Shown: piece by piece, positions 1 through 43,444 of the stretch
How the letters are laid out: each line of letters begins with the position of its first letter
How positions within the stretch are numbered: the first letter of the stretch is position 1
From: a virus
Taxonomy: Duplodnaviria; Heunggongvirae; Uroviricota; Caudoviricetes
Direction: 5' to 3' (one strand)
Virus record (IMG/VR): IMGVR_UViG_2851966386_000001
Span: 1 to 43,444 of that record
Length of the DNA: 43,444 bases
Translations under genes and position numbers: made by a program
Notes under the pieces: model-generated
What the model was told of the DNA's origin: nothing
The model's input: the letters and a program-made list of their open reading frames with translations, nothing else
Databases searched by the model: none

Positions 1-1254
1 ATGCTGGAACAAATGGGCATTGCCGCGAAGCAAGCCTCGTATAAATTAGCGCAACTCTCCAGCCGCGAAAAAAATCGCGTGCTGGAAAAAATCGCCGATG
101 AACTGGAAGCACAAAGCGAAATCATCCTCAACGCTAACGCCCAGGATGTTGCTGACGCGCGAGCCAATGGCCTTAGCGAAGCGATGCTTGACCGTCTGGC
201 ACTGACGCCCGCACGGCTGAAAGGCATTGCCGACGATGTACGTCAGGTGTGCAACCTCGCCGATCCGGTGGGGCAGGTAATCGATGGCGGCGTACTGGAC
301 AGCGGCCTGCGTCTTGAGCGTCGTCGCGTACCGCTGGGGGTTATTGGCGTGATTTATGAAGCGCGCCCGAACGTGACGGTTGATGTCGCTTCGCTGTGCC
401 TGAAAACCGGTAATGCGGTGATCCTGCGCGGTGGCAAAGAAACGTGTCGCACTAACGCTGCAACGGTGGCGGTGATTCAGGACGCCCTGAAATCCTGCGG
501 CTTACCGGCGGGTGCCGTGCAGGCGATTGATAATCCTGACCGTGCGCTGGTCAGTGAAATGCTGCGTATGGATAAATACATCGACATGCTGATCCCGCGT
601 GGTGGCGCTGGTTTGCATAAACTGTGCCGTGAACAGTCGACAATCCCGGTGATCACAGGTGGTATAGGCGTATGCCATATTTACGTTGATGAAAGTGTAG
701 AGATCGCTGAAGCATTAAAAGTGATCGTCAACGCGAAAACTCAGCGTCCGAGCACATGTAATACGGTTGAAACGTTGCTGGTGAATAAAAACATCGCCGA
801 TAGCTTCCTGCCCGCATTAAGCAAACAAATGGCGGAAAGCGGCGTGACATTACACGCAGATGCAGCTGCACTGGCGCAGTTGCAGGCAGGCCCTGCGAAG
901 GTGGTTGCTGTTAAAGCCGAAGAGTATGACGATGAGTTTCTGTCATTAGATTTGAACGTCAAAATCGTCAGCGATCTTGACGATGCCATCGCCCATATTC
1001 GTGAACACGGCACACAACACTCCGATGCGATCCTGACCCGCGATATGCGCAACGCCCAGCGTTTTGTTAACGAAGTGGATTCGTCCGCTGTTTACGTTAA
1101 CGCCTCTACGCGTTTTACCGACGGCGGCCAGTTTGGTCTGGGTGCGGAAGTGGCGGTAAGCACACAAAAACTCCACGCGCGTGGCCCAATGGGGCTGGAA
1201 GCACTGACCACTTACAAGTGGATCGGCATTGGTGATTACACCATTCGTGCGTAA
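1..1254 (+). CDS. proA: Gamma-glutamyl phosphate reductase (complete, 417 aa)
   Basis: Full-length ORF starting at ATG at position 1; translation matches E. coli ProA as I recall it along its whole length. Confidence 0.95.
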
Positions 1255-1368
1255 ATAAAACCGGGTGATGCAAAAGTAGCCATTTGATTCACAAGGCCAT
1301 TGACGCATCGCCCGGTTAGTTTTAACCTTGCCCACCGTGATTCACGTTCGTGAACATGTCCTTTCAGG

Positions 1369-1444
1369 GCCGATATAGCTCAGTTGGTAGAGCAGCGCAT
1401 TCGTAATGCGAAGGTCGTAGGTTCGACTCCTATTATCGGCACCA
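1369..1444 (+). tRNA. thrW: tRNA-Thr (anticodon CGT), prophage attachment-site tRNA
   Basis: 76-nt sequence GCCGATATAGCTCAGTTGGTAGAGCAGCGCATTCGTAATGCG...GGCACCA with a cloverleaf-compatible layout, anticodon loop TTCGTAA and a CCA end; an integrase gene follows immediately. Confidence 0.9.
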
Positions 1445-1458
1445 TTAAAATCAATAAG

Positions 1459-2622
1459 TTACACATCATTAGTACCTTCCTTATTTTTTGACTGGGACAA
1501 ATTTGGGACCGATGGGTTCAGGATCGAGTCTATTTGCCGTGCGTGTTCGGTAAGGTGATTAGGTGCAAGGTGAGCATATCGACGAACCATTTCGATAGAC
1601 TCCCAGCCTCCCATTTCCTGTAACACTGACAACGGGACTCCGACTTGAACCAGCCAACTTGCCCAGGTGTGTCTCAAGTCGTGAAATCTGAAATCATCAA
1701 TACCAGCCCGTCTCAGCGCCGCTTTCCAGGCTGTGTTTGCGTCATACCGCATCTTCCTTACTGTTGGCGCTTTCGTTCCGTCTGGTTTGGTACAGCTTTC
1801 CTTGTACACAAATACCCAACGGTGATGATTCCCGATTTGTTTTTTCAATACGCGACATGCAGTATCATTCAGCGCAACGCCAATTGCGCGGTTTGATTTA
1901 CTCTCTTCCGGGTTTATCCATGCCACCCGGCGCTGCATATCTATTTGTTGCCATTCAAGGTTGATGATGTTCGAGCGTCTTAAGCCTGTTGCCAGTGCAA
2001 ATTCAACAACAGACTTTAATGGCTCCGGACATTCATCAATCAGCCTTTGTGCTTCATGGGGCTCCAGCCAGCGGATCCGTTTATTCTTTGGTTGAGGCAC
2101 TTTAATAATTGGTGCCTTATCCAGCATTTTCCATTCACGCTCTGCGGCTCTTAGTAGGGCCTTTATAAATGAAAGATGCGTAGCCTTCGTTGCAACGGAC
2201 GCTGGTTTTGGCGTGTATTCTGGAACAGGTTTCCCTTTTTTTCTGCATGCTTCTGCCCTGAGTTTCCAGTTTTCCTCATGACGCCGGTTCGTCATTTTCT
2301 GCATTGCTGAATAAATTTTTGATTCAGTAATGTCTCTTAGTTGCATTCCTGCGAAATGTTGAAGCCAGAATCCGATCCGGCTTTTGTCATCGTCCAGTGA
2401 TTTTTTATGTGCTTTCTCTTCAAGCCACCTGACACACGCTTCCTCGAACGTTATATCAGGTATTTCACCAAGTTTGCTGACCCGCCATGCTTCAGCCTTT
2501 AGCTTGTCATGGAGTTCTGTCGCCTGCCTTTTGTCCTTTGTTCCAAGAGACTGTTTAAATCTTTTACCGTTCGGCAATGTGAAACTGGCGTACCATATTT
2601 CACCTCTGCGGAAGAGTGACAT
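1459..2622 (-). CDS. int: Tyrosine integrase, P22-type
   Basis: 387-aa ORF adjacent to the tRNA; near-identical to P22 Int as recalled (MSLFRRGE...[13 protein letters not shown]...RRYAHL); conserved R...HxxR...Y catalytic signature region visible. Confidence 0.95.
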
Positions 2623-2849
2623 TTTCTTTCCTCTGTTATGCCATCACCCGCGCTCACCTGGACAGTATGCAGCGGAGACTGAAGAGCCGCAATGCAGGCT
2701 TGTCGTGTTGTGAGGTAAGGAGATTTATTCTTAGTGGGATCTTTGCGTGTTGCCTGAAGACGCCCTGTGCGTATCCAGTTAATGGCAGTCGGTCTGGATA
2801 TCTTGAGAAAATGACAGGCCTCATCGAGTGTGAGGCTGTATGGCTCCAT
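2499..2849 (-). CDS. xis: Excisionase, P22-type
   Basis: Internal ATG at 2849 preceded by a GAGGTGA RBS; product [37 protein letters not shown] resembles P22 Xis; overlaps the int 5 prime end as in P22. The longer ORF start in the track is rejected. Confidence 0.8.
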
Positions 2850-3154
2850 TATTTCACCTCTTGCTGTGACATTGTTGAAAAATGGATACCAGCTCGTTGC
2901 TGCCAGACGATCCAACCGAGAGTCATATCCCATGCCATGTATTCGTTATTGCCGTTTTTTGCTCTCCGACGATCTACTAAGTCACCGAAACGCTTTTCCA
3001 TGAATAATTCATAAGCTTCGCGTTCATCTGGTTCTACTTCCAGAGATAGGAGTGCGATTTCATAAGCACGGCGCTCAATATCGTCTCGCACGTCAAGGCT
3101 GCTGATACGCTCTTTAATTTCTTTAATCAGTTCTTTGTCGGTAAAAGTGGTCAT
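2849..3154 (-). CDS. Hypothetical early-left protein (YfdT-like, 101 aa)
   Basis: ORF in an operon context; stop overlaps the xis start by 1 nt (TAATG). Same length and order as CPS-53 yfdT, but identity is by recall only. Confidence 0.5.
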   Translation of the reverse strand: MTTFTDKELIKEIKERISSLDVRDDIERRAYEIALLSLEVEPDEREAYELFMEKRFGDLVDRRRAKNGNNEYMAWDMTLGWIVWQQRAGIHFSTMSQQEVK

Positions 3155-3516
3155 TATGCTCCAGCCTCCGGTGCTTTTGGCATTACTGCCCAGTGAGTGA
3201 TATTGACGTTTTCAAGGTCCCCGACCTGAAATGTCCACTGCCATTCTCCGGTTTCTTTTTGTCCCCAGGTGTACCAGAGAGAACGCCAGCCAATTAGCCA
3301 GCCTTCTCCGTTAGCATCGAATAACAAAACACTTTCATTTGCTGGTGGCAGTTCAGTTGACACTGGTATTACTTTGTTTTCCTGTGCTGCACATTTAGCT
3401 TCAAGCGCATCGAATTTACGCACTAGGTATTCAGCATCTGTTTCATTTACTTTCAGATCTCGCGGTACACATCTCCCACGAAGAAACCCTTCCATTTCGA
3501 AAACATTCATGCGCAT
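3154..3516 (-). CDS. DUF551-like phage protein (YfdS-like, 120 aa)
   Basis: ORF tightly packed in the leftward operon; Trp-rich C-terminus typical of DUF551 proteins from prophage early regions. Family assignment is from memory. Confidence 0.55.
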   Translation of the reverse strand: MRMNVFEMEGFLRGRCVPRDLKVNETDAEYLVRKFDALEAKCAAQENKVIPVSTELPPANESVLLFDANGEGWLIGWRSLWYTWGQKETGEWQWTFQVGDLENVNITHWAVMPKAPEAGA

Positions 3517-4043
3517 TTGCGTAACTCCGATAACTCGTTAAAGCGTTCCATAAACATCCCGTAGGCATGGCCCGGTGCCAGTGGAATCACGTTGAACATC
3601 TCTGTTGCCGGGATACCTTCCAGTACAGGCCAGAAAGAGCCATCATCAAGCCCGAGATCGCGGCGTTCGGTTGCCAGCATGATGAGATCGGCATATTTCA
3701 CGGGCGTACTCATAACTGGGGGTAACCCGTATTTCTCACGGATTACGGCGTCTATTTTTTCTTCCATTTGTTTATAGTCAGGAAGAAGGCGTTTCAGTGG
3801 TGCGGGAATGTCCTGGCAATACGCTTCTGTTGCATCATGCATTAACGCTTCAAAAGCAAATTCCTGCGGCACCAGCTGGCTGCAAAGAACCGCATGTTGG
3901 GCGACGCTGTAGAAGTGCGAAAGATGACCGGCAAAGCGACAGATATTTGAAAGGGAAACCGCGATATCGTTAATATCGATGTCGTCTTTATTTATCCTGT
4001 CATAATAAAAATGCTTCCCGGAAAAAGTTTTAATAAATGACAT
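3507..4043 (-). CDS. HD-domain phosphohydrolase, 5-prime-deoxynucleotidase-like (YfdR-like, 178 aa)
   Basis: H...HD motif (SVAQHAV...LMHDATEAY). Start chosen at the internal ATG at 4043, which has a GGAGA RBS; the upstream ATG at 4070 lacks one. Confidence 0.7.
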   Translation of the reverse strand: MSFIKTFSGKHFYYDRINKDDIDINDIAVSLSNICRFAGHLSHFYSVAQHAVLCSQLVPQEFAFEALMHDATEAYCQDIPAPLKRLLPDYKQMEEKIDAVIREKYGLPPVMSTPVKYADLIMLATERRDLGLDDGSFWPVLEGIPATEMFNVIPLAPGHAYGMFMERFNELSELRKCA

Positions 4044-4170
4044 TTTGTTCTCCACGTATATGCGCTGCACCGCGCTGAATTCTGGTAAAAAGAATCCCTC
4101 ACCATCCGGCGATTATTGAGTAAATTACGTTTCCATAAATGCCCCCGCAGGGGCATTTGCAGTAATGAAA

Positions 4171-4995
4171 TCAGGCGGTGAAAGTACCAATAAAGGTTTC
4201 TACTTTGCTGTCCTTGAATTTCTCAACAAGCAGATCACGAAATTCGTTAGCCATTTCTTCCTGCACCGCCTCCAGCTGAATAATGCGCAGAACCAGTACA
4301 GGACGATCGCCAGTGATAATACTGAGGCGTAATTTAAACGGACGTTCTTTCAGACCTTCAAACGGAACGCATTTAAATTCAAATGCCACTGGCATAATGT
4401 CTTTGGTCTTCGCTTCGACAGACTCCATCAGGGAGCGTTTGCCGCTGAAGTCATTATCTTCAAAATCAGCGGTCTGGTTTGCTTCAATCGTGATTTTACG
4501 GACAGCCGCAGCCGCTTTTGTTGCCTGAATAGCGTCACCATTAGCATCAAAGCCCACAAGATAGTCGGCCCAGTCTTCAATCCATTCTGCTAGTGACTTC
4601 TGGGAGTTACGCTCGCCGTTAACAGACAACAGAGCAGAGAACGGTGCTGTCTTTTTCAGTTTGAGTGTGGCGGTGTTATCTGCGTGACCTGGTTCATCAA
4701 TAGTACCTAGGTTAAGCACACTGACGGCACGCATATTATCAGCATCGATAAAGCAGCGGGTGCCTTCATCTGCAAGATCTTTAGAATAACGGGTAAAATC
4801 ATCGATGCTGGCAGTGGAAAGCGTACCACGGAAACGGAAGCGATTTAAATTAAATTTTTCCAGATCATGAATGCGGAAATTCTCAGGCAATGCCACAGCA
4901 TCGGCACCAATCTTACTGATAATTTCATTAACACCCTGAGCAGAAATAAGGGCATGGATTTGATTAATTGCGGTTGCGTCTAAGTTCTGAGACAT
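4171..4995 (-). CDS. DUF2303 family phage protein (YfdQ-like, 274 aa)
   Basis: 274-aa ORF; sequence resembles YfdQ of the CPS-53 prophage as recalled; preserved gene order with the HD-domain and DUF551 genes. Confidence 0.65.
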
Positions 4996-5060
4996 AATAA
5001 GTCCTCACTATATAAAGATATTCAGTGATGAGATAAATAATCAGTTAATTAAAAACGATA

Positions 5061-5423
5061 TTAACGACCTGCTGCGCGGAGTTTTCCGTCAGGTTCACCG
5101 GCAAGAGTCAGCAACTGTCCCTGGTCTTCCTGCAGAATAGTCAGGCGACCACCGCGATTGACATACATCGGCGTTTCGGTGGTGTCTTCTTCGGAAATTT
5201 TCCCGCGGTTAGTCGGGCGAACATATGAGAGTTTGTGTTTGATTTTCACTCGGTTCTCATCAAACGGTTCGATTTCTAGGTTGAGCGAGACCTTACCTTT
5301 GGTTTTCGTGTTCATCACACCGGAAGCGACTTCACTGAGAACTGCGCCGATTTTGGTTTCAAATACGCCGCCGTCCAGCTCCCCGATAAATGCCTGCACA
5401 TCAGTACTGCGTTCGCTAGCCAT
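5061..5423 (-). CDS. Hypothetical early-left protein (YfdP-like, 120 aa)
   Basis: Start chosen at ATG 5423 (MASERSTDVQ...) preceded by a GAGGAG RBS 8 nt upstream; the longer track ORF lacks an RBS and runs into a structured GC-rich region. Confidence 0.6.
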   Translation of the reverse strand: MASERSTDVQAFIGELDGGVFETKIGAVLSEVASGVMNTKTKGKVSLNLEIEPFDENRVKIKHKLSYVRPTNRGKISEEDTTETPMYVNRGGRLTILQEDQGQLLTLAGEPDGKLRAAGR

Positions 5424-5893
5424 TTTGCTGCTCCTCATCATATCGACCCTGCAAGGTCGGTTGGTTTCTCCACAAAACAGAGAAGAACACCTGCGGTGGC
5501 AGCCGCCCGGATGGATTGGGTTATGAGCCCGTCGTCCGGTGATGCTCTTCTCTGTTTTGCAAAAAAGGACGGTACCAGCCGGAAGCAAGGGTACAAACTG
5601 GTACCGCCAGGACTACACACAGCATAAAGTTGTGGTGCCGGGTGCCTCCCGGTGCCTGGCGAAGGTTGCACACCAGGCGGGTGGGTATCCACAGAAGGTC
5701 GACTGTCAGCCTCAACCTTAACCCGCGTGCGCTGAGCCGCATTCACCACAACGCTAAGGATTCTCTCTGGTTGAAAATACTTAGCTGTTATGTGCCTGCT
5801 TTTAGCCACATCAGGCGAGGTGGACCTGGTTATTCCCCAACAACAAGGATTCGGTTAATCTGGATATCCCCAACAACAATAAGAGTATTCAAT

Positions 5894-6409
5894 GTGATCG
5901 CTGAATTAACGGCAGCAATGACGGCTATTCGTGAAATCGCCCAGATTGCAAAACTAATGAACGAGGCAAAAACTCAAGCTGAAGTAAATGCGGCTATTGG
6001 TGAGCTGAACTCAAAGCTTGCGTCTATTCAGCGCGAATGCGTGTCTCTCGTTGAACTGCTGGGCTCTTATCAAGAAATAAATGCTTCTCTCAAAGCTAAA
6101 ATTGCAGAATTCGAAAACTTTGAGGCTCAGACGGAAGGCTATATCCTTAACCAACTTGAGTCGGGTACTTTTGTATACTCGAAGGAGGTAATCGTGAACG
6201 GTGACAGCATAACCATGCATCTTTGCCCAAAATGTTTTGGACAAAAGATAGTATCGATACTTCAACCATTCCCGGTTAGCGAAGATGAGCTTTTTCATAA
6301 AAGCAGGTGCCTCCACTGTGAAAATAAGTTTCTGATGAATAAAAATCCGGATTACGTATCGCCTCCATCCATTGAGGAGTTGGCCAGAAAACTTAACGGC
6401 AATCTGTAG
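5894..6409 (+). CDS. Coiled-coil protein with C-terminal C4 zinc ribbon (CPKC...x21...CLHC); unknown function, candidate exclusion/defence moron
   Basis: GTG at 5894 (AAGAG 10 nt upstream) or ATG at 5918; lower GC than flanks; followed by an intrinsic terminator. Plus strand between the minus-strand early-left operon and cI, convergent with the inferred pL. Confidence 0.55.
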   Translation: MIAELTAAMTAIREIAQIAKLMNEAKTQAEVNAAIGELNSKLASIQRECVSLVELLGSYQEINASLKAKIAEFENFEAQTEGYILNQLESGTFVYSKEVIVNGDSITMHLCPKCFGQKIVSILQPFPVSEDELFHKSRCLHCENKFLMNKNPDYVSPPSIEELARKLNGNL

Positions 6410-6447
6410 ATTGCTACTGTTGTGGATATCCAGATTGTTAAAGAGCT

Positions 6448-6472
6448 AAGCGTCCTGTAGGGCGCTTTTTTG
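6448..6472 (+). terminator. Intrinsic terminator after the zinc-ribbon gene
   Basis: Hairpin AGCGTCC-TGTA-GGGCGCT (one G-U pair) followed by TTTTTTG. Confidence 0.6.
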
Positions 6473-6557
6473 TTGCTAACGAATCATCCTGGACTTCATA
6501 TGCCCCAGGCGGCTACTTCGTGGGCGTCCTGCCTGTTCGTTATCTTTGATATAAAAT

Positions 6558-6571
6558 CTAACTTAACTTAG
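6558..6571. promoter_or_regulatory. oL-like operator (CTAAC-TTAA-CTTAG) with putative leftward pL
   Basis: Matches the palindromic operator form found at oR; lies just beyond the cI stop; further CTTAG half-sites at 6603, 6616 and 6636; candidate TTGCCA/TAGATT promoter elements on the minus strand. Confidence 0.45.
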
Positions 6572-6636
6572 TTATTATGGCAAGAGAAAACACCAAACTT
6601 TTCTTAGTTCGGTGCCTTAGTTAGAGAAGAGAGGTC

Positions 6637-7263
6637 TTAGAGTTCGTATTGAACTCCTTTGACTACACCAATGATAAGGCAATTACCATTGATAGGGATG
6701 TTGGGATACCGAGGATTTAATGGCACTAAAAACTTTTGAGGGCCATCGATGACTAATTTTTTTACTGTAGCTTCGTTTGTTCCATCAAGTCGAGCGATGA
6801 CTATTTTTCCATGACGAGGTTCTGCATCTGGATCTACAATCACTGTTGCGCCTTCTGGTATTGTTGGGAGGCCATTAGGGTTAGTCATGGAGTCACCTTT
6901 AACCTCTAATGCAAATGAGTTATCACCAATCTTTAATGATGTATCTACCCACTTGTCCACTTCACTAAACACTTCTGCTGCCCTGCACTCAGTAAACTGC
7001 CCAGCCTGAACCCACGATATTACAGGAACTCTGCGCATGTTTGTGACGAGTTTGCCTTCAAACTCAGCACCATAAAGAATGTAATCTATTGACGTATTGA
7101 AGAACTTCGCTAATTTCGAAAGTGCCTCCCCACCAGGGGTATTGATGTCTTTCTCCCAGTACCCCACAGCAACGTCGCTTACTCCACAAAATTTACCCAA
7201 TTCTTTCTGGGACGTTCCGGTAACTCTTCTCAGAGCTTTTATACGCTGACCAACCGTTTCCAT
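6637..7263 (-). CDS. cI: CI-type immunity repressor (HTH_XRE plus S24 LexA-like peptidase)
   Basis: N-terminal HTH, an Ala-Gly autocleavage site (WVQAGQF), and a GDSM...KK Ser/Lys dyad; divergent from cro. Confidence 0.9.
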   Translation of the reverse strand: METVGQRIKALRRVTGTSQKELGKFCGVSDVAVGYWEKDINTPGGEALSKLAKFFNTSIDYILYGAEFEGKLVTNMRRVPVISWVQAGQFTECRAAEVFSEVDKWVDTSLKIGDNSFALEVKGDSMTNPNGLPTIPEGATVIVDPDAEPRHGKIVIARLDGTNEATVKKLVIDGPQKFLVPLNPRYPNIPINGNCLIIGVVKGVQYEL

Positions 7264-7285
7264 AGGAGCACCATTTCTTGAATTG

Positions 7286-7348
7286 CTAAGTAATCTTAGT
7301 TTTTATTGACCAAAGATAGATTTGTAATTAGCATCTAATAAAACTTAG
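7286..7348. promoter_or_regulatory. oR operator region with pR/pRM
   Basis: Two 14-bp palindromes, CTAAGTAATCTTAG (7286..7299) and CTAATAAAACTTAG (7335..7348), between divergent cI and cro; candidate pR -35 TTGACC (7306..7311) and -10 TAGCAT (7329..7334). Confidence 0.6.
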
Positions 7349-7360
7349 TTTGGAGGGCGT

Positions 7361-7561
7361 ATGACAACTGACGATATCGAAAGCTACTTCGGCAGTATTG
7401 AGAAAGTTGCTGCTTTTTTCGGCATAACAACTGAAGCCGTTTATCAGTGGCGAAACCGTCCGGGCCAGTTAATTCCAAAAGGACGTGCAGCAGAAGCTGC
7501 ATATAGAACTTGCGGACGGTTGCCATTTAAACCTGAGCTTTATGAAAAATCTAATGGATAA
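7361..7561 (+). CDS. cro: Cro-like repressor (66 aa)
   Basis: Small HTH protein divergent from cI; GGAGGG RBS upstream of the ATG. Confidence 0.8.
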   Translation: MTTDDIESYFGSIEKVAAFFGITTEAVYQWRNRPGQLIPKGRAAEAAYRTCGRLPFKPELYEKSNG

Positions 7562-8150
7562 ATCGATTAACAGAAACCACAGAACGATGAGGCTAACCGT
7601 GGGTAAGCATCACTGGAAAGTAGAAAAACAGCCTGAGTGGTACGTGAAAGCTGTCAGAAAAACTATCGCAGCGTTGCCGGGTGGTTACGCTGAAGCAGCT
7701 GACTGGCTGGATGTAACAGAAAACGCATTATTTAACCGCCTTCGTGCCGATGGCGATCAGATTTTCCCGCTGGGATGGGCAATGATTTTGCAACGTGCTG
7801 GTGGAACTCACTTCATTGCTGACGCTGTGGCGCAGTCTGCAAATGGCGTCTTTGTGTCTCTTCCTGACGTCGAGGATGTGGACAACGCCGATATTAACCA
7901 GCGCCTGCTGGAAGTCATTGAACAGATTGGCAGTTATTCCAGACAGATTCGTTCGGCAATCGAAGACGGTGTGGTGGAACCGCATGAGAAGACAGCAATT
8001 AACGACGAGCTGTATCTCTCAATTTCGAAGCTGCAGGAGCATGCAGCACTGGTCTACAAAATCTTTTGCATTTCAGAAAGTAATGACGCCCGCGAGTGTG
8101 CAGCTCCGGGCGCCGTGGCGTGTCGTGACTGTGGAGAAACTAACGCATGA
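7542..8150 (+). CDS. Hypothetical regulatory protein in the cII position (about 202 aa)
   Basis: ATG at 7542 overlapping the cro 3 prime end (an alternative ATG is at 7554); acidic and Cys-containing C-terminus; no confident family assignment. Confidence 0.5.
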
Positions 8151-8485
8151 ACAGTTTAACAACACACTACCGTCGCTCGCAACTGATTGCGCTTCCTGTA
8201 CCGGGTGGAAAAGCGAAGGTGGAGTATTGCTATGCAGTTAATGTACCAGGTGACAGGGAAATTGTAACCCACAGCTTTGCTGAGTGGGCTGTGGGTGATT
8301 TCAACCGGCAGAAGGAGACAGTCCTTTGCGACAAGTTAACCGCTGGTTCAAAGATCACTACGGAGTGCCCGTCAGAGTCATTCGTTGGGAGCCGGAAACA
8401 CAACGAGTTATCTACCTCCGCGAAGGCTATGAGCATGAGTGCTTCAGCCCGCTCGAACAGTTTCGTCGTAAATTCAGGGAAATAG
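8147..8485 (+). CDS. Hypothetical protein (uncertain frame; see alternative ORF 8326..8505)
   Basis: ATG with a GGAGA RBS and an ATGA overlap with the upstream gene, but the C-terminal half is low-complexity. A second frame (TTG 8326, AAGGAGA RBS) gives a more protein-like 59-aa product ending at 8505. Confidence 0.35.
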
Positions 8486-8494
8486 AGGTCGGTC

Positions 8495-9436
8495 ATGAGC
8501 ACTAAATTAACCGGCTATGTATGGGATGGTTGCGCTGCATCAGGCATGAAATTATCCAGCGTGGCAATTATGGCCCGCCTGGCTGATTTCAGTAATGACG
8601 AAGGTGTGTGCTGGCCATCAATTGAAACCATTGCCCGTCAGATTGGCGCGGGGATGAGTACCGTCAGAACGGCTATCGCACGGCTGGAAGCAGAAGGCTG
8701 GTTAACGCGTAAGGCGCGTCGCCAGGGTAACCGCAATGCGTCGAATGTTTATCAGCTTAACGTTGCGAAGCTTCAGGCAGCGGCATTTTCTCAACTGTCA
8801 GATTCTGACCCGTCAAAATCTGACGCATCAAAATCTGACACGTCAAAATTTGATGCGTCGAAATCTGGCAAAAAAGCGGGTTTTCACCCGTCAGAATCTG
8901 GCGGGGATCCGTCAGTAAAATCAAAACATGATCCGTCAGATAAAAAACCTTCTCGTCCGGACGCTTCGCAACCGGACACGCAGACGGCTGAACAGGATTT
9001 TTTAACTCGCCATCCTGACGCGGTTGTATTCAGCCCTAAAAAGCGCCAGTGGGGAACGCAGGATGATTTGACCTGCGCACAGTGGCTCTGGAAAAAAATC
9101 ATTGCCCTGTACGAGCAGGCCGCCGAATGTGACGGCGAGGTGGTTCGTCCCAAAGAACCGAACTGGACAGCATGGGCAAACGAAATTCGCCTGATGTGTG
9201 TGCAGGATGGTCGTACTCACAAACAAATCTGCGAGATGTACAGCCGCGTCAGCCGCGATCCGTTCTGGTGCCGTAACGTGCTCAGCCCGTCGAAGTTGCG
9301 GGAAAAATGGGATGAGCTTTCCCTGCGCTTATCGCCATCCGTCAGCACGCACACAGAAAAACGTGAAGACCCGTACTTCAAAGCCAGTTACGACAACGTG
9401 GACTACAGCCAGATCCCGGCAGGATTCAGGGGGTGA
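8495..9436 (+). CDS. Replication initiator (O-like; N-terminal winged-helix, internal iteron-encoded repeat linker)
   Basis: AGAGG RBS; N-terminal HTH region; the Ser/Asp/Lys repeat linker (SDPSKSDASKSDTSKFDASKS) is encoded by DNA iterons, as in lambda O where ori lies inside the gene. Confidence 0.7.
   Translation: MSTKLTGYVWDGCAASGMKLSSVAIMARLADFSNDEGVCWPSIETIARQIGAGMSTVRTAIARLEAEGWLTRKARRQGNRNASNVYQLNVAKLQAAAFSQLSDSDPSKSDASKSDTSKFDASKSGKKAGFHPSESGGDPSVKSKHDPSDKKPSRPDASQPDTQTAEQDFLTRHPDAVVFSPKKRQWGTQDDLTCAQWLWKKIIALYEQAAECDGEVVRPKEPNWTAWANEIRLMCVQDGRTHKQICEMYSRVSRDPFWCRNVLSPSKLREKWDELSLRLSPSVSTHTEKREDPYFKASYDNVDYSQIPAGFRG
8808..8945. repeat. Origin-like iterons (4 tandem 15-bp TCAAAATCTGAC-type repeats, then 4 CCGTCAG-type repeats) inside the initiator gene
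   Basis: Direct repeats CGTCAAAATCTGAC / CATCAAAATCTGAC / CGTCAAAATTTGAT / CGTCGAAATCTGGC, followed by CCGTCAGAATCTGG, CCGTCAGTAAAATC and CCGTCAGATAAAAAACC. Confidence 0.65.
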
Positions 9437-9438
9437 TC

Positions 9439-9927
9439 ATGAGTCTTTTGAATGACGTTCAGAAATTCATTGAAGCCCATCCGGGCTGTACTTCCGGAGA
9501 CATTGCGGATGCTTTTGCAGGTTACTCACGGCAGCGCGTTCTGCAGTCAGCAAGCAAGTTACGTCAGAGTGGGCGTGTGGCTCACCGTTGTGAAGGAGAT
9601 ACACACAGACATTTCCCGCGCCTGACTGAGAGAGCGCAGGATCCGGAACCACAACCAGTTCGTGAAACCAGACCTGTGCGCAATTTCTATGTCGGCACTA
9701 ACGACCCGCGGGTGATTTTGTGCCTGACCCGCCAGGCGGAAGAACTGGAGTCCAGGGGCTTATACCGTCGTGCTGCAACGGTGTGGATGGCGGCATTCCG
9801 TGAAAGCCACTCCCAGCCAGAGCGAAACAATTTTCTTGCGCGTCGTGAGCGGTGTTTACGGAAAAGCAGCAAGCGCGCTGTACCGGGTGATGAGTGGTAT
9901 CTGTCAGGGAATTACGTGGGGGCTTAA
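9439..9927 (+). CDS. Winged-helix protein with PerC-like C-terminal domain (PerC/Pch-family transcriptional activator-like)
   Basis: ATG at 9439 immediately after the initiator stop; the C-terminal LESRGLYRRAATVWMAAF...RRERC resembles the PerC family motif as recalled. Confidence 0.5.
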   Translation: MSLLNDVQKFIEAHPGCTSGDIADAFAGYSRQRVLQSASKLRQSGRVAHRCEGDTHRHFPRLTERAQDPEPQPVRETRPVRNFYVGTNDPRVILCLTRQAEELESRGLYRRAATVWMAAFRESHSQPERNNFLARRERCLRKSSKRAVPGDEWYLSGNYVGA

Positions 9928-10580
9928 TGAGTAATAAATATTGCCAGGCGCTGGTGGAACTGCGGAACAAACCAGCCCATGAACTGAAGGAAGTGGGCGA
10001 TCAGTGGCGCACGCCGGACAACATTTTCTGGGGAATTAACACCCTGTTTGGCCCGTTTGTTCTGGATCTGTTCACTGACGGTGATAACGCCAAATGTGCT
10101 GCGTATTACACGGCGGAAGACAACGCGCTGGCGCATGACTGGTCAGAACGCCTTGCGGAGCTTAAAGGTGCTGCCTTTGGTAATCCCCCATACAGCCGCG
10201 CCAGTCAGCATGAGGGGCAATACATCACAGGCATGCGTTACATCATGAAGCATGCCAGTGCCATGCGTGATAAAGGTGGGCGCAATGTTTTCCTGATCAA
10301 AGCTGCCACCAGCGAAGTGTGGTGGCCGGAAGATGCAGATCATATTGCTTTTATTCGCGGGCGTATCGGTTTTGAACTGCCTGCCTGGTTTATCCCGAAG
10401 GATGAGAAGCAGGTGCCGACAGGAGCTTTCTTCGCTGGTGCTATTGCTGTTTTCGACAAGACCTGGAAGGGACCGGCAATCAGCTACATCGGGCGCGATG
10501 AACTTGAGGCATGTGGTGAGGCCTTTCTGGCGCAGGTTCGCCAGCAGGCAGAAAAACTGGTCAGGGAGATGGTGGCATGA
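9927..10580 (+). CDS. Phage N6-adenine DNA methyltransferase (Dam-like, orphan)
   Basis: NPPY catalytic motif (GNPPYSR); start at ATG 9927 (MSNKYCQ) with a TAATG overlap with the upstream gene; no adjacent restriction gene. Confidence 0.75.
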   Translation: MSNKYCQALVELRNKPAHELKEVGDQWRTPDNIFWGINTLFGPFVLDLFTDGDNAKCAAYYTAEDNALAHDWSERLAELKGAAFGNPPYSRASQHEGQYITGMRYIMKHASAMRDKGGRNVFLIKAATSEVWWPEDADHIAFIRGRIGFELPAWFIPKDEKQVPTGAFFAGAIAVFDKTWKGPAISYIGRDELEACGEAFLAQVRQQAEKLVREMVA

Positions 10581-10903
10581 CGACGTTAACTCAATGTCAG
10601 CAGCAGGTGCTGGATATGCTGATTTCTTATCAGAAAGAACGTGGCTTCCCGCCAACCAATCAGGAGGTGGCAACCATGCTGGGATACCGTTCGGTGAATG
10701 CAGCGGTGGAGCATCTTCGCGCACTGGAGAAAAAAGGCGTCATCACGATAAAGCGTGGTGTGGCCCGGGGGATAACGCTTCATACCGCGGTCAAGGACGA
10801 CGACAGCGAGGCGGTCGGGATTATCCGCTCACTGCTTGCCGGTGAGGAAAACGCCAGGCTGCGTGCAGCCCACTGGTTACATGAGAGGGGTCTGAAAGTA
10901 TGA
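10577..10903 (+). CDS. LexA N-terminal DNA-binding-domain protein (no peptidase domain)
   Basis: MTTLTQCQQQVLDMLISYQKERGFPPTNQEVATMLGYRSVNAAVEHLRALEKKGVI matches the LexA winged-helix domain pattern; 108 aa only. Confidence 0.65.
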   Translation: MTTLTQCQQQVLDMLISYQKERGFPPTNQEVATMLGYRSVNAAVEHLRALEKKGVITIKRGVARGITLHTAVKDDDSEAVGIIRSLLAGEENARLRAAHWLHERGLKV

Positions 10904-11289
10904 AGCTGATCCTGCCTTTCCCGCCCAGCGTGAACACGTACTGGCGACACCCCAACAAAGGGGCGTTTGCAGGTAAGAGCCTGATAAGCGCGGCGGGGCG
11001 CAAATTCCAGAGCGCGGCGTGTGCAGCAATAGTTGAGCAGTTACGTCGTCTGCCAAAACCAACGTCGGCACCTGCTTCAGTGGAGATCGTGTTGTTTCCT
11101 CCGGATAACCGGATCCGCGATCTGGACAACTATAACAAGGCGCTGTTTGACACCCTGACCCACGCGGGTGTGTGGGAAGACGACAGCCAGGTGAAAAGAA
11201 TGCTGGTGGAGTGGGGACCGGTTATCCCGGAAGGGAAGGTCGAGATCACTATCAGTAAGTACGAGAAAACGGCGGGTGCAGCCGCCTGA
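10900..11289 (+). CDS. rusA: Holliday junction resolvase RusA
   Basis: PPSVNTYWRH...RDLDNYNKALFDTLTHAGVWEDDSQV matches RusA motifs, including the catalytic Asp cluster. Confidence 0.85.
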   Translation: MKLILPFPPSVNTYWRHPNKGAFAGKSLISAAGRKFQSAACAAIVEQLRRLPKPTSAPASVEIVLFPPDNRIRDLDNYNKALFDTLTHAGVWEDDSQVKRMLVEWGPVIPEGKVEITISKYEKTAGAAA

Positions 11290-11308
11290 TCAAGAGGAGA
11301 AACGAAAT

Positions 11309-12106
11309 ATGAATAATCTGATGGTCATTGATGGTATTGAAGTTCGTCGTGATGCTTATGGGCGTTACAGCCTGAACGATCTGCACAGGGCTGCCGGTTC
11401 TCTGGATAAGCATAAGCCTGCATTCTGGCTCCGCAATGAGCAAACTGAACGTTTAATAAGCGAGTTGCAGATTTGCAACTCGGTCAATATAGAGCCAGTT
11501 AACGTTATTCGTGGCGGAAATAACCAGGGGACGTATGTCTGCAAAGAACTGGTGTATGCCTATGCAATGTGGATCAGCCCGTCATTCCATCTGAAGGTGA
11601 TCCGTACTTTCGATATGGTAACCAGCACACCGGAAAAAATATCCGGGCAGGCTGCTGACAAGATGCAGGCTGGCGTGATCCTGCTGGACTTTATGCGCAG
11701 GGAATTAAACCTGTCTAACTCATCAGTGCTTGGAGCCTGTCAGAAGCTTCAGGAGGCTGTTGGCTTACCGAATCTGGCACCGCGCTATGCCATTGATGCT
11801 CCTGCTGACGCGCCTGATGGCTCAAGTCGCCCCACGCTGTCGCTGAGTGCACTGCTGAAACAGTATGGTATCCGCCTTACGGCTAATCAGGCATATCACC
11901 AGATGGTGAAGCTGGGGATCGTCGAGCAGCGCGAACGATACAGCCGTACCGCGATTAACAACATCAAAAAATTCTGGTCGCTGCCAGCGAAAGGCTGCAT
12001 GTTCGGCAAGAACATCACCAGTCCTGCAAATCCGCGCGAGACGCAGCCGCATTTCTTCGAATCCCGATTCCCTGAGCTGTTAAAGCTGCTCGATACCGTT
12101 CATTGA
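11309..12106 (+). CDS. KilA-N domain protein (antirepressor-like)
   Basis: Start at ATG 11309 with a GAGGAG RBS; N-terminal KilA-N-like region (MVIDGIEVRRDAYGRYSLNDLHRAAG...KPAFWLRNEQTERLI). Confidence 0.65.
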   Translation: MNNLMVIDGIEVRRDAYGRYSLNDLHRAAGSLDKHKPAFWLRNEQTERLISELQICNSVNIEPVNVIRGGNNQGTYVCKELVYAYAMWISPSFHLKVIRTFDMVTSTPEKISGQAADKMQAGVILLDFMRRELNLSNSSVLGACQKLQEAVGLPNLAPRYAIDAPADAPDGSSRPTLSLSALLKQYGIRLTANQAYHQMVKLGIVEQRERYSRTAINNIKKFWSLPAKGCMFGKNITSPANPRETQPHFFESRFPELLKLLDTVH

Positions 12107-12107
12107 G

Positions 12108-13103
12108 GTGACCGTGAGAGCACTACTGACCCCTGAAATTGCCCCGCGTATGGGGATCGTATTGTTCAGGCCAGGTTCAGAGCTGATGCCCCTGTTTATG
12201 CAGGGGCGTGTCCTGCTGGAGCCTGAGCCGGAACGTTATTCATCTTTCGCCAGTGGTGCCGTTCCGGCGGCATCACAACCGCTGGCGGATGATCCTGCCG
12301 TTCGGGCCGTGTTCCGCAATGAGGCAGTGATCCGTCGTGCTGGTGGCGTGGAATGTCTTGAAAGCTGGTTACTTCGTGAAAAGGGCTGTCAGTGGCCTCA
12401 TTCCGACTGGCACAGCGAGAACATGACCACAATGCGGCACGCTCCGGGCGCAATCCGTCTGTGCTGGCACTGTGATAACCAGCTGCGTGACCAGTTCACG
12501 GAACGGCTGGAATCAATGGCAACGGATAACTGTGCCCGCTGGGTGTTGTCTGTCGTGCGTCGGGATCTCGGTTTTGATGACAGTCACGTTGTGACAATGC
12601 CGGAACTGTGCTGGTGGCTGGTTCGTAATGACCTGGCGGATGCCTTGCCGGAAAGTGCAGCCCGTAAGGCACTGAGATTACCGAAGCCTGTTGTGCCGTC
12701 TGTCACCCGGGAAAGTGACCTTGTTCCTTCTGTTCCTGCCACCAGCATCATCCAGGATAAAGCGAAAAAGGTGCTGGCGCTGAAAGTGGATCCGGAGTCG
12801 CCGGAGTCTTTTATGTTACGCCCAAAACGTCGCCGCTGGGTTAATGAAAAGTACACGCGCTGGGTTAAGACACAACCGTGTGCATGTTGTGGAAAGCCCG
12901 CTGATGATCCCCACCACCTGATAGGTCACGGTCAGGGTGGAATGGGAACAAAAGCGCATGACCTTTTTGTGTTGCCTTTGTGCAGAAAGCATCACGACGA
13001 GCTGCATGCGGATACCGTGGCATTTGAAGAGAAGTATGGTTCCCAGCTGGAGCTGATATTTCGTTTTATCGATCGTGCGCTGGCAATTGGCGTGCTGGCC
13101 TGA
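12108..13103 (+). CDS. DUF968-like protein (YdfU-like), Cys/His-rich C-terminus
   Basis: GTG start directly after the upstream stop; C-terminal CxxC...HH...H cluster (CACCGKPADDPHHLIGHGQGG...CRKHHDELH); family assigned from memory. Confidence 0.5.
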   Translation: MTVRALLTPEIAPRMGIVLFRPGSELMPLFMQGRVLLEPEPERYSSFASGAVPAASQPLADDPAVRAVFRNEAVIRRAGGVECLESWLLREKGCQWPHSDWHSENMTTMRHAPGAIRLCWHCDNQLRDQFTERLESMATDNCARWVLSVVRRDLGFDDSHVVTMPELCWWLVRNDLADALPESAARKALRLPKPVVPSVTRESDLVPSVPATSIIQDKAKKVLALKVDPESPESFMLRPKRRRWVNEKYTRWVKTQPCACCGKPADDPHHLIGHGQGGMGTKAHDLFVLPLCRKHHDELHADTVAFEEKYGSQLELIFRFIDRALAIGVLA

Positions 13104-13121
13104 TTTTTGTGGGGTAAGTTG

Positions 13122-13466
13122 ATGCGTGATATGTATGAAGTATTGGACCGCTGGGGAGCATGGGCTGCAGCAGACAACAGTGGTGTGGACTGGCAGCCGG
13201 TAGCAGCAGGCTTCAAGGGGCTTTTACCTCATGGCAAAAAGTCACGGATTCAGTGTGATGATGACGAAGGCATTATGATAGACAGTTGTGTGGCTCGGTT
13301 GAGAAAGTATAAACCAGAGGAATATGAGCTCATCATAGCCCACTTTGTTATTGGTATCTCATTACGCACTATTGCCAAAAGGAGAAGGTGCTCTGATGGC
13401 ACTATTAGGAAGGAGTTGCAAACCGCAATCGGTTTTATAGAGGGGGTTGTAAGTATACTTGTGTAA
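13122..13466 (+). CDS. Putative late antiterminator (Q-like, small family)
   Basis: ATG at 13122 with a GGGGTAA RBS; last gene before the lysis module; C-terminal HTH-like segment. Assignment by position and recall of a small antiterminator-Q family, not verified. Confidence 0.45.
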   Translation: MRDMYEVLDRWGAWAAADNSGVDWQPVAAGFKGLLPHGKKSRIQCDDDEGIMIDSCVARLRKYKPEEYELIIAHFVIGISLRTIAKRRRCSDGTIRKELQTAIGFIEGVVSILV

Positions 13467-13476
13467 AATAATAAAA

Positions 13477-13491
13477 GGCGGTAGTACCGCC
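13477..13491 (-). terminator. Intrinsic terminator of the AT-rich minus-strand operon
   Basis: Perfect palindrome GGCGGTA-G-TACCGCC, followed on the minus strand by TTTTATTATTTT; sits between the Q-like stop and the stop of the last operon gene. Confidence 0.65.
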
Positions 13492-14106
13492 TTAATGATC
13501 GAATCGTTGTATGTTTTCATGGAATCTACAAAAGTGAATAGATATTTTGAATAGTAAAATGTAGAAACCAACTTGACTTAAAGTTATGGCTTTGCATTTA
13601 TCATTCAAGAGTTTTTGTAATTCTTCCGTTGGTAATTGGTATACATCATCAAGAAAAACGATGCATTCTTCTAAGTTGTCTGATTCAGGAAGATAAAAAA
13701 TATTAGTAATTAACTGCTTCCTTATAGCATCAATTTTGCTATCTATTGAAGTCTTAGAAACTCCGTTGGAGAGAAGAATAGCTTCGAACTTAGATAAACT
13801 TACTAACGGAGCAAAGACTGCACGCATTGGCACATCACGATTATTACTTGTATCTATATCGCAACTGTTGCTTAATATAATGCCTCGTGTTTTTTTAGTC
13901 CCTTTAATTGAATATACTGTAAGCTCCTTAAATATATCTCCCTGAAGTGCAGCATTTTTCAGATCATCATGATAATTGCTAAGGTAGTAGTTAGTGTTTT
14001 CAGGGAAATCTCTAAGTGCATTTATTAGCCCTTCTTTTTGATGAGCTGTTAAATAATATGGAATTTGATCTTTGAATTTCTCGATATCAAAAATGTTATT
14101 ACTCAT
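13492..14106 (-). CDS. Hypothetical protein C of AT-rich operon (204 aa), no recognisable domain
   Basis: ATG at 14106, 3 nt after the upstream stop; very AT-rich, Lys/Asn/Ile-rich composition; hydrophobic segment near the C-terminus. Confidence 0.6.
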   Translation of the reverse strand: MSNNIFDIEKFKDQIPYYLTAHQKEGLINALRDFPENTNYYLSNYHDDLKNAALQGDIFKELTVYSIKGTKKTRGIILSNSCDIDTSNNRDVPMRAVFAPLVSLSKFEAILLSNGVSKTSIDSKIDAIRKQLITNIFYLPESDNLEECIVFLDDVYQLPTEELQKLLNDKCKAITLSQVGFYILLFKISIHFCRFHENIQRFDH

Positions 14107-14109
14107 CAC

Positions 14110-14454
14110 TTAATCCAAGTATAAATCCCACAGTGAAGCATGAACGACTTTATTTATTTCACTGCCTAAAGACACCTGGTTTGTCGATAATTTTTCATAA
14201 AAGTTTGTCATCGAGACTGCAAGTCTTTGATCAACTGAGATTGTGCTCCCTGCTTTATATGTTTGTGTGATGGAATGAACTGAATCGGTAGTTGAAGACT
14301 TATACTCCAAAGCGTGATTTTTGACGATTAAACTTTGTTGAGGACCATGCTGTTGATTTTGGGCAATGTCTGTTAATGCAGTTATATGCAGACCATATAA
14401 AACCAAAGTTAATACTTGAAGTTGAGCTCGATAAACATGATGAGACGGATACAT
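14110..14454 (-). CDS. Hypothetical protein B of AT-rich operon (114 aa), possible N-terminal hydrophobic helix
   Basis: ATG at 14454 with a GGTGG RBS 7 nt upstream; hydrophobic stretch LQVLTLVLYGLHITAL. Confidence 0.55.
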   Translation of the reverse strand: MYPSHHVYRAQLQVLTLVLYGLHITALTDIAQNQQHGPQQSLIVKNHALEYKSSTTDSVHSITQTYKAGSTISVDQRLAVSMTNFYEKLSTNQVSLGSEINKVVHASLWDLYLD

Positions 14455-14469
14455 ATCATACCACCATTT

Positions 14470-15219
14470 CTATTTGTAGGATGGTTCTAGTTCTTGAATT
14501 GTTGACTCTTTAAGGCAACTAAAGAAAGCTAATTTATTACAGGAGTGAAGATCATCAAGAATTTTTTTTGGTTCGTTTTTAAACTTATCTATTTCATCAG
14601 TATTAGTGATTTGCCTAATGCTGTCTATGTCTAGGATTAGTCCTTTTTTATTAAATTCTCCATTATCTGACATGACTAAAGCATGAGATAATATTTGAAT
14701 TATATTTAGAAATGCGCCTTCATTTTTATCGATTCTGATATTGATCGGATAATTAGACATAGACTCGCCAGCCATATTTAAGCTGACGTTTAGCTTATCA
14801 AATAAATTAGAATCGTCTTCTTTTGGGAAAAAATCTACATACTTTAATGAGTAGCGGATGATGTTGTCATTTAAATTTAATTTGTTAAGCTCATTTAATA
14901 CATGAATGATTTTTTCTCTAAAATGACTCCACCCTTGATATTTGGTGCTGGTGGATACAACAACACCATGGTCACTTAGTCCAATATAGTACCCTTCGAT
15001 TTCGAGGCGACTGACAACTGCGTAATGTAATTGTTCATCTCCCTCACGAACATTTTTAGGTATTTGACTGGGTGGTAAACTAATTACTGGTTTTGTACAA
15101 CCTAGAGCGTGAAAAAGAAACCCTGGAACTATTTCCGATATTTGTGTTTCTTTAGAAAAACGCATTTCGAAAGCAGCTTCGATTACTGGTTGTTTTGATA
15201 GAGATGTTGGAATGAGCAT
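14470..15219 (-). CDS. Hypothetical protein A of AT-rich operon (249 aa); N-terminal PVIEAAFEMRF motif
   Basis: First gene of a three-gene minus-strand operon; no homologue I can name with confidence. The N-terminal motif resembles what I recall of the TIGR04255 family (unverified). Confidence 0.6.
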   Translation of the reverse strand: MLIPTSLSKQPVIEAAFEMRFSKETQISEIVPGFLFHALGCTKPVISLPPSQIPKNVREGDEQLHYAVVSRLEIEGYYIGLSDHGVVVSTSTKYQGWSHFREKIIHVLNELNKLNLNDNIIRYSLKYVDFFPKEDDSNLFDKLNVSLNMAGESMSNYPINIRIDKNEGAFLNIIQILSHALVMSDNGEFNKKGLILDIDSIRQITNTDEIDKFKNEPKKILDDLHSCNKLAFFSCLKESTIQELEPSYK

Positions 15220-15446
15220 TTAAAACCCATAGTATGTTTTATGAGCTGATTGGATTTTGAGCATAGCTACCGCACGAATCTTCGAGGAAGATCCAAACAT
15301 GTGCCTCATGTCGCATCATGCTCAAGGCGGCATAAATTTTGTTTACTGAGTATAAGATTAACAACCATTAACTTCCATCAAAAATGCTAACGCGTACGCA
15401 AAAACTATTGTATCGTGTTAAGAGTGGTCACTTCGCCACACAGCTT

Positions 15447-15479
15447 AAACCCGCCGTCGAGCGGGTTTGTCGTTTCTGG
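15447..15479 (+). terminator. Intrinsic terminator upstream of the lysis genes (tR-prime-like)
   Basis: Perfect 8-bp stem AAACCCGC-CGTCGA-GCGGGTTT followed by GTCGTTTCT, 140 bp upstream of the holin. Confidence 0.5.
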
Positions 15480-15619
15480 CCCCGGCTATTTGTTGAGCCT
15501 GGTCTATACCGCAGTTATCCATTGGCTCGGCCTCTTTTACGTTTCCGCTTCTGATTTGCGGTACATGATGTTCCCTCAATTTGCACCTCCTGTATTGGCG
15601 AGGTGAGAGATAACTACAA

Positions 15620-15946
15620 ATGCCTCATAACCCAAATACCTGGCTGGAGTTGGTCCAGAGCTGGTGGCGTGGAGACACACCGCTGGGCGCAGTGATTATG
15701 TCGATTGTTATGGCTGGTTTACGTATTGCCTATTTTGGCGGTGGTGGCGGCTGGAAGCGAAAAACACTCGAAATTCTACTCTGTGGCGCTCTGACGCTGA
15801 CTTTTGCATCCGCTCTTGAGTATGTCGGATGGCCTAAATCACTATCTGTTGCCATTGGTGGTGGGGTGGGGCTGATCGGTGTCGATGCTATTCGTGGGGC
15901 TGCAATGCGAGTAATCGGTAACAAATTTGGTGGCTCTAAGGAGTAA
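15620..15946 (+). CDS. Holin (three predicted TM segments)
   Basis: 108-aa protein with three hydrophobic segments and a charged C-terminus, immediately upstream of the endolysin. Confidence 0.75.
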   Translation: MPHNPNTWLELVQSWWRGDTPLGAVIMSIVMAGLRIAYFGGGGGWKRKTLEILLCGALTLTFASALEYVGWPKSLSVAIGGGVGLIGVDAIRGAAMRVIGNKFGGSKE

Positions 15947-15949
15947 TTT

Positions 15950-16426
15950 ATGCAGGTACTAAATTCCCAGCGTAAAGCTTTCCTCGATATGGTGGCTTGG
16001 TCAGAAGGAACGGATAACGGACGACAACCGACACGTAACCACGGTTATGACGTTATTGTTGGTGGTGAACTCTTCACTGATTACTCCGATCACCCTCGCA
16101 AACTTGTCACGCTAAACCCGAAACTCAAGTCAACAGCCGCCGGACGTTACCAGCTTCTTTCACGCTGGTGGGATGCTTACCGTAAACAGCTTGGCCTGAA
16201 AGATTTTTCTCCAGAAAGCCAGGACGTTGTAGCTCTGCAGCAGATTAAAGAGCGTGGCGCTTTACCGATGATTGACCGCGGTGATATTCGTCAGGCAATC
16301 GACCGTTGCAGCAATATCTGGGCTTCATTGCCCGGGGCTGGTTATGGCCAGTTCGAGCATAAGGCTGACAGCCTGATTGCAAAATTCAAAGAAGCTGGCG
16401 GAACAGTCAGAGAGATTGAGGTATGA
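15950..16426 (+). CDS. R: Endolysin, lambda R-type lytic transglycosylase
   Basis: AAGGAG RBS; near-identical to lambda R as recalled ([45 protein letters not shown]...). Confidence 0.95.
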
Positions 16427-16860
16427 GCAGAGTAACCGCGATTATCTCCGCTCTGGTTATCTGCATCATCGTCTGCCTGTTATGGGCTGTTAATCATTAC
16501 CGTGATAACGCCATCGCCTACAAAGCCCAGCGCGACAAAGCCACATCCATCATCGCTGACATGCAGAAGCGTCAACGTGACGTAGCAGAACTCGACGCCA
16601 GATATACAAAGGAGCTTGCTGATGCTAACGCGACTATCGAAAGTCTCCGTGATGATGTTTCTGCTGGGCGTAAGCGGCTGCAAGTCGCCGCCTCATGTGC
16701 AAAGTCAAAGACCGGAGCCAGCAGCATGGGCGATGGAGAAAGCCCAAGACTTACAGCAGATGCTGAACTCAATTATTACCGTCTCCGAAGTGGAATCGAC
16801 AGGATAACCGCGCAGGTTAACTACCTGCAGGAGTACATCAGGACGCAATGCCTTCGATGA
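16423..16860 (+). CDS. Rz: i-spanin Rz
   Basis: N-terminal TM segment plus coiled-coil; ATGA overlap with R; the Rz1 gene is embedded in it. Confidence 0.85.
16622..16807 (+). CDS. Rz1: o-spanin Rz1 (lipoprotein, embedded in Rz in the +1 frame)
   Basis: ATG at 16622 with an AGGAG RBS; signal peptide with lipobox LLGVSGC; Pro-rich mature part, as in lambda Rz1. Confidence 0.8.
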
Positions 16861-17350
16861 TAGCGATAATTTTACTCATCATCCTTCACATCTGGCTCTG
16901 TAGACAGGGTGGTGCTCACTTCTGGAGTGAATCCAGATTAAACATCTCATTGCTGATGCTTGATATTGAGCATTTTGCGCGCGGTAAGGGGCTGCGTTGA
17001 GATAAGAGCCAGTCATTACAAATACCAGGATTTAGCCTCGCATTCGCGGGGCTTTTTATTGCCATTACAAAAGCACTTCCTACAGAGTGGCTTTGATAAT
17101 GGCTTATACCCTACACGGGATAACTTAACTGATATCCCTTTTAAAGGATAAAGGTATTCAAGCCTGACACATCATGCGCTGTATCGTCGCCGTATTCCCG
17201 TATTAACAGAGACCGTAGCCCGACGGGGAACTCCTTCTGCGCGAGTGTGCGGGAATAATCAAAAACGATGCACACCGGGGTTACCGGGTACACATATTTC
17301 ATCATGCCAGCGAGTCCGGTTCTGGCGCGGAAGAAACCGGACGTTATGAT

Positions 17351-17761
17351 TTAGTGCGGAAATATTTGTGTAGTGTTCTGAATGTTCTCAGTAAAGAGTA
17401 ATGAATTATCAAAGGTATAGTAATACCTTTTGTTTTCGTGGATATTTGTAATCCATCTGAAAACCCCTGCTGTAGCAAGATTTTTCCTGTATTCGTAAAA
17501 TGATAACTCTCCTGATTTGAATCCTTTTAATGTGGCTTCTATAAGGCATTTATTTTTTGAAAATCTTACATTTACAACCTTACCCTGTCCTTTTATTAAA
17601 ACCGTATTATCGTTTTCAAGAACAAGATGAATATTCTCTGTGGCTAAATAGTAAATGTAATGTGAGACATTGTGACGTTTTAGTTCAGAATAAAACCAGT
17701 GATAGTTTAAATTATTTCGCACTTTATCGAATATTTGTTTAAAAATGGCAACCTGAGCCAT
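17351..17761 (-). CDS. DUF1398-like protein (YbcV-like, 136 aa)
   Basis: Start chosen at ATG 17761 (MAQVAIF...) with a GGAAGG RBS; length and position (between the lysis genes and cos) match DLP12 ybcV, by recall. Confidence 0.5.
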
Positions 17762-17817
17762 TGTAGTACCTTCCATGTGATATGAGGGGCGTAGTCTGCA
17801 CGATTATCTAAATTGCT

Positions 17818-18051
17818 TCAATCTGGTCTGATCTGTTTTCTGAGCAATTCAGTAATGTCACTCTTTTCTTTGTTTGCTTCAGGAGAAACTCTTTTTTCTG
17901 AGCACAGTCTCCGGCGGCAGGCTTCAATGACCCAGGCTGAGAAATTCCCGGACCCTTTTTGATCAAGAGCGATGTTAATTTGTTCAATCATTTGGTTAGG
18001 AAAGCGGATGTTGCGGGTTGTTGTTCTGCGGGTTCTGTTCTTCGTTGACAT
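17818..18051 (-). CDS. Small basic DNA-binding protein, ribbon-helix-helix-like (YlcI/DUF3950-like)
   Basis: Arg-rich N-terminus followed by NIRFPNQMIEQINIALDQ, a pattern typical of RHH proteins. Confidence 0.45.
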   Translation of the reverse strand: MSTKNRTRRTTTRNIRFPNQMIEQINIALDQKGSGNFSAWVIEACRRRLCSEKRVSPEANKEKSDITELLRKQIRPD

Positions 18052-18250
18052 GAGGTTGTCCCGTATTCAGTGTCGCTGATTTGTATTGTCTGAAGTTGTT
18101 TTTACGTTAAGTTGATGCAGATCAATTAATATGATACCTGCGTCATAATTGATTATTTGACGTGGTTTGATGGCGTAGATGCACGTTGTGACATGCAGAT
18201 GATAATTATTATCATTTTGCGGGTCCTTTCCGGCGATCCGACAGGTTACG

Positions 18251-18262
18251 GGGCGGCGACCT
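18251..18262 (+). other. cosN 12-nt cohesive end (GGGCGGCGACCT); cosQ and cosB flank it
   Basis: Sequence ...CGACAGGTTACG|GGGCGGCGACCTCGCGGGTTTTCGCTATTTATGAAAATTTTCCGG matches the joined right and left ends of the lambda genome as recalled. Confidence 0.9.
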
Positions 18263-18439
18263 CGCGGGTTTTCGCTATTTATGAAAATTTTCCGGTTTAA
18301 GGCGTTTCCGTTCTTCTTCGTCATAACTTAATGTTTTTATTTAAAATACCCTCTGAAAAGAAAGGAAACGACAGGTGCTGAAAGCGAGCTTTTTGGCCTC
18401 TGTCGTTTCCTTTCTCTGTTTTTGTCCGTGGAATGAACA

Positions 18440-18959
18440 ATGGAAGTCAACAAAAAGCAGCTGGCTGACATTTTCGGTGCGAGTATCCGTACCATTCAGA
18501 ACTGGCAGGAACAGGGAATGCCCGTTCTGCGGGGTGGTGGGAAGGGTAATGAGGTGCTTTATGATTCTGCCGCCGTCATAAAATGGTATGCCGAAAGGGA
18601 TGCTGAAATTGAGAACGAAAAGCTGCGCCGGGAAGTTGAAGAACTGCGGCAGGCCAGCGAGACAGATCTCCAGCCAGGGACTATTGAGTACGAACGCCAT
18701 CGACTTACGCGTGCGCAGGCCGACGCACAGGAGCTGAAAAATGCCAGAGACTCCGCTGAAGTGGTGGAAACCGCATTCTGTACTTTCGTGCTGTCGCGGA
18801 TCGCAGGTGAAATTGCCAGTATTCTCGACGGGATCCCCCTGTCGGTGCAGCGGCGTTTTCCGGAACTGGAAAACCGACATGTTGATTTCCTGAAACGGGA
18901 TATCATCAAAGCCATGAACAAAGCAGCCGCGCTGGATGAACTGATACCGGGGTTGCTGA

Positions 18960-18985
<26 letters not shown>
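18440..18985 (+). CDS. Nu1: Terminase small subunit Nu1
   Basis: Near-identical to lambda Nu1 (MEVNKKQLADIFGASIRTIQNWQEQGMPVLRGGGKGNEVLYDSAAVIKWYAERD...). Confidence 0.95.
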
Positions 18986-22666
<3,681 letters not shown>

Positions 22667-22686
<20 letters not shown>

Positions 22687-23986
22687 TCTCCCGCATATTG
22701 CCAGCATGGCCTTTAATGAGCCGCTGATGCTTGAACCCGCCTATGCGCGGGTTTTCTTTTGTGCGCTTGCAGGCCAGCTTGGGATCAGCCGCCTGACGGA
22801 TGCAGTATCCGGCGACAGCCTGACTGCCGGAGAGGCACCCGCGGCGCTGGCGTTATCCGGTGATGATGACGGACCACGACAAGCCCGCAGTTATCAGGTC
22901 ATGAACGGCATCGCCGTGCTGGCGGTGTCCGGCACGCTGGTCAGCCGGACGCGGGCGCTGCAGCCGTATTCGGGAATGACCGGTTACAACGGCATTATCG
23001 CCCGTCTGCAACAGGCTGCCAGCGACCCGATGGTGGATGGCATTCTGCTCGATATGGATACGCCAGGCGGGATGGTGGCAGGGGCATTTGACTGCGCTGA
23101 CATCATCGCCCGTGTGCGTGACATAAAGCCGGTATGGGCGCTGGCCAATGACATGAACTGCAGCGCAGGTCAGCTGCTTGCCAGTGCCGCCTCCCGGCGT
23201 CTGGTCACGCAGACCGCCCGGACAGGCTCCATCGGCGTCATGATGGCTCACAGTAATTACGGTGCTGCGCTGGAGAAACAGGGCGTGGAAATCACGCTGA
23301 TTTACAGCGGCAGCCATAAGGTGGATGGCAACCCCTACAGCCATCTACCGGATGATGTCCGGGAGACACTGCAGTCCCGGATGGATGCAACCCGCCGGAT
23401 GTTTGCGCAGAAGGTGTCGGCATATACCGGCCTGTCCGTGCAGGCTGTGCTGGATACCGAGGCTGCAGTGTACAGCGGTCAGGAGGCCATTGATGCCGGA
23501 CTGGCTGATGAACTTGTCAACAGCACCGATGCGATCACCGTCATGCGTGATGCACTGGATGCACGTAAATCCCGTCTCTCAGGAGGGCGAATGACCAAAG
23601 AGACTCAATCAACAACTGTTTCAGCCACTGCTTCGCAGGCTGACGTTACTGACGTGGTGCCAGCGACGGAGGGCGAAAACGCCAGCGCGGCGCAGCCGGA
23701 CGTGAACGCGCAGATCACCGCTGCGGTTGCGGCAGAAAACAGCCGCATTATGGGGATCCTCAACTGTGAGGAGGCTCACGGACGCGAAGAACAGGCGCGC
23801 GTTCTGGCAGAAACCCCCGGAATGACCGTGGAAACGGCCCGCCGCATTCTGGCCGCAGCACCACAGAGTGCACAGGCGCGCAGTGACACTGCGCTGGATC
23901 GTCTGATGCAGGGGGCACCGGCACCGCTGGCTGCAGGTAACCCGGCATCTGATGCCGTTAACGATTTGCTGAACACACCAGTGTAA
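22667..23986 (+). CDS. C: Head maturation protease C
   Basis: GTG start at 22667 (VTAELRNLPHIASMAFNEPL...) matching the lambda gpC N-terminus; overlaps the B stop. Confidence 0.9.
23381..23986 (+). CDS. Nu3: Scaffolding protein Nu3 (in-frame internal start within C)
   Basis: Internal ATG at 23381 in the C frame; the 606-nt length equals lambda Nu3. Confidence 0.7.
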   Translation: MDATRRMFAQKVSAYTGLSVQAVLDTEAAVYSGQEAIDAGLADELVNSTDAITVMRDALDARKSRLSGGRMTKETQSTTVSATASQADVTDVVPATEGENASAAQPDVNAQITAAVAAENSRIMGILNCEEAHGREEQARVLAETPGMTVETARRILAAAPQSAQARSDTALDRLMQGAPAPLAAGNPASDAVNDLLNTPV

Positions 23987-23995
23987 GGGATGTTT

Positions 23996-24328
23996 ATGAC
24001 GAGCAAAGAAACCTTTACCCATTACCAGCCGCTGGGCAACAGTGACCCGGCTCATACCGCAACCGCGCCCGGCGGATTGAGTAAGAAAACGCCAGCAATG
24101 ACTCCGTTGATGCCGGATACCTCCACCCGTAAGCTGGTTGCGTGGGATGGCACCACCGACGGTGCTGCCGTTGGCATTCTTGCTGTTGCTGCTGACCAGA
24201 CCAGCACCACGCTGACGTTCTACAAGTCCGGCACGTTCCGTTATGAGGATGTGCTCTGGCCGGAGGCTGCCAGCGACGAGGCGAAAAAACGGACCGCGTT
24301 TGCCGGAACGGCAATCAGCATCGTTTAA
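23996..24328 (+). CDS. D: Head decoration protein D
   Basis: [27 protein letters not shown]... matches lambda gpD; AAGGGA RBS. Confidence 0.95.
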
Positions 24329-24383
24329 CCTGACCCTTCATCACTAAAGGCCGCCTGTGCGGCTTTTTTTACGGGATTTTTTT

Positions 24384-25409
24384 ATGTCGATGTACACAAC
24401 CGCCCAGCTGCTGGCGGCAAATGAGCAGAAATTTAAGTTTGATCCGCTGTTTCTGCGTCTCTTTTTCCGTGAGAGCTATCCCTTCACTACGGAGAAAGTC
24501 TATCTCTCACAAATTCCGGGACTGGTAAACATGGCGCTGTACGTTTCGCCGATTGTTTCCGGTGAGGTTATCCGTTCCCGTGGCGGCTCCACCTCTGAAT
24601 TTACGCCGGGATATGTCAAGCCGAAGCATGAAGTGAATCCGCAGATGACCCTGCGTCGCCTGCCGGATGAAGATCCGCAGAATCTGGCGGACCCGGCTTA
24701 CCGCCGCCGTCGCATCATCATGCAGAACATGCGTGACGAAGAGCTGGCCATTGCTCAGGTCGAAGAGATGCAGGCAGTTTCTGCCGTGCTTAAGGGCAAA
24801 TACACCATGACCGGTGAAGCCTTCGATCCGGTTGAGGTGGATATGGGTCGCAGTGAAGCGAATAACATCACGCAGTCCGGCAGCACGGGGTGGAGCAAGC
24901 GCGACAAGTCCACGTATGACCCGACCGACGATATCGAAGCCTACGCGCTGAACGCCAGCGGTGTGGTGAATATCATCGTGTTTGACCCGAAAGGCTGGGC
25001 GCTGTTCCGTTCCTTCAAAGCCGTCAGGGAGAAGCTGGATACCCGTCGCGGCTCTCATTCCGAACTGGAGACAGCGGTAAAAGACCTGGGCAAAGCGGTG
25101 TCTTATAAGGGAATGTATGGCGATGTGGCCATCGTCGTGTATTCCGGACAGTACGTGGAAAACGGCGTCAAAAAGAACTTCCTGCCGGACAACACGATGG
25201 TGCTGGGTAACACTCATGCACGCGGTCTGCGCACCTATGGCTGTATTCAGGATGCGGATGCATTGAGTGAGGGTATTAATGCGTCTCCCCGTTATCCGAA
25301 AAACTGGAAGACATCCGGCGATCCGGCGCGAGAGTTCACCATGATTCAGTCAGCACCGCTGATGCTGCTGGCTGATCCTGATGAGTTCGTGTCCGTTCAA
25401 CTGGCGTAA
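24384..25409 (+). CDS. E: Major capsid protein E
   Basis: MSMYTTAQLLAANEQKFKFDPLFLRLFFRESYPF... matches lambda gpE (341 aa). Confidence 0.95.
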   Translation: MSMYTTAQLLAANEQKFKFDPLFLRLFFRESYPFTTEKVYLSQIPGLVNMALYVSPIVSGEVIRSRGGSTSEFTPGYVKPKHEVNPQMTLRRLPDEDPQNLADPAYRRRRIIMQNMRDEELAIAQVEEMQAVSAVLKGKYTMTGEAFDPVEVDMGRSEANNITQSGSTGWSKRDKSTYDPTDDIEAYALNASGVVNIIVFDPKGWALFRSFKAVREKLDTRRGSHSELETAVKDLGKAVSYKGMYGDVAIVVYSGQYVENGVKKNFLPDNTMVLGNTHARGLRTYGCIQDADALSEGINASPRYPKNWKTSGDPAREFTMIQSAPLMLLADPDEFVSVQLA

Positions 25410-25450
25410 TCATGGCCCTTCGGGGCCATTTTCTCTCTGTGGAGGAGTCC

Positions 25451-25846
25451 ATGACGAAAGATGAACTGATTGCCCGTCTCCGTTCGCTGGGTGAGCAACT
25501 GAACCGTGATGTCAGCCTGACGGGGACGAAAGAAGAACTGGCGCTCCGTGTGGCAGAGCTGGAAGAGGAGCTTGATGACACGGATGACGCAGCCGGTCAG
25601 GACACGTCTGTCAGCCCGGAAAATGTGCTGACCGTGCATGAAAATGAGGTTGTATCAGCGCAGCCGGATACCGTGACTGATACGGCTGATCTGGTCACGG
25701 TTGTGGCACTGGTGACGCTGCATACTGATGCACTTCACGCCACGCGGGATGAGGCTGTGGCATTTGTGCTGCCGGGAACGGCGTTTCGTGTCTCTGCCGG
25801 TGTGGCAGCTGAAATGACAGAGCGCGGCCTGGCCAGAATGCAATAA
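25451..25846 (+). CDS. FI: DNA-packaging protein FI
   Basis: MTKDELIARLRSLGEQLNRDVSLTGTKEELALRVAELEEELDD... matches lambda FI; GGAGGAG RBS. Confidence 0.9.
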   Translation: MTKDELIARLRSLGEQLNRDVSLTGTKEELALRVAELEEELDDTDDAAGQDTSVSPENVLTVHENEVVSAQPDTVTDTADLVTVVALVTLHTDALHATRDEAVAFVLPGTAFRVSAGVAAEMTERGLARMQ

Positions 25847-25857
25847 CGGGAGGCGCT

Positions 25858-26211
25858 GTGGCTGATTTCGATAACCTGTTCGATGCTGCCATTGCCTGCG
25901 CCGATGAAACGATACGCGGGTACATGGGAACGTCAGCCACCATGACATCCGGTGAGCAGTCCGGTGCTGTGATACGTGGTGTTTTTGATGACCCTGAAAA
26001 TATCAGCTATGCCGGACAGGGCGTGCGCGTTGAAGGCTCCAGCCCGTCCCTGTTTGTCCGGACTGATGATGTGCGGCAGCTGCGGCGCGGCGACATGCTG
26101 ACCATCGGTGAGGAAAACTTCTGGATAGACCGGATTTCGCCGGATGATGGCGGAAGCTGTCATCTCTGGCTTGGGCGGGGCGTACCGCCTGCCGTTAACC
26201 GTCGCCGCTGA
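25858..26211 (+). CDS. FII: Head-tail connector FII
   Basis: Matches lambda FII (MADFDNLFDAAIA.ADETIRGYMGTSAT...); GTG start. Confidence 0.9.
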   Translation: MADFDNLFDAAIACADETIRGYMGTSATMTSGEQSGAVIRGVFDDPENISYAGQGVRVEGSSPSLFVRTDDVRQLRRGDMLTIGEENFWIDRISPDDGGSCHLWLGRGVPPAVNRRR

Positions 26212-26222
26212 AAGGGGGATGA

Positions 26223-26801
26223 ATGGCCATAAAAGGTCTTGAGCAGGCCGTTGAAAACCTCAGCCGTATCAGCAGAACGGCGGTGCCCGGTGCCGCCGCA
26301 ATGGCCATTAACCGCGTTGCGTCATCCGCGATATCGCAGTCGGCGTCACAGGTTGCCCGTGAGACAAAGGTACGCCGGAAACTGGTAAAGGAAAGGGCCA
26401 GGCTGAAAAGGGCCACGGTCAAAAATCCGCAGGCCAGAATCAAAGTTAACCGGGGGGATTTGCCCGTAATCAGGCTGGGTAATGCGCGGGTTGTCCTTTC
26501 GCGCCGCAGGCGTCGTAAAAAGGGGCAGCGTTCATCCCTGAAAGGTGGCGGCAGCGTGCTTGTGGTGGGTAACCGTCGTATTCCCGGCGCGTTTATTCAG
26601 CAACTGAAAAATGGCCGGTGGCATGTCATGCAGCGTGTGGCCGGGAAAAACCGTTACCCCATTGATGTGGTGAAAATCCCGATGGCGGTGCCGCTGACCA
26701 CGGCGTTTAAACAAAATATTGAGCGGATACGGCGTGAACGTCTTCCGAAAGAGCTGGGCTATGCGCTGCAGCATCAACTGAGGATGGTAATAAAGCGATG
26801 A
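26223..26801 (+). CDS. Z: Tail completion protein Z
   Basis: 192 aa matching lambda gpZ. Confidence 0.9.
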   Translation: MAIKGLEQAVENLSRISRTAVPGAAAMAINRVASSAISQSASQVARETKVRRKLVKERARLKRATVKNPQARIKVNRGDLPVIRLGNARVVLSRRRRRKKGQRSSLKGGGSVLVVGNRRIPGAFIQQLKNGRWHVMQRVAGKNRYPIDVVKIPMAVPLTTAFKQNIERIRRERLPKELGYALQHQLRMVIKR

Positions 26802-27193
26802 AACATACTGAACTCCGTGCAGCCGTACTGGATGCACTGGAGAAGCATGACACCGGGGCGACGCTTTTTGATGGTCGCCCCGCTGCTTTTGATGAGGAAG
26901 ATTTTCCGGCAATTGCCGTTTATCTCACCGGCGCTGAATACACGGGCGAAGAGCTGGACAGCGATACCTGGCAGGCGGAGCTGCATATTGAAGTTTTCCT
27001 GCCTGCTCAGGTGCCGGATTCAGAGCTGGATTCGTGGATGGAGTCCCGGATTTATCCGGTGATGAGCGATATCCCGGCGCTGTCAGATTTGATCACCAGT
27101 ATGGTGGCCAGTGGCTATGACTACCGGCGCGACGATGATGCGGGCCTGTGGAGTTCAGCCGATCTGACTTATGTCATTACCTATGAAATGTGA
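26798..27193 (+). CDS. U: Tail terminator U
   Basis: 131 aa matching lambda gpU; ATGA overlap with Z. Confidence 0.9.
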
Positions 27194-27200
27194 GGACGAT

Positions 27201-27941
27201 ATGCCAACACCAAATCCTCTGGCACCGGTGAAAGGGGCCGGGACCACCCTGTGGGTTTATAACGGGAGCGGTGACCCTTATGCGAATCCGCTTTCAGACG
27301 TTGACTGGTCGCGTCTGGCAAAAGTTAAAGACCTGACGCCCGGCGAACTGACCGCTGAGTCCTATGACGACAGCTATCTCGATGATGAAAATGCGGACTG
27401 GACTGCGACCGGGCAGGGGCAGAAATCTGCCGGAGATACCAGCTTCACGCTGGCGTGGATGCCCGGAGAGCAGGGGCAGCAGGCGCTGCTGGCGTGGTTT
27501 AATAAAGGGGATACCCGTGCCTATAAAATCCGCTTCCCGAACGGCACGGTCGATGTGTTCCGCGGCTGGGTCAGCAGTATCGGTAAGGCGGTGACGGCGA
27601 AGGAAGTGATCACCCGCACGGTGAAAGTCACCAACGTGGGACGTCCGTCGATGGCAGAAGATCGCAGCACGGTAACAGCGGCAACCGGCATGACCGTGAC
27701 GCCTGCCAGCACTTCGGTGGTGAAAGGGCGGAGCATCACGCTGACCGTGGCATTCCAGCCGGAAGGCGCAACCGACAAGAGCTTCCGTGCGGTGTCTGCG
27801 GATAAAACAAAAGCCACCGTGTCGGTCAGTGGTATGACCATCACCGTGAAAGGTGTTGCTGCAGGCAAGGTCAACATTCCGGTTGTATCCGGTAATGGTG
27901 AACTTGCTGTGGTTGCAGGAATCACCGTCACCGACAGTTAA
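27201..27941 (+). CDS. V: Major tail tube protein V
   Basis: [20 protein letters not shown]... matches lambda gpV, including the C-terminal Ig-like region. Confidence 0.95.
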
Positions 27942-27956
27942 TCCGGAGAGTCAGCG

Positions 27957-28379
27957 ATGTTCCTGAAAACCGAATCATTTGAATATAACGGTATGAGCGT
28001 CACGCTTTCTGAACTGTCAGCCCTGCAGCGAATTGAGCATCTCGCCCTGCTGAAACGACAGGCAGAACAGGCGGGATCCAGTCTCAATCGACAGGTGAGC
28101 GTGGAAGATCTCGTCAGAACCGGTGCTTTTCTGGTGGCGATGTCCCTGTGGCATAACCATCCGCAGAAGACAAAGATGCCGTCCATGAATGAAGCCGTTA
28201 AACAAATTGAGCAGGAAGTGCTTACCACCTGGCCCACAGAGGCAATTGCTCAGGCTGAAAATGTGGTAATGCGTCTGTCCGGTATGTCTGAGTTTGTTGT
28301 GAATGATGCCCCTGAACAGGCAGAGGACGCCGGGCCTGCAGAGCCTGTTTCTGCGGGAAAGTGTTCGACGGTGAGCTGA
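27957..28379 (+). CDS. G: Tail assembly chaperone G
   Basis: 140 aa matching lambda gpG. Confidence 0.9.
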   Translation: MFLKTESFEYNGMSVTLSELSALQRIEHLALLKRQAEQAGSSLNRQVSVEDLVRTGAFLVAMSLWHNHPQKTKMPSMNEAVKQIEQEVLTTWPTEAIAQAENVVMRLSGMSEFVVNDAPEQAEDAGPAEPVSAGKCSTVS

Positions 28380-28795
28380 GTTTTGCCCTGAAACTGGCGC
28401 GTGAGATGGGGCGACCTGACTGGCGCGCCATGCTTGCCGGGATGTCATCCACGGAGTATGCCGACTGGCACCGCTTTTACAGTACCCATTATTTTCATGA
28501 TGTTCTGCTGGATATGCACTTTTCCGGGCTGACGTACACCGTGCTCAGCCTGTTTTTCAGCGATCCGGATATGCATCCGCTGGATTTCAGTCTGCTGAAC
28601 CGGCGCGAGGCTGACGAAGAGCCTGAAGATGATGTGCTGATGCAGAAAGCGGCAGGGCTTGCCGGAGGTGTCCGCTTTGGCCCGGACGGGAATGAAGTTA
28701 TCCCTACTTCCCCGGATGTGGCGGACATGACGGAGGATGACGTAATGCTGATGACAGTATCAGAAGGGATCGCAGGAGGAGTCCGGTATGGCTGA
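27957..28795 (+). CDS. GT: Tail assembly chaperone G-T fusion made by programmed -1 frameshift at GGGAAAG (28355..28361)
   Basis: Slippery heptamer G GGA AAG near the G stop; the -1 frame continues as the lambda T sequence (...ELSFALKLAREMGRPDWRAMLAGMSSTEYADWHRFY...). Confidence 0.85.
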
Positions 28796-31367
28796 ACCGG
28801 TAGGCGATCTGGTCGTTGATTTAAGTCTGGATGCGGCCAGATTTGACGAGCAGATGGCCAGAGTCAGGCGTCATTTTTCCGGTACGGAAACTGATGCGAA
28901 AAAAACAGCGGCAGTCGTTGAACAGTCGCTGAGCCGACAGGCGCTGGCTGCACAGAAAGCGGGGATTTCCGTCGGGCAGTATAAAGCCGCCATGCGTATG
29001 CTGCCTGCACAGTTCACCGACGTGGCCACGCAGCTTGCAGGCGGGCAAAGTCCGTGGCTGATCCTGCTGCAACAGGGTGGTCAGGTTAAGGACTCCTTCG
29101 GCGGGATGATCCCCATGTTCAGGGGGCTTGCCGGTGCGATCACCCTGCCGATGGTGGGGGCCACCTCGCTGGCGGTGGCGACCGGTGCGCTGGCGTATGC
29201 CTGGTATCAGGGCAACTCAACCCTGTCCGATTTCAACAAAACGCTGGTCCTTTCCGGCAATCAGGCGGGACTGACGGCAGATCGTATTCTGGCCCTGTCC
29301 AGAGCCGGGCAGGCGGCAGGGCTGACGTTTAACCAGACCAGCGAGTCACTGACGGCGCTGGTGAATGCCGGTGTGCGTGGTGGTGAGCAGTTTGAGGCGA
29401 TCAGCCAGAGTGTGGCGCGTTTCTCCTCTGCATCCGGCGTGGAGGTGGACAAGGTCGCTGAAGCCTTCGGGAAGCTGACCACAGACCCGACGTCGGGACT
29501 GACAGCGATGGCACGTCAGTTCCGTAACGTGACGGCGGAGCAGATTGCGTATGTTGCTCAGTTGCAGCGTTCCGGAGATGAAGCCGGGGCATTGCAGGCG
29601 GCGAACGAGGCCGCAACGAAAGGGTTTGATGACCAGACCCGCCGCCTGAAAGAGAACATGGGCACGCTGGAGACCTGGGCAGACAGGACAGCACGGGCAT
29701 TCAAATCCATGTGGGATTCGGTGCTGGATATTGGTCGCCCGGACACTGCCCAGGGAATGCTGGAGAAAGCAGAAAAGGCTTTTGATGAGGCGGACAAAAA
29801 ATGGCAGTGGTATCAGAGTCGGAGCCACCGGCGCGGTAAAACCTCAGCATTTCTTGCCAATCTCCGGGGAGCATGGGAGGACAGAGCGAATGCGCAACTT
29901 GGGCTTTCAGCCGCCACGTTGCAGGCCGATCTTGAAAAGGCCAGAGAGATGGCAGCAAAGGACTGGGCCGAGTCTGAGGCATCACGGCTGAAATATACCG
30001 AAGAGGCGCAGAAGGCTTACGAACGGCTGCAGACGCCGCTGGAGAAATATACCGCCCGTCAGGAAGAACTGAACAAGGCACTGAAAGACGGGAAAATCCT
30101 GCAGGCGGATTACAACACGCTGATGGCGGCGGCGAAAAAGGATTATGAAGCGACGCTGAAAAAGCCGAAACAGTCCGGCGTGAAGGTGTCTGCGGGCGAT
30201 CGTCAGGAAGACAGTGCTCATGCTGCCCTGCTGACGCTTCAGGCTGAACTCCGGACGCTGGAGAAGCATGCCGGAGCAAATGAGAAAATCAGCCAGCAGC
30301 GCCGGGATTTGTGGAAGGCGGAGAGTCAGTTCGCGGTACTGGAGGAGGCGGCGCAACGTCGCCAGCTGTCTGCACAGGAGAAATCCCTGCTGGCGCATAA
30401 AGATGAGACGCTGGAGTACAAACGCCAGCTGGCTGCACTTGGCGACAAGGTTACGTATCAGGAGCGCCTGAACGCGCTGGCGCAGCAGGCGGATAAATTC
30501 GCACAGCAGCAACGGGCAAAACGGGCCGCCATTGATGCGAAAAGCCGGGGGCTGACTGACCGGCAGGCAGAACGGGAAGCCACGGAACAGCGCCTGAAGG
30601 AACAGTATGGCGATAATCCGCTGGCGCTGAATAACGTCATGTCAGAGCAGAAAAAGACCTGGGCGGCTGAAGACCAGCTTCGCGGGAACTGGATGGCAGG
30701 CCTGAAGTCCGGCTGGAGTGAGTGGGAAGAGAGCGCCACGGACAGTATGTCGCAGGTAAAAAGTGCAGCCACGCAGACCTTTGATGGTATTGCACAGAAT
30801 ATGGCGGCGATGCTGACCGGCAGTGAGCAGAACTGGCGCAGCTTCACCCGTTCCGTGCTGTCCATGATGACAGAAATTCTGCTTAAGCAGGCAATGGTGG
30901 GGATTGTCGGGAGTATCGGCAGCGCCATTGGCGGGGCTGTTGGTGGCGGCGCATCCGCGTCAGGCGGTACAGCCATTCAGGCCGCTGCGGCGAAATTCCA
31001 TTTTGCAACCGGAGGATTTACGGGAACCGGCGGCAAATATGAGCCAGCGGGGATTGTTCACCGTGGTGAGTTTGTCTTCACGAAGGAGGCAACCAGCCGG
31101 ATTGGCGTGGGGAATCTTTACCGGCTGATGCGCGGCTATGCCACCGGCGGTTATGTCGGTACACCGGGCAGCATGGCAGACAGCCGGTCGCAGGCGTCCG
31201 GGACGTTTGAGCAGAATAACCATGTGGTGATTAACAACGACGGCACGAACGGGCAGATAGGGCCACAGGCGCTGAAGGCTGTTTATGACGTAGCCCGTAA
31301 GGCGGCAATGGATGTTGTGACCGGGCAGATGCGCGATGGTGGCCTGTTCTCCGGAGGTGGACGATGA
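28788..31367 (+). CDS. H: Tail tape measure protein H
   Basis: 859 aa, lambda gpH-like (MAEPVGDLVVDLSLDAARFDEQMARVRRHF...). Confidence 0.95.
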   Translation: MAEPVGDLVVDLSLDAARFDEQMARVRRHFSGTETDAKKTAAVVEQSLSRQALAAQKAGISVGQYKAAMRMLPAQFTDVATQLAGGQSPWLILLQQGGQVKDSFGGMIPMFRGLAGAITLPMVGATSLAVATGALAYAWYQGNSTLSDFNKTLVLSGNQAGLTADRILALSRAGQAAGLTFNQTSESLTALVNAGVRGGEQFEAISQSVARFSSASGVEVDKVAEAFGKLTTDPTSGLTAMARQFRNVTAEQIAYVAQLQRSGDEAGALQAANEAATKGFDDQTRRLKENMGTLETWADRTARAFKSMWDSVLDIGRPDTAQGMLEKAEKAFDEADKKWQWYQSRSHRRGKTSAFLANLRGAWEDRANAQLGLSAATLQADLEKAREMAAKDWAESEASRLKYTEEAQKAYERLQTPLEKYTARQEELNKALKDGKILQADYNTLMAAAKKDYEATLKKPKQSGVKVSAGDRQEDSAHAALLTLQAELRTLEKHAGANEKISQQRRDLWKAESQFAVLEEAAQRRQLSAQEKSLLAHKDETLEYKRQLAALGDKVTYQERLNALAQQADKFAQQQRAKRAAIDAKSRGLTDRQAEREATEQRLKEQYGDNPLALNNVMSEQKKTWAAEDQLRGNWMAGLKSGWSEWEESATDSMSQVKSAATQTFDGIAQNMAAMLTGSEQNWRSFTRSVLSMMTEILLKQAMVGIVGSIGSAIGGAVGGGASASGGTAIQAAAAKFHFATGGFTGTGGKYEPAGIVHRGEFVFTKEATSRIGVGNLYRLMRGYATGGYVGTPGSMADSRSQASGTFEQNNHVVINNDGTNGQIGPQALKAVYDVARKAAMDVVTGQMRDGGLFSGGGR

Positions 31368-31693
31368 AGACCTTCCGCTGGAAAGTGAAACCCGGTATGG
31401 ATGTGGCTTCGGTCCCTTCTGTAAGAAAGGTGCGCTTTGGTGATGGCTATTCTCAGCGAGCGCCTGCCGGGCTGAATGCCAACCTGAAAACGTACAGCGT
31501 GACGCTTTCTGTCCCCCGTGAGGAGGCCACGGTACTGGAGTCGTTTCTGGAAGAGCACGGGGGCTGGAAATCCTTTCTGTGGACGCCGCCTTATGAGTGG
31601 CGGCAGATAAAGGTGACCTGCGCAAAATGGTCGTCGCGGGTCAGTATGTTGCGTGTTGAGTTCAGCGCAGAGTTTGAACAGGTGGTGAACTGA
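31364..31693 (+). CDS. M: Tail tip protein M
   Basis: 109 aa matching lambda gpM. Confidence 0.9.
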   Translation: MKTFRWKVKPGMDVASVPSVRKVRFGDGYSQRAPAGLNANLKTYSVTLSVPREEATVLESFLEEHGGWKSFLWTPPYEWRQIKVTCAKWSSRVSMLRVEFSAEFEQVVN

Positions 31694-32391
31694 TGCAGGA
31701 TATCCGGCAGGAAACACTGAATGAATGCACCCGTGCGGAGCAGTCGGCCAGCGTGGTGCTCTGGGAAATCGACCTGACAGAGGTCGGTGGAGAACGTTAT
31801 TTTTTCTGTAATGAGCAGAACGAAAAAGGTGAGCCGGTCACCTGGCAGGGGCGACAGTATCAGCCGTATCCCATTCAGGGGAGCGGTTTTGAACTGAATG
31901 GCAAAGGCACCAGTACGCGCCCCACGCTGACGGTTTCTAACCTGTACGGTATGGTCACCGGGATGGCGGAAGATATGCAGAGTCTGGTCGGCGGAACGGT
32001 GGTCCGGCGTAAGGTTTACGCCCGTTTTCTGGATGCGGTGAACTTCGTCAACGGAAACAGTTACGCCGATCCGGAGCAGGAGGTGATCAGCCGCTGGCGC
32101 ATTGAGCAGTGCAGCGAACTGAGCGCGGTGAGTGCCTCCTTTGTACTGTCCACGCCGACGGAAACGGATGGCGCTGTTTTTCCGGGACGTATCATGCTGG
32201 CCAACACCTGCACCTGGACCTATCGCGGTGACGAGTGCGGTTATAGCGGTCCGGCTGTCGCGGATGAATATGACCAGCCAACGTCCGATATCACGAAGGA
32301 TAAATGCAGCAAATGCCTGAGCGGTTGTAAGTTCCGCAATAACGTCGGCAACTTTGGCGGCTTCCTTTCCATTAACAAACTTTCGCAGTAA
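31693..32391 (+). CDS. L: Tail tip protein L
   Basis: 232 aa matching lambda gpL, including the C-terminal Cys cluster. Confidence 0.9.
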   Translation: MQDIRQETLNECTRAEQSASVVLWEIDLTEVGGERYFFCNEQNEKGEPVTWQGRQYQPYPIQGSGFELNGKGTSTRPTLTVSNLYGMVTGMAEDMQSLVGGTVVRRKVYARFLDAVNFVNGNSYADPEQEVISRWRIEQCSELSAVSASFVLSTPTETDGAVFPGRIMLANTCTWTYRGDECGYSGPAVADEYDQPTSDITKDKCSKCLSGCKFRNNVGNFGGFLSINKLSQ

Positions 32392-32396
32392 ATCCC

Positions 32397-33140
32397 ATGA
32401 CACAGACAGAATCAGCGATTCTGGCGCACGCCCGGCGATGTGCGCCAGCGGAGTCGTGCGGCTTCGTGGTAAGCACGCCGGAGGGGGAAAGATATTTTCC
32501 CTGCGTGAATATCTCCGGTGAGCCGGAGGCGTATTTCCGTATGTCGCCGGAAGACTGGCTGCAGGCAGAAATGCAGGGTGAGATTGTGGCGCTGGTCCAC
32601 AGCCACCCCGGTGGTCTGCCCTGGCTGAGTGAGGCCGACCGGCGGCTGCAGGTGCAGAGTGATTTGCCGTGGTGGCTGGTCTGCCGGGGGACGATTCATA
32701 AGTTCCGCTGTGTGCCGCATCTCACCGGGCGGCGCTTTGAGCACGGTGTGACGGACTGTTACACACTGTTCCGGGATGCTTATCATCTGGCGGGGATTGA
32801 GATGCCGGACTTTCATCGTGAGGATGACTGGTGGCGTAACGGTCAGAATCTCTATCTGGATAATCTGGAGGCCACAGGGCTGTATCAGGTGCCGTTGTCA
32901 TCAGCACAACCGGGCGATGTGCTGCTGTGCTGTTTTGGTTCATCGGTGCCGAATCATGCCGCCATTTACTGTGGTGATGGCGAGCTGCTGCACCATATTC
33001 CTGAACAACTGAGCAAACGAGAGAGGTATACCGACAAATGGCAGCGACGCACACACTCCCTCTGGCGTCATCGGGCATGGCGCGCATCTGCCTTTACGGG
33101 GATTTGCAACGATTTGGCCGCCGCATCGACCTTCGTGTGA
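32397..33140 (+). CDS. K: Tail tip assembly protein K (JAMM/MPN plus NlpC/P60-like)
   Basis: HSHPGG...SEAD JAMM-like motif in the N-terminal part; the first ATG gives 247 aa, whereas classical lambda annotation (199 aa, as I recall) would start at the internal ATG 32541. Confidence 0.8.
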   Translation: MTQTESAILAHARRCAPAESCGFVVSTPEGERYFPCVNISGEPEAYFRMSPEDWLQAEMQGEIVALVHSHPGGLPWLSEADRRLQVQSDLPWWLVCRGTIHKFRCVPHLTGRRFEHGVTDCYTLFRDAYHLAGIEMPDFHREDDWWRNGQNLYLDNLEATGLYQVPLSSAQPGDVLLCCFGSSVPNHAAIYCGDGELLHHIPEQLSKRERYTDKWQRRTHSLWRHRAWRASAFTGICNDLAAASTFV

Positions 33141-33709
33141 AAACGGGGGCTGAAGCCATCCGCGCACTGGCCACACAGCTCCCGGTGTTTCGTCAGAAAC
33201 TGAGCGACGGCTGGTATCAGGTACGGATTGCCGGGCGGGACGTCAGCACGTCCGGGTTAACGGCGCAGTTACATGAGACTCTGCCTGATGGCGCTGTGAT
33301 TCATATTGTTCCCAGAGTCGCCGGGGCCAAGTCAGGTGGCGTATTCCAGATTGTCCTGGGGGCTGCCGCCATTGCCGGATCATTCTTTACCGCCGGAGCC
33401 ACCCTTGCAGCATGGGGGGCAGCCATTGGGGCCGGAGGTATGACCGGCATCCTGTTTTCTCTCGGTGCCAGTATGGTGCTCGGTGGTGTGGCGCAGATGC
33501 TGGCACCGAAAGCCAGAACTCCCCGTACACAGACAACGGATAACGGCAAACAGAACACCTATTTCTCCTCACTGGATAACATGGTTGCCCAGGGCAATGT
33601 TCTGCCGGTTCTGTACGGTGAAATGCGCGTGGGGTCACGCGTGGTTTCTCAGGAGATCAGCACGGCAGACGAAGGGGATGGTGGTCAGGTTGTGGTGATT
33701 GGTCGCTGA
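33038..33709 (+). CDS. I: Tail tip assembly protein I
   Basis: 223 aa matching lambda gpI; overlaps the K 3 prime end by 103 nt, as in lambda. Confidence 0.9.
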   Translation: MAATHTLPLASSGMARICLYGDLQRFGRRIDLRVKTGAEAIRALATQLPVFRQKLSDGWYQVRIAGRDVSTSGLTAQLHETLPDGAVIHIVPRVAGAKSGGVFQIVLGAAAIAGSFFTAGATLAAWGAAIGAGGMTGILFSLGASMVLGGVAQMLAPKARTPRTQTTDNGKQNTYFSSLDNMVAQGNVLPVLYGEMRVGSRVVSQEISTADEGDGGQVVVIGR

Positions 33710-33769
33710 TGCAAAATGTTTTATGTGAAACCGCCTCCGGGCGGTTTTATCGTTTATGGAGCATGACGA

Positions 33770-36700
33770 ATGGGTAAAGGCGGCAGTAAGGGGCATACCC
33801 CGCGCGAAGCGAAGGACAACCTGAAGTCCACGCAGCTGCTGAGTGTGATCGATGCCATCAGCGAAGGGCCGGTTGAAGGTCCGGTGGATGGATTAAAAAG
33901 CGTGCTGCTGAACAGTACACCGGTGCTGGACAGTGAGGGGAATACCAATATCTCCGGTGTCACGGTGGTGTTCCGGGCAGGTGAGCAGGAACAGACACCG
34001 CCGGAGGGATTTGAATCATCAGGTTCCGAGACGGTACTGGGTACGGAAGTGAAATATGACACGCCGATCACCCGGACCATCACGTCGGCAAACATTGACC
34101 GTCTGCGCTTTACCTTCGGTGTGCAGGCACTGGTGGAAACCACCTCAAAGGGGGACAGGAATCCGTCGGAAGTTCGCCTGCTGGTTCAGATACAACGTAA
34201 CGGTGGCTGGGTGACGGAAAAAGACATCACCATTAAGGGCAAAACCACCTCGCAGTATCTGGCCTCGGTAGTGGTGGATAATCTGCCGCCGCGCCCGTTC
34301 AACATCCGGATGCGCAGGATGACGCCGGACAGCACCACAGACCAGCTGCAGAACAAAACGCTCTGGTCGTCATACACCGAAATCATCGATGTGAAACAGT
34401 GCTACCCGAACACGGCACTGGTCGGCGTACAGGTGGACTCGGAGCAGTTCGGCAGCCAGCAGGTGAGTCGTAATTATCATCTTCGCGGGCGCATTCTGCA
34501 GGTGCCGTCGAACTATAACCCGCAGACGCGGCAATACAGCGGTATCTGGGACGGAACGTTAAAACCGGCATACAGCAACAACATGGCCTGGTGTCTGTGG
34601 GATATGCTGACCCACCCGCGCTACGGCATGGGAAAACGTCTTGGTGCGGCGGATGTGGACAAATGGGCGCTGTATGTCATCGGCCAGTACTGCGACCAGT
34701 CAGTGCCGGACGGCTTTGGCAGCACGGAGCCGCGCATCACCTGTAATGCGTACCTGACCACACAGCGCAAGGCGTGGGATGTGCTCAGTGATTTCTGCTC
34801 GGCGATGCGCTGTATGCCGGTATGGAACGGGCAGACGCTGACGTTCGTGCAGGACCGACCGTCGGATAAGGTGTGGACCTATAACCGCAGTAATGTGGTG
34901 ATGCCGGATGATGGCGCGCCGTTCCGCTACAGCTTCAGCGCCCTGAAGGACCGCCATAATGCCGTTGAGGTGAACTGGATTGACCCGGACAACGGCTGGG
35001 AGACGGCAACAGAGCTTGTTGAAGATACGCAGGCCATTGCCCGTTACGGTCGTAATGTCACGAAGATGGATGCCTTTGGCTGTACCAGCCGGGGGCAGGC
35101 ACACCGCGCCGGGCTGTGGCTGATTAAAACAGAACTGCTGGAAACGCAGACCGTGGATTTCAGCGTGGGTGCCGAAGGGCTTCGCCATGTGCCGGGTGAT
35201 GTTATTGAAATCTGCGATGATGACTATGCGGGGATCAGCATCGGCGGGCGCGTGCTGGCGGTGAACAGCCAGACCCGGACGCTGACGCTCGACCGTGAAA
35301 TCACGCTGCCATCCTCCGGTACCACGCTGATAAGCCTGGTTGACGGAAGTGGCAATCCGGTCAGCGTGGAGGTCCAGTCCGTCACCGACGGCGTGAAGGT
35401 AAAAGTGAGCCGTGTTCCTGACGGTGTTGCTGAATACAGCGTATGGGGGCTGAAGCTGCCGACGCTGCGCCAGCGACTATTCCGCTGTGTGAGTATCCGT
35501 GAAAACGACGACGGCATGTATGCCATCACCGCCGTGCAGCATGTGCCGGAAAAAGAGGCCATCGTGGATAACGGGGCGCACTTTGACGGCGAACAGAGTG
35601 GCACGGTGAATGGTGTCACGCCGCCAGCGGTGCAGCACCTGACTGCCGAAGTCACCGCAGACAGCGGGGAATATCAGGTGCTGGCGCGCTGGGACACGCC
35701 GAAGGTGGTGAAGGGGGTGAGCTTTATGCTTCGCCTGACCGTGGCAGCGGATGACGGCAGTGAGCGGCTGGTCAGCACGGCCCGGACGACGGAAACCACT
35801 TACCGCTTCACACAACTGGCGCTGGGGAACTACAGGCTGACAGTCCGGGCAGTAAATGCGTGGGGGCAGCAGGGCGATCCGGCGTCGGTATCGTTCCGGA
35901 TTGCCGCACCGGCAGCGCCGTCGCGGATTGAGCTGACGCCGGGCTATTTTCAGATAACCGCCACGCCGCATCTTGCGGTTTATGATCCGACGGTACAGTT
36001 TGAGTTCTGGTTCTCGGAAAAGCGGATTGCGGATATCAGGCAGGTTGAAACCACAGCACGCTATCTTGGCACGGCGCTGTACTGGATAGCCGCCAGTATC
36101 AATATCAAACCGGGCCATGATTATTACTTTTATATCCGCAGTGTGAACACCGTTGGCAAATCGGCATTCGTGGAGGCTGTTGGTCAGCCGAGTGATGACG
36201 CATCCGGCTATCTGGATTTTTTCAAAGGCGAGATAGGGAAAACCCATCTGGCTCAGGAGCTGTGGACGCAGATTGATAACGGCCAGCTTGCGCCTGACCT
36301 GGCTGAAATCAGGACATCCATTACGGATGTCAGCAATGAAATCACACAGACCGTCAATAAGAAACTGGAAGACCAGAGTGCAGCGATCCAGCAGATACAG
36401 AAGGTTCAGGTTGATACAAATAATAACCTGAACAGCATGTGGGCCGTGAAACTGCAGCAGATGCAGGACGGACGCCTTTATATTGCGGGTATCGGTGCCG
36501 GTATTGAGAATACGCCAGCAGGAATGCAGAGTCAGGTGCTGCTGGCGGCAGACAGGATTGCGATGATTAATCCTGCGAATGGCAACACAAAGCCGATGTT
36601 TGTTGGTCAGGGTGATCAGATATTCATGAATGAAGTGTTCCTGAAACGCCTGACGGCCCCCACCATTACCAGCGGCGGTAATCCTCCGGCATTTTCCCTG

Positions 36701-37267
36701 ACATCAGACGGGAGACTGACGGCGAAAAATGCGGATATCAGTGGCAGTGTGAATGCGAACTCAGGAACGCTCAACAATGTCACGATTAACCAGAACTGTA
36801 CGATTAAGGGCATGCTGGAGGCGACCCAGGTCAGAGGAGATTTCGTTAAAGCTGTATCAAAAGCCTTCCCGAAAAAAGTCGGTACGTGGGGTAACACGGA
36901 AACACCAAACGGTACGGTTACAGTCACCATCAGCGATGATCATAACTTTGACCGCCAGATTATTATTCCGCCCATTATTTTTAACGGTATAGCGTATGAC
37001 GATCCGGGGAGCGGAAATAACCCAGGAGGCACAAGATACACGGGTTATGGTTTTGAAGTTCGCAAAAACGGCGTATTAATCGCATCCAGAGAAACTAAAG
37101 GGGCCATTCCCGGTAGTTACAGTGCAGTTATTGATATGCCGAGTGGCAGGGGAAGCGTCACTCTGGAGTTTAAGATTTTCCAGAAAGGCAATCAGGGGGC
37201 AGGCAATATCACCGACTGTACGGTGATTGTGACCAAAAAAGCCGCTTCCGGCATCAGTATTCGTTGA
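33770..37267 (+). CDS. J: Central tail fibre / host specificity protein J (1165 aa; C-terminal receptor-binding region diverged from lambda J)
   Basis: The N-terminal ~1000 aa match lambda J as recalled; the last ~150-200 aa differ and the protein is 33 aa longer than lambda J (1132 aa). Confidence 0.9.
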
Positions 37268-37288
37268 AATATTTATAACCCCAATAAA

Positions 37289-37315
37289 GGGCGTCAGGAA
37301 TGACGCCTTTTTTAT
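37289..37315 (+). terminator. Intrinsic terminator after J
   Basis: Hairpin GGCGTCA-GGAA-TGACGCC followed by TTTTTTAT. Confidence 0.7.
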
Positions 37316-37337
37316 TGCAGAAAAGCGAGAGGTAATT

Positions 37338-37937
37338 ATGCGTAAAGTTTGTGCAGCAATTTTGTCCGCAGCCATTTGTCTGGCCGTATCCGGTGCGCCT
37401 GCATGGGCGTCTGAACATCAGTCCACGCTGAGCGCGGGGTATCTTCATGCCTCGACGAACGTCCCCGGCAGTGATGATCTGAACGGGATTAACGTGAAAT
37501 ACCGTTATGAGTTTACGGACACACTGGGGCTGGTGACGTCATTCAGCTATGCAGGAGACAAGAATCGCCAGCTGACCCGTTACAGCGATACCCGCTGGCA
37601 TGAAGATTCCGTTCGTAACCGCTGGTTCAGCGTAATGGCGGGGCCGTCTGTGCGCGTGAATGAATGGTTCAGCGCGTATGCGATGGCGGGTGTAGCTTAC
37701 AGCCGTGTGTCGACTTTCTCCGGGGATTATATCCGCGTAACTGACAATAAGGGGAAAACGCACGATGTGCTGACCGGAAGTGATGACGGTCGCCACAGCA
37801 ACACGTCTCTGGCGTGGGGGGCTGGCGTGCAGTTTAACCCGACCGAGTCCGTGGCCATTGATGTCGCTTATGAAGGTTCCGGCAGTGGCGACTGGCGCAC
37901 TGACGGTTTCATCGTGGGTGTCGGTTATAAATTCTGA
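37338..37937 (+). CDS. lom: Lom outer membrane protein (Ail/Lom family)
   Basis: Signal peptide (MRKVCAAILSAAICLAVSGAPAWA) and a beta-barrel-like sequence with a C-terminal aromatic residue (…VGYKF); the lambda lom position after J. Confidence 0.85.
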   Translation: MRKVCAAILSAAICLAVSGAPAWASEHQSTLSAGYLHASTNVPGSDDLNGINVKYRYEFTDTLGLVTSFSYAGDKNRQLTRYSDTRWHEDSVRNRWFSVMAGPSVRVNEWFSAYAMAGVAYSRVSTFSGDYIRVTDNKGKTHDVLTGSDDGRHSNTSLAWGAGVQFNPTESVAIDVAYEGSGSGDWRTDGFIVGVGYKF

Positions 37938-38001
37938 TTAGCCAGGTAACACAGTGTTATGACAGCCCGCCGTTTCAGGCGGGCTTTTTTGTGGGGTGAA
38001 T

Positions 38002-41000
38002 ATGGCAGTAAAAATTTCAGGTGTACTGAAAGACGGCACAGGAAAACCGGTACAGAACTGCACAATCCAGCTGAAAGCAAAACGTAACAGTACCACGGTG
38101 GTGGTGAACACGCTGGCATCTGAAAATCCGGATGAAGCCGGGCGTTACAGCATGGACGTTGAGTACGGTCAGTACAGCGTTATTCTGTTGGTGGAAGGAT
38201 TCCCGCCGTCACATGCCGGGACCATCACCGTGTATGAAGATTCCCGACCCGGTACGCTGAATGATTTTCTCGGTGCCATGACGGAGGATGATGCCCGTCC
38301 GGAGGCACTGCGCCGTTTTGAGCTGATGGTGGAAGAGGTGGCGCGTAACGCGTCCGTGGTGGCACAGAACACGGCAGCCGCGAAGAAGTCAGCCAGTGAT
38401 GCCAGCACATCAGCCCGTGAGGCGGCAACCCATGCGACTGATGCTGCAGGCTCAGCACGCGCAGCCAGCACATCAGCCGGGCAGGCCGCGACGTCGGCTC
38501 AGTCAGCGTCTTCCAGCGCAGGAACGGCATCAACAAAGGCCACTGAAGCCTCAAAAAGTGCTGCCGCTGCAGAGTCCTCAAAAAGCGCGGCAGCTACCAG
38601 TGCCGGTGCGGCGAAAACGTCAGAAACGAATGCGGCAGCGTCACAAAAATCTGCAGCCACTTCTGCATCCGCAGCGACCACAAAGGCGTCAGAAGCTGCC
38701 ACCTCAGCCCGGGATGCGGCGGCCTCAAAAGAGGCAGCGAAATCATCAGAAACGAACGCATCATCAAGCGCCAGTAGTGCCGCTTCCTCGGCAACGGCGG
38801 CAGGAAATTCCGCGAAGGCGGCAAAAACGTCCGAGACGAACGCCAGGTCTTCTGAAACGGCAGCGGGACAGAGTGCCTCAGCTGCGGCAGGCTCAAAAAC
38901 AGCGGCTGCATCATCTGCCAGTGCCGCATCAACAAGTGCCGGGCAGGCCTCAGCCAGTGCCACCGCTGCCGGAAAGTCGGCAGAAAGTGCCGCATCGTCT
39001 GCTTCAACAGCCACAACGAAGGCTGGCGAAGCCACTGAACAGGCCAGCGCAGCAGCGAGGTCAGCTTCCGCAGCGAAGACATCCGAAACGAACGCGAAAG
39101 CGTCGGAAACCCGTGCAGAATCCTCAAAAACGGCTGCCGCATCGTCCGCCAGTTCGGCGGCGTCATCGGCATCATCGGCGTCTGCTTCAAAAGATGAGGC
39201 GACCAGACAAGCGTCAGCAGCGAAGGGCAGCGCCACGACGGCATCCACGAAGGCGACAGAGGCAGCTGGCAGTGCGACGGCGGCAGCTCAGAGCAAAAGT
39301 ACGGCGGAATCCGCGGCAACGCGCGCCGAGACAGCAGCAAAACGGGCAGAGGATATTGCATCCGCTGTGGCGCTTGAGGATGCGAGCACGACGAAAAAGG
39401 GGGTAGTACAGCTCAGCAGTGCGACCAACAGCACTTCCGAGTCACAGGCGGCAACGCCAAAAGCCGTTAAGGCCGCGTATGACCTGGCTAACGGGAAATA
39501 CACCGCACAGGACGCTACGACAGCACAAAAAGGAATTGTCCAGCTCAGTAGTGCAACCAACAGCGCATCTGAAACGCTTGCCGCGACACCGAAAGCAGTG
39601 AAAGCAGCTAATGATAATGCGAATGGTCGGGTACCTTCTGCCCGTAAGGTGAATGGTAAGGCGCTTTCAGCGGATATAACACTGACGCCGAAAGATATTG
39701 GTACGCTTAACTCAACAACAATGTCATTCAGCGGTGGTGCTGGTTGGTTCAAATTAGCAACGGTAACCATGCCACAGGCGAGTTCCATCGTTTACATCGC
39801 ATTGATTGGTGGCGCTGGTTACAACGTCGGTTCCCCACATCAGGCAGGCATTTCAGAACTGGTTCTACGAGCAGGCAATGGAAACCCCAAAGGAATTACC
39901 GGGGCTTTGTGGAAGCGTACAGCCGTCGGATTAACGAATTTCGCCTGGATCAACACATCCGGCGATACATATGATATTTACGTTGAGATTGGCAATTATG
40001 CGACGAGTGTAAATATCCATTGGGATTGTACTGCAAATGCGTCAGTTTCTGTTTATACCTCGCCAACATATTCAGCGAGTAAGCCTTCCAGCGTTACCTA
40101 TGGTGTTGTTTATACGATGTATAGCACACATCAGAAACCGACGCCGTTAGATATTGGAGCACTGCCAACAACCGGAGGAACAGTTTCAGGTCCGTTGTCT
40201 GTTACAGGTGGATTAACTGGTTCATTGAATGGTAATGCAAGTACAGCCACGAAATTGCAGACGGCAAGATCTATCGGTGGAGTTGTTTTCGACGGTTCTG
40301 CAAATATTAACCTTCCAGGTGTAAACACTACGGGTAATCAGAACACCACTGGTAATGCTGCAACTGCCACAAAACTACAGACTGCACGGAATATCAACGG
40401 CGTTCCGTTTGACGGCACGAAGGATATTACGCTTACGCCTAAAGATCTGGATGCCTACAGCAAAAGCGAAGTACAGAGCGCACTGGCGGGCAAACAACCG
40501 CTGGACAATACGCTGACTAATTTGAGTGGAAAGGATGTAGCTGGTCTTCTCGCATACCTTGGTTTGGGCGAAACGATAAATAAAGCCTCCGGAGCTATGC
40601 AGAAATCGGCTAATGGAGCTGATATTTCTGATGTATCAGCCTTCCGAAATGCGCTCCAGTTAGGGACCGCCGCAACACGAGATGTTGGAGCAGATAATGC
40701 CTCGAAGTTACTGGGTTTAGACAGCTTCAGGTCAATGATGTCAGGGAATGGCTACATCTACATTCCATGCATTGCGACGACAGGAAACCCGGTGAAACTT
40801 ATGTTGCAGTGGGGAATGGTGGCAACACAAAAGGGAGCTGATGCTGGATATGCCTTACCATTTGCTTTTCCCTATGCAGGCTTATTTGCGACCGGAAACC
40901 GTGGAACATCTGGCTACAATGCCGCGATGAATGTGCGTATTGCCAGCAGAACGCATATCAGTATTCAGAACTGGTCGCCATCCGGAGAGGGCACCGAAGA

Positions 41001-41028
41001 TTGTTGTTTTATCGCGCTGGGGTATTAA
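38002..41028 (+). CDS. stf: Side tail fibre Stf (Ala/Ser/Thr-rich repeat shaft, variable C-terminal domain)
   Basis: The N-terminus MAVKISGVLKDGTGKPVQNCTIQLKAKRNSTTVVVNTLASENPDEAGRYSMDVEYGQYS matches lambda Stf; long low-complexity A/S/T repeat region; C-terminal domain ending ...CCFIALGY. Confidence 0.9.
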   Translation: MAVKISGVLKDGTGKPVQNCTIQLKAKRNSTTVVVNTLASENPDEAGRYSMDVEYGQYSVILLVEGFPPSHAGTITVYEDSRPGTLNDFLGAMTEDDARPEALRRFELMVEEVARNASVVAQNTAAAKKSASDASTSAREAATHATDAAGSARAASTSAGQAATSAQSASSSAGTASTKATEASKSAAAAESSKSAAATSAGAAKTSETNAAASQKSAATSASAATTKASEAATSARDAAASKEAAKSSETNASSSASSAASSATAAGNSAKAAKTSETNARSSETAAGQSASAAAGSKTAAASSASAASTSAGQASASATAAGKSAESAASSASTATTKAGEATEQASAAARSASAAKTSETNAKASETRAESSKTAAASSASSAASSASSASASKDEATRQASAAKGSATTASTKATEAAGSATAAAQSKSTAESAATRAETAAKRAEDIASAVALEDASTTKKGVVQLSSATNSTSESQAATPKAVKAAYDLANGKYTAQDATTAQKGIVQLSSATNSASETLAATPKAVKAANDNANGRVPSARKVNGKALSADITLTPKDIGTLNSTTMSFSGGAGWFKLATVTMPQASSIVYIALIGGAGYNVGSPHQAGISELVLRAGNGNPKGITGALWKRTAVGLTNFAWINTSGDTYDIYVEIGNYATSVNIHWDCTANASVSVYTSPTYSASKPSSVTYGVVYTMYSTHQKPTPLDIGALPTTGGTVSGPLSVTGGLTGSLNGNASTATKLQTARSIGGVVFDGSANINLPGVNTTGNQNTTGNAATATKLQTARNINGVPFDGTKDITLTPKDLDAYSKSEVQSALAGKQPLDNTLTNLSGKDVAGLLAYLGLGETINKASGAMQKSANGADISDVSAFRNALQLGTAATRDVGADNASKLLGLDSFRSMMSGNGYIYIPCIATTGNPVKLMLQWGMVATQKGADAGYALPFAFPYAGLFATGNRGTSGYNAAMNVRIASRTHISIQNWSPSGEGTEDCCFIALGY
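38400..39400. repeat. Degenerate tandem repeats encoding the Stf Ala/Ser/Thr-rich shaft
   Basis: Recurrent units such as AAKTSETNA.SSE / SAAASSASSA at the protein level; GC-rich repeats create spurious ORFs in other frames. Confidence 0.7.
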
Positions 41029-41030
41029 GA

Positions 41031-41441
41031 ATGAATAAATTTTATAAAGGCTCTTTCTATCCGAAAGCACTAAAAGAGGTATATATCAGCGCCGGTTCAT
41101 GGCCTGAAAATGGCGTTGATGTTGATGATGAAACAATGGCAATTTACACAGGCGTAGCGCCACAAGGCAAAACGCTGGGGGCTGATAAAAATGGTAATCC
41201 TGCGTGGATTGATATCCCGCCACTCTCCGCTGAACAACAGATTATTCAGGCTGAACAGAAAAGAACGGTATTGCGTTCTATGGCTGATAAGGAAATAGCC
41301 TGGAGACAGGATGCTTTTGATGCGGAAATCGCGACGGCAGAAGAAACCGCCGCGTTATCTGAATGGAAAAAATACCGGGTCTTGCTGATGCGCGTTGATA
41401 CAGCAAAACCCGTATGGCCTGTCAATCCGCAGGATATTTAA
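41031..41441 (+). CDS. tfa: Tail fibre assembly protein Tfa
   Basis: Start at ATG 41031 (MNKFYKGSFYP...); the C-terminus ...AEIATAEETAALSEWKKYRVLLMRVDTAKPVWP matches the conserved Tfa C-terminal domain. Confidence 0.85.
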   Translation: MNKFYKGSFYPKALKEVYISAGSWPENGVDVDDETMAIYTGVAPQGKTLGADKNGNPAWIDIPPLSAEQQIIQAEQKRTVLRSMADKEIAWRQDAFDAEIATAEETAALSEWKKYRVLLMRVDTAKPVWPVNPQDI

Positions 41442-41655
41442 CGGGGGCGTTGTAGGTGGTGACATATTCAAGCAGTTCTGTTGGATATGTCACCGTTGCT
41501 GCATCTCGCTCTACGTTAAATGTATCCGCTCCCCAGATAACACACTCCCTCAAAAATGCCTCCACCTCTGGCGAGACTTCAACCGCATCATCAGGTCGCT
41601 CTTGTTCAGAAACATAAAAACCAACGGTCGTTGGGCTGAAATACATATTCTCCAT
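41422..41655 (-). CDS. Inverted-orientation tail fibre assembly gene fragment (tfa-prime, 77 aa, N-terminal domain only)
   Basis: N-terminus MENMYFSPTTVGFYVSEQ has the Tfa N-terminal motif; convergent with tfa and overlapping it by 20 nt, as in invertible tail-fibre segments. Confidence 0.5.
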   Translation of the reverse strand: MENMYFSPTTVGFYVSEQERPDDAVEVSPEVEAFLRECVIWGADTFNVERDAATVTYPTELLEYVTTYNAPVKYPAD

Positions 41656-41657
41656 AT

Positions 41658-41893
41658 TTAGTATCCTATTGCTTCAAAATGCAAAGTCGGAATTTCGCCG
41701 AGATTGGGTGTCGTATACGACACAGTGAATCGCGTTCTTGATACGTCAGTGCCAGAATCAGTATCGCGATGCGTTGCCAGTGATTTCCCAGCCATTGATG
41801 ACTGGGTCGAAAAGCTGTAACTCGCTAGTGTTGCCAGCGTTGCTATTTGTGCATTTGGGAATTGTCTGGGGAAATTAACCCTGTAGTAATGGG
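41658..41893 (-). pseudogene. 3-prime part of an alternative tail-fibre variable segment (Sv-prime) cut by the IS insertion
   Basis: Joining 43207-upward to 41893-downward with one GGG copy removed restores a continuous reading frame ending at a TAA 2 nt upstream of tfa-prime. Confidence 0.6.
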
Positions 41894-41935
41894 TGAACCG
41901 CCCCGGGTTTCCTGGAGAGTGTTTTATCTGTGAAC

Positions 41936-42826
41936 TCAGGCTGCCAGATCATCGTTTCCGATGGAAGCATAATAAGCTTTTTCTGCTTCTGCCGGAGGAG
42001 TATGGCCCAGCCTTTCCAGCAATCGTCGATTGTTATACCAGTCCACCCACGTGAGTGTGGCCAGTTCCACTTCTGCACGGTTTTTCCAGCTCTTACGGTG
42101 TATTACCTCCGCTTTGTAAAGACCATTGATGCTCTCCGCCATCGCGTTGTCATACGAGTCGCCTGTACTTCCTGTTGATGCCAGTAATCCGGCTTCCTTA
42201 AGCCGCTGTGTGTAGGCCAGCGATACATACTGAGAACCTTTATCACTGTGATGGACCGTGCCGGACGGTCGACGGGCCCATAACGCCTGCTCCAGTGCAT
42301 CCAGCACGAATGTCGTTTCCATGGACGATGAGACCCGCCACCCCACGATGTATCCGGCAAACACATCAATGATGAACGCCACATAGACGAAGCCCCGCCA
42401 TGTGCTGACGTAAGTAAAATCAGCCACCCACAGCTGGTCAGGTCGTTCTGCCACGAACTGACGGTTTACGCGGTCGCCTGCGGCAACGGCTTTCCGGCTG
42501 ATGGTCGTACGGACCTTTTTACCCCGGAGAACACCGGCAAGTCCCATAACCGCCATGAGACGTGCCACAGTGCATCTGGCCACTCTGATACCTTCCCGTA
42601 ACAACTGACGCCAGACTTTACGCACACCGTATACCTTGTGATTTTCATCGTATACGCGCTGTATCTCTTTCTTCAGCCAGTCATCGCGCTGCGCACGGGC
42701 ACTGCGTTTATCCGGATGATGTCGCTGTTGCTGACAGTGGTAATACGTTGACGGGGCAATATGCAGTTCGCTGCATAGCGGTCCGACCCCGTACTGCTCA
42801 CGCAGCTTATCCAGCAGTGGCATCAT
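41936..42826 (-). CDS. IS3-family transposase OrfB (DDE integrase domain)
   Basis: 296-aa ORF with a DDE-type catalytic region (…DFTYV…HSDKGSQY…DNAMAES…) downstream of orfA. Confidence 0.9.
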
Positions 42827-43149
42827 TTTTTCCAGAGGCGGTCGAACTCCGCCTTCGCAAAATAAGCGGAAGCCTGGCGAAGGATATCGTTACTGCGGCG
42901 CAGTTCACGATTTTCACGTTCCAGCTCTTTCAGACGCTGACGTTCAGCGGTGGTGAGCCCTCCATCACCGCCCCCGGTATCCCGCTCATGCTGGCGAACC
43001 CAGACACGCAGAGTCTCCGGCGTACAGCCAATCTTTGGAGCAATGGAACAAATTGTCGCCCATTGTGAGTCATATTCGCTCTGACTTTCCAGAACCATAC
43101 GGACTGCCCGTTGACGGACTTCGGGGGAAAAACGAGTATTTTTAGTCAT
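42823..43149 (-). CDS. IS3-family transposase OrfA (HTH)
   Basis: 108-aa [56 protein letters not shown]... with a leucine-zipper-like C-terminus; the stop overlaps the orfB start at an A-rich run (TGGAAAAAATGATG). Confidence 0.9.
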
Positions 43150-43203
43150 CCTGTTTACCTCTTTCTCAGGAAGTTTAGTCTCCAGGATTCCCGGGGCGGT
43201 TCA

Positions 43204-43444
43204 GGGTGTAGTACAGCACTCCACCAAGAGTAATTGCGTTGAAATTACCAACAGGCGTCAGTGTCACAGTACCAACCTGTCGAATCATACCATTTGGGAG
43301 AATATCCCAGGCAGTTTGTCCGTTTCGCGACATACCAAATGCGGACATGTCCGGGAGTTGATTATTACCGGTTCCGACATCCCGTTTTGCCGCTTCTCCC
43401 AATTGAACGTTTATGAAAATGCAGAAATAGCGCGCAAATGGCAT
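43204..43444 (-). pseudogene. 5-prime part of the alternative tail-fibre variable segment (Sv-prime), continues beyond the window
   Basis: Translation ...FINVQLGEAAKRDVGTGNNQLPDMSAFGMS... parallels Stf ...FRNALQLGTAATRDVGADNASKLLGLDSFRSM..., i.e. a paralogous receptor-binding domain on the opposite strand. Confidence 0.6.

Follow-up and report, generated by a model that had tools for sequence, protein, structure and literature searches.

The open reading frame (ORF) described here lies in a prophage of the SfIV/CPS-53 type that adjoins a tRNA-Thr gene, in the window (the whole stretch of 43,444 nt that was analyzed). It is a lone plus-strand gene with its own terminator, located between an OL/pL-like region and the leftward early genes, with minus-strand phage genes on either side. 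The locus contains the following features.

5061-5425, minus strand: yfdP, the first annotated early-left protein gene, about 1.1 kb 3' of pL
5559-5782, minus strand: STnc100-like structured RNA region between the slot and yfdP, on the pL-transcribed strand
5794-5893, plus strand: conserved leader of the slot, about 100 nt, delineated from cross-genus alignments
5794-5798 with 5812-5816, plus strand: candidate leader pairing, GCCUG with CAGGC
5806-5809 with 5820-5823, plus strand: candidate leader pairing, CCAC with GUGG
about 5822-5828 with 5846-5852, plus strand: candidate leader hairpin, with the first direct repeat in its loop; weakened in the copy in the window
5834-5846, plus strand: direct repeat, copy 1, TCCCCAACAACAA, within the loop of the hairpin that shows covariation
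5857-5875: left arm of an inverted repeat, 19 nt, AATCTGGATATCCCCAACA; 18 of the 19 positions are complementary to the right arm, and the two arms bracket the payload
5867-5879, plus strand: direct repeat, copy 2, TCCCCAACAACAA, directly 5' of the Shine-Dalgarno (SD)-like sequence and overlapping the left arm of the inverted repeat
5881-5885, plus strand: SD-like AAGAG, 8 nt 5' of the GTG of the ORF
5894 (GTG) to 6409 (TAG), plus strand: the ORF, 171 aa, assigned to the Rip1 family
6418-6436: right arm of the inverted repeat, TGTTGTGGATATCCAGATT
6435-6447, minus strand (transcribed from pL): putative rrn-type boxA, AGCUCUUUAACAA, identical to UGCUCUUUAACAA at 12 of 13 positions; the boxA letters in the trailer read GCTCTTTAACAA
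6448-6475, plus strand: intrinsic terminator of the ORF, AAGCGTCC-TGTA-GGGCGCTT and a T run
6555-6607, minus strand: OL/pL-like region, directed leftwards, into the ORF from its 3' end
6555-6583, minus strand: pL-like promoter, -35 TTGCCA (6583-6578), 17-nt spacing, -10 TAGATT (6560-6555)
6558-6607: OL-like operators, CTAACTTAACTTAG at 6558-6571 and CAAACTTTTCTTAG at 6594-6607, matching those of OR at 7286-7299 and 7335-7348
6637-7263, minus strand: cI-type repressor (LexA/S24 family), convergent with the ORF

A preliminary description of this DNA had proposed a plus-strand ORF of about 170 aa with a C-terminal CPKC...CLHC pattern, a terminator of its own, two direct repeats upstream of its start, and a location between a cI-proximal oL-like operator and the minus-strand early-left operon. 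All these features were recovered: the ORF encodes 171 aa, with the cysteines invariant in 45 homologs; the terminator stem (6448-6467) is followed by TTTTGTTG; both repeats are exact; and the OL/pL-like region is located as anticipated.

In the program-made ORF list, the in-frame run is longer, starting at 5630. However, the sequence M-I-A-E-L is the start of all 45 aligned homologs, and RefSeq calls the identical 171-aa protein (WP_000559916.1). In the SD area, G5885 and A5887 are invariant across genera, and G5883 is nearly so. The dN/dS of the ORF is 0.18-0.24 (compared with the O157-type allele, which is 92-93% identical), and 372 of the 5426 complete Escherichia coli genomes (about 7%), O157:H7 strains included, carry the region with a coverage of at least 80%. 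The superfamily of the encoded protein comprises 2637 cluster representatives at E<=1e-3. A consensus scan of the plus strand between 5400 and 5893 detected no sigma-70-like promoter, and inspection by eye of 62 upstream regions revealed no conserved -35/-10 elements. On this evidence, the ORF is a genuine gene that is conserved in prophages.

The predicted pL promoter, which is sigma-70-like, overlaps the operator site at 6558-6571. The 14-mer CTAA-N5-CTTAG is present without mismatch only at this site and at 7286-7299 and 7335-7348, with a one-mismatch copy at 6594-6607, so that operator-like 14-mers flank the cI gene. Between the slot and yfdP, the STnc100-like region matches Rfam model RF02076 over the full model length with 40.3 bits, under the gathering score of 47 (E=4.9e-7), and the fold of its minus strand has a z-score of -6.2.

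The sequences flanking the ORF are more conserved across genera than the ORF itself: the leader retains 73-93% nucleotide identity, compared to 60-68% for the coding sequence. The TCCCCAACAACAA repeats are conserved in other genera, which is better evidence for them than a chance statistic, and they are part of the leader common to all payloads of the slot. The most likely role of the repeats would be that of (AAN)n-type elements in the 5' untranslated region that bind a protein or control translation; going by consensus motifs, CsrA or Hfq may be candidate ligands. Covariation in the leader was assessed in an alignment of related sequences chosen by an exact 18-nt motif. In this alignment, 94.6% of the cells are paired (22-50% when the pairing is slid), and six pairs are changed on both sides, a count that was reached in none of 500 shuffles; stems A and B are each supported by one sequence (L041). 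RNAalifold by itself recovers one of the three candidate stems, and the folding energy of the leader is no better than that of shuffled sequences on either strand, so that the case for a leader structure comes from the covariation counts.

The 19-nt inverted repeat recurs, conserved, in other genera and with other payloads. The possibility that it marks an invertible segment was rejected because leader and trailer frame the main payload ORF in one and the same orientation in every payload cluster examined (125 loci in all). We also considered insertion of the payload into the palindrome AATCTGGATATCCAGATT; the exact empty site was not found in viral contigs. The terminator of the ORF is shared with SfIV, where the payload is different. 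Read on the pL strand, the trailer contains what appears to be an rrn-type boxA, a putative assignment drawn from a single sequence match to the rrn boxA UGCUCUUUAACAA (PMC2724277). It is the only match with two or fewer mismatches in the 43 kb, lies about 100 nt 3' of the predicted pL, and hardly varies among the trailers of other loci. A search 3' of pR yielded no second boxA.

The AlphaFold2 model of the encoded protein (mean pLDDT 89.5) consists of two helices (residues 2-24 and 28-79) followed by a beta-rich domain (84-150). The CPKC and CLHC motifs occupy residues 111-114 and 139-142, and C111, C114, C139 and C142 are invariant in the 45 homologs, the identity of which to the ORF protein goes down to 41%. 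The segment between C114 and C139 varies within this subfamily in both length and sequence. A fifth cysteine, C49, is nearly invariant among the homologs but absent from HK446 Rip1. For Rip1, we assume that the four cysteines bind zinc. The ORF protein lacks a transmembrane segment: over 19 residues, the Kyte-Doolittle average reaches 1.05 at most. The hydrophobic moment of residues 5-30 is 0.42-0.49 (0.35-0.41 in HK446 Rip1), and the net charge is -6, compared to +3 in HK446 Rip1. The N-terminal helices that had been taken for a coiled coil are indeed there, but are better described as amphipathic helices corresponding to the pore part of Rip1.

Structure prediction and remote homology search, the two approaches that the preliminary description had suggested, both point to Rip1 (ring interacting pore 1). 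A phmmer search of the PDB sequences with the ORF protein retrieved chain 9oox_L, named ring interacting pore 1, with E=6.3e-7 (query residues 8-150 aligned with 22-159 of the 164 residues of the chain). With a profile of the 45 homologs, the same search gave E=1.5e-19 and 73.5 bits for the 9oox chain (positions 5-156 of 169 aligned with 15-160 of 164), the runner-up having E=0.11. In hhalign comparisons, the ORF family matched HK446 Rip1 and gp30 of JBD30, a Mu-like prophage of Pseudomonas aeruginosa, with probabilities of 98.8% and 99.3%, respectively. A Foldseek search of the PDB with the AlphaFold2 model retrieved 9oox_L and 9oox_M alone (E=4.5e-7 and 6.9e-7, probability 1.00; target-normalized TM scores of 0.53-0.72 over 120 aligned columns), with the next match at E=0.27; as the solved 9oox chains comprise only some 125 residues, the fold comparison does not extend to the far N-terminus. 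The four cysteines, a VY motif and an IL motif are invariant across the ORF protein, HK446 Rip1, HkaP of HK620 and JBD30 gp30; the overall identity to the characterized Rip1 proteins is 26-30%.

The annotation resources searched give this gene no name: there was no significant match in Pfam, NCBIfam or PADLOC, and in PHROGs the protein belongs to phrog_1244, of unknown function. The Pfam scan produced 11 weak matches up to E=1, with no SieB model among them, and the PADLOC scan a single match, to a Type I restriction enzyme model, with E=0.069. With Rip1, the ORF protein shares near-full-length homology, the fold, the amphipathic N-terminus, two CxxC pairs, and the status of a single prophage gene. 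Judging from sequence comparison and the structural model, the ORF is a divergent, unannotated member of the Rip1 family, and thus represents a kind of system that is already known.

Relatives of the ORF and of its surroundings occur in a variety of contexts. Homologs are present in prophages of several genera; those of Citrobacter and Edwardsiella have the early-left genes on one side and cI or N on the other. In O157:H7, a near-identical allele belongs to a prophage with a RacR repressor and is flanked by an exonuclease remnant and by the DUF1391/racR genes, a position that is the site of sieB in the Rac prophage of K-12. The gene is combined with different immunity regions and different prophage backbones. 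Conversely, the leader and trailer bracket at least three unrelated payload families, namely, Rip1-like proteins, proteins of about 150 aa (phrog_6315), and the ECs1072 family, at least two of which are of unknown function. The slot is swappable. The alternative payloads had no match in Pfam, so that a SieB reading of them is not supported. Genes of the Rip1 family are found at three or more prophage locations, and all those examined are antisense to a lytic operon; this suggests that antisense siting is a general means by which prophages keep from setting off their own abortive defense.

For the mechanism of Rip1, we draw on the review PMC13434031, which summarizes Patel et al. 2026, Nature 651:1060, together with a meeting report and the title of PDB entry 9oox ("HK446 Rip1 in complex with T6 small terminase"). 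In these sources, Rip1 is a prophage-encoded anti-phage pore protein; the members described are not toxic alone, protect against phages, and are activated by oligomeric rings, the known Rip1 proteins responding to two ring proteins, small terminase or portal (PMC13434031). With the T6 small terminase, HK446 Rip1 is described there as forming a ring of about 12 subunits around the phage ring and a membrane pore (PMC13434031).

By homology, the ORF protein would be made in the lysogen and be harmless. Once an invading phage assembles a ring oligomer, either small terminase or portal, the four-cysteine C-terminal domain would bind around it, the phage ring would template a Rip1 ring, and the N-terminal amphipathic helices would form a membrane pore. 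The cell would be permeabilized before the invader completes assembly, that is, the infection would be abortive. After induction of the prophage itself, pL transcription is expected, from the gene arrangement, to cross the ORF in antisense. Its passage across the ORF may be assisted by the rrn-type boxA, which lies downstream of pL at a distance of about 100 nt, and the readthrough would then reach the early-left genes over about 1.1 kb of untranslated RNA. On the same consideration of gene arrangement, the antisense transcription would probably damp the defense gene during the lytic growth of the prophage.

The proposal in the preliminary description that this gene is a superinfection-defense moron convergent with pL gains support from four lines of evidence: the homology to Rip1, the relatives that are antisense to lytic operons, the O157:H7 allele, and the OL/pL-like region. 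Its comparison to a rexAB-type slot holds with respect to the immunity-adjacent position. The likeness to rexAB is positional only, and the homology implies abortive pore formation rather than exclusion at DNA entry. Taken as a whole, the combination of Rip1 family identity, a pore defense deduced from homology, the slot layout, and antisense regulation by pL is, in our assessment, probably the correct explanation of the locus.

Among the alternatives, we consider it rather unlikely that the protein has retained the Rip1 fold but diverged in function, either sensing another phage structure or acting by a non-lethal route, for example, a block of packaging in which the protein caps the terminase ring and no pore is formed. 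The identity to HK446 and JBD30 Rip1 of only 26-30%, together with the variable region between C114 and C139, means that the trigger, and even the activity, of the ORF protein could differ from those of the characterized members; the nearly invariant C49, missing from HK446 Rip1, and the opposite net charge (-6 versus +3) point the same way. Nevertheless, the homology extends over the N-terminal helices that form the pore as well as over the sensor domain, and the N-terminus is still amphipathic. Moreover, according to the review, known Rip1 proteins already answer two ring proteins (PMC13434031), so that a changed trigger would still be Rip1-like. Much less probable, in our view, is that the ORF encodes a zinc-ribbon regulator of the prophage (for example, one that modulates the repressor, induction or transcription) rather than a defense protein. 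Zinc ribbons with four cysteines are frequent among small phage regulators, the ORF adjoins the immunity region, and there are weak, sub-threshold matches to zinc-ribbon models. However, no regulatory family was significantly matched in Pfam, NCBIfam or PHROGs, Rip1 is the only significant match in both sequence and fold, and other prophages hold unrelated payloads in the slot. Furthermore, the association of the gene with varied immunity regions and prophage backbones fits an accessory gene, not a core regulator.

A SieB-like or other membrane-embedded exclusion protein acting at DNA entry or early in infection is suggested by the sieB-type position of the ORF and by the annotation of HK620 hkaP as a "putative superinfection exclusion protein". 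We regard this reading as highly improbable given that hydropathy peaks at 1.05 over 19 residues, with no transmembrane segment, that the Pfam matches include no SieB model, and that the homologous protein senses assembly proteins and acts late. An equally slim chance can be given to a non-functional or unexpressed ORF, kept only by the surrounding conserved regulatory DNA, for which one could invoke the failure to find a sense promoter and the greater conservation of the flanks than of the coding sequence. Against this stand the dN/dS of 0.18-0.24, the motifs that are invariant across 45 homologs down to 41% identity, the confident structural model (pLDDT 89.5), and the membership in a large family that, according to the review, includes experimentally active members (PMC13434031).

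Beyond the Rip1 defense itself, we put forward, tentatively and as a possibility more likely wrong than right, a broader view of the slot as a two-strand regulatory "cassette holder" of many enterobacterial prophages, with a sense leader and terminator, an antisense boxA, and exchange handles. On the sense strand, the structured leader of about 100 nt, with its two (AAN)n-rich repeats, and the terminator would drive any plugged-in payload. On the antisense strand, the trailer boxA would let pL transcription cross the payload without N protein, so that pL readthrough would both switch on the early-left genes and silence the defense gene in the lytic cycle of the same prophage. Payload exchange would use the 19-nt inverted repeat and the conserved flanks as its handles.

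For a protein that RefSeq and phage records list as "hypothetical", these observations provide a probable function. Together, the leader, trailer and boxA make up a compact module around a swappable payload; if confirmed, this module could be a marker for new single-gene defenses in enterobacterial prophages.

Among the known systems, lambda rexAB is an immunity-adjacent, prophage-expressed defense, as proposed for the slot of the ORF. However, rexA and rexB are two genes co-transcribed with cI, whereas the ORF is a single gene, convergent with cI, without homology to either. The sieB gene also lies in the early-left region, and SieB is an integral membrane protein with transmembrane helices. 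It has an internal product, Esc, and is related to the ORF protein in neither sequence nor fold: no SieB family match and no segment at transmembrane level were found. SieB of P22 and lambda is a prophage-expressed defense of the abortive type, and in P22, antisense RNA of the sieB/sas locus controls the defense gene during the growth of the phage itself (PMC12197685, PMC7067206), which resembles the pL transcription predicted to cross the ORF.

HkaP of HK620 and HK630 is a homolog of the ORF protein (28% identity; tblastn E=5e-13), and HK620 hkaP, which has N/hkaQ and cIII as its neighbors and occupies the strand opposite to that of pL, is convergent with pL like the ORF. It differs in being downstream of N and hkaQ, in having the annotated tL1 within it on the other strand, and in its flanks; a search for distant DNA similarity did not find the leader of the ORF in HK620 or HK446. 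A literature search on hkaP, HK446 and sieB returned no relevant paper. The closest parallel is HK446 Rip1 (PDB 9oox; HK446_037), likewise a single small, prophage-encoded protein (164 aa, compared to 171 aa), which, together with JBD30 gp30, has the same architecture of helices and beta-domain and the same four cysteines. The HK446 gene is located downstream of N, between N and the genes on the cIII side, on the opposite strand, and JBD30 gp30 is located between the terminase subunits, antisense to the lytic operon. In contrast to both, the ORF lies directly between pL/OL and the early-left genes, without an intervening N gene, and is embedded in a conserved leader/trailer cassette.

The gene convergent with the predicted pL promoter is a divergent, unannotated member of a defense family described in 2026. 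As the preliminary description had it, this ORF contains two cysteine pairs, is followed by a terminator of its own and preceded by two exact copies of a short direct repeat, and is separated from the repressor gene by an OL-like operator. This OL-like region comprises CTAA-N5-CTTAG sites and a minus-strand promoter-like site. The features of the region are the following.

1369-1444, plus strand: tRNA-Thr (CGT) gene, beside the integrase end of the prophage
5559-5782, minus strand: STnc100-like region, matched to this Rfam sRNA family over its full length but below threshold (40.3 bits, gathering score 47; E=4.9e-7)
5834-5846 and 5867-5879, plus strand: direct repeats TCCCCAACAACAA, exact
5857-5875 and 6418-6436: 19-nt inverted repeat around the ORF, 18/19 complementary
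8 nt upstream of GTG 5894, plus strand: Shine-Dalgarno (SD)-like AAGAG, read from the sequence
5894 (GTG) to 6409 (TAG), plus strand: ORF of 171 aa assigned to the Rip1 family
residues 111-114 and 139-142 of the ORF: cysteine pairs CPKC and CLHC
6447-6435, minus strand: rrn-type boxA AGCUCUUUAACAA, 12/13 positions identical to UGCUCUUUAACAA
6448-6467, plus strand: terminator stem of the ORF, followed by a T run
6583-6555, minus strand: promoter-like site (TTGCCA, 17 nt, TAGATT) overlapping the operator-like site at 6558-6571
6637-7263, minus strand: repressor of the LexA/S24 type
7361-7561, plus strand: cro

The start M-I-A-E-L is common to all 45 of the 45 aligned homologs, and the RefSeq call in Escherichia coli WCHEC005784, the chromosome of which matches positions 5600-6640 at 100%, is the same 171-aa protein. 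Because the frame stays open for 264 nt upstream of the GTG, to 5630 (5630-5893 in the mechanical ORF list), over-long versions have been annotated, such as the 243-aa one in the PhiR29_1 record (4262-4990). Some database entries (243 aa and 186 aa) are likewise too long and take in the non-coding leader. The dN/dS of 0.18-0.24, calculated against the O157-type allele, indicates purifying selection on the gene.

The protein has no significant match in Pfam, NCBIfam or PADLOC, and its PHROGs assignment, phrog_1244, carries no functional annotation. The sole match among the sequences of solved structures is chain L of 9oox, 'ring interacting pore 1 (Rip1)' (E=6.3e-7); query residues 8-150 align to residues 22-159 of this 164-residue protein chain, with the two cysteine pairs in register. 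The PDB title of 9oox reads 'Escherichia phage HK446 Rip1 in complex with the Enterobacteria phage T6 small terminase'. Database search yielded 121 relatives, most of them from Enterobacterales and every one labeled hypothetical, and a profile built from 45 of these recovered the same chain with E=1.5e-19, the next match being at E=0.11. The hhalign probabilities were 98.8% against HK446 Rip1 and 99.3% against gp30 of Pseudomonas phage JBD30. The AlphaFold2 model, which is confident (mean pLDDT 89.5) and in which two helices (2-24, 28-79) precede a beta domain (84-150), matches only 9oox chains in the PDB (Foldseek E ~5e-7, probability 1.00; TM up to 0.72, normalized to the target). Invariant positions in the alignment of the ORF with HK446 Rip1, HK620 HkaP and JBD30 gp30 are Q46, L66, Y83, V94-Y95, I122-L123 and all four cysteines. 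In amphipathicity, the N-terminal helix is comparable to that of HK446 Rip1, and no segment of the protein reaches transmembrane-level hydrophobicity. We therefore have little doubt that the ORF protein belongs to the Rip1 family, which in its wider extent numbers 2637 representatives at E<=1e-3 (917 at E<=1e-10).

According to a 2026 review (PMC13434031) that summarizes Patel et al. (Nature 651:1060), Rip1 is a single protein encoded by a prophage, is not toxic when alone, and has relatives widespread in Proteobacteria, chiefly in prophages; in a P. aeruginosa prophage, the gene is flanked by those for the small and the large terminase. The same text reports that escape mutants of Pseudomonas phages are altered in the portal and those of E. 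coli phages in the small terminase, that cryo-EM resolved 12 Rip1 monomers around an 11-mer small terminase ring, that the N-terminal part becomes an amphipathic helix and the C-terminal half touches the ring, and that the complex is pore-forming and causes dye release from liposomes. Further sources, among them a meeting report, give a matching account.

A tblastn search of phage genomes located relatives in three kinds of place. In HK446, the gene for Rip1 is flanked by N and the cIII-side genes, and in HK620, hkaP ('putative superinfection exclusion protein') is flanked by hkaQ/N and cIII, both genes being on the strand opposite to pL; in JBD30, gp30 separates gp29 from the large terminase gene and is on the strand opposite to both. 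A close homolog in Citrobacter is located between int-xis and the repressor gene, and an Edwardsiella homolog between the exonuclease/RecT genes and N. Judging by these gene contexts, convergent, antisense placement is a recurring property of the family. In E. coli O157:H7 Wll001, a module (4001-4661 of that locus) corresponding to positions 5786-6446, that is, the leader, the gene and the left part of the trailer, is 93.5% identical and resides beside potD in a prophage of another backbone, the repressor of which is RacR; the module therefore moves between prophage types. Its neighbors are an exonuclease remnant on one side and DUF1391/racR genes on the other, which is the position of sieB in the K-12 Rac prophage. 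The Edwardsiella prophage (L148) that carries a Rip1-like gene also contains, between N and the repressor gene (8105-9157), a GmrSD_N-domain gene, which suggests that this immunity-proximal region holds a second defense gene.

The window is a prophage adjoining a tRNA-Thr (CGT) gene that, given its position at the integrase end, is the likely attachment site. The early-left genes are the yfdT-yfdP set, as in CPS-53 and SfIV-type phages. Perfect copies of the 14-mer CTAA-N5-CTTAG are confined to 6558-6571, 7286-7299 and 7335-7348, and a copy with one mismatch is at 6594-6607; operator-like sites thus flank the repressor gene on both sides. It is reasonable to regard 6555-6607 as a putative OL/pL region, from which transcription would enter the ORF at its 3' end. 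In the leftward direction, yfdP is the first gene annotated as protein-coding and starts no earlier than 5425, so a pL transcript would cross about 1.1 kb without a real-looking leftward protein-coding gene, and there is no N-like gene between pL and yfdP. The boxA, about 100 nt downstream of the predicted pL, is the only match in the 43-kb window to the rrn boxA (PMC2724277) with two or fewer mismatches; it overlaps the trailer, and other loci carry it almost unchanged in their trailers. By recruiting Nus factors, it might enable pL transcription to survive the long untranslated stretch. Further along the same strand, 5426-5800, which includes the STnc100-like region, folds with z=-6.2. The GC content of the STnc100-like region is 0.57-0.585; 5600-5823 matches a stretch annotated ymfH in E. 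coli K-12-type strains, and the PGAP call there is a frameshifted pseudogene. At 42752-42868 (minus strand), close to the right end of the window, there is an ALIL pseudoknot (Rfam RF01497, 120 bits), the mark of an IS3-family frameshift element.

The ORF occupies a slot, delimited by a leader (5794-5893) and a trailer (6423-6475), the contents of which vary. Homology with SfIV extends up to 5877 and resumes from 6430, the interval in SfIV being filled by a different, 144-aa ORF and a small antisense ORF; homology with PhiR29_1 spans 5000 to 6541, beyond which the immunity region differs. Of 5426 complete E. coli genomes, 2192 show a match of some kind to 5600-6640, and in 372 this interval is covered to 80% or more. 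Across seventeen loci of other genera, identity is 73-93% for the leader (~100 nt) and mostly 84-92% for the trailer, compared with 60-68% (nucleotide) and 42-60% (protein) for the coding sequence; the flanks are thus strikingly conserved between genera, more so than the gene that they enclose. When viral contigs were scanned for an 18-nt stretch of leader sequence, over 100 loci emerged, and 430-900 nt separate leader from trailer in 125 loci. The contents belong to at least three unrelated families: Rip1-like proteins, the ~150-aa phrog_6315, and the ECs1072 family (phrog_5286), the latter often accompanied by a ~75-aa antisense ORF; phrog_6315 and ECs1072 proteins are candidate defense proteins. 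The core of the inverted repeat (AATCTGGATATCC / GGATATCCAGATT) persists in other genera and also where the payload is a different one, and the repeat looks like a split palindrome, although no exact empty site was found in the viral contigs. Possible roles include 5'-3' pairing in the RNA, protein binding, or a recombination handle. We found no description in the literature of such a conserved leader/trailer/boxA holder with interchangeable payloads, and this is the part that deserves follow-up.

In an alignment of 40 distinct leaders, which were chosen by an exact motif and are related in sequence, a structure of three short helices had 94.6% of cells paired, compared with 22-50% when the partners were slid, and both-side changes at six pairs, reached in 0 of 500 shuffles. 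The best-supported helix covaries at 4 of 5 pairs (e.g. GGAUCC/GGAUUC versus GGUUUCC/GGAAAUC) and is weakened in the window's own copy by a one-base deletion; the other two rest on one sequence each. RNAalifold alone recovered one helix, and the folding energy was no better than that of shuffled sequence on either strand. The U-G pairs favor the sense strand, but on the opposite strand some of the mismatches would become wobble pairs. The first TCCCCAACAACAA copy is in the loop of the covarying helix and the second just upstream of the SD-like site. The repeats read as AAC-AAC-AAG and AAC-AAC-AAU-AAG, a pattern similar to the (AAN)n motifs that Hfq binds or that serve as translation enhancers; this resemblance is a lead and not a result. 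In many other backbones (e.g. L034, L040 and L116), a minus-strand gene with the start ATGAAAGCGCAC... begins ~8 nt left of the leader, so that there the leader antisense makes up the 5' untranslated region of the gene that comes next in the pL operon.

The earlier reading of a superinfection-defense gene convergent with pL was essentially right, considering the Rip1 homology and the antisense placement that recurs in relatives. We regard the entire combination of Rip1-family identity, abortive pore mechanism and antisense layout as fairly probable. Because the Rip1 family was already described in 2026, the kind of system is known, and this member is new. In phage P22, the sas antisense RNA controls sieB (PMC12197685, PMC7067206), a precedent for antisense RNA over a defense gene as proposed here for pL over the ORF, and, by this precedent, it is reasonable that lytic pL transcription would damp the ORF during the prophage's own growth.

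Follow-up and report, generated by a model that had tools for sequence, protein, structure and literature searches.

The window analysed here, the whole 43,444-nt stretch of viral DNA, carries a lambdoid prophage of the SfV/e14 type that shares about 99.7% identity with phage PhiR49_1. As listed in Table 1, positions 5430–5893 constitute, on the minus strand, the untranslated leader of the yfdP–yfdQ...xis–int operon, and yfdP, the first early-left gene, lies directly downstream. YfdP had no match in Pfam or PADLOC. The probable pL overlaps an operator-like site, CTAACTTAACTTAG (6558–6571), and the pattern CTAA-N5-CTTAG was found only at this site and twice in oR (0.07 occurrences expected). 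The leader that follows pL is homologous to the one following the e14 promoter, TTGACA-17-TAATGT. On its way to yfdP, the pL transcript crosses in antisense the gene of 171 aa, which holds the position of sieB in Rac and for which Pfam and PADLOC returned nothing.

Table 1. Features of the early-left leader and its surroundings (window coordinates).
Feature	Position	Strand	Evidence
Start of yfdP: SD GAGGAG; true ATG	5436–5431; 5423–5421	minus	sequence, checked frame, YfdP annotation in PhiR49_1
Small hairpin CGACCU-UGCA-GGGUCG, immediately before the yfdP RBS	5444–5459	minus	MFE structure, sequence
Y-shaped tRNA-like element	5473–5559	minus	MFE z-score –5.02, covariation
Intrinsic terminator	5561–5608	minus	inverted repeat, MFE structure, KilS homology
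Unpaired linker motif UGCUGUGUGUAGUCC, also conserved in e14, ST64B and Rac KilS	5610–5624	minus	alignment, kilS annotation
STnc100-family RNA domain, early-left subfamily, ~125 nt	5628–5753	minus	Rfam, shared 19-mer, covariation
P1	5752–5744/5637–5629	minus	
P2	5740–5725	minus	
P3, closing GGG/CCC	5724–5722/5681–5679	minus	
P4	5678–5674/5658–5654	minus	
P5, invariant hairpin CCGGG-AGGCA-CCCGG	5652–5638	minus	
Pseudoknot, 5' strand AAGGUUG	5713–5719	minus	covarying partners across clusters
Pseudoknot, 3' strand CAACCUU, in the P4 loop	5662–5668	minus	covariation, permutation, fixed-column count
5' flank of the domain, homologous to e14 and Rac-type leaders	5754–5823	minus	alignment, MFE structure
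Two direct repeats TCCCCAACAACAA	5834–5846, 5867–5879	none	repeat search
19-nt inverted repeat, left arm and partner	5857–5875, 6418–6436	none	repeat search
Reverse-oriented moron gene, 171 aa, coiled coil and CxxC..CxxC	5894–6409	plus	ORF list, domain searches
Perfect rrn-type boxA GCUCUUUAACAA, hairpin before it at 6467–6448	6435–6446	minus	only exact match in the window
Probable pL, TTGCCA-17-TAGATT	6555–6583	minus	promoter scan

The boxA is located about 100 nt after pL and outside 5430–5893. It is a perfect GCUCUUUAACAA preceded by a hairpin; in rrn operons, too, the order is a boxB-like hairpin and then boxA. We found no boxB matching that of a known N, and a non-exhaustive search of the proteins yielded no N gene. 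The boxA is conserved in PhiR49_1 and SfIV but absent from e14, SfV, ST64B, mEp460 and Rac, and it occurs only in relatives that have reverse-oriented morons in the leader. The first-pass annotation had entertained a nut-like function for 5430–5893 itself; that region contains no boxA, the perfect copy lying upstream in the same transcript. Its remark that no N-like gene is evident agrees with the ORF list, which shows no N-like ORF between pL and yfdP; the sole minus-strand ORF there is antisense to the better-supported plus-strand gene.

Open reading frames do run through the leader on both strands, as had been pointed out earlier: two on the minus strand (123 and 73 aa) and two on the plus strand (43 and 60 aa), besides a 5' extension of the plus-strand ORF. 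If the region were a protein gene, the candidate would be the 123-aa minus-strand ORF (5438–5809), which overlaps the segment whose e14 homologue is annotated as ymfH. That this ORF exists, and that annotations place a hypothetical protein on the homologous DNA of K-12 and of many genomes, speaks for such a gene. However, a Pfam search of the overlapping ORFs gave no match, and the differences from ST64B follow a non-coding pattern: substitutions are spread over the three codon positions as 19/25/23, with no third-position excess, and indels of 1, 1, 2 and 22 nt break the reading frame, the 123-aa ORF not being kept in ST64B. Furthermore, the columns of that ORF show RNA covariation, including G–U pairs. 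On these grounds we rejected a coding reading of both the 123-aa and the 73-aa ORF. None of the overlapping ORFs is preserved as a coding sequence, and a protein gene here is extremely improbable.

The alternative put forward in the first-pass annotation, RNA structure rather than coding, fared well. The region is indeed GC-rich (G+C 0.54–0.56, against 0.40–0.46 in the flanks), and its folding is strand-specific: for 5555–5790 the minus strand has a z-score of –3.50, the plus strand one of –1.06; for 5425–5565 the z-score was –5.02. Folding and covariation analysis found both sequence and structure conserved in viral contigs, and because this conservation and covariation extend across hundreds of phage contigs, the structure goes beyond chance. 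The region is a folded RNA leader, a chain of conserved RNA modules of which three are the main ones. DNA similar to it is present in 2779 of the 5426 complete E. coli genomes searched; the K-12 copies, in e14 and Rac, are decayed or rearranged.

An Rfam search matched 5782–5559 (minus strand) to RF02076, STnc100, over the full length of the model (1–206), at 40.3 bits and E = 1.7e-6, which falls below the gathering score of the family, 47 bits. Relatives of the window copy scored similarly low (SfV 39.5, ST64B 35.1 and P1 33.4 bits). An exact 19-mer from the domain recurs in at least 120 contigs of IMG/VR, which form 69 clusters, and RNAalifold on 31 representatives recovered P1–P5. In the helices, 97.2% of the cells were paired, compared with 83.9% after shuffling and at most 49% in slid controls; double changes occur in 18 of the 25 domain pairs, and Rac-like phages carry a compensatory CCUGG/CCAGG variant of P5. 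The CCTGG/CCAGG stem noticed earlier in the window is also real and corresponds to helix P4. A covariance model built from the 31 representatives detected copies outside its seed in P1 (77.9 bits), e14 (69.6 bits) and Rac (66.5 bits); the 86.7 bits of the window copy are not independent evidence, because the window is in the seed. With this model, we found a single copy of the domain in the window, none of it in the pR operon and none near Q or a holin gene.

Comparison of the sequences thus identifies the domain as a divergent homologue of STnc100/PasD, belonging to a separate subfamily. It shares with these RNAs the P1–P5 junction, the GGUGAAU and CACCGGGAGGCACCCGGCACC core and a sense orientation within long phage operons; with STnc100, specifically, the fold of P1, P2, P4 and P5 and the invariant CCGGGAGGCACCCGGCACC. 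The core has about 22 invariant nucleotides. An intrinsic terminator usually follows 22–36 nt downstream (83 of 121 family members), and in the window it starts 20 nt after P1. In contrast to STnc100, P2 of the window copy contains GCGGCUCAGCGCACGC in place of CCCCCUNNGCGGNGGGG, there is no adjacent consensus promoter, and the position differs. Canonical members are found in Q-controlled late operons, with Q (or stx2) on one side and the lysis genes on the other, whereas the window copy sits in the pL leader downstream of cI; its subfamily is always on the repressor's strand, with a cI-like gene 0.3–2.4 kb upstream, or else belongs to the ban operon of P1. Across the family, the genes downstream are unrelated to one another, and tandem arrays of 2–5 copies occur. 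The canonical relatives STnc100 and PasD are discrete RNAs of ~160–210 nt that need Hfq for their stability (PMC5331693, PMC8550237).

Two other leads were discarded. A look-alike in lambda, GUUGUGCUG...CAGCACAAC around CCGGAAGCAGAACCGG (lambda 44857–44940), was not matched by the covariance model. Searching genome contigs with the loose pattern GGTGAATGCGGCN{1,3}AGCGC gave at least 120 listed matches, nearly all of them chance occurrences in unrelated, largely GC-rich DNA.

Within the domain, the loop of P4 pairs back with an upstream strand, and the partners covary across clusters, for example as AUCAGC/GCUGGU, CCAGUC/GACUGG and AGACUGAC/GUCAGUCU. In a permutation test, the strands formed 7.58 bp with their own partners against 5.67 bp in cross pairings (0/100000), and the fixed-column count gave 68.3% versus 54.3% (0/500). 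The stretch 5753–5628 is therefore a five-helix junction with a pseudoknot.

Behind the domain, and formed together with it in the MFE structure, is the terminator, with an 11-bp stem (GGCGGUACCAG/CUGGUACCGUC) and a 19-nt loop, followed by C and U6. With a loop longer than 8 nt it escaped a pattern scan; the 19-nt loop may also make the terminator weak. The module has been swapped independently of the domain, as attested by a mosaic junction at 5609 in mEp460/Stx2c phages. When aligned with the 98-nt KilS of the E. coli K-12 Rac prophage (b4833), the 3' ~65 nt, comprising motif and terminator, could be matched, including a run of 21 identical nucleotides, while the 5' part of KilS did not align with the window. 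Linker and terminator are, by this alignment, homologous to the 3' half of KilS, with the motif UGCUGUGUGUAGUCCUGGCGG and a terminator with a long loop in common. The setting is similar as well: each is part of the untranslated leader that precedes the first early-left gene. In both cases the repressor gene is located upstream, and between it and the RNA stands a reverse-oriented gene of the exclusion type (sieB in Rac, the 171-aa gene in the window). The order of modules differs, however, in that the STnc100-like domain of Rac follows the KilS terminator and abuts kilR, whereas the window domain precedes the terminator. KilS, an sRNA that associates with Hfq, comes from the kilR 5' UTR, has been verified by northern blot and has its own TSS (PMC8175672), and transcription entry into kilR depends on NusG/Rho termination upstream (PMC5793797).

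The last large module before yfdP is the element at 5559–5473. An 11-bp inverted repeat reported earlier for this area exists, though at 5476–5486 and 5546–5556, and is part of a 24-nt inverted repeat (arms 5473–5496 and 5536–5559, 83% complementary). The outer stem, of ~25 bp, carries two arms, one with CCGGA/UCCGG capped by GGG-CUCAUAA-CCC (5530–5518) and the other GCGG-CUGCCA-CCGC (5506–5493). Sixty variants were collected from viral contigs, with 92.0% paired against 85.4% after shuffling, seven double-change pairs, and at most 49% in slid controls; the element is thus a conserved tRNA-like three-way junction. Its likeness to tRNA is limited to this topology and to an anticodon-arm-like GGGCUCAUAACCC, reminiscent of initiator tRNA. 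ARAGORN did not call it, the sole tRNA reported for the window being tRNA-Thr at 1369–1444, and an Rfam search of 5430–5620 at E values up to 10 produced noise with no tRNA match. In the Klebsiella phage GZ7, the element comes directly after tRNA-Asn and tRNA-Arg.

Taken together, we favor, with a probability of roughly 0.55, a reading in which the region works as a leader/attenuator that releases a structured, Hfq-type RNA. Transcripts from pL, possibly along with read-through from cI, would cross about 0.9 kb of untranslated RNA, a passage that the boxA may assist. The domain would fold and most transcripts would stop at 5608–5561, which would keep yfdP...int off and free a U-tailed RNA, stable and structured, of the same Hfq-sRNA type as STnc100, PasD and KilS. 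The fraction reading through would carry the tRNA-like module as a 5' UTR, and the long stem of that module could be a processing site for RNase III or RNase P/E. The leader thus probably gates early gene expression. These features fit the first-pass annotation in part: the region is RNA structure and, more precisely, a cis leader of the early-left operon with a small-RNA-like unit whose nearest known relatives, STnc100/PasD and KilS, are all sRNAs of prophages. A comparable arrangement is the 6S leader of lambda, between pR' and tR': transcription of many canonical family members begins at a promoter resembling pR' (TTGACN-18-TAAATT) and stops at the first terminator, so that many of them would be short leader RNAs made without antitermination. 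StxS exemplifies such a short leader RNA that acts in trans. The window copy is unlike the 6S leader in not being promoter-proximal and in belonging to the early-left operon, and lambda is not matched by the covariance model.

An sRNA gene independent of the operon, with its own promoter, acting solely by base pairing in trans and having no role for yfdP, seems unlikely to us. The reported Hfq association of STnc100, PasD and KilS, and the separate TSS of KilS (PMC8175672, PMC8550237), would agree with it, as would the conservation of the unpaired UGCUGUGUGUAGUCC before the terminator. In SfV, moreover, a terminator is annotated just upstream of the sRNA-like unit, and the e14 and SfV counterparts have a –35 box, AAGACA, that matches at 4/6 positions with 17-nt spacing. 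In the window, however, a scan beside the domain found no good sigma-70 promoter; the only site by scoring was AAAGCA-17-TATTTT, a weak promoter-like site in the 5' flank (–10 at 5779–5774) with a –35 match of 2/6 and a score of 6.5 on a 12.5-point scale, compared with 9–10 for family members with clear promoters. Furthermore, since the unit has the same orientation as the pL operon that contains it, pL transcripts must be affected by its terminator as well. Complementarity to the KilS partner yncL was not significant either, as 26–46% of shuffles equalled the 10 bp (UGUGUGUAGU/ACUAUACACA) between the KilS-shared motif and the yncL 5' UTR.

Two readings that give the domain a direct say over termination are both quite improbable. 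A processive antiterminator acting in cis, like put of HK022, would bind RNA polymerase, carry it through 5608–5561 and later terminators, and so replace N. The window does resemble HK022 in having a cis RNA in the early-operon leader of an N-less lambdoid phage, no N-like gene being found between pL and yfdP and the domain preceding a terminator ahead of a long operon; the invariant core would suit binding to a conserved host machine, and in about 30 contexts the family begins exactly at a strong promoter, as putL does. The first-pass annotation had raised this kinship, which the comparison does not support: HK022 gave no covariance-model match and shares no motif, put and the element are dissimilar in sequence, the architecture is not alike (five helices and a pseudoknot in ~125 nt versus two stems in ~70 nt; PMC9378689), and put is present in both early operons, whereas the window element occurs once in 43 kb. 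The family is also found in Q-controlled late operons, where an RNA antiterminator is not needed, and after the terminator in Rac-like phages. Finally, the sizes of the canonical RNAs (PMC5331693, PMC8550237) are consistent with ends at the terminator behind the core, which therefore appears to work despite the domain. Little credence is likewise due to a riboswitch-like or factor-sensing attenuator, in which the junction would bind a small ligand or a protein of host or phage and so control either termination at 5608–5561 or how the following gene is translated. In its favor, the pseudoknotted multi-helix junction is deeply conserved and aptamer-like, and with a terminator or (Rac, P1) a start codon 25–30 nt behind it, it is in the classic riboswitch position. 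However, we saw no conserved, mutually exclusive pairing between domain and terminator in the MFE structure or in several clusters inspected; a partial pairing of the P2 3' arm with the terminator 5' arm, seen in some late-type clusters, was inconsistent and absent from the window. The independent exchange of the terminator, the unrelated downstream genes, the tandem arrays and the lack of Rfam riboswitch matches also argue against it.

Some observations point beyond the attenuator reading. In Rac-like phages and P1, the domain follows the terminator and lies 25–30 nt ahead of a start codon, a placement that suggests a cis role in the mRNA and is not explained by the sRNA/attenuator picture. 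Conceivably, though this is doubtful, the core is a cis RNA rather than a base-pairing sRNA, binds either a small ligand or a conserved machine of the host, such as RNA polymerase, Rho/Nus factors or the ribosome, and sets read-through or translation at lambdoid operon boundaries; these would be the pL leader, the Rac kilR 5' UTR, P1 tciA and the Q-to-lysis leader of Stx/Fels-1, and the terminated 'sRNAs' STnc100 and PasD would be by-products. If the core were such a control element, it would represent a new route of early-gene timing for N-less lambdoid phages.

Under the leader/attenuator reading, the leader is a useful refinement of a known prophage small-RNA fold and not a new principle. 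An Rfam 'sRNA' family so far without function would gain a second, regulatory position, as a gate that separates the immunity region from the delayed-early genes (those for recombination and excision, and kil), and would be tied to KilS and to the control of kilR entry by termination. The fold, with its pseudoknot and invariant core, is more elaborate than that of a typical Hfq sRNA. Hypothetical ORFs such as ymfH, annotated over conserved RNA, are probably mis-annotations.

The 5' flank of the domain contains a hairpin CCAC..GUGG (5823–5806), AAAAGCAGGCACA and a second hairpin CUAAG..CUUAG (5784–5754). Further upstream, the direct repeats and the 19-nt inverted repeat flank the plus-strand 171-aa gene, and the mosaic junctions with SfV (5823) and with SfIV/Kati (5877) fall in this area.

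Region 5430-5893 lies in a lambdoid prophage of the SfV/SfIV/ST64B/e14 (CPS-53-like) group, with ~99.7% identity to Escherichia phage PhiR49_1 across the region. The first-pass annotation had described it as GC-rich and non-coding despite open reading frames on both strands, and both descriptions hold. The G+C content is 0.54-0.56, versus 0.40-0.46 in the flanks, and the frames match no Pfam family. Relative to the ST64B copy (77% identical), substitutions in the 123-aa frame fall 19/25/23 across codon positions, with no third-position excess, and indels of 1, 1, 2 and 22 nt break the frame; a protein-coding function is hardly credible. Predicted folding is minus-strand-specific (5555-5790, z = -3.50 on the minus strand versus -1.06; 5425-5565, z = -5.02). 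The inverted repeat noticed earlier was recovered at slightly shifted coordinates, its 11-mers (5476-5486 and 5546-5556) being part of a 24-nt repeat, 5473-5496/5536-5559, and the CCTGG/CCAGG stem is at 5674-5678/5654-5658.

The sole Rfam match was STnc100 (RF02076), at 5782-5559(-), with 40.3 bits (E = 1.7e-6), short of the gathering score of 47. Our comparisons show conserved non-coding RNA modules strung together in operon sense, with an intrinsic terminator between the STnc100-like domain and yfdP (see the table). Our probability is about 0.9 that this region is non-coding and forms a conserved, structured RNA of the STnc100-like family.

Modules of the leader RNA and neighbouring genes
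Feature	Position	Strand	Remarks
STnc100-like domain (module 1)	5753-5628	-	Rfam match, shared 19-mer, covariation
Linker + terminator (module 2)	5624-5561	-	
tRNA-like element (module 3)	5559-5473	-	three-way junction
Early-left operon		-	integrase, YfdT-like, EaE-like, HD hydrolase, YfdQ, YfdP
YfdQ (DUF2303)	4171-4995	-	
yfdP true start	ATG 5423	-	SD GAGGAG 5436-5431
171-aa gene	5894-6409	+	between RNA region and cI; own terminator 6448-6467
cI-type repressor	6637-7263	-	
cro	7361-7561	+	CII-like gene next

A 19-mer within the domain, CCGGGAGGCACCCGGCACC, was found in at least 120 IMG/VR contigs, which form 69 clusters with mutual similarity below 90% over 250 nt. Anchoring the sequences and applying RNAalifold to 31 representatives gave a fold in which closing helix P1 leads into the conserved GGUGAAU and a P2 hairpin bulged on its 3' side; next come a short P3-closing helix (GCG/CGC), a variable insert, hairpin P4 and hairpin P5, CCGGG-AGGCA-CCCGG, which abuts P1. 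When a covariance model made from these representatives was used to align 136 matches (102 distinct), 97.2% of helix cells were paired, versus 83.9% after shuffling, with double changes at 18 of 25 pairs and slid controls at or below 49%; this alignment is fitted to the model, and an unfitted MAFFT alignment gives the same pairs. The constancy of P5 in this first set carries no weight, because the 19-mer used for selection contains P5; in Rac-like phages, P5 reads CCUGG-AGGCA-CCAGG, a compensatory change. The model finds one copy in the window, whose 86.7 bits are circular, the window sequence having sat in the seed. Independent support for this copy comes instead from the Rfam match, the exact 19-mer and the out-of-seed matches in phage P1 (77.9 bits), e14 (69.6) and Rac (66.5).

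The P4 loop also pairs with the strand directly 3' of P2 to form a pseudoknot (in the window, AAGGUUG 5719-5713 with CAACCUU 5668-5662). Its partners covary across clusters (AUCAGC/GCUGGU, CCAGUC/GACUGG, AGACUGAC/GUCAGUCU). In a register-free permutation test, strands formed 7.58 bp with their own loop and 5.67 bp with loops of other clusters, and 0 of 100000 permutations attained the observed value; at fixed columns, unfitted to the pseudoknot, pairing was 68.3% versus 54.3% (0/500).

Downstream of P1 come UUUA, the motif UGCUGUGUGUAGUCC and an 11-bp stem, GGCGGUACCAG/CUGGUACCGUC, with a 19-nt loop, then C and U6. This linker and terminator are homologous to the 3' half of KilS, with which they share the identical run UGCUGUGUGUAGUCCUGGCGG. 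KilS is a 98-nt, Hfq-associated, northern-verified sRNA from the kilR 5' UTR of the Rac prophage (PMC8175672). In Rac, KilS and its terminator come first, followed by the STnc100-like domain and, ~25 nt on, kilR, whereas the window has the domain ahead of the terminator. Modules are exchangeable, since mEp460 and Stx2c phages, which have only 5380-5609 in common with the window, carry a much more divergent domain (25.6 bits) upstream of the same terminator. In mEp460 this domain (3740-3876, at the same position, P5 = CCGG-AGAUCAGCA-CCGG) also stands before the same tRNA-like element; the family thus reaches beyond the invariant 19-mer. In one IMG/VR contig (L267), the 5' strand of P1 and P2 run directly into the KilS-like motif and terminator, the remaining core being missing, an arrangement suggestive of deletion or recombination between modules. 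A lambda segment between tR' and S (44857-44940), with GUUGUGCUG...CAGCACAAC around AAUUAAGCGAAUACCGGAAGCAGAACCGGAUCACC, resembles P1/GGUGAAU/P5, but the covariance model gives no match there.

The inverted repeat of the first-pass annotation turns out to be the ~25-bp outer stem of the three-way junction. Arm 1 is CCGGA/UCCGG capped by CGACGGGCUCAUAACCCAA (for comparison, the E. coli initiator tRNA has CGUCGGGCUCAUAACCCGA as its anticodon arm), and arm 2 is GCGG-CUGCCA-CCGC. A scan found the element in at least 120 contigs, as 60 variants, with compensatory changes that include AGAGC/GCUCU to AGGGC/GCCCU and CCGGA/UCCGG to CCGGG/CCCGG, CCAGG/CCUGG or CCUGAUG/CAUCAGG. Across 21 sequences, 92.0% of cells were paired versus 85.4% shuffled (0/500), with double changes at 7 pairs and slid controls at or below 49%, and G-U pairs assign the RNA to the minus strand. 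Klebsiella phages have this core immediately 3' of tRNA-Asn and tRNA-Arg, between Q and holin. Neither ARAGORN nor the Rfam tRNA model recognised the element; it is tRNA-like or tRNA-derived, not a tRNA.

Canonical members of the family sit in the late operon, in the interval from Q to the lysis genes, with Q proteins, a methylase or stx2B upstream and esterases or holins downstream. The VT2-Sakai copy is flanked by stx2B and the nanS-p esterase, Fels-1 carries three in its Q-holin interval (L133, 2525-4195), and the late leaders of some phages (L073, L026, L035, L016) carry tandem arrays of 2-5 copies ~250-480 nt apart. Of ~95 distinct contexts upstream, ~30 have a consensus promoter, TTGACN-18-TAAATT, that ends 8 nt short of GGUGAAU, so that in those the RNA begins at P1, and 83 of 121 members have a canonical intrinsic terminator 22-36 nt 3' of the core. 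Eleven STnc100 copies are transcribed in EDL933, with northern-blot confirmation for one (PMC5331693); the sRNAs PasD1 and PasD2 depend on Hfq (PMC8550237), and a 2026 preprint proposes a common origin for PasD and STnc100 (10.64898/2026.05.13.724894).

The window copy differs from canonical STnc100 and belongs to a separate subfamily (GGUGAAUGCGGC..., with GCGGCUCAGCGCACGC as P2), found in at least 120 contigs by a second scan; none of its members has the consensus promoter adjoining the domain. Wherever flanks are readable, it shares its strand with a cI-like repressor and lies 0.3-2.4 kb downstream, often preceded by a YmfJ-like gene. This constant placement marks it as an early-left leader element. 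The one exception is phage P1, whose copy (2407-2532, minus strand) belongs to the ban operon, with tRNA-Thr on one side and tciA on the other, overlapping the oppositely annotated upl promoter region and ending ~30 nt before tciA. K-12 carries two copies. The one in e14 (L131, 3187-3311) has a damaged P5 hairpin and is overlain by the annotated ORF ymfH, which is for that reason probably spurious; the one in Rac (L357, 4262-4392) is unannotated, between the sRNA gene kilS and kilR.

Upstream, the operator-like CTAA-N5-CTTAG occurs three times in the window (0.07 expected), twice in oR and once at 6558-6571, where it overlaps a minus-strand promoter-like site, TTGCCA-17-TAGATT (6583-6555). Downstream of this site, the RNA shares homology with the leader behind the strong e14 promoter TTGACA-17-TAATGT. 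Judged from these likenesses, 6583-6555 is probably pL, ~0.8 kb upstream of the domain, and its transcript would cross the 171-aa gene in antisense. At 6446-6435(-), ~100 nt after pL and preceded by a hairpin (6448-6467), lies GCUCUUUAACAA, a perfect boxA of the rrn type with no second exact match in the window. It is kept in PhiR49_1 and SfIV, both with reverse-oriented genes in the leader, and is missing from the compared leaders of e14, SfV, ST64B, mEp460 and Rac. Given what is established for rrn and CRISPR boxA, Nus-factor-mediated protection of the long untranslated pL RNA against Rho is plausible.

We propose that pL transcripts, perhaps together with read-through from cI, fold the domain and that most end at 5561; this would keep yfdP...int silent and free a structured, U-tailed RNA of the STnc100/PasD/KilS kind. 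The read-through RNA would carry the tRNA-like element as a 5' UTR, possibly processed, and the long loop may weaken the terminator. This composite of leader, terminator and sRNA, built from sequence comparison, has in our estimate a somewhat better than even chance of being correct. In Rac, NusG/Rho-dependent termination restrains transcription into kilR (PMC5793797), so in this relative at least the leader does act as a point of control. An sRNA gene that works solely in trans from a weak promoter of its own, an explanation that overlaps the composite one, seems fairly unlikely. In Rac and P1, the domain abuts the start codon with no terminator between, which hints at a cis role outside the composite model; a reading of the core not as an sRNA but as an element controlling operon boundaries in cis strikes us as doubtful.

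The earlier suggestion of a cis-acting or small RNA survives as a conserved structured leader RNA, kin to STnc100 and KilS, without its put membership. Antitermination of the put type is improbable: the region has no similarity to put and is present in one copy in the window, relatives build up as discrete terminated RNAs, and the family also occurs in Q-controlled late operons. Equally improbable is a riboswitch-like sensor, which would suit the elaborate, invariant core; however, mutually exclusive pairing between domain and terminator was not found, and the modules are swapped independently.

STnc100/PasD, to which the fold belongs, is an established family, and the terminator module is that of an sRNA already described, KilS. 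Set against the Rfam entry and the literature compared, the early-left subfamily, which scores below the Rfam threshold, and its constant placement downstream of the repressor appear new, as do the pseudoknot, the combination of the domain with a KilS-type terminator and a tRNA-like junction, and the presence of boxA on the same transcript.

The 171-aa gene encodes a coiled coil plus CxxC..CxxC, with no match in Pfam or PADLOC; in Rac its position, antisense within the pL leader, is held by sieB. A 19-nt inverted repeat (5857-5875/6418-6436, 95%) brackets the gene, with two direct repeats TCCCCAACAACAA upstream (within 5834-5879), and mosaic junctions relative to SfV and SfIV are located around the flanking repeats. 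To the right of cro, ST64B, SfV and mEp460 carry isrK and a C4 antisense RNA (ant/immI-type module), families with no match in the window. An ALIL pseudoknot (120 bits) occurs at 42752-42868(-), near the right end of the window, and at the left end a tRNA-Thr (CGT) gene (1369-1444, plus strand) adjoins the integrase and may mark the attachment site.

Follow-up and report, generated by a model that had tools for sequence, protein, structure and literature searches.

A two-domain PerC family protein in the early operon of a lambdoid prophage, orthologous to E. coli YfdN, is a likely modulator of phage transcription

The closest described relatives of the protein considered here are the PerC protein of EPEC, the Pch regulators of EHEC and the ANR proteins. 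Pch relieves the silencing exerted by H-NS, StpA and Hha (PMC4764244), and Fukui et al. reported that H-NS failed to co-precipitate with PchA. The members of EHEC Pch groups 2 and 3 (PchD and PchE) are full PerC homologues and hardly activate ler at all (PMC5931665). ANR proteins bind AraC-family regulators and affect H-NS; helices 2 and 3 mediate the protein-protein binding by which they act, as described in the study from which the ANR signature used below is taken (PMC4983702). In E. coli K-12, the family is represented by yfdN, which Uhlich et al. (2018) called "the K12 unique PerC homologue" (PMC5931665). None of the E. coli papers naming yfdN that we consulted contains a functional test of the protein. 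The reports concern altered glycogen upon overexpression and membership of a predicted interaction cluster; in addition, yfdN was up 12.6-fold in CFT073 under NO stress, with the neighbouring prophage genes up together (PMC5320621). In UniProt-type names, YfdN is still "uncharacterized".

We analysed a stretch of phage DNA of 43,444 nucleotides (hereafter the window). The element that it represents is an intact lambdoid prophage of the SfV/SfII/mEp460 type, integrated at thrW, adjacent to proA. Over its first 25 kb, the window is 100% identical to several human and environmental E. coli chromosomes, some of them from NDM-named strains, and in these chromosomes the prophage sits at the tRNA-Thr gene beside proA. 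One gene of the prophage is, from its sequence, almost certainly the orthologue of K-12 yfdN. The protein is identical to K-12 YfdN (b2357, from the cryptic prophage CPS-53/KpLE1) at 160 of 164 residues (98%), and it matches PHROG 1324 over its full length (residues 1-161; 8.3e-78). This full-length similarity is accompanied by the conserved neighbours of the orthologous group, namely the replication gene together with the methylase and LexA-DBD/RusA genes.

The genes of phages SfII, SfV and mEp460 share 97-99% DNA identity with the window copy. The equivalents in the Shigella phages are orf40 of SfV and SfII_42, the latter annotated as "PerC transcriptional activator family protein", and sb43 of Salmonella phage ST64B encodes a protein that is 68% identical to that of the window. 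The gene is also carried by several Stx2a and Stx2c phages, some of O157. DNA copies that are 100% identical bear the RefSeq label "yfdN: PerC family transcriptional regulator"; neither the gene nor its assignment to the PerC family nor its occurrence in prophages is a discovery, all three being on record in RefSeq and the literature. The K-12 locus resembles that of the window in having a yfdO-type replication gene upstream and the yfdM/dam methylase downstream, as do SfV, SfII and ST64B. However, K-12 yfdN lies in a decayed prophage at argW and has truncated neighbours, whereas the window prophage is intact and occupies thrW.

In the window, yfdN is a real open reading frame on the plus strand (9439..9927), with 162 codons from ATG 9439 to the stop codon TAA at 9925-9927, as given both by the open reading frame list and by the sequence itself. 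The RefSeq/PGAP version of the gene begins two codons further 5', at GTG 9433 on the same strand, and encodes 164 aa. We consider ATG 9439 the better candidate for the start codon, because a Shine-Dalgarno-like AGGGGG (9428-9433) lies 5 nt upstream of it and because the methionine at this position is the first residue in nearly all of 32 aligned homologues. At the 5' junction, the replication gene ends with TGA (9434-9436), followed by 2 nt and then by the yfdN ATG. At the 3' junction, the sequence TAATG (9925-9929) contains both the yfdN stop and the overlapping ATG of the dam-family methylase. A GATC (Dam) site at 9435-9438 falls between AGGGGG and the yfdN ATG, in the overlap with the replication-gene stop; over the whole window, GATC is rarer than expected (122 observed versus about 170 expected).

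The order of genes around yfdN is cI, cro, a cII-like gene (Phage_CP76), DUF4222, an HTH_36 gene, yfdN, the Dam-family methylase, a gene for a LexA DNA-binding domain only, RusA, KilA-N, DUF968 and Q. The HTH_36 gene (8495..9436, plus strand; Pfam HTH_36, 4.3e-11) encodes a 313-aa protein of the replication-initiator type. The methylase is a phage Dam-family N6-adenine DNA methyltransferase (9927..10580, plus strand; Pfam Dam PF05869, 2.2e-45), and the gene after it (10577-10903, plus strand; Pfam 2.9e-19) encodes a 108-aa protein that has the LexA DNA-binding domain and lacks the protease domain. This LexA-type gene is kept downstream of yfdN in most relatives, and its domain content is such that the product could occupy SOS boxes while being uncleavable.

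An iteron-like array of five to six copies of a 15-bp unit (8783-8905; consensus about TCTGACACGTCAAAA, partly palindromic) lies inside the HTH_36 gene, where it encodes the repetitive S-K-S-D linker of the protein. By analogy with lambda O, the array is probably the replication origin of the phage. Upstream, a 59-aa DUF4222 ORF annotated by RefSeq (8326-8505; E = 8.6e-19) is overlapped in a different frame by a 112-aa ORF with no Pfam match (8147-8485). At the corresponding position, the annotation in the SfII record, like that of several gene callers, is a 112-aa ORF. Between Q and the holin gene, three genes on the minus strand (13492-15219), one of the TIGR04255 family and two hypothetical, occupy the slot that holds stx in Stx phages; this segment had no match among the PADLOC defence models.

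A simple consensus scan of the plus strand gave no sigma-70-like promoter from 7334 to 13500 and no terminator-like site from 7143 to 12702. The GC content of yfdN is 0.55 and that of its neighbours 0.52-0.57. Since promoter-like and terminator-like sites are missing around it and its GC content is like that of its neighbours, yfdN is one of the internal genes of the early rightward operon rather than a moron. The SfV record has a putative dam promoter annotated within the 3' end of the gene. A repeat search around yfdN found the iterons of the replication gene only, and no candidate operator for YfdN.

The position of the gene is conserved over a wide range of divergence. A search of 1.8 billion representative proteins yielded about 25 clusters of full-length two-domain homologues with 25-47% identity, and the slot is still the same for homologues that are 25-45% identical, whether these come from phages of Escherichia and Salmonella or from genome and metagenome contigs with no assignment. 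We examined the contigs that encode homologues together with annotated phage records; a short contig (L008) gave no informative context. The gene upstream of the placed homologues is of the HTH_36/Phg_2220_C replication type, or in one case lambda P. Directly downstream, an N6-adenine methyltransferase gene, usually overlapping the yfdN stop, is present in nine of the 11 informative contexts, which are a sample rather than a survey. The LexA-DBD protein and RusA come after the methylase.

The methyltransferases belong to different Pfam families: Dam (PF05869) in the window, ST64B and contigs L016 and L019, D12 (PF02086) in L004, L006 and phage F1055, and MT-A70 (PF05063) in L005 and L017. In L004, the methyltransferase forms the C-terminal part of a 1096-aa ORF. 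The slot after yfdN, as seen in the window and in L004, L005, L006, L011, L016, L017 and L019, has undergone non-orthologous replacement at a fixed position. Phage 2H10 encodes a 96%-identical YfdN with no adjacent methylase. Because all of the contexts come from one syntenic lambdoid lineage, the adjacency of yfdN and the methylase may reflect inherited gene order combined with cassette replacement.

The two halves of YfdN also seem, in places, to occur separately (PHROGs 23071 and 2608; P0123, P0133 and P0143). We rejected these as genuine separate forms, the sequences being chimeras created by deletion or frameshift. In P0143, the N-terminus of a KilA-N protein is joined to the PerC core, and in P0133 the N-terminus of a replication protein takes its place; P0123 is a frameshifted form that contains the winged helix only and ends in the +1 frame of yfdN. 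Apparent N-only and C-only relatives with >90% identity are such chimeras in decaying prophages (L021 and L022). These chimeric remnants may be what lies behind the PHROG families that represent the two halves separately. Since prophage derivatives without the PerC half exist, this domain may be dispensable for prophage carriage.

The domain structure of YfdN can be given with near-certainty as a winged helix and a PerC core on a flexible linker, with a short conserved tail after the core. The N-terminal segment is encoded by 9439..9618 (plus strand, as for all of the segments below). In an AlphaFold2 model made with the 32 homologues, residues 3-60 form three helices and a beta hairpin with a pLDDT of about 90. 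Three helices followed by a beta-hairpin wing is the arrangement of the winged helix-turn-helix superfamily, and the segment has weak profile matches to BlaI/MecI, MarR and a PapI-type protein. The linker (residues 61-89; 9619..9705) is variable and, judging from pLDDT and the alignment, probably disordered: its pLDDT is about 49-52 at residues 61-80, reaching 78 by residue 90, and both its length and its sequence differ among the 32 homologues. How the two domains are placed with respect to each other is uncertain in the model (pTM 0.44).

The linker leads into a core of the PerC/ANR type (residues 90-143; 9706..9867), which is modelled as a three-helix, TPR-like unit. The initial annotation had noted a C-terminal resemblance to the PerC family, and profile searches bear this out. 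Pfam PerC (PF06069) matches residues 98-152 (9730-9894) with 38.9 bits (E = 1.1e-9), where the curated gathering cutoff is 22.6 bits, and all of the 32 aligned family members match the same model. Together with the AlphaFold2 model, this match also upholds the suggestion that the prophage carries a PerC domain fused to an N-terminal winged helix. We compared the core with EPEC PerC from plasmid pMAR2 and with PchA from prophage Sp4 of EHEC (E. coli O157:H7 Sakai). In hhalign, 19 YfdN-type C-domains aligned with these two proteins over 54 columns with 97.8% probability (E = 1e-12). BLASTP gave 32% identity to PerC over 56 aa and 41% identity to PchA over 44 aa. Indeed, L103, R111, A112, R136 and C139 are invariant across the 19 YfdN-type sequences, PerC and PchA, and YfdN has all of the core residues of PerC (L, R-R-A-A, W and R-x2-C).

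The C-domain of the model has a TPR/MIT-like, protein-binding fold, and on this basis the PerC core appears to be a TPR-like three-helix unit for protein binding. We found no solved structure that matched the PerC core by sequence, and no match for YfdN among the PADLOC defence models. Beyond the core, residues 153-161 (9895..9921) form a subfamily-specific tail, W-Y-L-S-G-N-Y-V-G, recognised by its conservation in the 32 homologues. Its consensus across homologues is [WC]-x-[LM]-[AS]-G-[RN]-[YF]-x-G, and conservation among the 32 is highest for G157 and for an aromatic residue at 159 (30 each), followed by G161 (29) and L155 (24). The tail is modelled at low confidence (pLDDT about 50). In a MAFFT alignment, this tail seemed to have a counterpart in F-R-N-Y-K at the C-terminus of PerC and Pch; we rejected this, the hhalign alignment stopping at column 67.

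Considered together, these observations suggest a picture in which the yfdN orthologue is a gene of the delayed-early operon whose two-module product modulates transcription during phage development, and we regard this picture as somewhat more probable than not. YfdN itself would most likely be a delayed-early modulator of phage transcription that is made on induction, acting by a mechanism that we infer from its two modules. In this proposal, yfdN would be a delayed-early gene of a rightward operon running through cro, the cII-like gene, DUF4222, the replication gene, yfdN, dam, the lexA-like gene and rusA and on to Q. From this position, it would be expected to be silent in a repressed lysogen and to be expressed on infection or induction. 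The 12.6-fold increase in CFT073, shared with the adjacent prophage genes, fits the production of YfdN only under these circumstances.

Once made, YfdN would be placed on DNA by its winged helix, and the TPR-like PerC/ANR core would contact another protein or a nucleoprotein complex, thereby altering transcription. Precedents for the partner of the core are silencing complexes of the H-NS/StpA type, as for Pch, and AraC-family regulators or H-NS, as for the ANR proteins. An anti-silencing step in particular, suggested by analogy, has in our estimation well under an even chance of being correct. YfdN would thus modulate transcription in phage development, and host genes would be affected, if at all, as a side effect of induction and not through a dedicated LEE switch. 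The proposal concerns a very common E. coli prophage protein, with a fixed place between a replication gene and an adenine methylase.

The initial annotation had gone further and suggested, from the analogy with Pch, that the protein could link the prophage to host gene regulation. As a Pch-like activator, YfdN would switch on ler/LEE1 or an equivalent host virulence regulator. The shared core, with its invariant L, RRAA, W and R-x2-C residues, speaks for such a role, as does the carriage of yfdN by some of the Stx2a and Stx2c phages of O157. Moreover, for their tests of Pch proteins on ler::lacZ, Uhlich et al. first removed yfdN from MG1655, and therefore treated it as a possible confounder (PMC5931665). 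However, the partial match to the PerC model, the distribution of the gene, its early-operon context and the weak activity of PchD and PchE all tell against the proposal, which we consider very unlikely. YfdN is missing positions 60-90 of the PerC model, which PerC and PchA have, and even PchD and PchE, as full PerC homologues, scarcely activate ler. Among 5426 complete E. coli genomes, 2673 contain yfdN-like DNA, compared with 697 that have ler/LEE1 (including the ler promoter) and 673 that have group-1 pch, so at least about 74% of the yfdN carriers are without LEE; pch tracks LEE and yfdN does not. Phages of Shigella and Salmonella carry the gene as well; yfdN, unlike the moron-like pchA, is no moron; and the chromosomes that match the first 25 kb of the window belong to human and environmental isolates, several of them NDM-named. 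YfdN-type genes are core early genes of phages and are present in roughly one in two of the complete E. coli genomes, and the label "PerC family" should not be taken to mean "virulence activator". A different kind of host-directed function would be that of an ANR-like anti-activator, in which the core inhibits an AraC-family regulator of the host, or H-NS, by protein contact alone and the winged helix serves for oligomerisation rather than DNA binding. YfdN scores higher against the NCBIfam ANR model (NF033650) than either of its better known relatives (23.4 bits, compared with 18.2 for PerC and 13.6 for PchA), it has the ANR signature spacing A-x3-E-x7-A-x3-W-x2-A, and its core is modelled with a TPR-like, protein-binding fold. 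Nevertheless, all three scores lie below the curated cutoff of 32 bits, YfdN is an 18-kDa protein with an extra domain whereas ANR proteins are stand-alone proteins of 4-10 kDa, and the annotation of the left 22 kb of the window prophage contains no gene of the AraC family. An anti-activator of this kind therefore seems unlikely to us.

The neighbours of yfdN suggest other possibilities. YfdN might work with the N6-adenine methyltransferase of the phage as its partner or reader, either controlling its expression or binding DNA according to methylation state. A methyltransferase from one of three Pfam families (PF05869, PF02086 and PF05063) directly follows yfdN in nine of the 11 sampled contexts, and the weak profile matches of the winged helix include a PapI-type protein; PapI acts in a Dam-dependent switch. 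Sensing of 6mA is within the reach of prokaryotic winged helices (PMC11037411). On the other hand, the nearly identical YfdN of 2H10 has no neighbouring methylase, the adjacency is known from one syntenic lineage and may be inherited order with cassette replacement, and the similarity of the winged helix is generic, which together make such a partnership improbable. More speculatively, YfdN-type proteins could be a phage-specific class of regulators in which a winged helix delivers a mini-TPR module of the PerC/ANR type and which is coupled to the phage adenine methyltransferase. Such proteins would read or set the methylation state of early phage DNA, or would counter the silencing by H-NS of phage DNA that has just been replicated and methylated. 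If true, this would explain why the pairing has been kept despite at least two replacements of the methylase by unrelated families, but we regard it as a long shot. It is equally from its surroundings that YfdN could be taken for a replication accessory, a second replication gene product analogous to lambda P or to a helicase loader adaptor. In nearly all contexts, the yfdN start overlaps the stop of the HTH_36/Phg_2220_C initiator-type gene or lies a few bases from it, and the window prophage has no DnaB, DnaC or P gene. However, one homologue with 40% identity is encoded directly after a lambda P gene, so that YfdN-type proteins and P coexist, and on these grounds we rejected a replacement for lambda P as the main reading. 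The combination of a winged helix with a PerC core bears no resemblance to helicase loaders, and prophage derivatives without the PerC half persist, although these may be defective. A replication role of any kind is, in our view, highly doubtful.

As a probable delayed-early modulator, YfdN is related to several described regulators and is distinct from each of them. PerC of EPEC (pEAF/pMAR2) and PchA, PchB and PchC of EHEC share with YfdN a homologous helical core of about 55 residues, at 32-41% identity. However, PerC and PchA cover essentially the whole of the 90-position PF06069 model (positions 1-90 with 143 bits and 1-89 with 149 bits, respectively), whereas YfdN covers positions 5-59 only, with 39 bits, and is without positions 60-90; it thus falls short of the whole-model coverage seen in PerC and PchA. 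Furthermore, PerC and PchA stand alone as proteins of 89-104 aa, whereas YfdN has, in addition, a winged helix at its N-terminus, a linker and a tail of its own. The genomic settings are equally different. In the late region of Sp4, pchA stands by itself on the reverse strand, next to IS629 and lysis genes. In contrast, yfdN lies inside the early rightward operon, with the replication gene abutting it and the start of the Dam methylase overlapped, and is thus not the stand-alone, moron-like late-region gene typical of group-1 Pch.

The likeness to the ANR proteins Aar and Rnr consists of three predicted helices and the presence in YfdN of the published signature spacing. Unlike YfdN, ANR proteins are stand-alone anti-activators of 4-10 kDa that are encoded alongside AraC-family regulators; YfdN, with its sub-threshold score, its 162 aa and its extra domain, is not a member of that family. 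A looser parallel exists with regulators that combine an HTH with TPRs, such as PlcR and those of the Rap type. YfdN has only about 1.5 TPR-like repeats, its winged helix is not an HTH of the XRE type, and there is no sequence relationship, so the resemblance lies in a possible mode of working and not in membership. Finally, a TPR-like, protein-binding core of the PerC/ANR type, as modelled for YfdN, would be in keeping with PerC and Pch having yielded no classical DNA-binding motif.

Follow-up and report, generated by a model that had tools for sequence, protein, structure and literature searches.

Tripartite toxin-antitoxin (TA) systems include toxin-antitoxin-chaperone modules, HipBST, and PaaR-PaaA-ParE, each of which joins three components. 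Many of the exclusion proteins that prophages carry at comparable slots are small and membrane-bound, SieB and Sim being examples. In Stx phages, the stx genes lie downstream of pR', within the late transcript. The gpA-gpQ region of P2-like phages is a documented defense hotspot with old and tin (PMC9122126), and Rousset et al. (2022) describe an unnamed P2-hotspot system of "three genes with no clear predicted domain." The presumed anti-phage effector of type II Gabija, GajC, contains a MazF-like domain with a helical insertion (PMC13069673).

The locus described here is a cassette of three genes, A, B, and C, in a 43,444-nucleotide stretch of DNA from a tailed virus of the Caudoviricetes (IMGVR_UViG_2851966386_000001), the whole of which is referred to below as the window. 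The virus is an E. coli prophage, and the cassette lies between its late-gene activator gene, Q, and the lysis genes. We propose, with a probability of roughly one half, that this cassette is a self-contained, mobile three-protein conflict module with a toxin-like effector, and that it acts as a prophage-borne abortive infection (Abi) or defense system of the TA type. The features of the locus are as follows.

13445..15380, no strand assigned: exchangeable cargo module, delimited by blastn against loci L100-L103
13475..13493, minus strand: intrinsic terminator of the cassette, a stem-loop followed by a T-run, from a terminator scan
13492..14106, minus strand: gene C, 204 aa, the best conserved of the three; putative toxic effector
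14110..14454, minus strand: gene B, 114 aa, small and fast-evolving; putative neutralizer or adaptor
14470..15219, minus strand: gene A, 249 aa, TIGR04255 family; putative sensor or regulator
15261..15294, minus strand: leader element ~55 nt upstream of A, from an alignment of five divergent loci
15349..15354, minus strand: -10-like hexamer TATACT, from sequence and alignment

The three minus-strand open reading frames (ORFs) are the same three coding sequences that appear in the RefSeq annotation of an identical prophage, in agreement with a first-pass annotation of this DNA that had described three tightly packed genes of 249, 114, and 204 aa. A and B are separated by 15 nt, and the 3-nt gap reported between the stop codon of B and the ATG of C was confirmed; C has 204 aa from this ATG, or 205 aa if a GTG one codon upstream is used. 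The cassette's own intrinsic terminator, also predicted earlier together with its T-run, was recovered by the terminator scan on the minus strand at 13493..13475 (AAGGCGGTACTACCGCCTT, then TTATTATTTT), 9 nt past the stop codon of Q, which lies on the opposite strand. Together the three genes make up a compact leftward unit that ends in its own terminator. The very low GC content remarked on in the first-pass annotation is equally evident: values in 500-nt windows are 0.31-0.35 across the cassette versus about 0.47-0.58 on both flanks, and the triad as a whole has a GC content of 0.333 as compared with 0.531 for the remainder of the window.

In the conserved leader element upstream of A, a 7-bp hairpin (15294..15276) precedes the invariant GUGCGGUAGC (15275..15266). 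RNAalifold gives 13 pairs, four of them with compensatory changes. The element may have a regulatory role. It is confined to Enterobacterales copies; the motif was not found at a fixed position in distant loci, and an Rfam scan of positions 13000-16000 returned no match. Copies from E. coli and Klebsiella share the hexamer TATACT, which could be part of a promoter specific to the cassette, an assignment made tentative by a weak -35 region; a consensus scan of the minus strand upstream of A found no strong sigma-70 promoter.

Homology to L100-L103, prophages with the same backbone but other cargo, ends at 13436-13448 and restarts at 15380-15387 (blastn). The cassette is flanked by the end of Q on one side and, on the other, by a conserved pR'/tR' block at 15380-15469. 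Because it is antisense and upstream of this block, it is not part of the late transcript that depends on Q. The analogy with the position of stx genes drawn in the first-pass annotation is approximate only: the cassette does sit between Q and the lysis genes, but it is antisense and upstream of pR' rather than co-oriented and downstream.

The A-B-C arrangement, in the same order and on the same strand, was found in 74 of 80 genome loci spanning Alpha-, Beta-, and Gammaproteobacteria, Desulfobacterota, Geobacter, Syntrophales, Magnetococcales, Muiribacteriota, and Bacteroidota; four further loci have an unrecognized B slot, and contig ends truncate the remaining two. The same arrangement appears in 47 of 52 IMG/VR contigs. 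Hidden Markov models (HMMs) of A, B, and C recover the triad in 121 of 132 independent loci, which indicates that these are real genes rather than chance ORFs, and within phage and plasmid collections A occurs only together with C. The triad moves as an indivisible unit among phages, islands, and phyla. C was found in 150 of 185,579 species genomes, and of the 5426 complete genomes of E. coli, 92 carry the cassette unchanged; within this group, many strain names suggest carbapenem-resistant clinical isolates. Plasmid records yielded two weak matches in 72,556. Among 70 loci, 99% have a triad with a higher AT content than the flanking DNA, with a median difference of 12 points. Identity between loci is highest for C (49-64%) and intermediate for A (28-65%); B evolves fastest: loci that share 49-64% identity in C share 20-30% in B. 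These ranks would fit an effector, a sensor, and a neutralizer for C, A, and B, respectively. One decayed copy (L124) has a frameshifted C and a truncated A.

Structural modeling places C, at the fold level, in the MazF/CcdB/Kid toxin superfamily. The model predicts a MazF/CcdB-type beta-barrel with a C-terminal helix, the core spanning about residues 55-200, and an N-terminal helical extension; a toxin-like fold predicted in this way is by itself no proof of toxicity. By sequence, C shows no similarity to the PemK or CcdB families: neither C nor 119 homologs matched Pfam at E up to 1, no match to C was found in PDB sequences, and aligning the C profile to a PemK protein with hhalign yielded a probability of 0.1%. 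Invariant residues of C are D57, N80, C82, D83, N88, R90, S189, H191, R194, and R201. MazF endoribonucleases have a catalytic Arg at the start of strand 2 and a Thr/Ser at the end of strand 3, and these were mapped onto C by eye, with sequence and secondary structure as guides. Position 74, the counterpart of the Arg, is occupied by K or R in 191 of 230 sequences (83%); position 103, the counterpart of the Thr, varies (K, P, S, R, or N). Since the invariant set differs and the MazF Arg/Thr pair appears not to be conserved in this mapping, the chemistry of C is probably other than that of MazF. A zinc site of strict Cys/His type was considered and rejected, C193 being replaced in 10 of 230 sequences and H196 in 36 of 230. 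The hydrophobic segment of C, previously read as a possible membrane helix, was likewise rejected as such, because it forms the C-terminal helix of the globular fold and carries invariant polar residues.

A scores 96.2 bits against NCBIfam TIGR04255 (cut-off 30), with its residues 7-244 aligned to model positions 2-251 of 252, and its RefSeq name is that of the same family, whose label is "sporadically distributed protein." As neither a function nor a structure or partner has been assigned to this family, membership alone explains nothing; what is new for TIGR04255 is a pair of fixed partners, B and C, together with a fold model. The family is also mentioned in a table of the DefensePredictor supplement, a file that includes a SHAP feature list; this gave no lead. 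The PVIEAAFEMRF motif singled out in the first-pass annotation is present, and the N-terminal strand that contains it is the most conserved in the family; at least 95% of 157 sequences retain E18 and R20. The predicted fold is a duplicated beta-alpha-beta3-alpha unit with a conserved charged face on its beta-sheet, and such faces are typical of ligand binding. A has no signal or membrane segments. Searches of Pfam, PADLOC, and PDB sequences with A returned nothing, nor did a Pfam scan of 150 members; no informative structural neighbor was found, so that a sensor role for A is a guess. The earlier statement that none of the three proteins could be assigned to a known toxin, nuclease, ATPase, or defense family is imprecise: A belongs to a named family, TIGR04255, and C can be placed at the fold level.

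These properties of C and A could also be accommodated by a non-toxic accessory function, that is, a small enzymatic, regulatory, or stress-response pathway that aids the lysogen (lysogenic conversion) and reuses a MazF-like fold. C82, H191, D57/D83, R194, and R201 of C resemble an enzyme active site unlike that of MazF, the charged face of A would suit a ligand, and no defense or toxin HMM matches were obtained. However, we regard such a function as unlikely: the triad is sporadic, AT-rich, and linked to mobile elements, without a fixed metabolic or regulatory neighbor; its middle gene evolves very fast, as in conflict systems; and a decayed copy exists.

The genomic slots occupied by the triad bear on a second alternative. 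The Q-to-pR' slot holds it in this window, in Klebsiella, and in Yersinia; in Klebsiella it is also found in the nin region. In the P2-like phage Dobby the triad occupies the cos-proximal slot adjoining the portal gene, and in phage VW-6S it lies immediately downstream of cI. The same Q backbone bears other antisense cassettes (L100-L103), one of them the PADLOC candidate PDC-M53; as a positive control, the L100 cargo in the same slot matches PDC-M53A at 1e-30 and PDC-M53B at 2e-54, and the PADLOC check proposed in the first-pass annotation gave no PADLOC-DB v2.0.0 family at E up to 1 for any of the three proteins. Neighbors are heterogeneous, with integrases most frequent; in viral contigs, CI-type repressors and integrases are the commonest. 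The Pantoea copy has an ICE- or plasmid-like setting, and some copies lie in islands with MazEF, ParE, BrnT, and Wadjet. In an uncontrolled count, known defense genes are only modestly represented near triads. The triad resembles defense systems in general in being accessory, mobile, and sporadic and in lying in phage cargo hotspots or islands. The candidacy for an undescribed anti-phage or Abi system put forward in the first-pass annotation is supported in part, by mobility, AT-richness, strict conservation, location in phage cargo slots and islands, the toxin-like fold, and the lack of PADLOC-DB v2 matches, while the link to defense neighbors is modest.

A tripartite TA system that serves only to keep the prophage, island, or ICE in its lineage, with no anti-phage role, would share the toxin-like fold and the two partner genes; it would also fit the occurrence of the triad on several kinds of mobile element and its frequent position next to other TA pairs (MazEF, ParE, BrnT). 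Such pure addiction nevertheless appears distinctly unlikely. The triad lies repeatedly in exclusion or defense slots—the P2 old/tin hotspot, the site downstream of cI, and the Q-pR' site shared with PDC-M53—and plasmids, the usual home of addiction modules, almost entirely lack it. Addiction and defense roles are not mutually exclusive.

B starts with a short polar N-terminus and a ~15-aa hydrophobic stretch, which a variable linker joins to a conserved ~45-aa C-terminal helix with the pattern ...F..V..FY..L..NQ..LG.E.E.V....LWDLY.D in an alignment of 80 sequences. It belongs to phrog_5728, a function-unknown cluster. A word-indexed search with B returned self-matches only; searches of Pfam, PADLOC, and PDB sequences returned nothing, and no recognizable antitoxin DNA-binding domain was found with Pfam. 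The hydrophobic stretch begins near residue 13, with slightly positive charge before it and slightly negative charge after it. The membrane helix earlier suggested for B is a borderline case by hydropathy, the median 19-residue window scoring 1.52 and values above 1.6 occurring in 32% of sequences. Although this stretch and its flanking charge difference, and the frequency of small membrane proteins among prophage exclusion proteins at such slots, would suit an exported or membrane-anchored B that blocks DNA entry at the envelope, with A and C as cytoplasmic helpers rather than a toxin pair, superinfection exclusion of this kind is highly improbable, given the borderline hydropathy, the lack of signal or membrane segments in the larger and better conserved A and C, and a toxin-like fold in C that would be left without a role.

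Under the preferred reading, an Abi or defense module of the TA type, A, B, and C would form a complex. C, which has kept a toxin fold, would be the growth-arresting effector, conceivably acting on nucleic acid. B may serve as a neutralizer or adaptor that restrains C through its conserved acidic-hydrophobic C-terminal helix, and it is possibly tethered by its hydrophobic N-terminus. A would act as a sensor or regulator, its charged beta-sheet face binding a small charged ligand or a phage product. On infection by another phage, C would be released or activated, and the cell would be halted before the invader completes its cycle. A bolder and more tentative reading is that the triad represents a new three-component immune family that is rare but widely distributed, both within Proteobacteria and outside them. 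In such a family, a TIGR04255 sensor with a ligand-binding sheet would control a new enzymatic branch of the MazF/CcdB fold with a Cys/His/Asp/Arg active site by way of a rapidly diversifying, perhaps membrane-tethered adaptor.

No match to the triad was found in PADLOC-DB v2 or in the searchable literature. Literature queries for TIGR04255, IPR026349, the three WP accessions, and the PHROG ids returned nothing; queries for MazF-like prophage systems returned nothing matching, and no phage-plating experiment with the triad was found. If the proposal is confirmed, the orphan family TIGR04255 would gain a biological context, the MazF/CcdB toxin fold would gain a new sequence family with different invariant residues and probably different chemistry, and a three-gene system of ~1.9 kb would join the phage-borne immunity and addiction modules. 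The Q-to-pR'/qut space of this lambdoid backbone would likewise be a swap site for antisense cargo, and therefore a place to seek further systems. Given the 92 E. coli carriers and the strain names among them, the cassette, if confirmed, could affect phage susceptibility where phage therapy is considered.

Compared with MazF/PemK/Kid and CcdB, C shares the predicted fold but no sequence or profile similarity. It is twice as large as these toxins, having ~55 additional residues at its N-terminus as well as a helical insert, and in a by-eye mapping the catalytic Arg and Thr positions of MazF give way to another invariant cluster. In place of a single antitoxin of the MazE or CcdA type there are two upstream partners, for neither of which profile searches found an antitoxin or DNA-binding domain, AbrB and RHH included. 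The likeness to tripartite TA systems—a three-gene operon with a toxin-like last gene, translational coupling, and carriage on mobile elements—is one of architecture only; profile searches detected no homology to their components and no SecB-like chaperone, kinase, or HTH regulator. The triad is unlikely to be identical to the three-gene system of Rousset et al. (2022), the motifs of C and B not having been found in the searched portions of its supplements. Lambda rexAB, downstream of cI, occupies the same slot as the triad in VW-6S, and P2 old and tin, in the gpA-gpQ hotspot, the same slot as in Dobby; there is no sequence relationship in either case, but these exclusion cargoes are likewise small accessory operons of temperate phages. 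Type II Gabija differs in that GajC is partnered by GajB, a UvrD-type helicase, whereas the triad has no helicase. Compared by its published description, GajC nonetheless offers a precedent for a MazF-like domain as a defense effector, the role that C is proposed to play.

The window holds a complete lambdoid prophage at tRNA-Thr, adjoining proA; E. coli EC29 carries the identical prophage. Three ORFs (A, B, and C) lie between the antiterminator gene Q and the holin gene.

Features of the cassette and its borders
13122..13466, plus: Q, antiterminator gene
13493..13475, minus: stem-loop and T-run after C (terminator scan)
13492..14106, minus: C, ORF of 204 aa, between Q and holin
14110..14454, minus: B, ORF of 114 aa, between Q and holin
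14470..15219, minus: A, ORF of 249 aa, between Q and holin
15261-15294, minus: conserved leader in Enterobacterales copies, a 7-bp hairpin and then invariant GUGCGGUAGC, some 55 nt ahead of the A ATG
15354..15349, minus: -10-like TATACT upstream of A; -35 only weak
15620..15946, plus: holin gene

The first-pass annotation described these three minus-strand genes as tightly packed, low in GC, and equipped with a terminator, and each of these points holds: spacers of 3 nt (B to C) and 15 nt (A to B) separate the genes, a stem-loop and T-run come after C, and the triad has a GC content of 0.333 as compared with 0.531 for the remaining window (locally down to 0.31-0.35, with surroundings of about 0.5-0.58). 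Since the -10-like TATACT is accompanied by only a weak -35, the cassette's own promoter upstream of A is a candidate. The leader hairpin shows compensatory changes among Enterobacterales copies, in which the surrounding intergenic DNA is hardly alignable apart from the hairpin and GUGCGGUAGC; distant triads show no such motif at a fixed position.

Other prophages of the KilA-N/DUF968/Q backbone carry different antisense cargo at the same place: the two genes (termed A and B in that system) of the PADLOC candidate PDC-M53 (E 1e-30 and 2e-54; L100), an NA37 nucleoid-associated protein with a 408-aa protein (L101), two hypothetical genes (L102), and three hypothetical genes unrelated to the triad (L103). 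Homology to these four relatives stops at 13436-13448, inside the last Q codons, and restarts at 15380-15387, which delimits an exchangeable module of approximately 13445..15380; each cargo comes with last few Q codons of its own. All four retain an 89-bp block (15380-15468) that contains a promoter-like site and a terminator (15446-15469) and looks like the sequence found after Q in lambda-like phages. Judged from these alignments, antisense cargo is swapped in and out of this backbone between Q and the pR'/tR'-like block. The module separates Q from its presumed pR'/qut target, its transcription runs away from the late operon, and its expression must start in its own upstream region. The stx genes, in contrast, lie downstream of pR' and are Q-dependent; the proposed "Stx position" is thus only an approximate analogy.

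The prophage has further features of its own. Just after the lysis cassette, a low-GC antisense pair (17351-18051, minus; GC 0.36 at 17501-18000) forms a moron-like insertion with genes for a DUF1398 protein (17351..17761, minus) and a YlcI/YnfO family protein (17818..18051, minus). The gene for the hypothetical 171-aa protein WP_000559916.1 (5894-6409, plus) is possible lysogeny-module cargo; it has the early-left genes on one side and the CI-like repressor on the other, and the local GC is about 0.42. An Ail/Lom family outer-membrane protein gene (37338-37937), between the J tail-tip and tail-fiber genes, occupies the classical lambda lom moron position. The early-left region (2849-5423) encodes homologs of yfdT, yfdR (5'-deoxynucleotidase), yfdQ, and yfdP, the gene set of the K-12 cryptic prophage CPS-53, and two LexA-family genes are present (6637..7263, CI-like, and 10577..10903). 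At the right end, an IS3-family transposase with a programmed frameshift (41936-43444) adjoins a truncated gp53-like tail-fiber pseudogene, indicating rearrangement of the tail-fiber region.

A search of one genome per species with a C profile returned 150 matches, of which 80 loci were analyzed; these span Alpha-, Beta-, and Gammaproteobacteria, Desulfobacterota, Geobacter, Syntrophales, Myxococcales, Magnetococcales, Muiribacteriota, and Bacteroidota. By HMMs of the three proteins, 74 of these loci have A-B-C in one order and on one strand, and the remainder have a B-sized gap (four) or are cut off by contig ends (two). The triad is likewise present in 47 of 52 IMG/VR contigs, with a B-sized gap in three and a contig-end cut in two, and across phage and plasmid collections A occurs exactly where C occurs. 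In 99% of 70 loci its AT content exceeds that of the flanks, with a median difference of 12 points. Nearest neighbors are heterogeneous, integrases being the commonest; scattered defense-type neighbors (MTase, AriA, PycC, Old, AbiLi, pAgo) come from an uncontrolled count and are not taken as enrichment. The triad is an obligately linked, mobile operon unit.

Within E. coli, the cassette and its flanks are at least 99% identical in 92 of 5426 complete genomes, and all 25 matches listed are 100% identical. Many strain names among those listed (WCHEC..., NDM3-6, NDM_11/12, CREC8) suggest carbapenem-resistant clinical isolates; these copies therefore probably reflect a single prophage spreading with a successful clone. 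An otherwise identical cassette in IMG/VR contig 2547132254_000004 (about 4889-6614) has a frameshifted C (78 + 113 aa pieces) and an A truncated to 229 aa, indicating module decay in at least one lineage.

Among temperate phages, the triad was found in four different cargo slots: between Q and the lysis genes (the window, and Klebsiella and Yersinia prophages with different packaging modules); in the nin region of other Klebsiella prophages; beside the portal gene in Dobby, a P2-like Pseudomonas phage; and, in the Pseudomonas phage VW-6S, between cI and int, directly downstream of cI. The last is the slot occupied in lambda by rexAB. A small VW-6S gene annotated "integrase (XerC)" (4861-5001), just upstream of C where B is expected, is probably a misannotated, truncated B call. 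In P2-like phages, the gpA-gpQ region by the portal gene is a documented defense hotspot, holding old and tin in P2 (PMC9122126). The families that neighbor the triad most often in 32 viral contigs include CI-type repressors (HTH_3, 7; Peptidase_S24, 6) and integrases (4). In Pantoea the triad lies in an ICE- or plasmid-like region, and non-phage islands with the triad hold MazEF, integrases, group II introns, ParE, BrnT, and Wadjet.

We read the cassette as a toxin-based conflict module, with a probability of about 0.5. Searches of Pfam, PADLOC-DB v2, and PDB sequences returned no match for A, B, or C, and PHROGs holds all three as "unknown function"; the openly searchable literature has no mention of the family, the protein accessions, or the PHROG ids, though the cassette may have been described recently under another name. 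The first-pass annotation assigned A to no known toxin, nuclease, ATPase, or defense family. Along its entire length, A belongs to NCBIfam TIGR04255 (96 bits against a cut-off of 30), a family that has a name but no assigned function. This family has 2036 representatives in 1.84 billion protein clusters, with lengths of about 240-330 aa, most near 250 aa, among the 150 matches listed.

C has a MazF/CcdB-type fold. Neither C nor 119 homologs gave a PemK or CcdB match, and comparison of the C profile with a PemK protein gave no signal; at the sequence level, C falls outside the MazF/PemK and CcdB families. Across 230 sequences, D57, N80, C82, N88, S189, R194, and R201 are invariant and Q55, G56, D83, R90, and H191 nearly so, whereas positions tentatively matched by eye to the MazF catalytic Arg/Thr are not conserved. 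On our reading of this pattern, C is a new branch within the fold and has a putative active site of its own. Reuse of the toxin fold by a non-toxic accessory pathway would also be served by such a branch, and is unlikely. A pure addiction module is less likely again.

B is a fast-evolving protein: where the C proteins of two loci are 49-64% identical, their B proteins share 20-30% identity, and a word-indexed search with B found nothing beyond B itself. Eighty homologs share a short polar N-terminus, a hydrophobic stretch of about 15 residues, a variable linker, and a conserved C-terminal helix ending ...LWDLY(E/D). Membrane helices had been suggested for B and C: the segment in C is the C-terminal helix of the fold, with invariant polar residues, and was rejected, while the stretch in B is borderline (median 19-residue window hydropathy 1.52), which neither supports nor refutes the suggestion. 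An envelope-level exclusion system centered on B, which would draw on this stretch, is very improbable.

In the proposed conflict module, C would be the effector, B a putative fast-evolving neutralizer or adaptor, and A a putative sensor or regulator; the three may form a complex, and infection by another phage would trigger activation and then growth arrest, through a toxicity and chemistry predicted for C. A toxin-based mobile defense or addiction module is a kind already known, and the cassette's function would fall within it. With MazF/CcdB toxins the cassette shares the fold of C, but not family sequence or a MazE/CcdA-type antitoxin partner; through A it is tied to the uncharacterized TIGR04255; and its likeness to tripartite toxin-antitoxin systems is architectural only. 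GajC of type II Gabija provides a precedent for a MazF-like fold as a defense effector (PMC13069673). Beside these systems, the cassette is one of many such candidates, well delimited and widely conserved, and it carries a protein that we read as a new branch within a classic toxin fold.

Follow-up and report, generated by a model that had tools for sequence, protein, structure and literature searches.

We propose that the tip of the side-tail fibre in this lambdoid prophage is a site-specific inversion switch of the Pin/Cin/Gin type, whose own invertase is dead and which has been flipped in trans since both of its lesions, an invertase truncation and an IS insertion, were acquired; we put the probability of this reading at about 85%. 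The window, that is the whole stretch of 43,444 nucleotides analysed here, belongs to a lambdoid prophage with J and lom and ends in a cassette in which stf and tfa on the plus strand face two minus-strand elements, a short ORF that resembles tfa and a fibre tip, Sv', that lacks a promoter. A first-pass annotation had already proposed a probable invertible tail-fibre cassette of the Gin/Pin/Cin kind. The layout and the existence of inverted genomes bear this out, whereas the position given there for the left crossover site and the expected adjoining invertase gene are not supported.

Fibre tips and crossover sites

The stf gene (37996-41028, plus strand) is an ORF of 1010 aa annotated by PGAP as 'prophage tail fiber N-terminal domain-containing protein'. 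In the window orientation it joins a constant part, Sc (37996..40560, about 855 codons, ending at the crossover core), to the expressed tip Sv (40561..41028, 155 aa), which matches tail fibre PHROGs, and tfa comes next. The sequence of Sc is the same in genomes of either orientation, while Sv is reverse-complemented in genomes of the opposite orientation (B) and there adjoins the remnant of a pin gene. The chaperone paired with Sv is a clear Tfa (tfa, 41031-41441, plus strand; Pfam Caudo_TAP, E=2.4e-31; phrog_188, E=3.8e-42). On the minus strand, the second-chaperone (tfa') position is occupied by orf77 (41422-41655), an ORF of 77 aa that overlaps the 3' end of tfa by 20 bp and precedes, on the map, the two fragments of the silent alternative tip: a C-terminal fragment (41658..41893, minus strand) and an N-terminal fragment (43204..43405, minus strand) that starts directly at the crossover core and whose ORF continues off the window end. 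This opposed arrangement of stf and tfa against tfa' and Sv' was confirmed from the ORFs and Pfam. A Pfam search with orf77 returned no match, and its similarity to the Tfa family phrog_188 is confined to residues 1-31 (E=8e-5). A P1-like plasmid encodes the identical protein (WP_001619155.1) after the same tip, and phage phi458 has an ORF at the equivalent position; orf77 is, by its position, a putative chaperone of Sv'.

Both tips contain a Gp53-like_C domain and, as had been pointed out, share a motif, QLGTAATRDVG in stf and QLGEAAKRDVG at the start of the N-terminal fragment of Sv' (DNA 23/33 identical; local protein match 50%). Sv' is split by an IS629 element of the IS3 family (41894-43203, minus strand, 1310 bp), which the first-pass proposal for this cassette had missed. 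The element has terminal inverted repeats, encodes orfA (42823-43149, 108 aa) and orfB (41936-42826, 296 aa) on the minus strand, and is flanked by a 3-bp target duplication, GGG (41891-41893 and 43204-43206). Over 795 bp it matches with 100% identity a copy labelled 'IS3-like element IS629 family' by PGAP, which calls the transposase 'IS3 family transposase, programmed frameshift'. When the IS and one GGG copy are excised in silico, the result is a 435-nt tip identical to that of IS-free genomes.

Crossover sites were located by scanning the 43-kb window with a matrix built from the half-sites of Mu gix, P1 cix and e14. The top score of the window (25.0 bits) belongs to TTCTCGCATACC TT GGTTTGGGCGAA at 40547-40572 (core TT, 40559-40560), which lies inside stf, where it codes LLAYLGLGE, and resembles the e14 left site, CTCTCGAAAACC TT GGTTTGGGAGAA. 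Genomes of the opposite orientation change sequence precisely at this core. The right site, TTCTCCCAATTG AA CGTTTATGAAAA at 43394-43419 (core AA, 43406-43407), ranks second with 17.8 bits, a score that alone falls within the random-sequence range (maximum 18.8 in 30 randomisations). It agrees with the e14 right site at 23 of 26 positions, which none of 100 shuffles matched, and its outer half is identical to the outer half in e14 and in the P2-like phage S164. The sequence TTCTCCCAATTGAACGTTTATGAAAA, proposed earlier as resembling invertase crossover sites, is present and does align with such a site, although it had been placed 3 nt off, at 43391-43416.

In each site, two inverted 12-bp half-sites flank a 2-bp core, and the sites themselves are inverted relative to each other. 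Three half-sites are near the consensus; the fourth, TTCTCCCAATTG, which is the inner half of the right site, departs from it at three core-adjacent bases (AATTG versus AAACC). When each site is read inwards, its core is TT, which is also the core of e14 and P1, and such identical, non-palindromic cores impose inversion. A serine invertase would cut the two cores, rotate the strands and flip the intervening segment of 2845 bp (1532 bp without the IS), and the flip would fuse Sc to Sv', LLAYL being followed directly by QLGEAAKRDVG, with orf77 downstream. In genomes of the inverted orientation the N-terminal fragment of Sv' is indeed joined to Sc in frame; both fusions are open, giving 1010 aa for Sc-Sv and 999 aa for Sc-Sv' without the IS. 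Since IS629 splits Sv', flipping in the genome of the window would yield a truncated fibre of 931 aa instead of the 999-aa alternative. PGAP wrongly calls a fibre pseudogene in one of the orientations.

A truncated invertase gene with a putative enhancer

No Pin homologue was detected anywhere in the window. The right site is followed by a leader into a truncated pin gene (43420..43444, plus strand, at the window end). Strain EC29 (locus L001, 12446-12613) carries the identical continuation, in which we read the stub and aligned it to pinE, gin and cin. The stub's ATG lies 30 bp beyond the window end. An invertase gene had been expected just outside the window, but in place of the intact serine recombinase of about 185-190 aa that such systems encode next to one site, there are only PinE residues 1-44 in two frames, separated by a 1-nt frameshift, and then an unrelated DUF262 gene, with loci L001, L002, L004 and L005 alike in this respect. 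Relative to nt 1-124 of e14 pinE, the stub has two substitutions and has lost one T from the T-run at nt 89-93 (~98% identity). The recombinase gene is truncated in every genome inspected, and the junction between stub and DUF262 gene is common to at least 60 genomes at 97-100% identity. At the prophage end, DUF262, RnlA/RnlB, and a reverse transcriptase with SLATT each occur where the 3' part of pin would lie. Two more chromosomal matches combine the DUF262 anchor with the C-terminal coding part of pinE and may come from intact or from truncated genes.

The stub retains a stretch homologous to the P1 cin enhancer, which the P1 record annotates as cin nt 19-90. This stretch (48-119 bp beyond the window end) is identical to e14 pinE except for the T lost from the T-run at its edge, and by homology it may bind Fis and work as a recombinational enhancer. 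The stretch starts at a distance of 86 bp from the right core, compared with ~100 bp in Hin (PMC3798978). All four differently truncated pin stubs keep nt 19-90. However, the chance that four breakpoints all fall past nt 90 is (465/555)^4 = 0.49, so that chance alone would give this outcome about half the time and the retention is no proof of selection for the enhancer.

Both orientations in E. coli genomes

We built the junction predicted to follow inversion and sought it in other genomes. It was recovered from 21 chromosomes with 99.3-100% identity over all 936 bp, and among complete E. coli genomes 33 have the window orientation (A) and 21 its exact inverse, a comparison between genomes rather than between reads of one culture. 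The first-pass annotation had staked its proposal on an invertase gene nearby and on orientation heterogeneity; a usable invertase is missing, but the heterogeneity is there. For the IS-free loci L002 and L004, the 1532-bp segments are exact reverse complements, the right flanks are identical, and the left flanks differ at three positions, none of them within 2.6 kb of the core. For the IS-bearing loci L001 and L005, the 2845-bp segments match base for base once one is reverse-complemented (0 mismatches), and the flanks are identical over 6000 bp on the left and 3355 bp on the right. The exchange can be mapped to 2 bp because the core-adjacent bases differ between the two sites.

These pairs also date the inversion. 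IS629 sits at one and the same position, with an identical duplication and 0 mismatches, in both orientations of otherwise identical loci, and two IS-bearing genomes are perfect flips of each other; inversion thus postdates both the truncation and the IS insertion. The junction between stub and DUF262 gene is far more widespread and diverse than the IS allele, seven genomes containing most of the IS-bearing query sequence. Together with the IS in both orientations, this gives the order truncation, IS insertion and then at least one inversion, and at least two inversions have taken place since the truncation. Since inversion followed both lesions, the invertase acted in trans. Judging from the sequences compared, the strand exchange must have been carried out by a related invertase of another element in the cell, for example one that is P2-, P1-, Mu- or e14-like.

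The strongest of the alternatives, though one that we consider improbable, is that the cassette is a frozen relic in which inversion ended when the invertase was truncated, the two orientations being older inherited lineages. The invertase is dead at every locus inspected, most orientation-A genomes look clonal (100% identity), and the e14, Rac and Qin sites of EC29 yielded no partner enzyme, all of which would suit a relic. However, a relic does not account for an identical IS insertion in both orientations of loci that are otherwise the same, for a truncation junction so much more widespread than the IS allele, or for the identical pin stub carried by IS-free genomes of both orientations.

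Action in trans has a precedent in the e14 segment, which has near-identical sites and is inverted by PinQ, encoded in prophage Qin (PMC12529663). The intact invertase of the P2-like phage S164 shares 87% identity with PinE; the left site of this phage is the same as the recombinant left site of the cassette, and its right site shares the outer half, making it a plausible source. In EC29 itself, the sites at which e14, Rac and Qin would sit are empty and hold no such invertase, and its NDM-5 plasmid (147 kb) contains, over the first 50 kb, only recombinases adjoining Tn3-family transposase genes. Flipping may still occur in the source strain.

Fibre modules clearly move between phage families, and P1-like plasmids (90-120 kb) as well as a P2-like phage hold homologues of Sv and Sv' together with the Sc-Sv' junction. 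The alternative arrangement might thus have been made by homologous recombination or module exchange with such a donor, an explanation that we regard as very unlikely. Those homologues are 89-97% identical, whereas the flipped segments, compared as reverse complements, have 0 mismatches; both junctions lie exactly at the 2-bp cores, with no flanking identity between the sites; and a double crossover with such donors would not reverse the whole segment while leaving the flanks unchanged.

Poorer still are the prospects of the crossover as first drawn, with the QLG..RDVG region of stf (about 40655-40690) as partner site and an active pin/gin gene to the right of the window. The motif is common to both tips and a recombinase frame does begin 30 bp past the window end, but the motif region reaches at best 1.2 bits and matches the right site at only 9 of 26 positions, every inverted genome switches at 40559-60, and the recombinase is the 44-codon frameshifted stub. 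We therefore rejected this version on site scores, junctions and stub alike. The left site lies 107 bp upstream of the proposed partner region, and the motif, found 32 codons into Sv, is a conserved feature of fibres rather than a crossover point. Nor are the two orientations at all likely to be assembly artefacts: invertible segments may be mixed in culture, with the assembler picking one state, but the inverted repeats are imperfect and at 26 bp far too short to mislead long-read assemblies, the same two exact states recur in 54 complete genomes deposited by many laboratories in different countries, and a mixed culture would itself mean active inversion.

Relation to known switches and implications

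The closest counterpart of the cassette is the e14 P segment of E. coli K-12 (stfP-tfaP / tfaE-stfE' / pinE), which has the same gene order and strands, a left site of the same type and a right site that, as described above, is nearly identical and shares its outer half with the cassette, along with a similar leader. Its size is comparable (1797 bp, against 1532 bp here without the IS), and it too can be flipped by the invertase of another prophage (PMC12529663). In contrast to e14, with its intact pinE, short stfP and TfaE, the cassette retains 44 pin codons, has an 855-codon lambdoid constant part and a second chaperone ORF of 77 aa with no detectable similarity to TfaE, and carries IS629 in its spare tip.

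The 26-bp sites of the P1 C segment (Cin) and the Mu G segment (Gin) are likewise built of 12-bp half-sites that follow the same consensus, and their 2-bp core falls within the fibre gene. The Sc/Sv, U, U', Sv' layout is shared too, and the enhancer of these phages lies in the 5' part of the invertase gene, where the cassette has its putative one. In P1-like plasmids the tips show 91-97% identity to Sv and Sv', Sc and Sv' meet at the same junction, and the orf77 protein is identical. However, P1 and Mu are myoviruses that encode their own working invertase; the Mu core is TC/GA instead of the TT/AA found here, in P1 and in e14; and in P1 it is the 3' end of the invertase gene that adjoins the site, whereas here it is the 5' end. 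Lambdoid phage LLS has been described as carrying an invertase and two tail-fibre genes that face each other, and tip switching by inversion was predicted for it (PMC12315714); by that description it is similar to the present cassette, except that LLS has the invertase gene. As with PinQ and e14 (PMC12529663), our comparative data require an unlinked invertase. The e14 target also has its own PinE, whereas the cassette, having no invertase of its own, is wholly dependent on a foreign enzyme, and trans action on it is inferred from genome comparison.

The inversion mechanism of such switches is textbook knowledge. Given this and the cross-acting invertases documented earlier, the present finding is a refinement of known biology and raises no new question. 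It does mean that an invertible fibre cassette with no adjoining invertase gene need not be annotated as fixed, and that orientation can differ among near-identical clinical genomes; the allele is found, for example, in EC29 with its NDM-5 plasmid. The 26-bp site and the tip modules are common to lambdoid, P2-like and P1-like elements, which makes cross-talk between their invertases possible. A more tentative possibility, which we do not favour over narrower readings, is that invertase-less fibre switches are kept flippable through their sites and enhancer-bearing stub and are driven by co-resident P2-, P1-, Mu- or e14-like invertases, the 3' part of pin serving as a recurrent point of replacement by defence cargo. 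If so, the host range or surface state of one prophage would be set by the enzyme of another element.

Layout of the fibre cassette and its crossover sites

At its right end the window carries the tail end of a lambdoid prophage, comprising J (33770-37267), lom (37338-37937), the side tail fibre gene stf (37996-41028; 1010 aa) and the tail fibre assembly gene tfa (41031-41441), which encodes a clear Caudo_TAP protein. These are followed on the minus strand by a 77-aa ORF (orf77, 41422-41655) and by a fibre-tip ORF, the silent alternative tip Sv', which extends to the window edge. Gene order and strands in this cassette are identical to those of the invertible P region of the K-12 prophage e14 (stfP, tfaP, tfaE, stfE', pinE), and a Gp53-like_C domain is present both in Sv' and in Sv, the tip now expressed. 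The middle of stf (38400-39400) is a long Ala/Ser/Thr-rich repeat stretch (…SASAAxTSA…), because of which several of the other frames contain long spurious ORFs.

The left crossover site (40547-40572; TTCTCGCATACC TT GGTTTGGGCGAA) was first spotted by eye beside the e14 site and afterwards confirmed with a scoring matrix built from the half-sites of Mu, P1 and e14, under which it is the top-scoring position of the whole 43-kb window (25.0 bits). The right site (43394-43419) ranks second (17.8 bits) and is identical to the e14 right site at 23 of 26 positions, a match that no shuffle of the window equalled; its inner half-site is deviant. An exact-seed inverted-repeat search of 40000-43444 returned IS ends only and did not report the two crossover sites. 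Since the core dinucleotides on the plus strand are TT (left) and AA (right), the sites are inverted relative to each other, as in e14 and P1, and fusing stf to Sv' at the cores is in frame (...LLAYL|QLGEAAKRDVG...).

The first-pass annotation had proposed a 26-mer at the right edge as a crossover site; such a site exists there, but the position given was 3 nt off. Its suggested partner within stf (about 40655-40690), at a QLG..RDVG motif, scores at most 1.2 bits and matches the right site at 9 of 26 positions, and the real left site lies 107 bp further upstream. The motif is indeed a conserved element shared by the two fibres, but it does not mark the left crossover, being located at the very start of Sv' versus 32 codons inside Sv.

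Fibre genes of a P1-like plasmid (L011 7260), the P2-like phage S164 (L019 6068) and the lambdoid phage phi458 (L012 5080) all contain the identical 26-bp junction TTCTCGCATACCTTCAATTGGGAGAA, so that one site-plus-tip module is common to three phage families.

Inversion between genomes

To compare orientations, the predicted post-inversion junction (936 bp, joined at the cores) was searched in 5,426 complete E. coli genomes. Full-length matches at 99.3-100% identity came from 21 chromosomes, and the window orientation was found in 33. Orientation heterogeneity, which had been suggested as a check in sequencing reads, is therefore seen here between genomes. In an IS-free pair of loci, one in window orientation (L002) and one flipped (L004), the 1532 bp between the cores are exact reverse complements with 0 mismatches; the right flanks are identical over 3500 bp and the left flanks differ by 3 mismatches in 6000 bp, none of them within 2.6 kb of the core. 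The same holds for an IS-bearing pair, EC29 (window orientation) and WCHEC005784 (flipped), in which 2845 bp including IS629 are exact reverse complements with 0 mismatches, flanked by 6000 bp (left) and 3355 bp (right) of identical sequence. The two sites have different bases next to the core, which places the exchange within those 2 bp; exchange confined in this way is characteristic of a serine invertase rather than of homologous recombination. The tail-fibre switching cassette originally proposed is thus a real Pin/Cin-type switch, with both orientations in existence and exchange at the cores.

In flipped genomes (L004 3943-6267, L005 3943-6267, L015 3943-6255), PGAP treats stf as a pseudogene, incomplete and 'missing C-terminus', and gives no annotation for the join between Sc, the constant part of stf, and Sv'. 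The fused frame stays open for 999 codons, and the pseudogene call is an annotation artefact of inversion. Phage phi458 (OP434518.1; host field E. coli MC1061) is also in the flipped orientation and has an IS1 in its silent Sv copy (L012 3136-3833).

A truncated invertase and probable inversion in trans

Several E. coli chromosomes match the window at 100% identity, and its right-hand continuation was read in one of these, EC29. Strains with this exact allele include EC29, 164, NDM_11.16372, NDM_12_14482 and 5270. No Pin homologue was detected within the window, and the invertase gene expected just to its right proved, on extension in EC29, to be only a frameshifted 44-residue PinE remnant. 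The recombinase frame opens 30 bases to the right of the window. Its match to PinE is limited to residues 1-44, one nucleotide is missing from a T-run, and the next gene is an unrelated DUF262 gene. This stub-DUF262 junction is common to at least 60 genomes at 97-100% identity, which indicates that the truncation is old. Related stubs comprise 44 codons without the frameshift in TL-14, 96 codons in 5CRE51 and, derived from a more distant invertase, 67 codons in a pig isolate and in phi458 (the phi458 stub, of a different invertase, is also given as 92 codons); PK8217 has the left junction only and no recombinase remnant. Among the loci inspected, no intact invertase gene was seen beside this fibre cassette, and a search for an intact progenitor (this leader plus a full pin gene) recovered only K-12 e14 (97.9%).

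The DNA beyond the stub encodes the DUF262 protein in EC29 and many other genomes (L001 12698-14587) and, directly after the 96 codons of 5CRE51, the RnlA/RnlB toxin-antitoxin (L015 8524-9949); the same slot in PK8217 holds a reverse transcriptase and a SLATT protein (L017 8540-10439). This slot looks like a variable site for defence-type cargo at the prophage end.

According to the P1 record annotation, the Cin enhancer spans cin nt 19-90. The stub equals e14 pinE over nt 1-124 except for two substitutions and a T lost at nt 89-93, and it therefore retains the enhancer homologue. Between the right core and the start of this homologue lie 86 bp, compared with an enhancer-site distance of ~100 bp for Hin (PMC3798978). 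We infer that this stretch may still work as an enhancer.

The stub is common to all four compared loci and to many more diverse genomes, and the IS allele is rare and uniform. The most economical history suggested by these sequences is truncation, then IS insertion, then inversion. With truncation first and the IS next, at least two flips would postdate the truncation (one in the IS-bearing lineage, the other between genomes free of the IS), and the enzyme must then have been supplied by another locus in the cell. A related invertase of another element would have flipped the segment in trans. PinQ of the Qin prophage inverts the e14 segment, whose sites are almost identical to these (PMC12529663). 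Phage S164, which serves here merely to illustrate a compatible invertase, encodes an intact enzyme 87% identical to PinE, and has a left site identical to the recombinant left site of this locus and a right site with the same outer half. S164 takes its name from a host 'strain 164', but the phage was isolated from piglets in China, and this host is probably a different strain from the 164 with the window-matching chromosome. P1-like plasmids carry tips 91-97% identical to those here, the same junction and an identical orf77 protein, and a near full-length pinE-type gene is present in ~22% of complete E. coli genomes.

A search for the trans enzyme in the window-identical strain EC29 did not find it: none of the prophages e14, Rac and Qin occupies its attachment region there, and the first 50 kb of pEC29-NDM-5 contain only recombinases adjoining Tn3-family transposase genes. 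A query joining the DUF262 anchor to pinE C-terminal coding sequence has two further chromosomal matches, which are unplaced and may or may not be intact. Whether flipping still occurs in the source strain is close to an even bet.

IS629 in the silent tip and the fibre products

Sv' is split by a complete IS3-family element (41894-43203; 1310 bp) with terminal inverted repeats and a 3-bp target duplication (GGG), 100% identical to a copy labelled IS629 family by PGAP. Excising the element and one GGG copy in silico restores the IS-free E. coli allele base for base, with Sv' as a 435-nt tip. Most of the IS-bearing query is held by 7 of the 5,426 complete genomes, and most relatives lack the insertion. 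In EC29, the fibre region of a second lambdoid prophage, at potB (L007 16502-19985), is also disrupted by IS629, in a copy that a group II intron (ltrA) interrupts in turn; the annotation shows no recombinase there. In strain IH5 (NZ_CP168269.1) the halves of the locus lie ~580 kb apart (L020 4835-5177; L021 3165-6596). An invertase origin of this split was rejected, as the break is at the IS629 position and not at a crossover site; this suggests a large rearrangement mediated by the IS.

In the orientation sequenced, stf encodes a complete Sc-Sv fibre of 1010 aa, with tfa downstream. Flipping this allele would give a 931-aa fibre ending in the IS, and WCHEC005784 shows this 931-aa state, its fibre running into the element. 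In an IS-free allele, the flipped product would be an Sc-Sv' fibre of 999 aa, with orf77 downstream. The latter matches the Tfa family over 31 residues only; a P1-like plasmid has an identical protein behind the same tip, phi458 has an ORF in the corresponding place, and it is on this context and its position that the assignment of orf77 as a second chaperone (tfa') rests.

Both lambdoid phages with invertible side fibres (PMC12315714) and cross-acting invertases (PMC12529663) have already been described, and the interest of the locus is modest for that reason. It is a real Pin/Cin-type fibre switch that has lost its own invertase but was nonetheless flipped by a foreign one.

Follow-up and report, generated by a model that had tools for sequence, protein, structure and literature searches.

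An IS629 insertion in the silent arm of an invertible tail-fibre segment with a truncated invertase gene in a lambda-like prophage of Escherichia coli

The tail-fibre genes at the right end of the prophage

The DNA analysed here, referred to as the window, is a stretch of 43,444 nucleotides that corresponds to positions 895594-939037 of the chromosome of E. coli EC29 (NZ_CP060867.1) and holds proA, a tRNA-Thr gene and a complete-looking lambda-like prophage that runs from int to stf/tfa. The host belongs to an ST167-like lineage of E. coli, and the prophage, which is integrated at tRNA-Thr, carries an invertible segment at its right end. The prophage extends 5.7 kb beyond the window, where attR is a 48-bp repeat of the 3′ part of the tRNA (L001, 16167-16214). 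Isolated Lambdavirus phages share 96-97% identity with its late region (16900-39483), a likeness that stops inside stf.

In its current form, the side tail-fibre gene stf (38002-41028, plus strand; PGAP WP_369772194.1) consists of a constant part, Sc, of about 852 codons fused to a tip, Sv, of about 156 codons, and its product has the Pfam domains phage_tail_N, Phage_fiber_2 and Gp53-like_C. The gene is followed by tfa (41031-41441, plus strand), which encodes a canonical tail-fibre assembly protein of 136 amino acids that serves Sv (Pfam Caudo_TAP, 2.4e-31; PHROG188, 3.8e-42). Converging on tfa from the minus strand is a 77-amino-acid ORF (41422-41655; WP_001619155.1), called tfa-prime in a first-pass annotation of this DNA, and beyond it are the two fragments of an interrupted reading frame. 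The distal fragment (41658-41893, minus strand; HYYRVNF...EAIGY and a stop codon) and the proximal fragment of 67 codons (43207-43405, minus strand; QLGEAAKRDVG...GGVLYYT) were both recognized by translation, and together they make up Sv′, which is the silent one of the two arms in an invertible tail-fibre segment of the Pin/Gin type.

Sv′ does not possess a start codon of its own and is made for fusion to the constant part of stf. No sigma-70-like promoter was found in 40400-43444, where 3.0 would be expected. The rejoined Sv′ matches Gp53-like_C (PF21882) over residues 49-157 with 30.3 bits, above the cutoff of 24.9, and it is this domain that the insertion interrupts. Membership of the Gp53-like_C family and a QLG-AA-RDVG hinge are all that Sv and Sv′ have in common. 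A search of PDB sequences with Sv′ gave nothing meaningful, and its copies differ at too few positions for an estimate of dN/dS. Sv′ has a putative receptor-binding role.

A complete IS629 element interrupts Sv′

The two fragments of Sv′ are separated by a complete IS629 element (IS3 family) of 1310 bp (41894-43203, minus strand), identified by its terminal inverted repeats, its identity to other copies and the annotation of the copies in relatives as 'IS3-like element IS629 family transposase'. The termini are imperfect inverted repeats of the form TG...CA (TGAACCGCCCCGGG..), in which 23 of the 25 outermost nucleotides match. The flanking sequence GGG is present once in the empty site and twice around IS629, as a target-site duplication with a left copy at 41891-41893 and a right copy at 43204-43206. 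IS629, with its isoforms IS1203 and IS3411, is an IS3-family element known from Shigella and E. coli O157:H7. Its target duplications are 3-4 bp long, and prophages hold 62% of the IS629 copies in O157 genomes (PMC3271280).

Two ORFs assigned by Pfam account for the coding capacity of the element: orfA (42823-43149, minus strand; 108 amino acids, HTH_Tnp_1) and orfB (41936-42826, minus strand; 296 amino acids, HTH_21 and an rve DDE core). They overlap at an A6 slippery run that lies inside an ALIL frameshift-stimulating pseudoknot (42752-42868, minus strand), which matches Rfam RF01497 over its full length and scores 120.2 bits, where the gathering score is 50. PGAP treats orfA and orfB as one IS3-family transposase made via a programmed frameshift, and the slippery run and pseudoknot support the predicted fusion transposase, for which the first-pass annotation had pointed to this overlap. 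Hundreds of copies in E. coli have 99.8-100% identity to the element, which is presumably active. In length, repeats, duplication, A6 run and ALIL pseudoknot, rve domain and preference for prophages it is like the IS629 reference. There is no structural difference from known IS629, and what is particular to this copy is its target, the silent arm of a fibre cassette, and its host, an ST167-like NDM-5 lineage.

The restored reading frame and its empty sites

In-silico removal of IS629 and one copy of GGG leaves a single open frame of 157 codons on the minus strand, which reads ...AITLGGVLYYT/HYYRVNFPRQF...LHFEAIGY and a stop when translated across the junction, while the remaining two minus-strand frames contain many stops. 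The stop codon of Sv′ (41658-41660) is separated by 2 nt from the ATG of the 77-amino-acid ORF (41655-41653). Computational re-derivation thus bore out the first-pass claims that a 1310-bp IS with a GGG duplication occupies 41894-43203, that its excision joins two minus-strand fragments in one frame with no internal stop, and that this frame ends 2 nt before the start of tfa-prime.

The reconstructed empty site occurs with 100% identity over 843 nt in at least 20 complete E. coli genomes, mostly ST167/NDM isolates, which shows that the rejoined frame is not due to chance. Agreement with the IS-free reconstruction extends over 4232 consecutive bases in isolate NDM6, and uninterrupted homologues are also found in P1-like and P2-like phages. 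The IS629-bearing allele was found in 7 (and, in rearranged form, 3 more) of 5426 genomes, and isolates from several countries are among its carriers; the IS-free allele is the commoner of the two. The flanks of the insertion carry zero substitutions. This, together with the small number of carriers, indicates a recent insertion, as the first-pass annotation had suggested.

Crossover sites and the invertible segment

Sv′ is part of an invertible segment of 2845 bp (40561-43405), which shrinks to 1532 bp when the IS and one GGG are removed and whose inversion reproduces natural genomes. The left 26-bp crossover site, TTCTCGCATACC-TT-GGTTTGGGCGAA (40547-40572, plus strand), lies inside stf at the boundary of Sc and Sv, and the right site, TTCTCCCAATTG-AA-CGTTTATGAAAA (43394-43419, plus strand), is inverted with respect to it and has the same TT/AA core. 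The sites were located by the flanking inverted repeat of an intact copy in a P2-like element, which the left site matches. The left site also resembles the repeat of the e14 P segment, TTGGTTTGGGAGAAGG (PMC12529663), from which its right half hardly differs. A degenerate look-alike within Sv (around 40650-40680, encoding QLGTAATRDVG) was considered as the left site and rejected in favour of 40547-40572. An ATG at position 43444 is a spurious start, in a frame that passes through the right crossover site.

In-silico exchange at the core creates the in-frame fusion ...GKDVAGLLAYL/QLGEAAKRDVGTGNN...EAIGY and a stop, in which the tip begins with QLGEAAKRDVG, and this fusion identifies the split ORF as Sv′, the silent alternative tip of the fibre. 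The two sites agree at 17 of 26 positions. Positions adjoining the core differ between them, so the exchange can be confined to the TT dinucleotide, and serine invertases characteristically exchange strands at a 2-bp core. In-silico flips agree with natural genomes at every base. Six genomes contain the predicted flipped junction with 100% identity, about 15 more contain it with 99.7% identity, and P1-like plasmids with about 98% identity (at least 98%).

Members of the Din family of invertible fibre segments include the G segment of Mu (gin), the C segment of P1 (cin), the P segment of e14 (pinE) and Min of p15B. As in those segments, two inverted 26-bp sites with a common 2-bp core are present here, the constant fibre part joins alternative tips in frame, pairs of tip and chaperone genes converge, and an invertase gene adjoins one site. 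The segment differs from the family in lacking a functional adjacent serine invertase, in place of which there is a stump of 122 bp, and in that the protein encoded in one arm has 77 amino acids and is not a Caudo_TAP Tfa. The carrier is also different, being here a Lambdavirus-like siphovirus, whereas near-identical cassettes reside in P1-like and P2-like elements. Both IS629 and the Din-type fibre segment are thus of known kinds, and no new mechanism is involved.

The same module is found in a P1-like plasmid (H8 plasmid A) and a P2-like prophage (EC590), where a 136-amino-acid Tfa is followed by the converging 77-amino-acid ORF and a 158-amino-acid 'gp53-like' ORF, and then by the invertase gene. 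In these elements, Sv′ and the 77-amino-acid ORF are intact, as are the invertases of 189-190 amino acids that adjoin the cassette (L004, L005). Escherichia phage phi458 (OP434518), a lambdoid phage that forms plaques, has the same cassette with Sc::Sv′ and the 77-amino-acid ORF in the expressed orientation; its invertase remnant (279 bp as annotated) is longer than the stump in EC29.

Four allelic states and natural inversion

The presence or absence of IS629 and the two orientations of the segment define four states, each of which exists in nature. NDM6 (L003) is IS-free and unflipped; of the 4287 bases compared, the first 4232 are identical to the reconstruction, after which comes an IS903B insertion. 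Isolate 32-4 (L007) is IS-free and flipped, and agrees with the in-silico reconstruction at 4287 of 4287 bases. WCHEC005784 (L009) is IS-bearing and flipped (5600 of 5600 bases identical to the reconstruction), and 41EC2 (L010) is IS-bearing and unflipped, with the arrangement seen in the window. All four states share one invertase stump with zero substitutions, and the stump and downstream DNA of 32-4, WCHEC005784 and 41EC2 are identical (255 of 255 bases). Because base-identical relatives display all four states, inversion has gone on after both the loss of the invertase and the insertion of IS629. The stump is common to all states, and the IS always has the same position and a single duplication; these sequences are most economically explained by one truncation and one IS insertion, followed by at least two inversions.

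The orientation states were read from single consensus assemblies. Since such assemblies are the only source for each state and inverted repeats can mislead assemblers, the differences in orientation could in principle be artefacts of assembly, or products of RecA recombination between the inverted repeats. Repeats of 26 bp that match at 17 of 26 positions are, however, too short to serve RecA, for which reason recombination of that kind is unlikely, and not long enough to mislead assembly from long reads. The exchange is, moreover, pinned to the 2-bp TT core, in keeping with a serine invertase, and each orientation is found in many independent assemblies. An explanation by artefact or RecA is therefore scarcely credible, and the action of a site-specific invertase is the preferred account of the four states.

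Loss of the resident invertase and presumed inversion in trans

Past the right crossover site, a spacer (43420-43444) leads to the end of the window, and the serine-invertase gene begins 30 nt past that end (MLIGYVRVSTNDQNTDLQRNALNCAGCE...; spacer and stump at L001, 10446-10596). What is left of this gene is a 122-bp stump that is frameshifted by a 1-nt deletion at nt 88; homology ends after about nt 121, where a DUF262 gene and other cargo take over. With the cognate cis invertase reduced to a dead stump, switching would rely on an invertase supplied in trans, and presumably a related enzyme from another element catalyses inversion here.

There are precedents for a segment being flipped by the invertase of another element. 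PinQ of the Qin prophage inverts the P segment of e14 (PMC12529663), and Fin of Fels-2 is described as acting on Salmonella hix sites (Kutsukake 2006 as cited in PMC4272514). The e14 and Salmonella systems still have a cis invertase, whereas at the EC29 segment it is absent and action in trans would be obligatory.

Din-type systems also depend on a Fis-dependent recombinational enhancer, which lies about 100 bp from one site, in the 5′ end of the invertase gene. In the hin system, the enhancer measures 65 bp and is separated from hix by about 100 bp (PMC3798978). In EC29, 189 bp are kept beyond the right core, enough to include the position reported for the hin enhancer, and by analogy with that distance an equivalent of the enhancer is probably retained in the stump.

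A trans-acting invertase was sought in EC29 and its relatives but was not located. The sites of e14 (icd), Rac (ttcA-uspF) and Qin (ydfJ-rspB) in EC29, as located by synteny, are all empty. In the plasmid DNA inspected, comprising the first 50 kb of the 147-kb pEC29-NDM-5 and the whole of pNDM5_005784, no Din invertase was found and the recombinases present were of the resolvase type. Counts of blastn places obtained with chimeric queries gave 2 extra invertase-like places each in the chromosomes of EC29, 32-4 and WCHEC005784 and 0 in WCHEC025985, but these counts are ambiguous, as no coordinates accompany them and DinI/UmuC-like sequence had entered the first query.

These results bear on whether the cassette was still a working switch when IS629 arrived. 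IS629 might have made a neutral hit on a dead relic, in which the arm with Sv′ and the 77-amino-acid ORF became extinct once the invertase was lost and the frame is intact only because it has not yet had time to decay. Such a reading would accommodate the frameshifted and truncated stump, the lack of a resident invertase at the e14, Rac and Qin sites or on the inspected plasmid DNA, and the general preference of IS629 for prophages. It does not fit well with the finding of an identical stump beside flipped and unflipped segments, IS-bearing and IS-free alike, at zero substitutions, which implies that the switch worked after the truncation. The preservation of Sv′ and the 77-amino-acid ORF beside intact invertases in P1-like and P2-like elements, and their expressed orientation in the plaque-forming phi458, also speak against extinction of the arm, and a dead relic is on balance improbable. 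The better explanation, to which we assign a probability of about 0.85, is that IS629 struck Sv′ as the silent arm of a Din-type segment whose cis invertase is dead and which is flipped in trans.

Consequences for the tail fibre

According to this explanation, the segment's own invertase would have been truncated first, a complete IS629 would have transposed into Sv′ with a 3-bp GGG duplication, and inversion would have gone on later with a related invertase acting in trans. The invertase would exchange strands at the 2-bp core of the two inverted 26-bp sites, as in the G segment of Mu, the C segment of P1 and the P segment of e14, and would join Sc to one of two tips, Sv with tfa behind it or Sv′ with the 77-amino-acid ORF behind it. 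In the orientation of the window, Sc-Sv and Tfa are expressed and IS629 is phenotypically silent. After a flip, stf reads through 67 codons of Sv′ and then 9 codons of the IS (LNRPGNPGD) to a stop, and the WCHEC005784 assembly displays this flipped state with stf cut short by IS629. Because the flipped stf is truncated by the element, a switch between two tips is now one between fibre-on and fibre-off. The first-pass annotation had proposed that the insertion inactivated an alternative host-range determinant. This stands insofar as Sv′ is split and the fibre is cut short after a flip, but it overstates the present effect, of which there is none, as the arm is unexpressed in this orientation. 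Side fibres of the lambda type are dispensable, and the phenotypic cost of the truncated state may therefore be nil.

It has also to be considered whether the insertion was selected, in that the host or the IS might gain from crippling one phase, for instance by avoiding a costly or receptor-blocking Stf chimera or by tuning a StfE2-like defence of the kind associated with e14. Inverted e14 stf chimeras block adsorption of T2 (PMC12529663), the silent arm of the phi458 cassette has likewise received an IS, which is an independent IS1 insertion and lies in Sv rather than Sv′, and the IS629-bearing allele is spread over isolates of several countries. The prophage bias of IS629 and the clonal spread of ST167 account for this distribution, however, and the IS-free allele is commoner; selection for the insertion is very unlikely.

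Taken as an insertion into the silent arm of a trans-flipped segment, the IS629 event itself is routine genome decay. The four-allele series with zero substitutions has a wider meaning, as a natural demonstration that a host-range segment may continue to switch after loss of its cis invertase. Annotation pipelines should not dismiss such segments, or the flipped Sc::Sv′ fusion, as pseudogenes, and the host range of prophages in epidemic ST167/NDM-5 lineages may hinge on the recombinases of other mobile elements.

The 77-amino-acid partner of Sv′

The 77-amino-acid ORF lies directly 3′ of the Sv′ tip, and this order is kept in phage phi458 as well as in the P1-like and P2-like elements. Its sequence is identical in the P1-like plasmid, and it belongs to a family of proteins of 77-80 amino acids, related down to 59% identity, in Escherichia, Citrobacter, Enterobacter and Phytobacter. 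Pfam finds no domain in it, Caudo_TAP (PF02413) included, BLAST detects no similarity to the neighbouring Tfa, and its match to PHROG188 is limited to residues 1-31. The possibility that the ORF is a truncated Tfa was rejected, since the family keeps its length of about 77 amino acids down to 59% identity. The AlphaFold2 model is a compact alpha/beta structure with a pLDDT of 92. A fold search with this model against the PDB gave no match and a search of PDB sequences with the protein nothing meaningful, while in BFVD the model weakly matches a 60-amino-acid 'tail fiber assembly protein' of Pantoea phage LIMEzero (E = 0.03, probability 0.95).

On the basis of these comparisons, the most fitting description of the protein is a candidate chaperone that is short and non-canonical, neither a paralogue of Tfa nor a truncated pseudogene, and its family can be flagged as conserved candidate short fibre chaperones. 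The first-pass view that the inverted cassette is paralogous to stf/tfa consequently needs qualification: the alternative fibre tip is real, but tfa-prime is without Caudo_TAP, and the kinship of the two tips goes no further than the Gp53-like_C family. A more far-reaching proposal, which we regard as doubtful though possible, is that the locus is an orphan switch run by any visiting Din invertase, that Sv′ is served by a previously undescribed, minimal chaperone of 77 amino acids without the C-domain of Tfa, and that IS629 made this switch fibre-on/fibre-off. Where tfa and the 77-amino-acid ORF converge, there is a strong predicted hairpin (41437-41520; -39.7 kcal/mol, z = -6.7), whose 14-nt arms are conserved in the P1-like plasmid and the P2-like prophage (L004, L005).

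Insertion sequences and a group II intron in stf cassettes

A second lambdoid prophage on the EC29 chromosome (L011 36460-40039, about 1.916-1.920 Mb) also carries an IS629 inside its stf gene, and this copy is broken after nucleotide 515 of the IS by a 2270-bp group II intron (ltrA). The IS629 copy of the window itself recurs in strain CREC8 (L002 6881-10473) with the same left junction, and there it holds a group II intron that is identical to that of the second EC29 prophage and lies at the identical position. The right flank of the CREC8 copy is foreign, so this copy no longer adjoins the proximal part of Sv', the right crossover site or the invertase stump. H9 and H10, two canine isolates, show the same. 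In these three strains it looks as if the intron first homed into the IS629 copy and an IS-mediated rearrangement then destroyed the switch. In the plaque-forming phage phi458 (OP434518), an IS1 (L016 6822-7519) lies within Sv, the silent arm of the same cassette, and is an independent IS hit on an unexpressed arm.

Sequence features of the invertible segment and stf

The flipped Sc::Sv' fusions of strains 32-4 (L007 2676-5000) and WCHEC005784 (L009 7641-9965) are called by PGAP as pseudogenes 'missing C-terminus', despite a reading frame that is open to EAIGY* in both. PGAP also assigns spurious ATG starts to silent arms, reading through the crossover site; these starts and the pseudogene calls are an annotation artefact of invertible segments. 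Within Sv, a second QLGTAATRDVG motif (window 40650-40690) follows the true crossover site at a distance of 31 codons, and its DNA is weakly similar to the right crossover site; the motif may be the relic of an older fusion point. Central stf (38400-39350) is a long, low-complexity, Ala/Ser/Thr-rich stretch, and as a result several reading frames on both strands hold long ORFs that are spurious.

The exact point of convergence of tfa and the 77-aa ORF, in the middle of the invertible segment, is occupied by a very stable hairpin (41437-41520; -39.7 kcal/mol, z = -6.7), whose 14-nt arms are kept in the P1-like and P2-like copies of the cassette. This hairpin may act as a bidirectional terminator or as an RNA-stability element. 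The 77-aa ORF (41422-41655) is a member of a conserved family that has no annotation and in which 21 residues are invariant. Its AF2 fold is confident, a search of the PDB with the model returned no fold match, and the protein is a candidate minimal tail-fibre chaperone.

The right end of the prophage and the invertase remnants

The prophage extends a further 5.7 kb beyond the end of the window to attR (L001 16167-16214), a 48-bp repeat of the 3' part of tRNA-Thr (window 1399-1446); a second integrase and an hsd island follow in tandem. The 5.7-kb portion includes a DUF262 gene, DinI and UmuC-like remnants, ParA and, 30 nt beyond the window end, a frameshifted invertase stump of 122 bp (L001 10475-10596). 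In contrast, the truncated invertase of strain 5CRE51, from the same prophage family, is 288 bp long with no frameshift (L008 6835-7122), and after it comes rnlA/rnlB, a toxin-antitoxin pair. Cargo seems to be swapped at the 3' end of the invertase gene.
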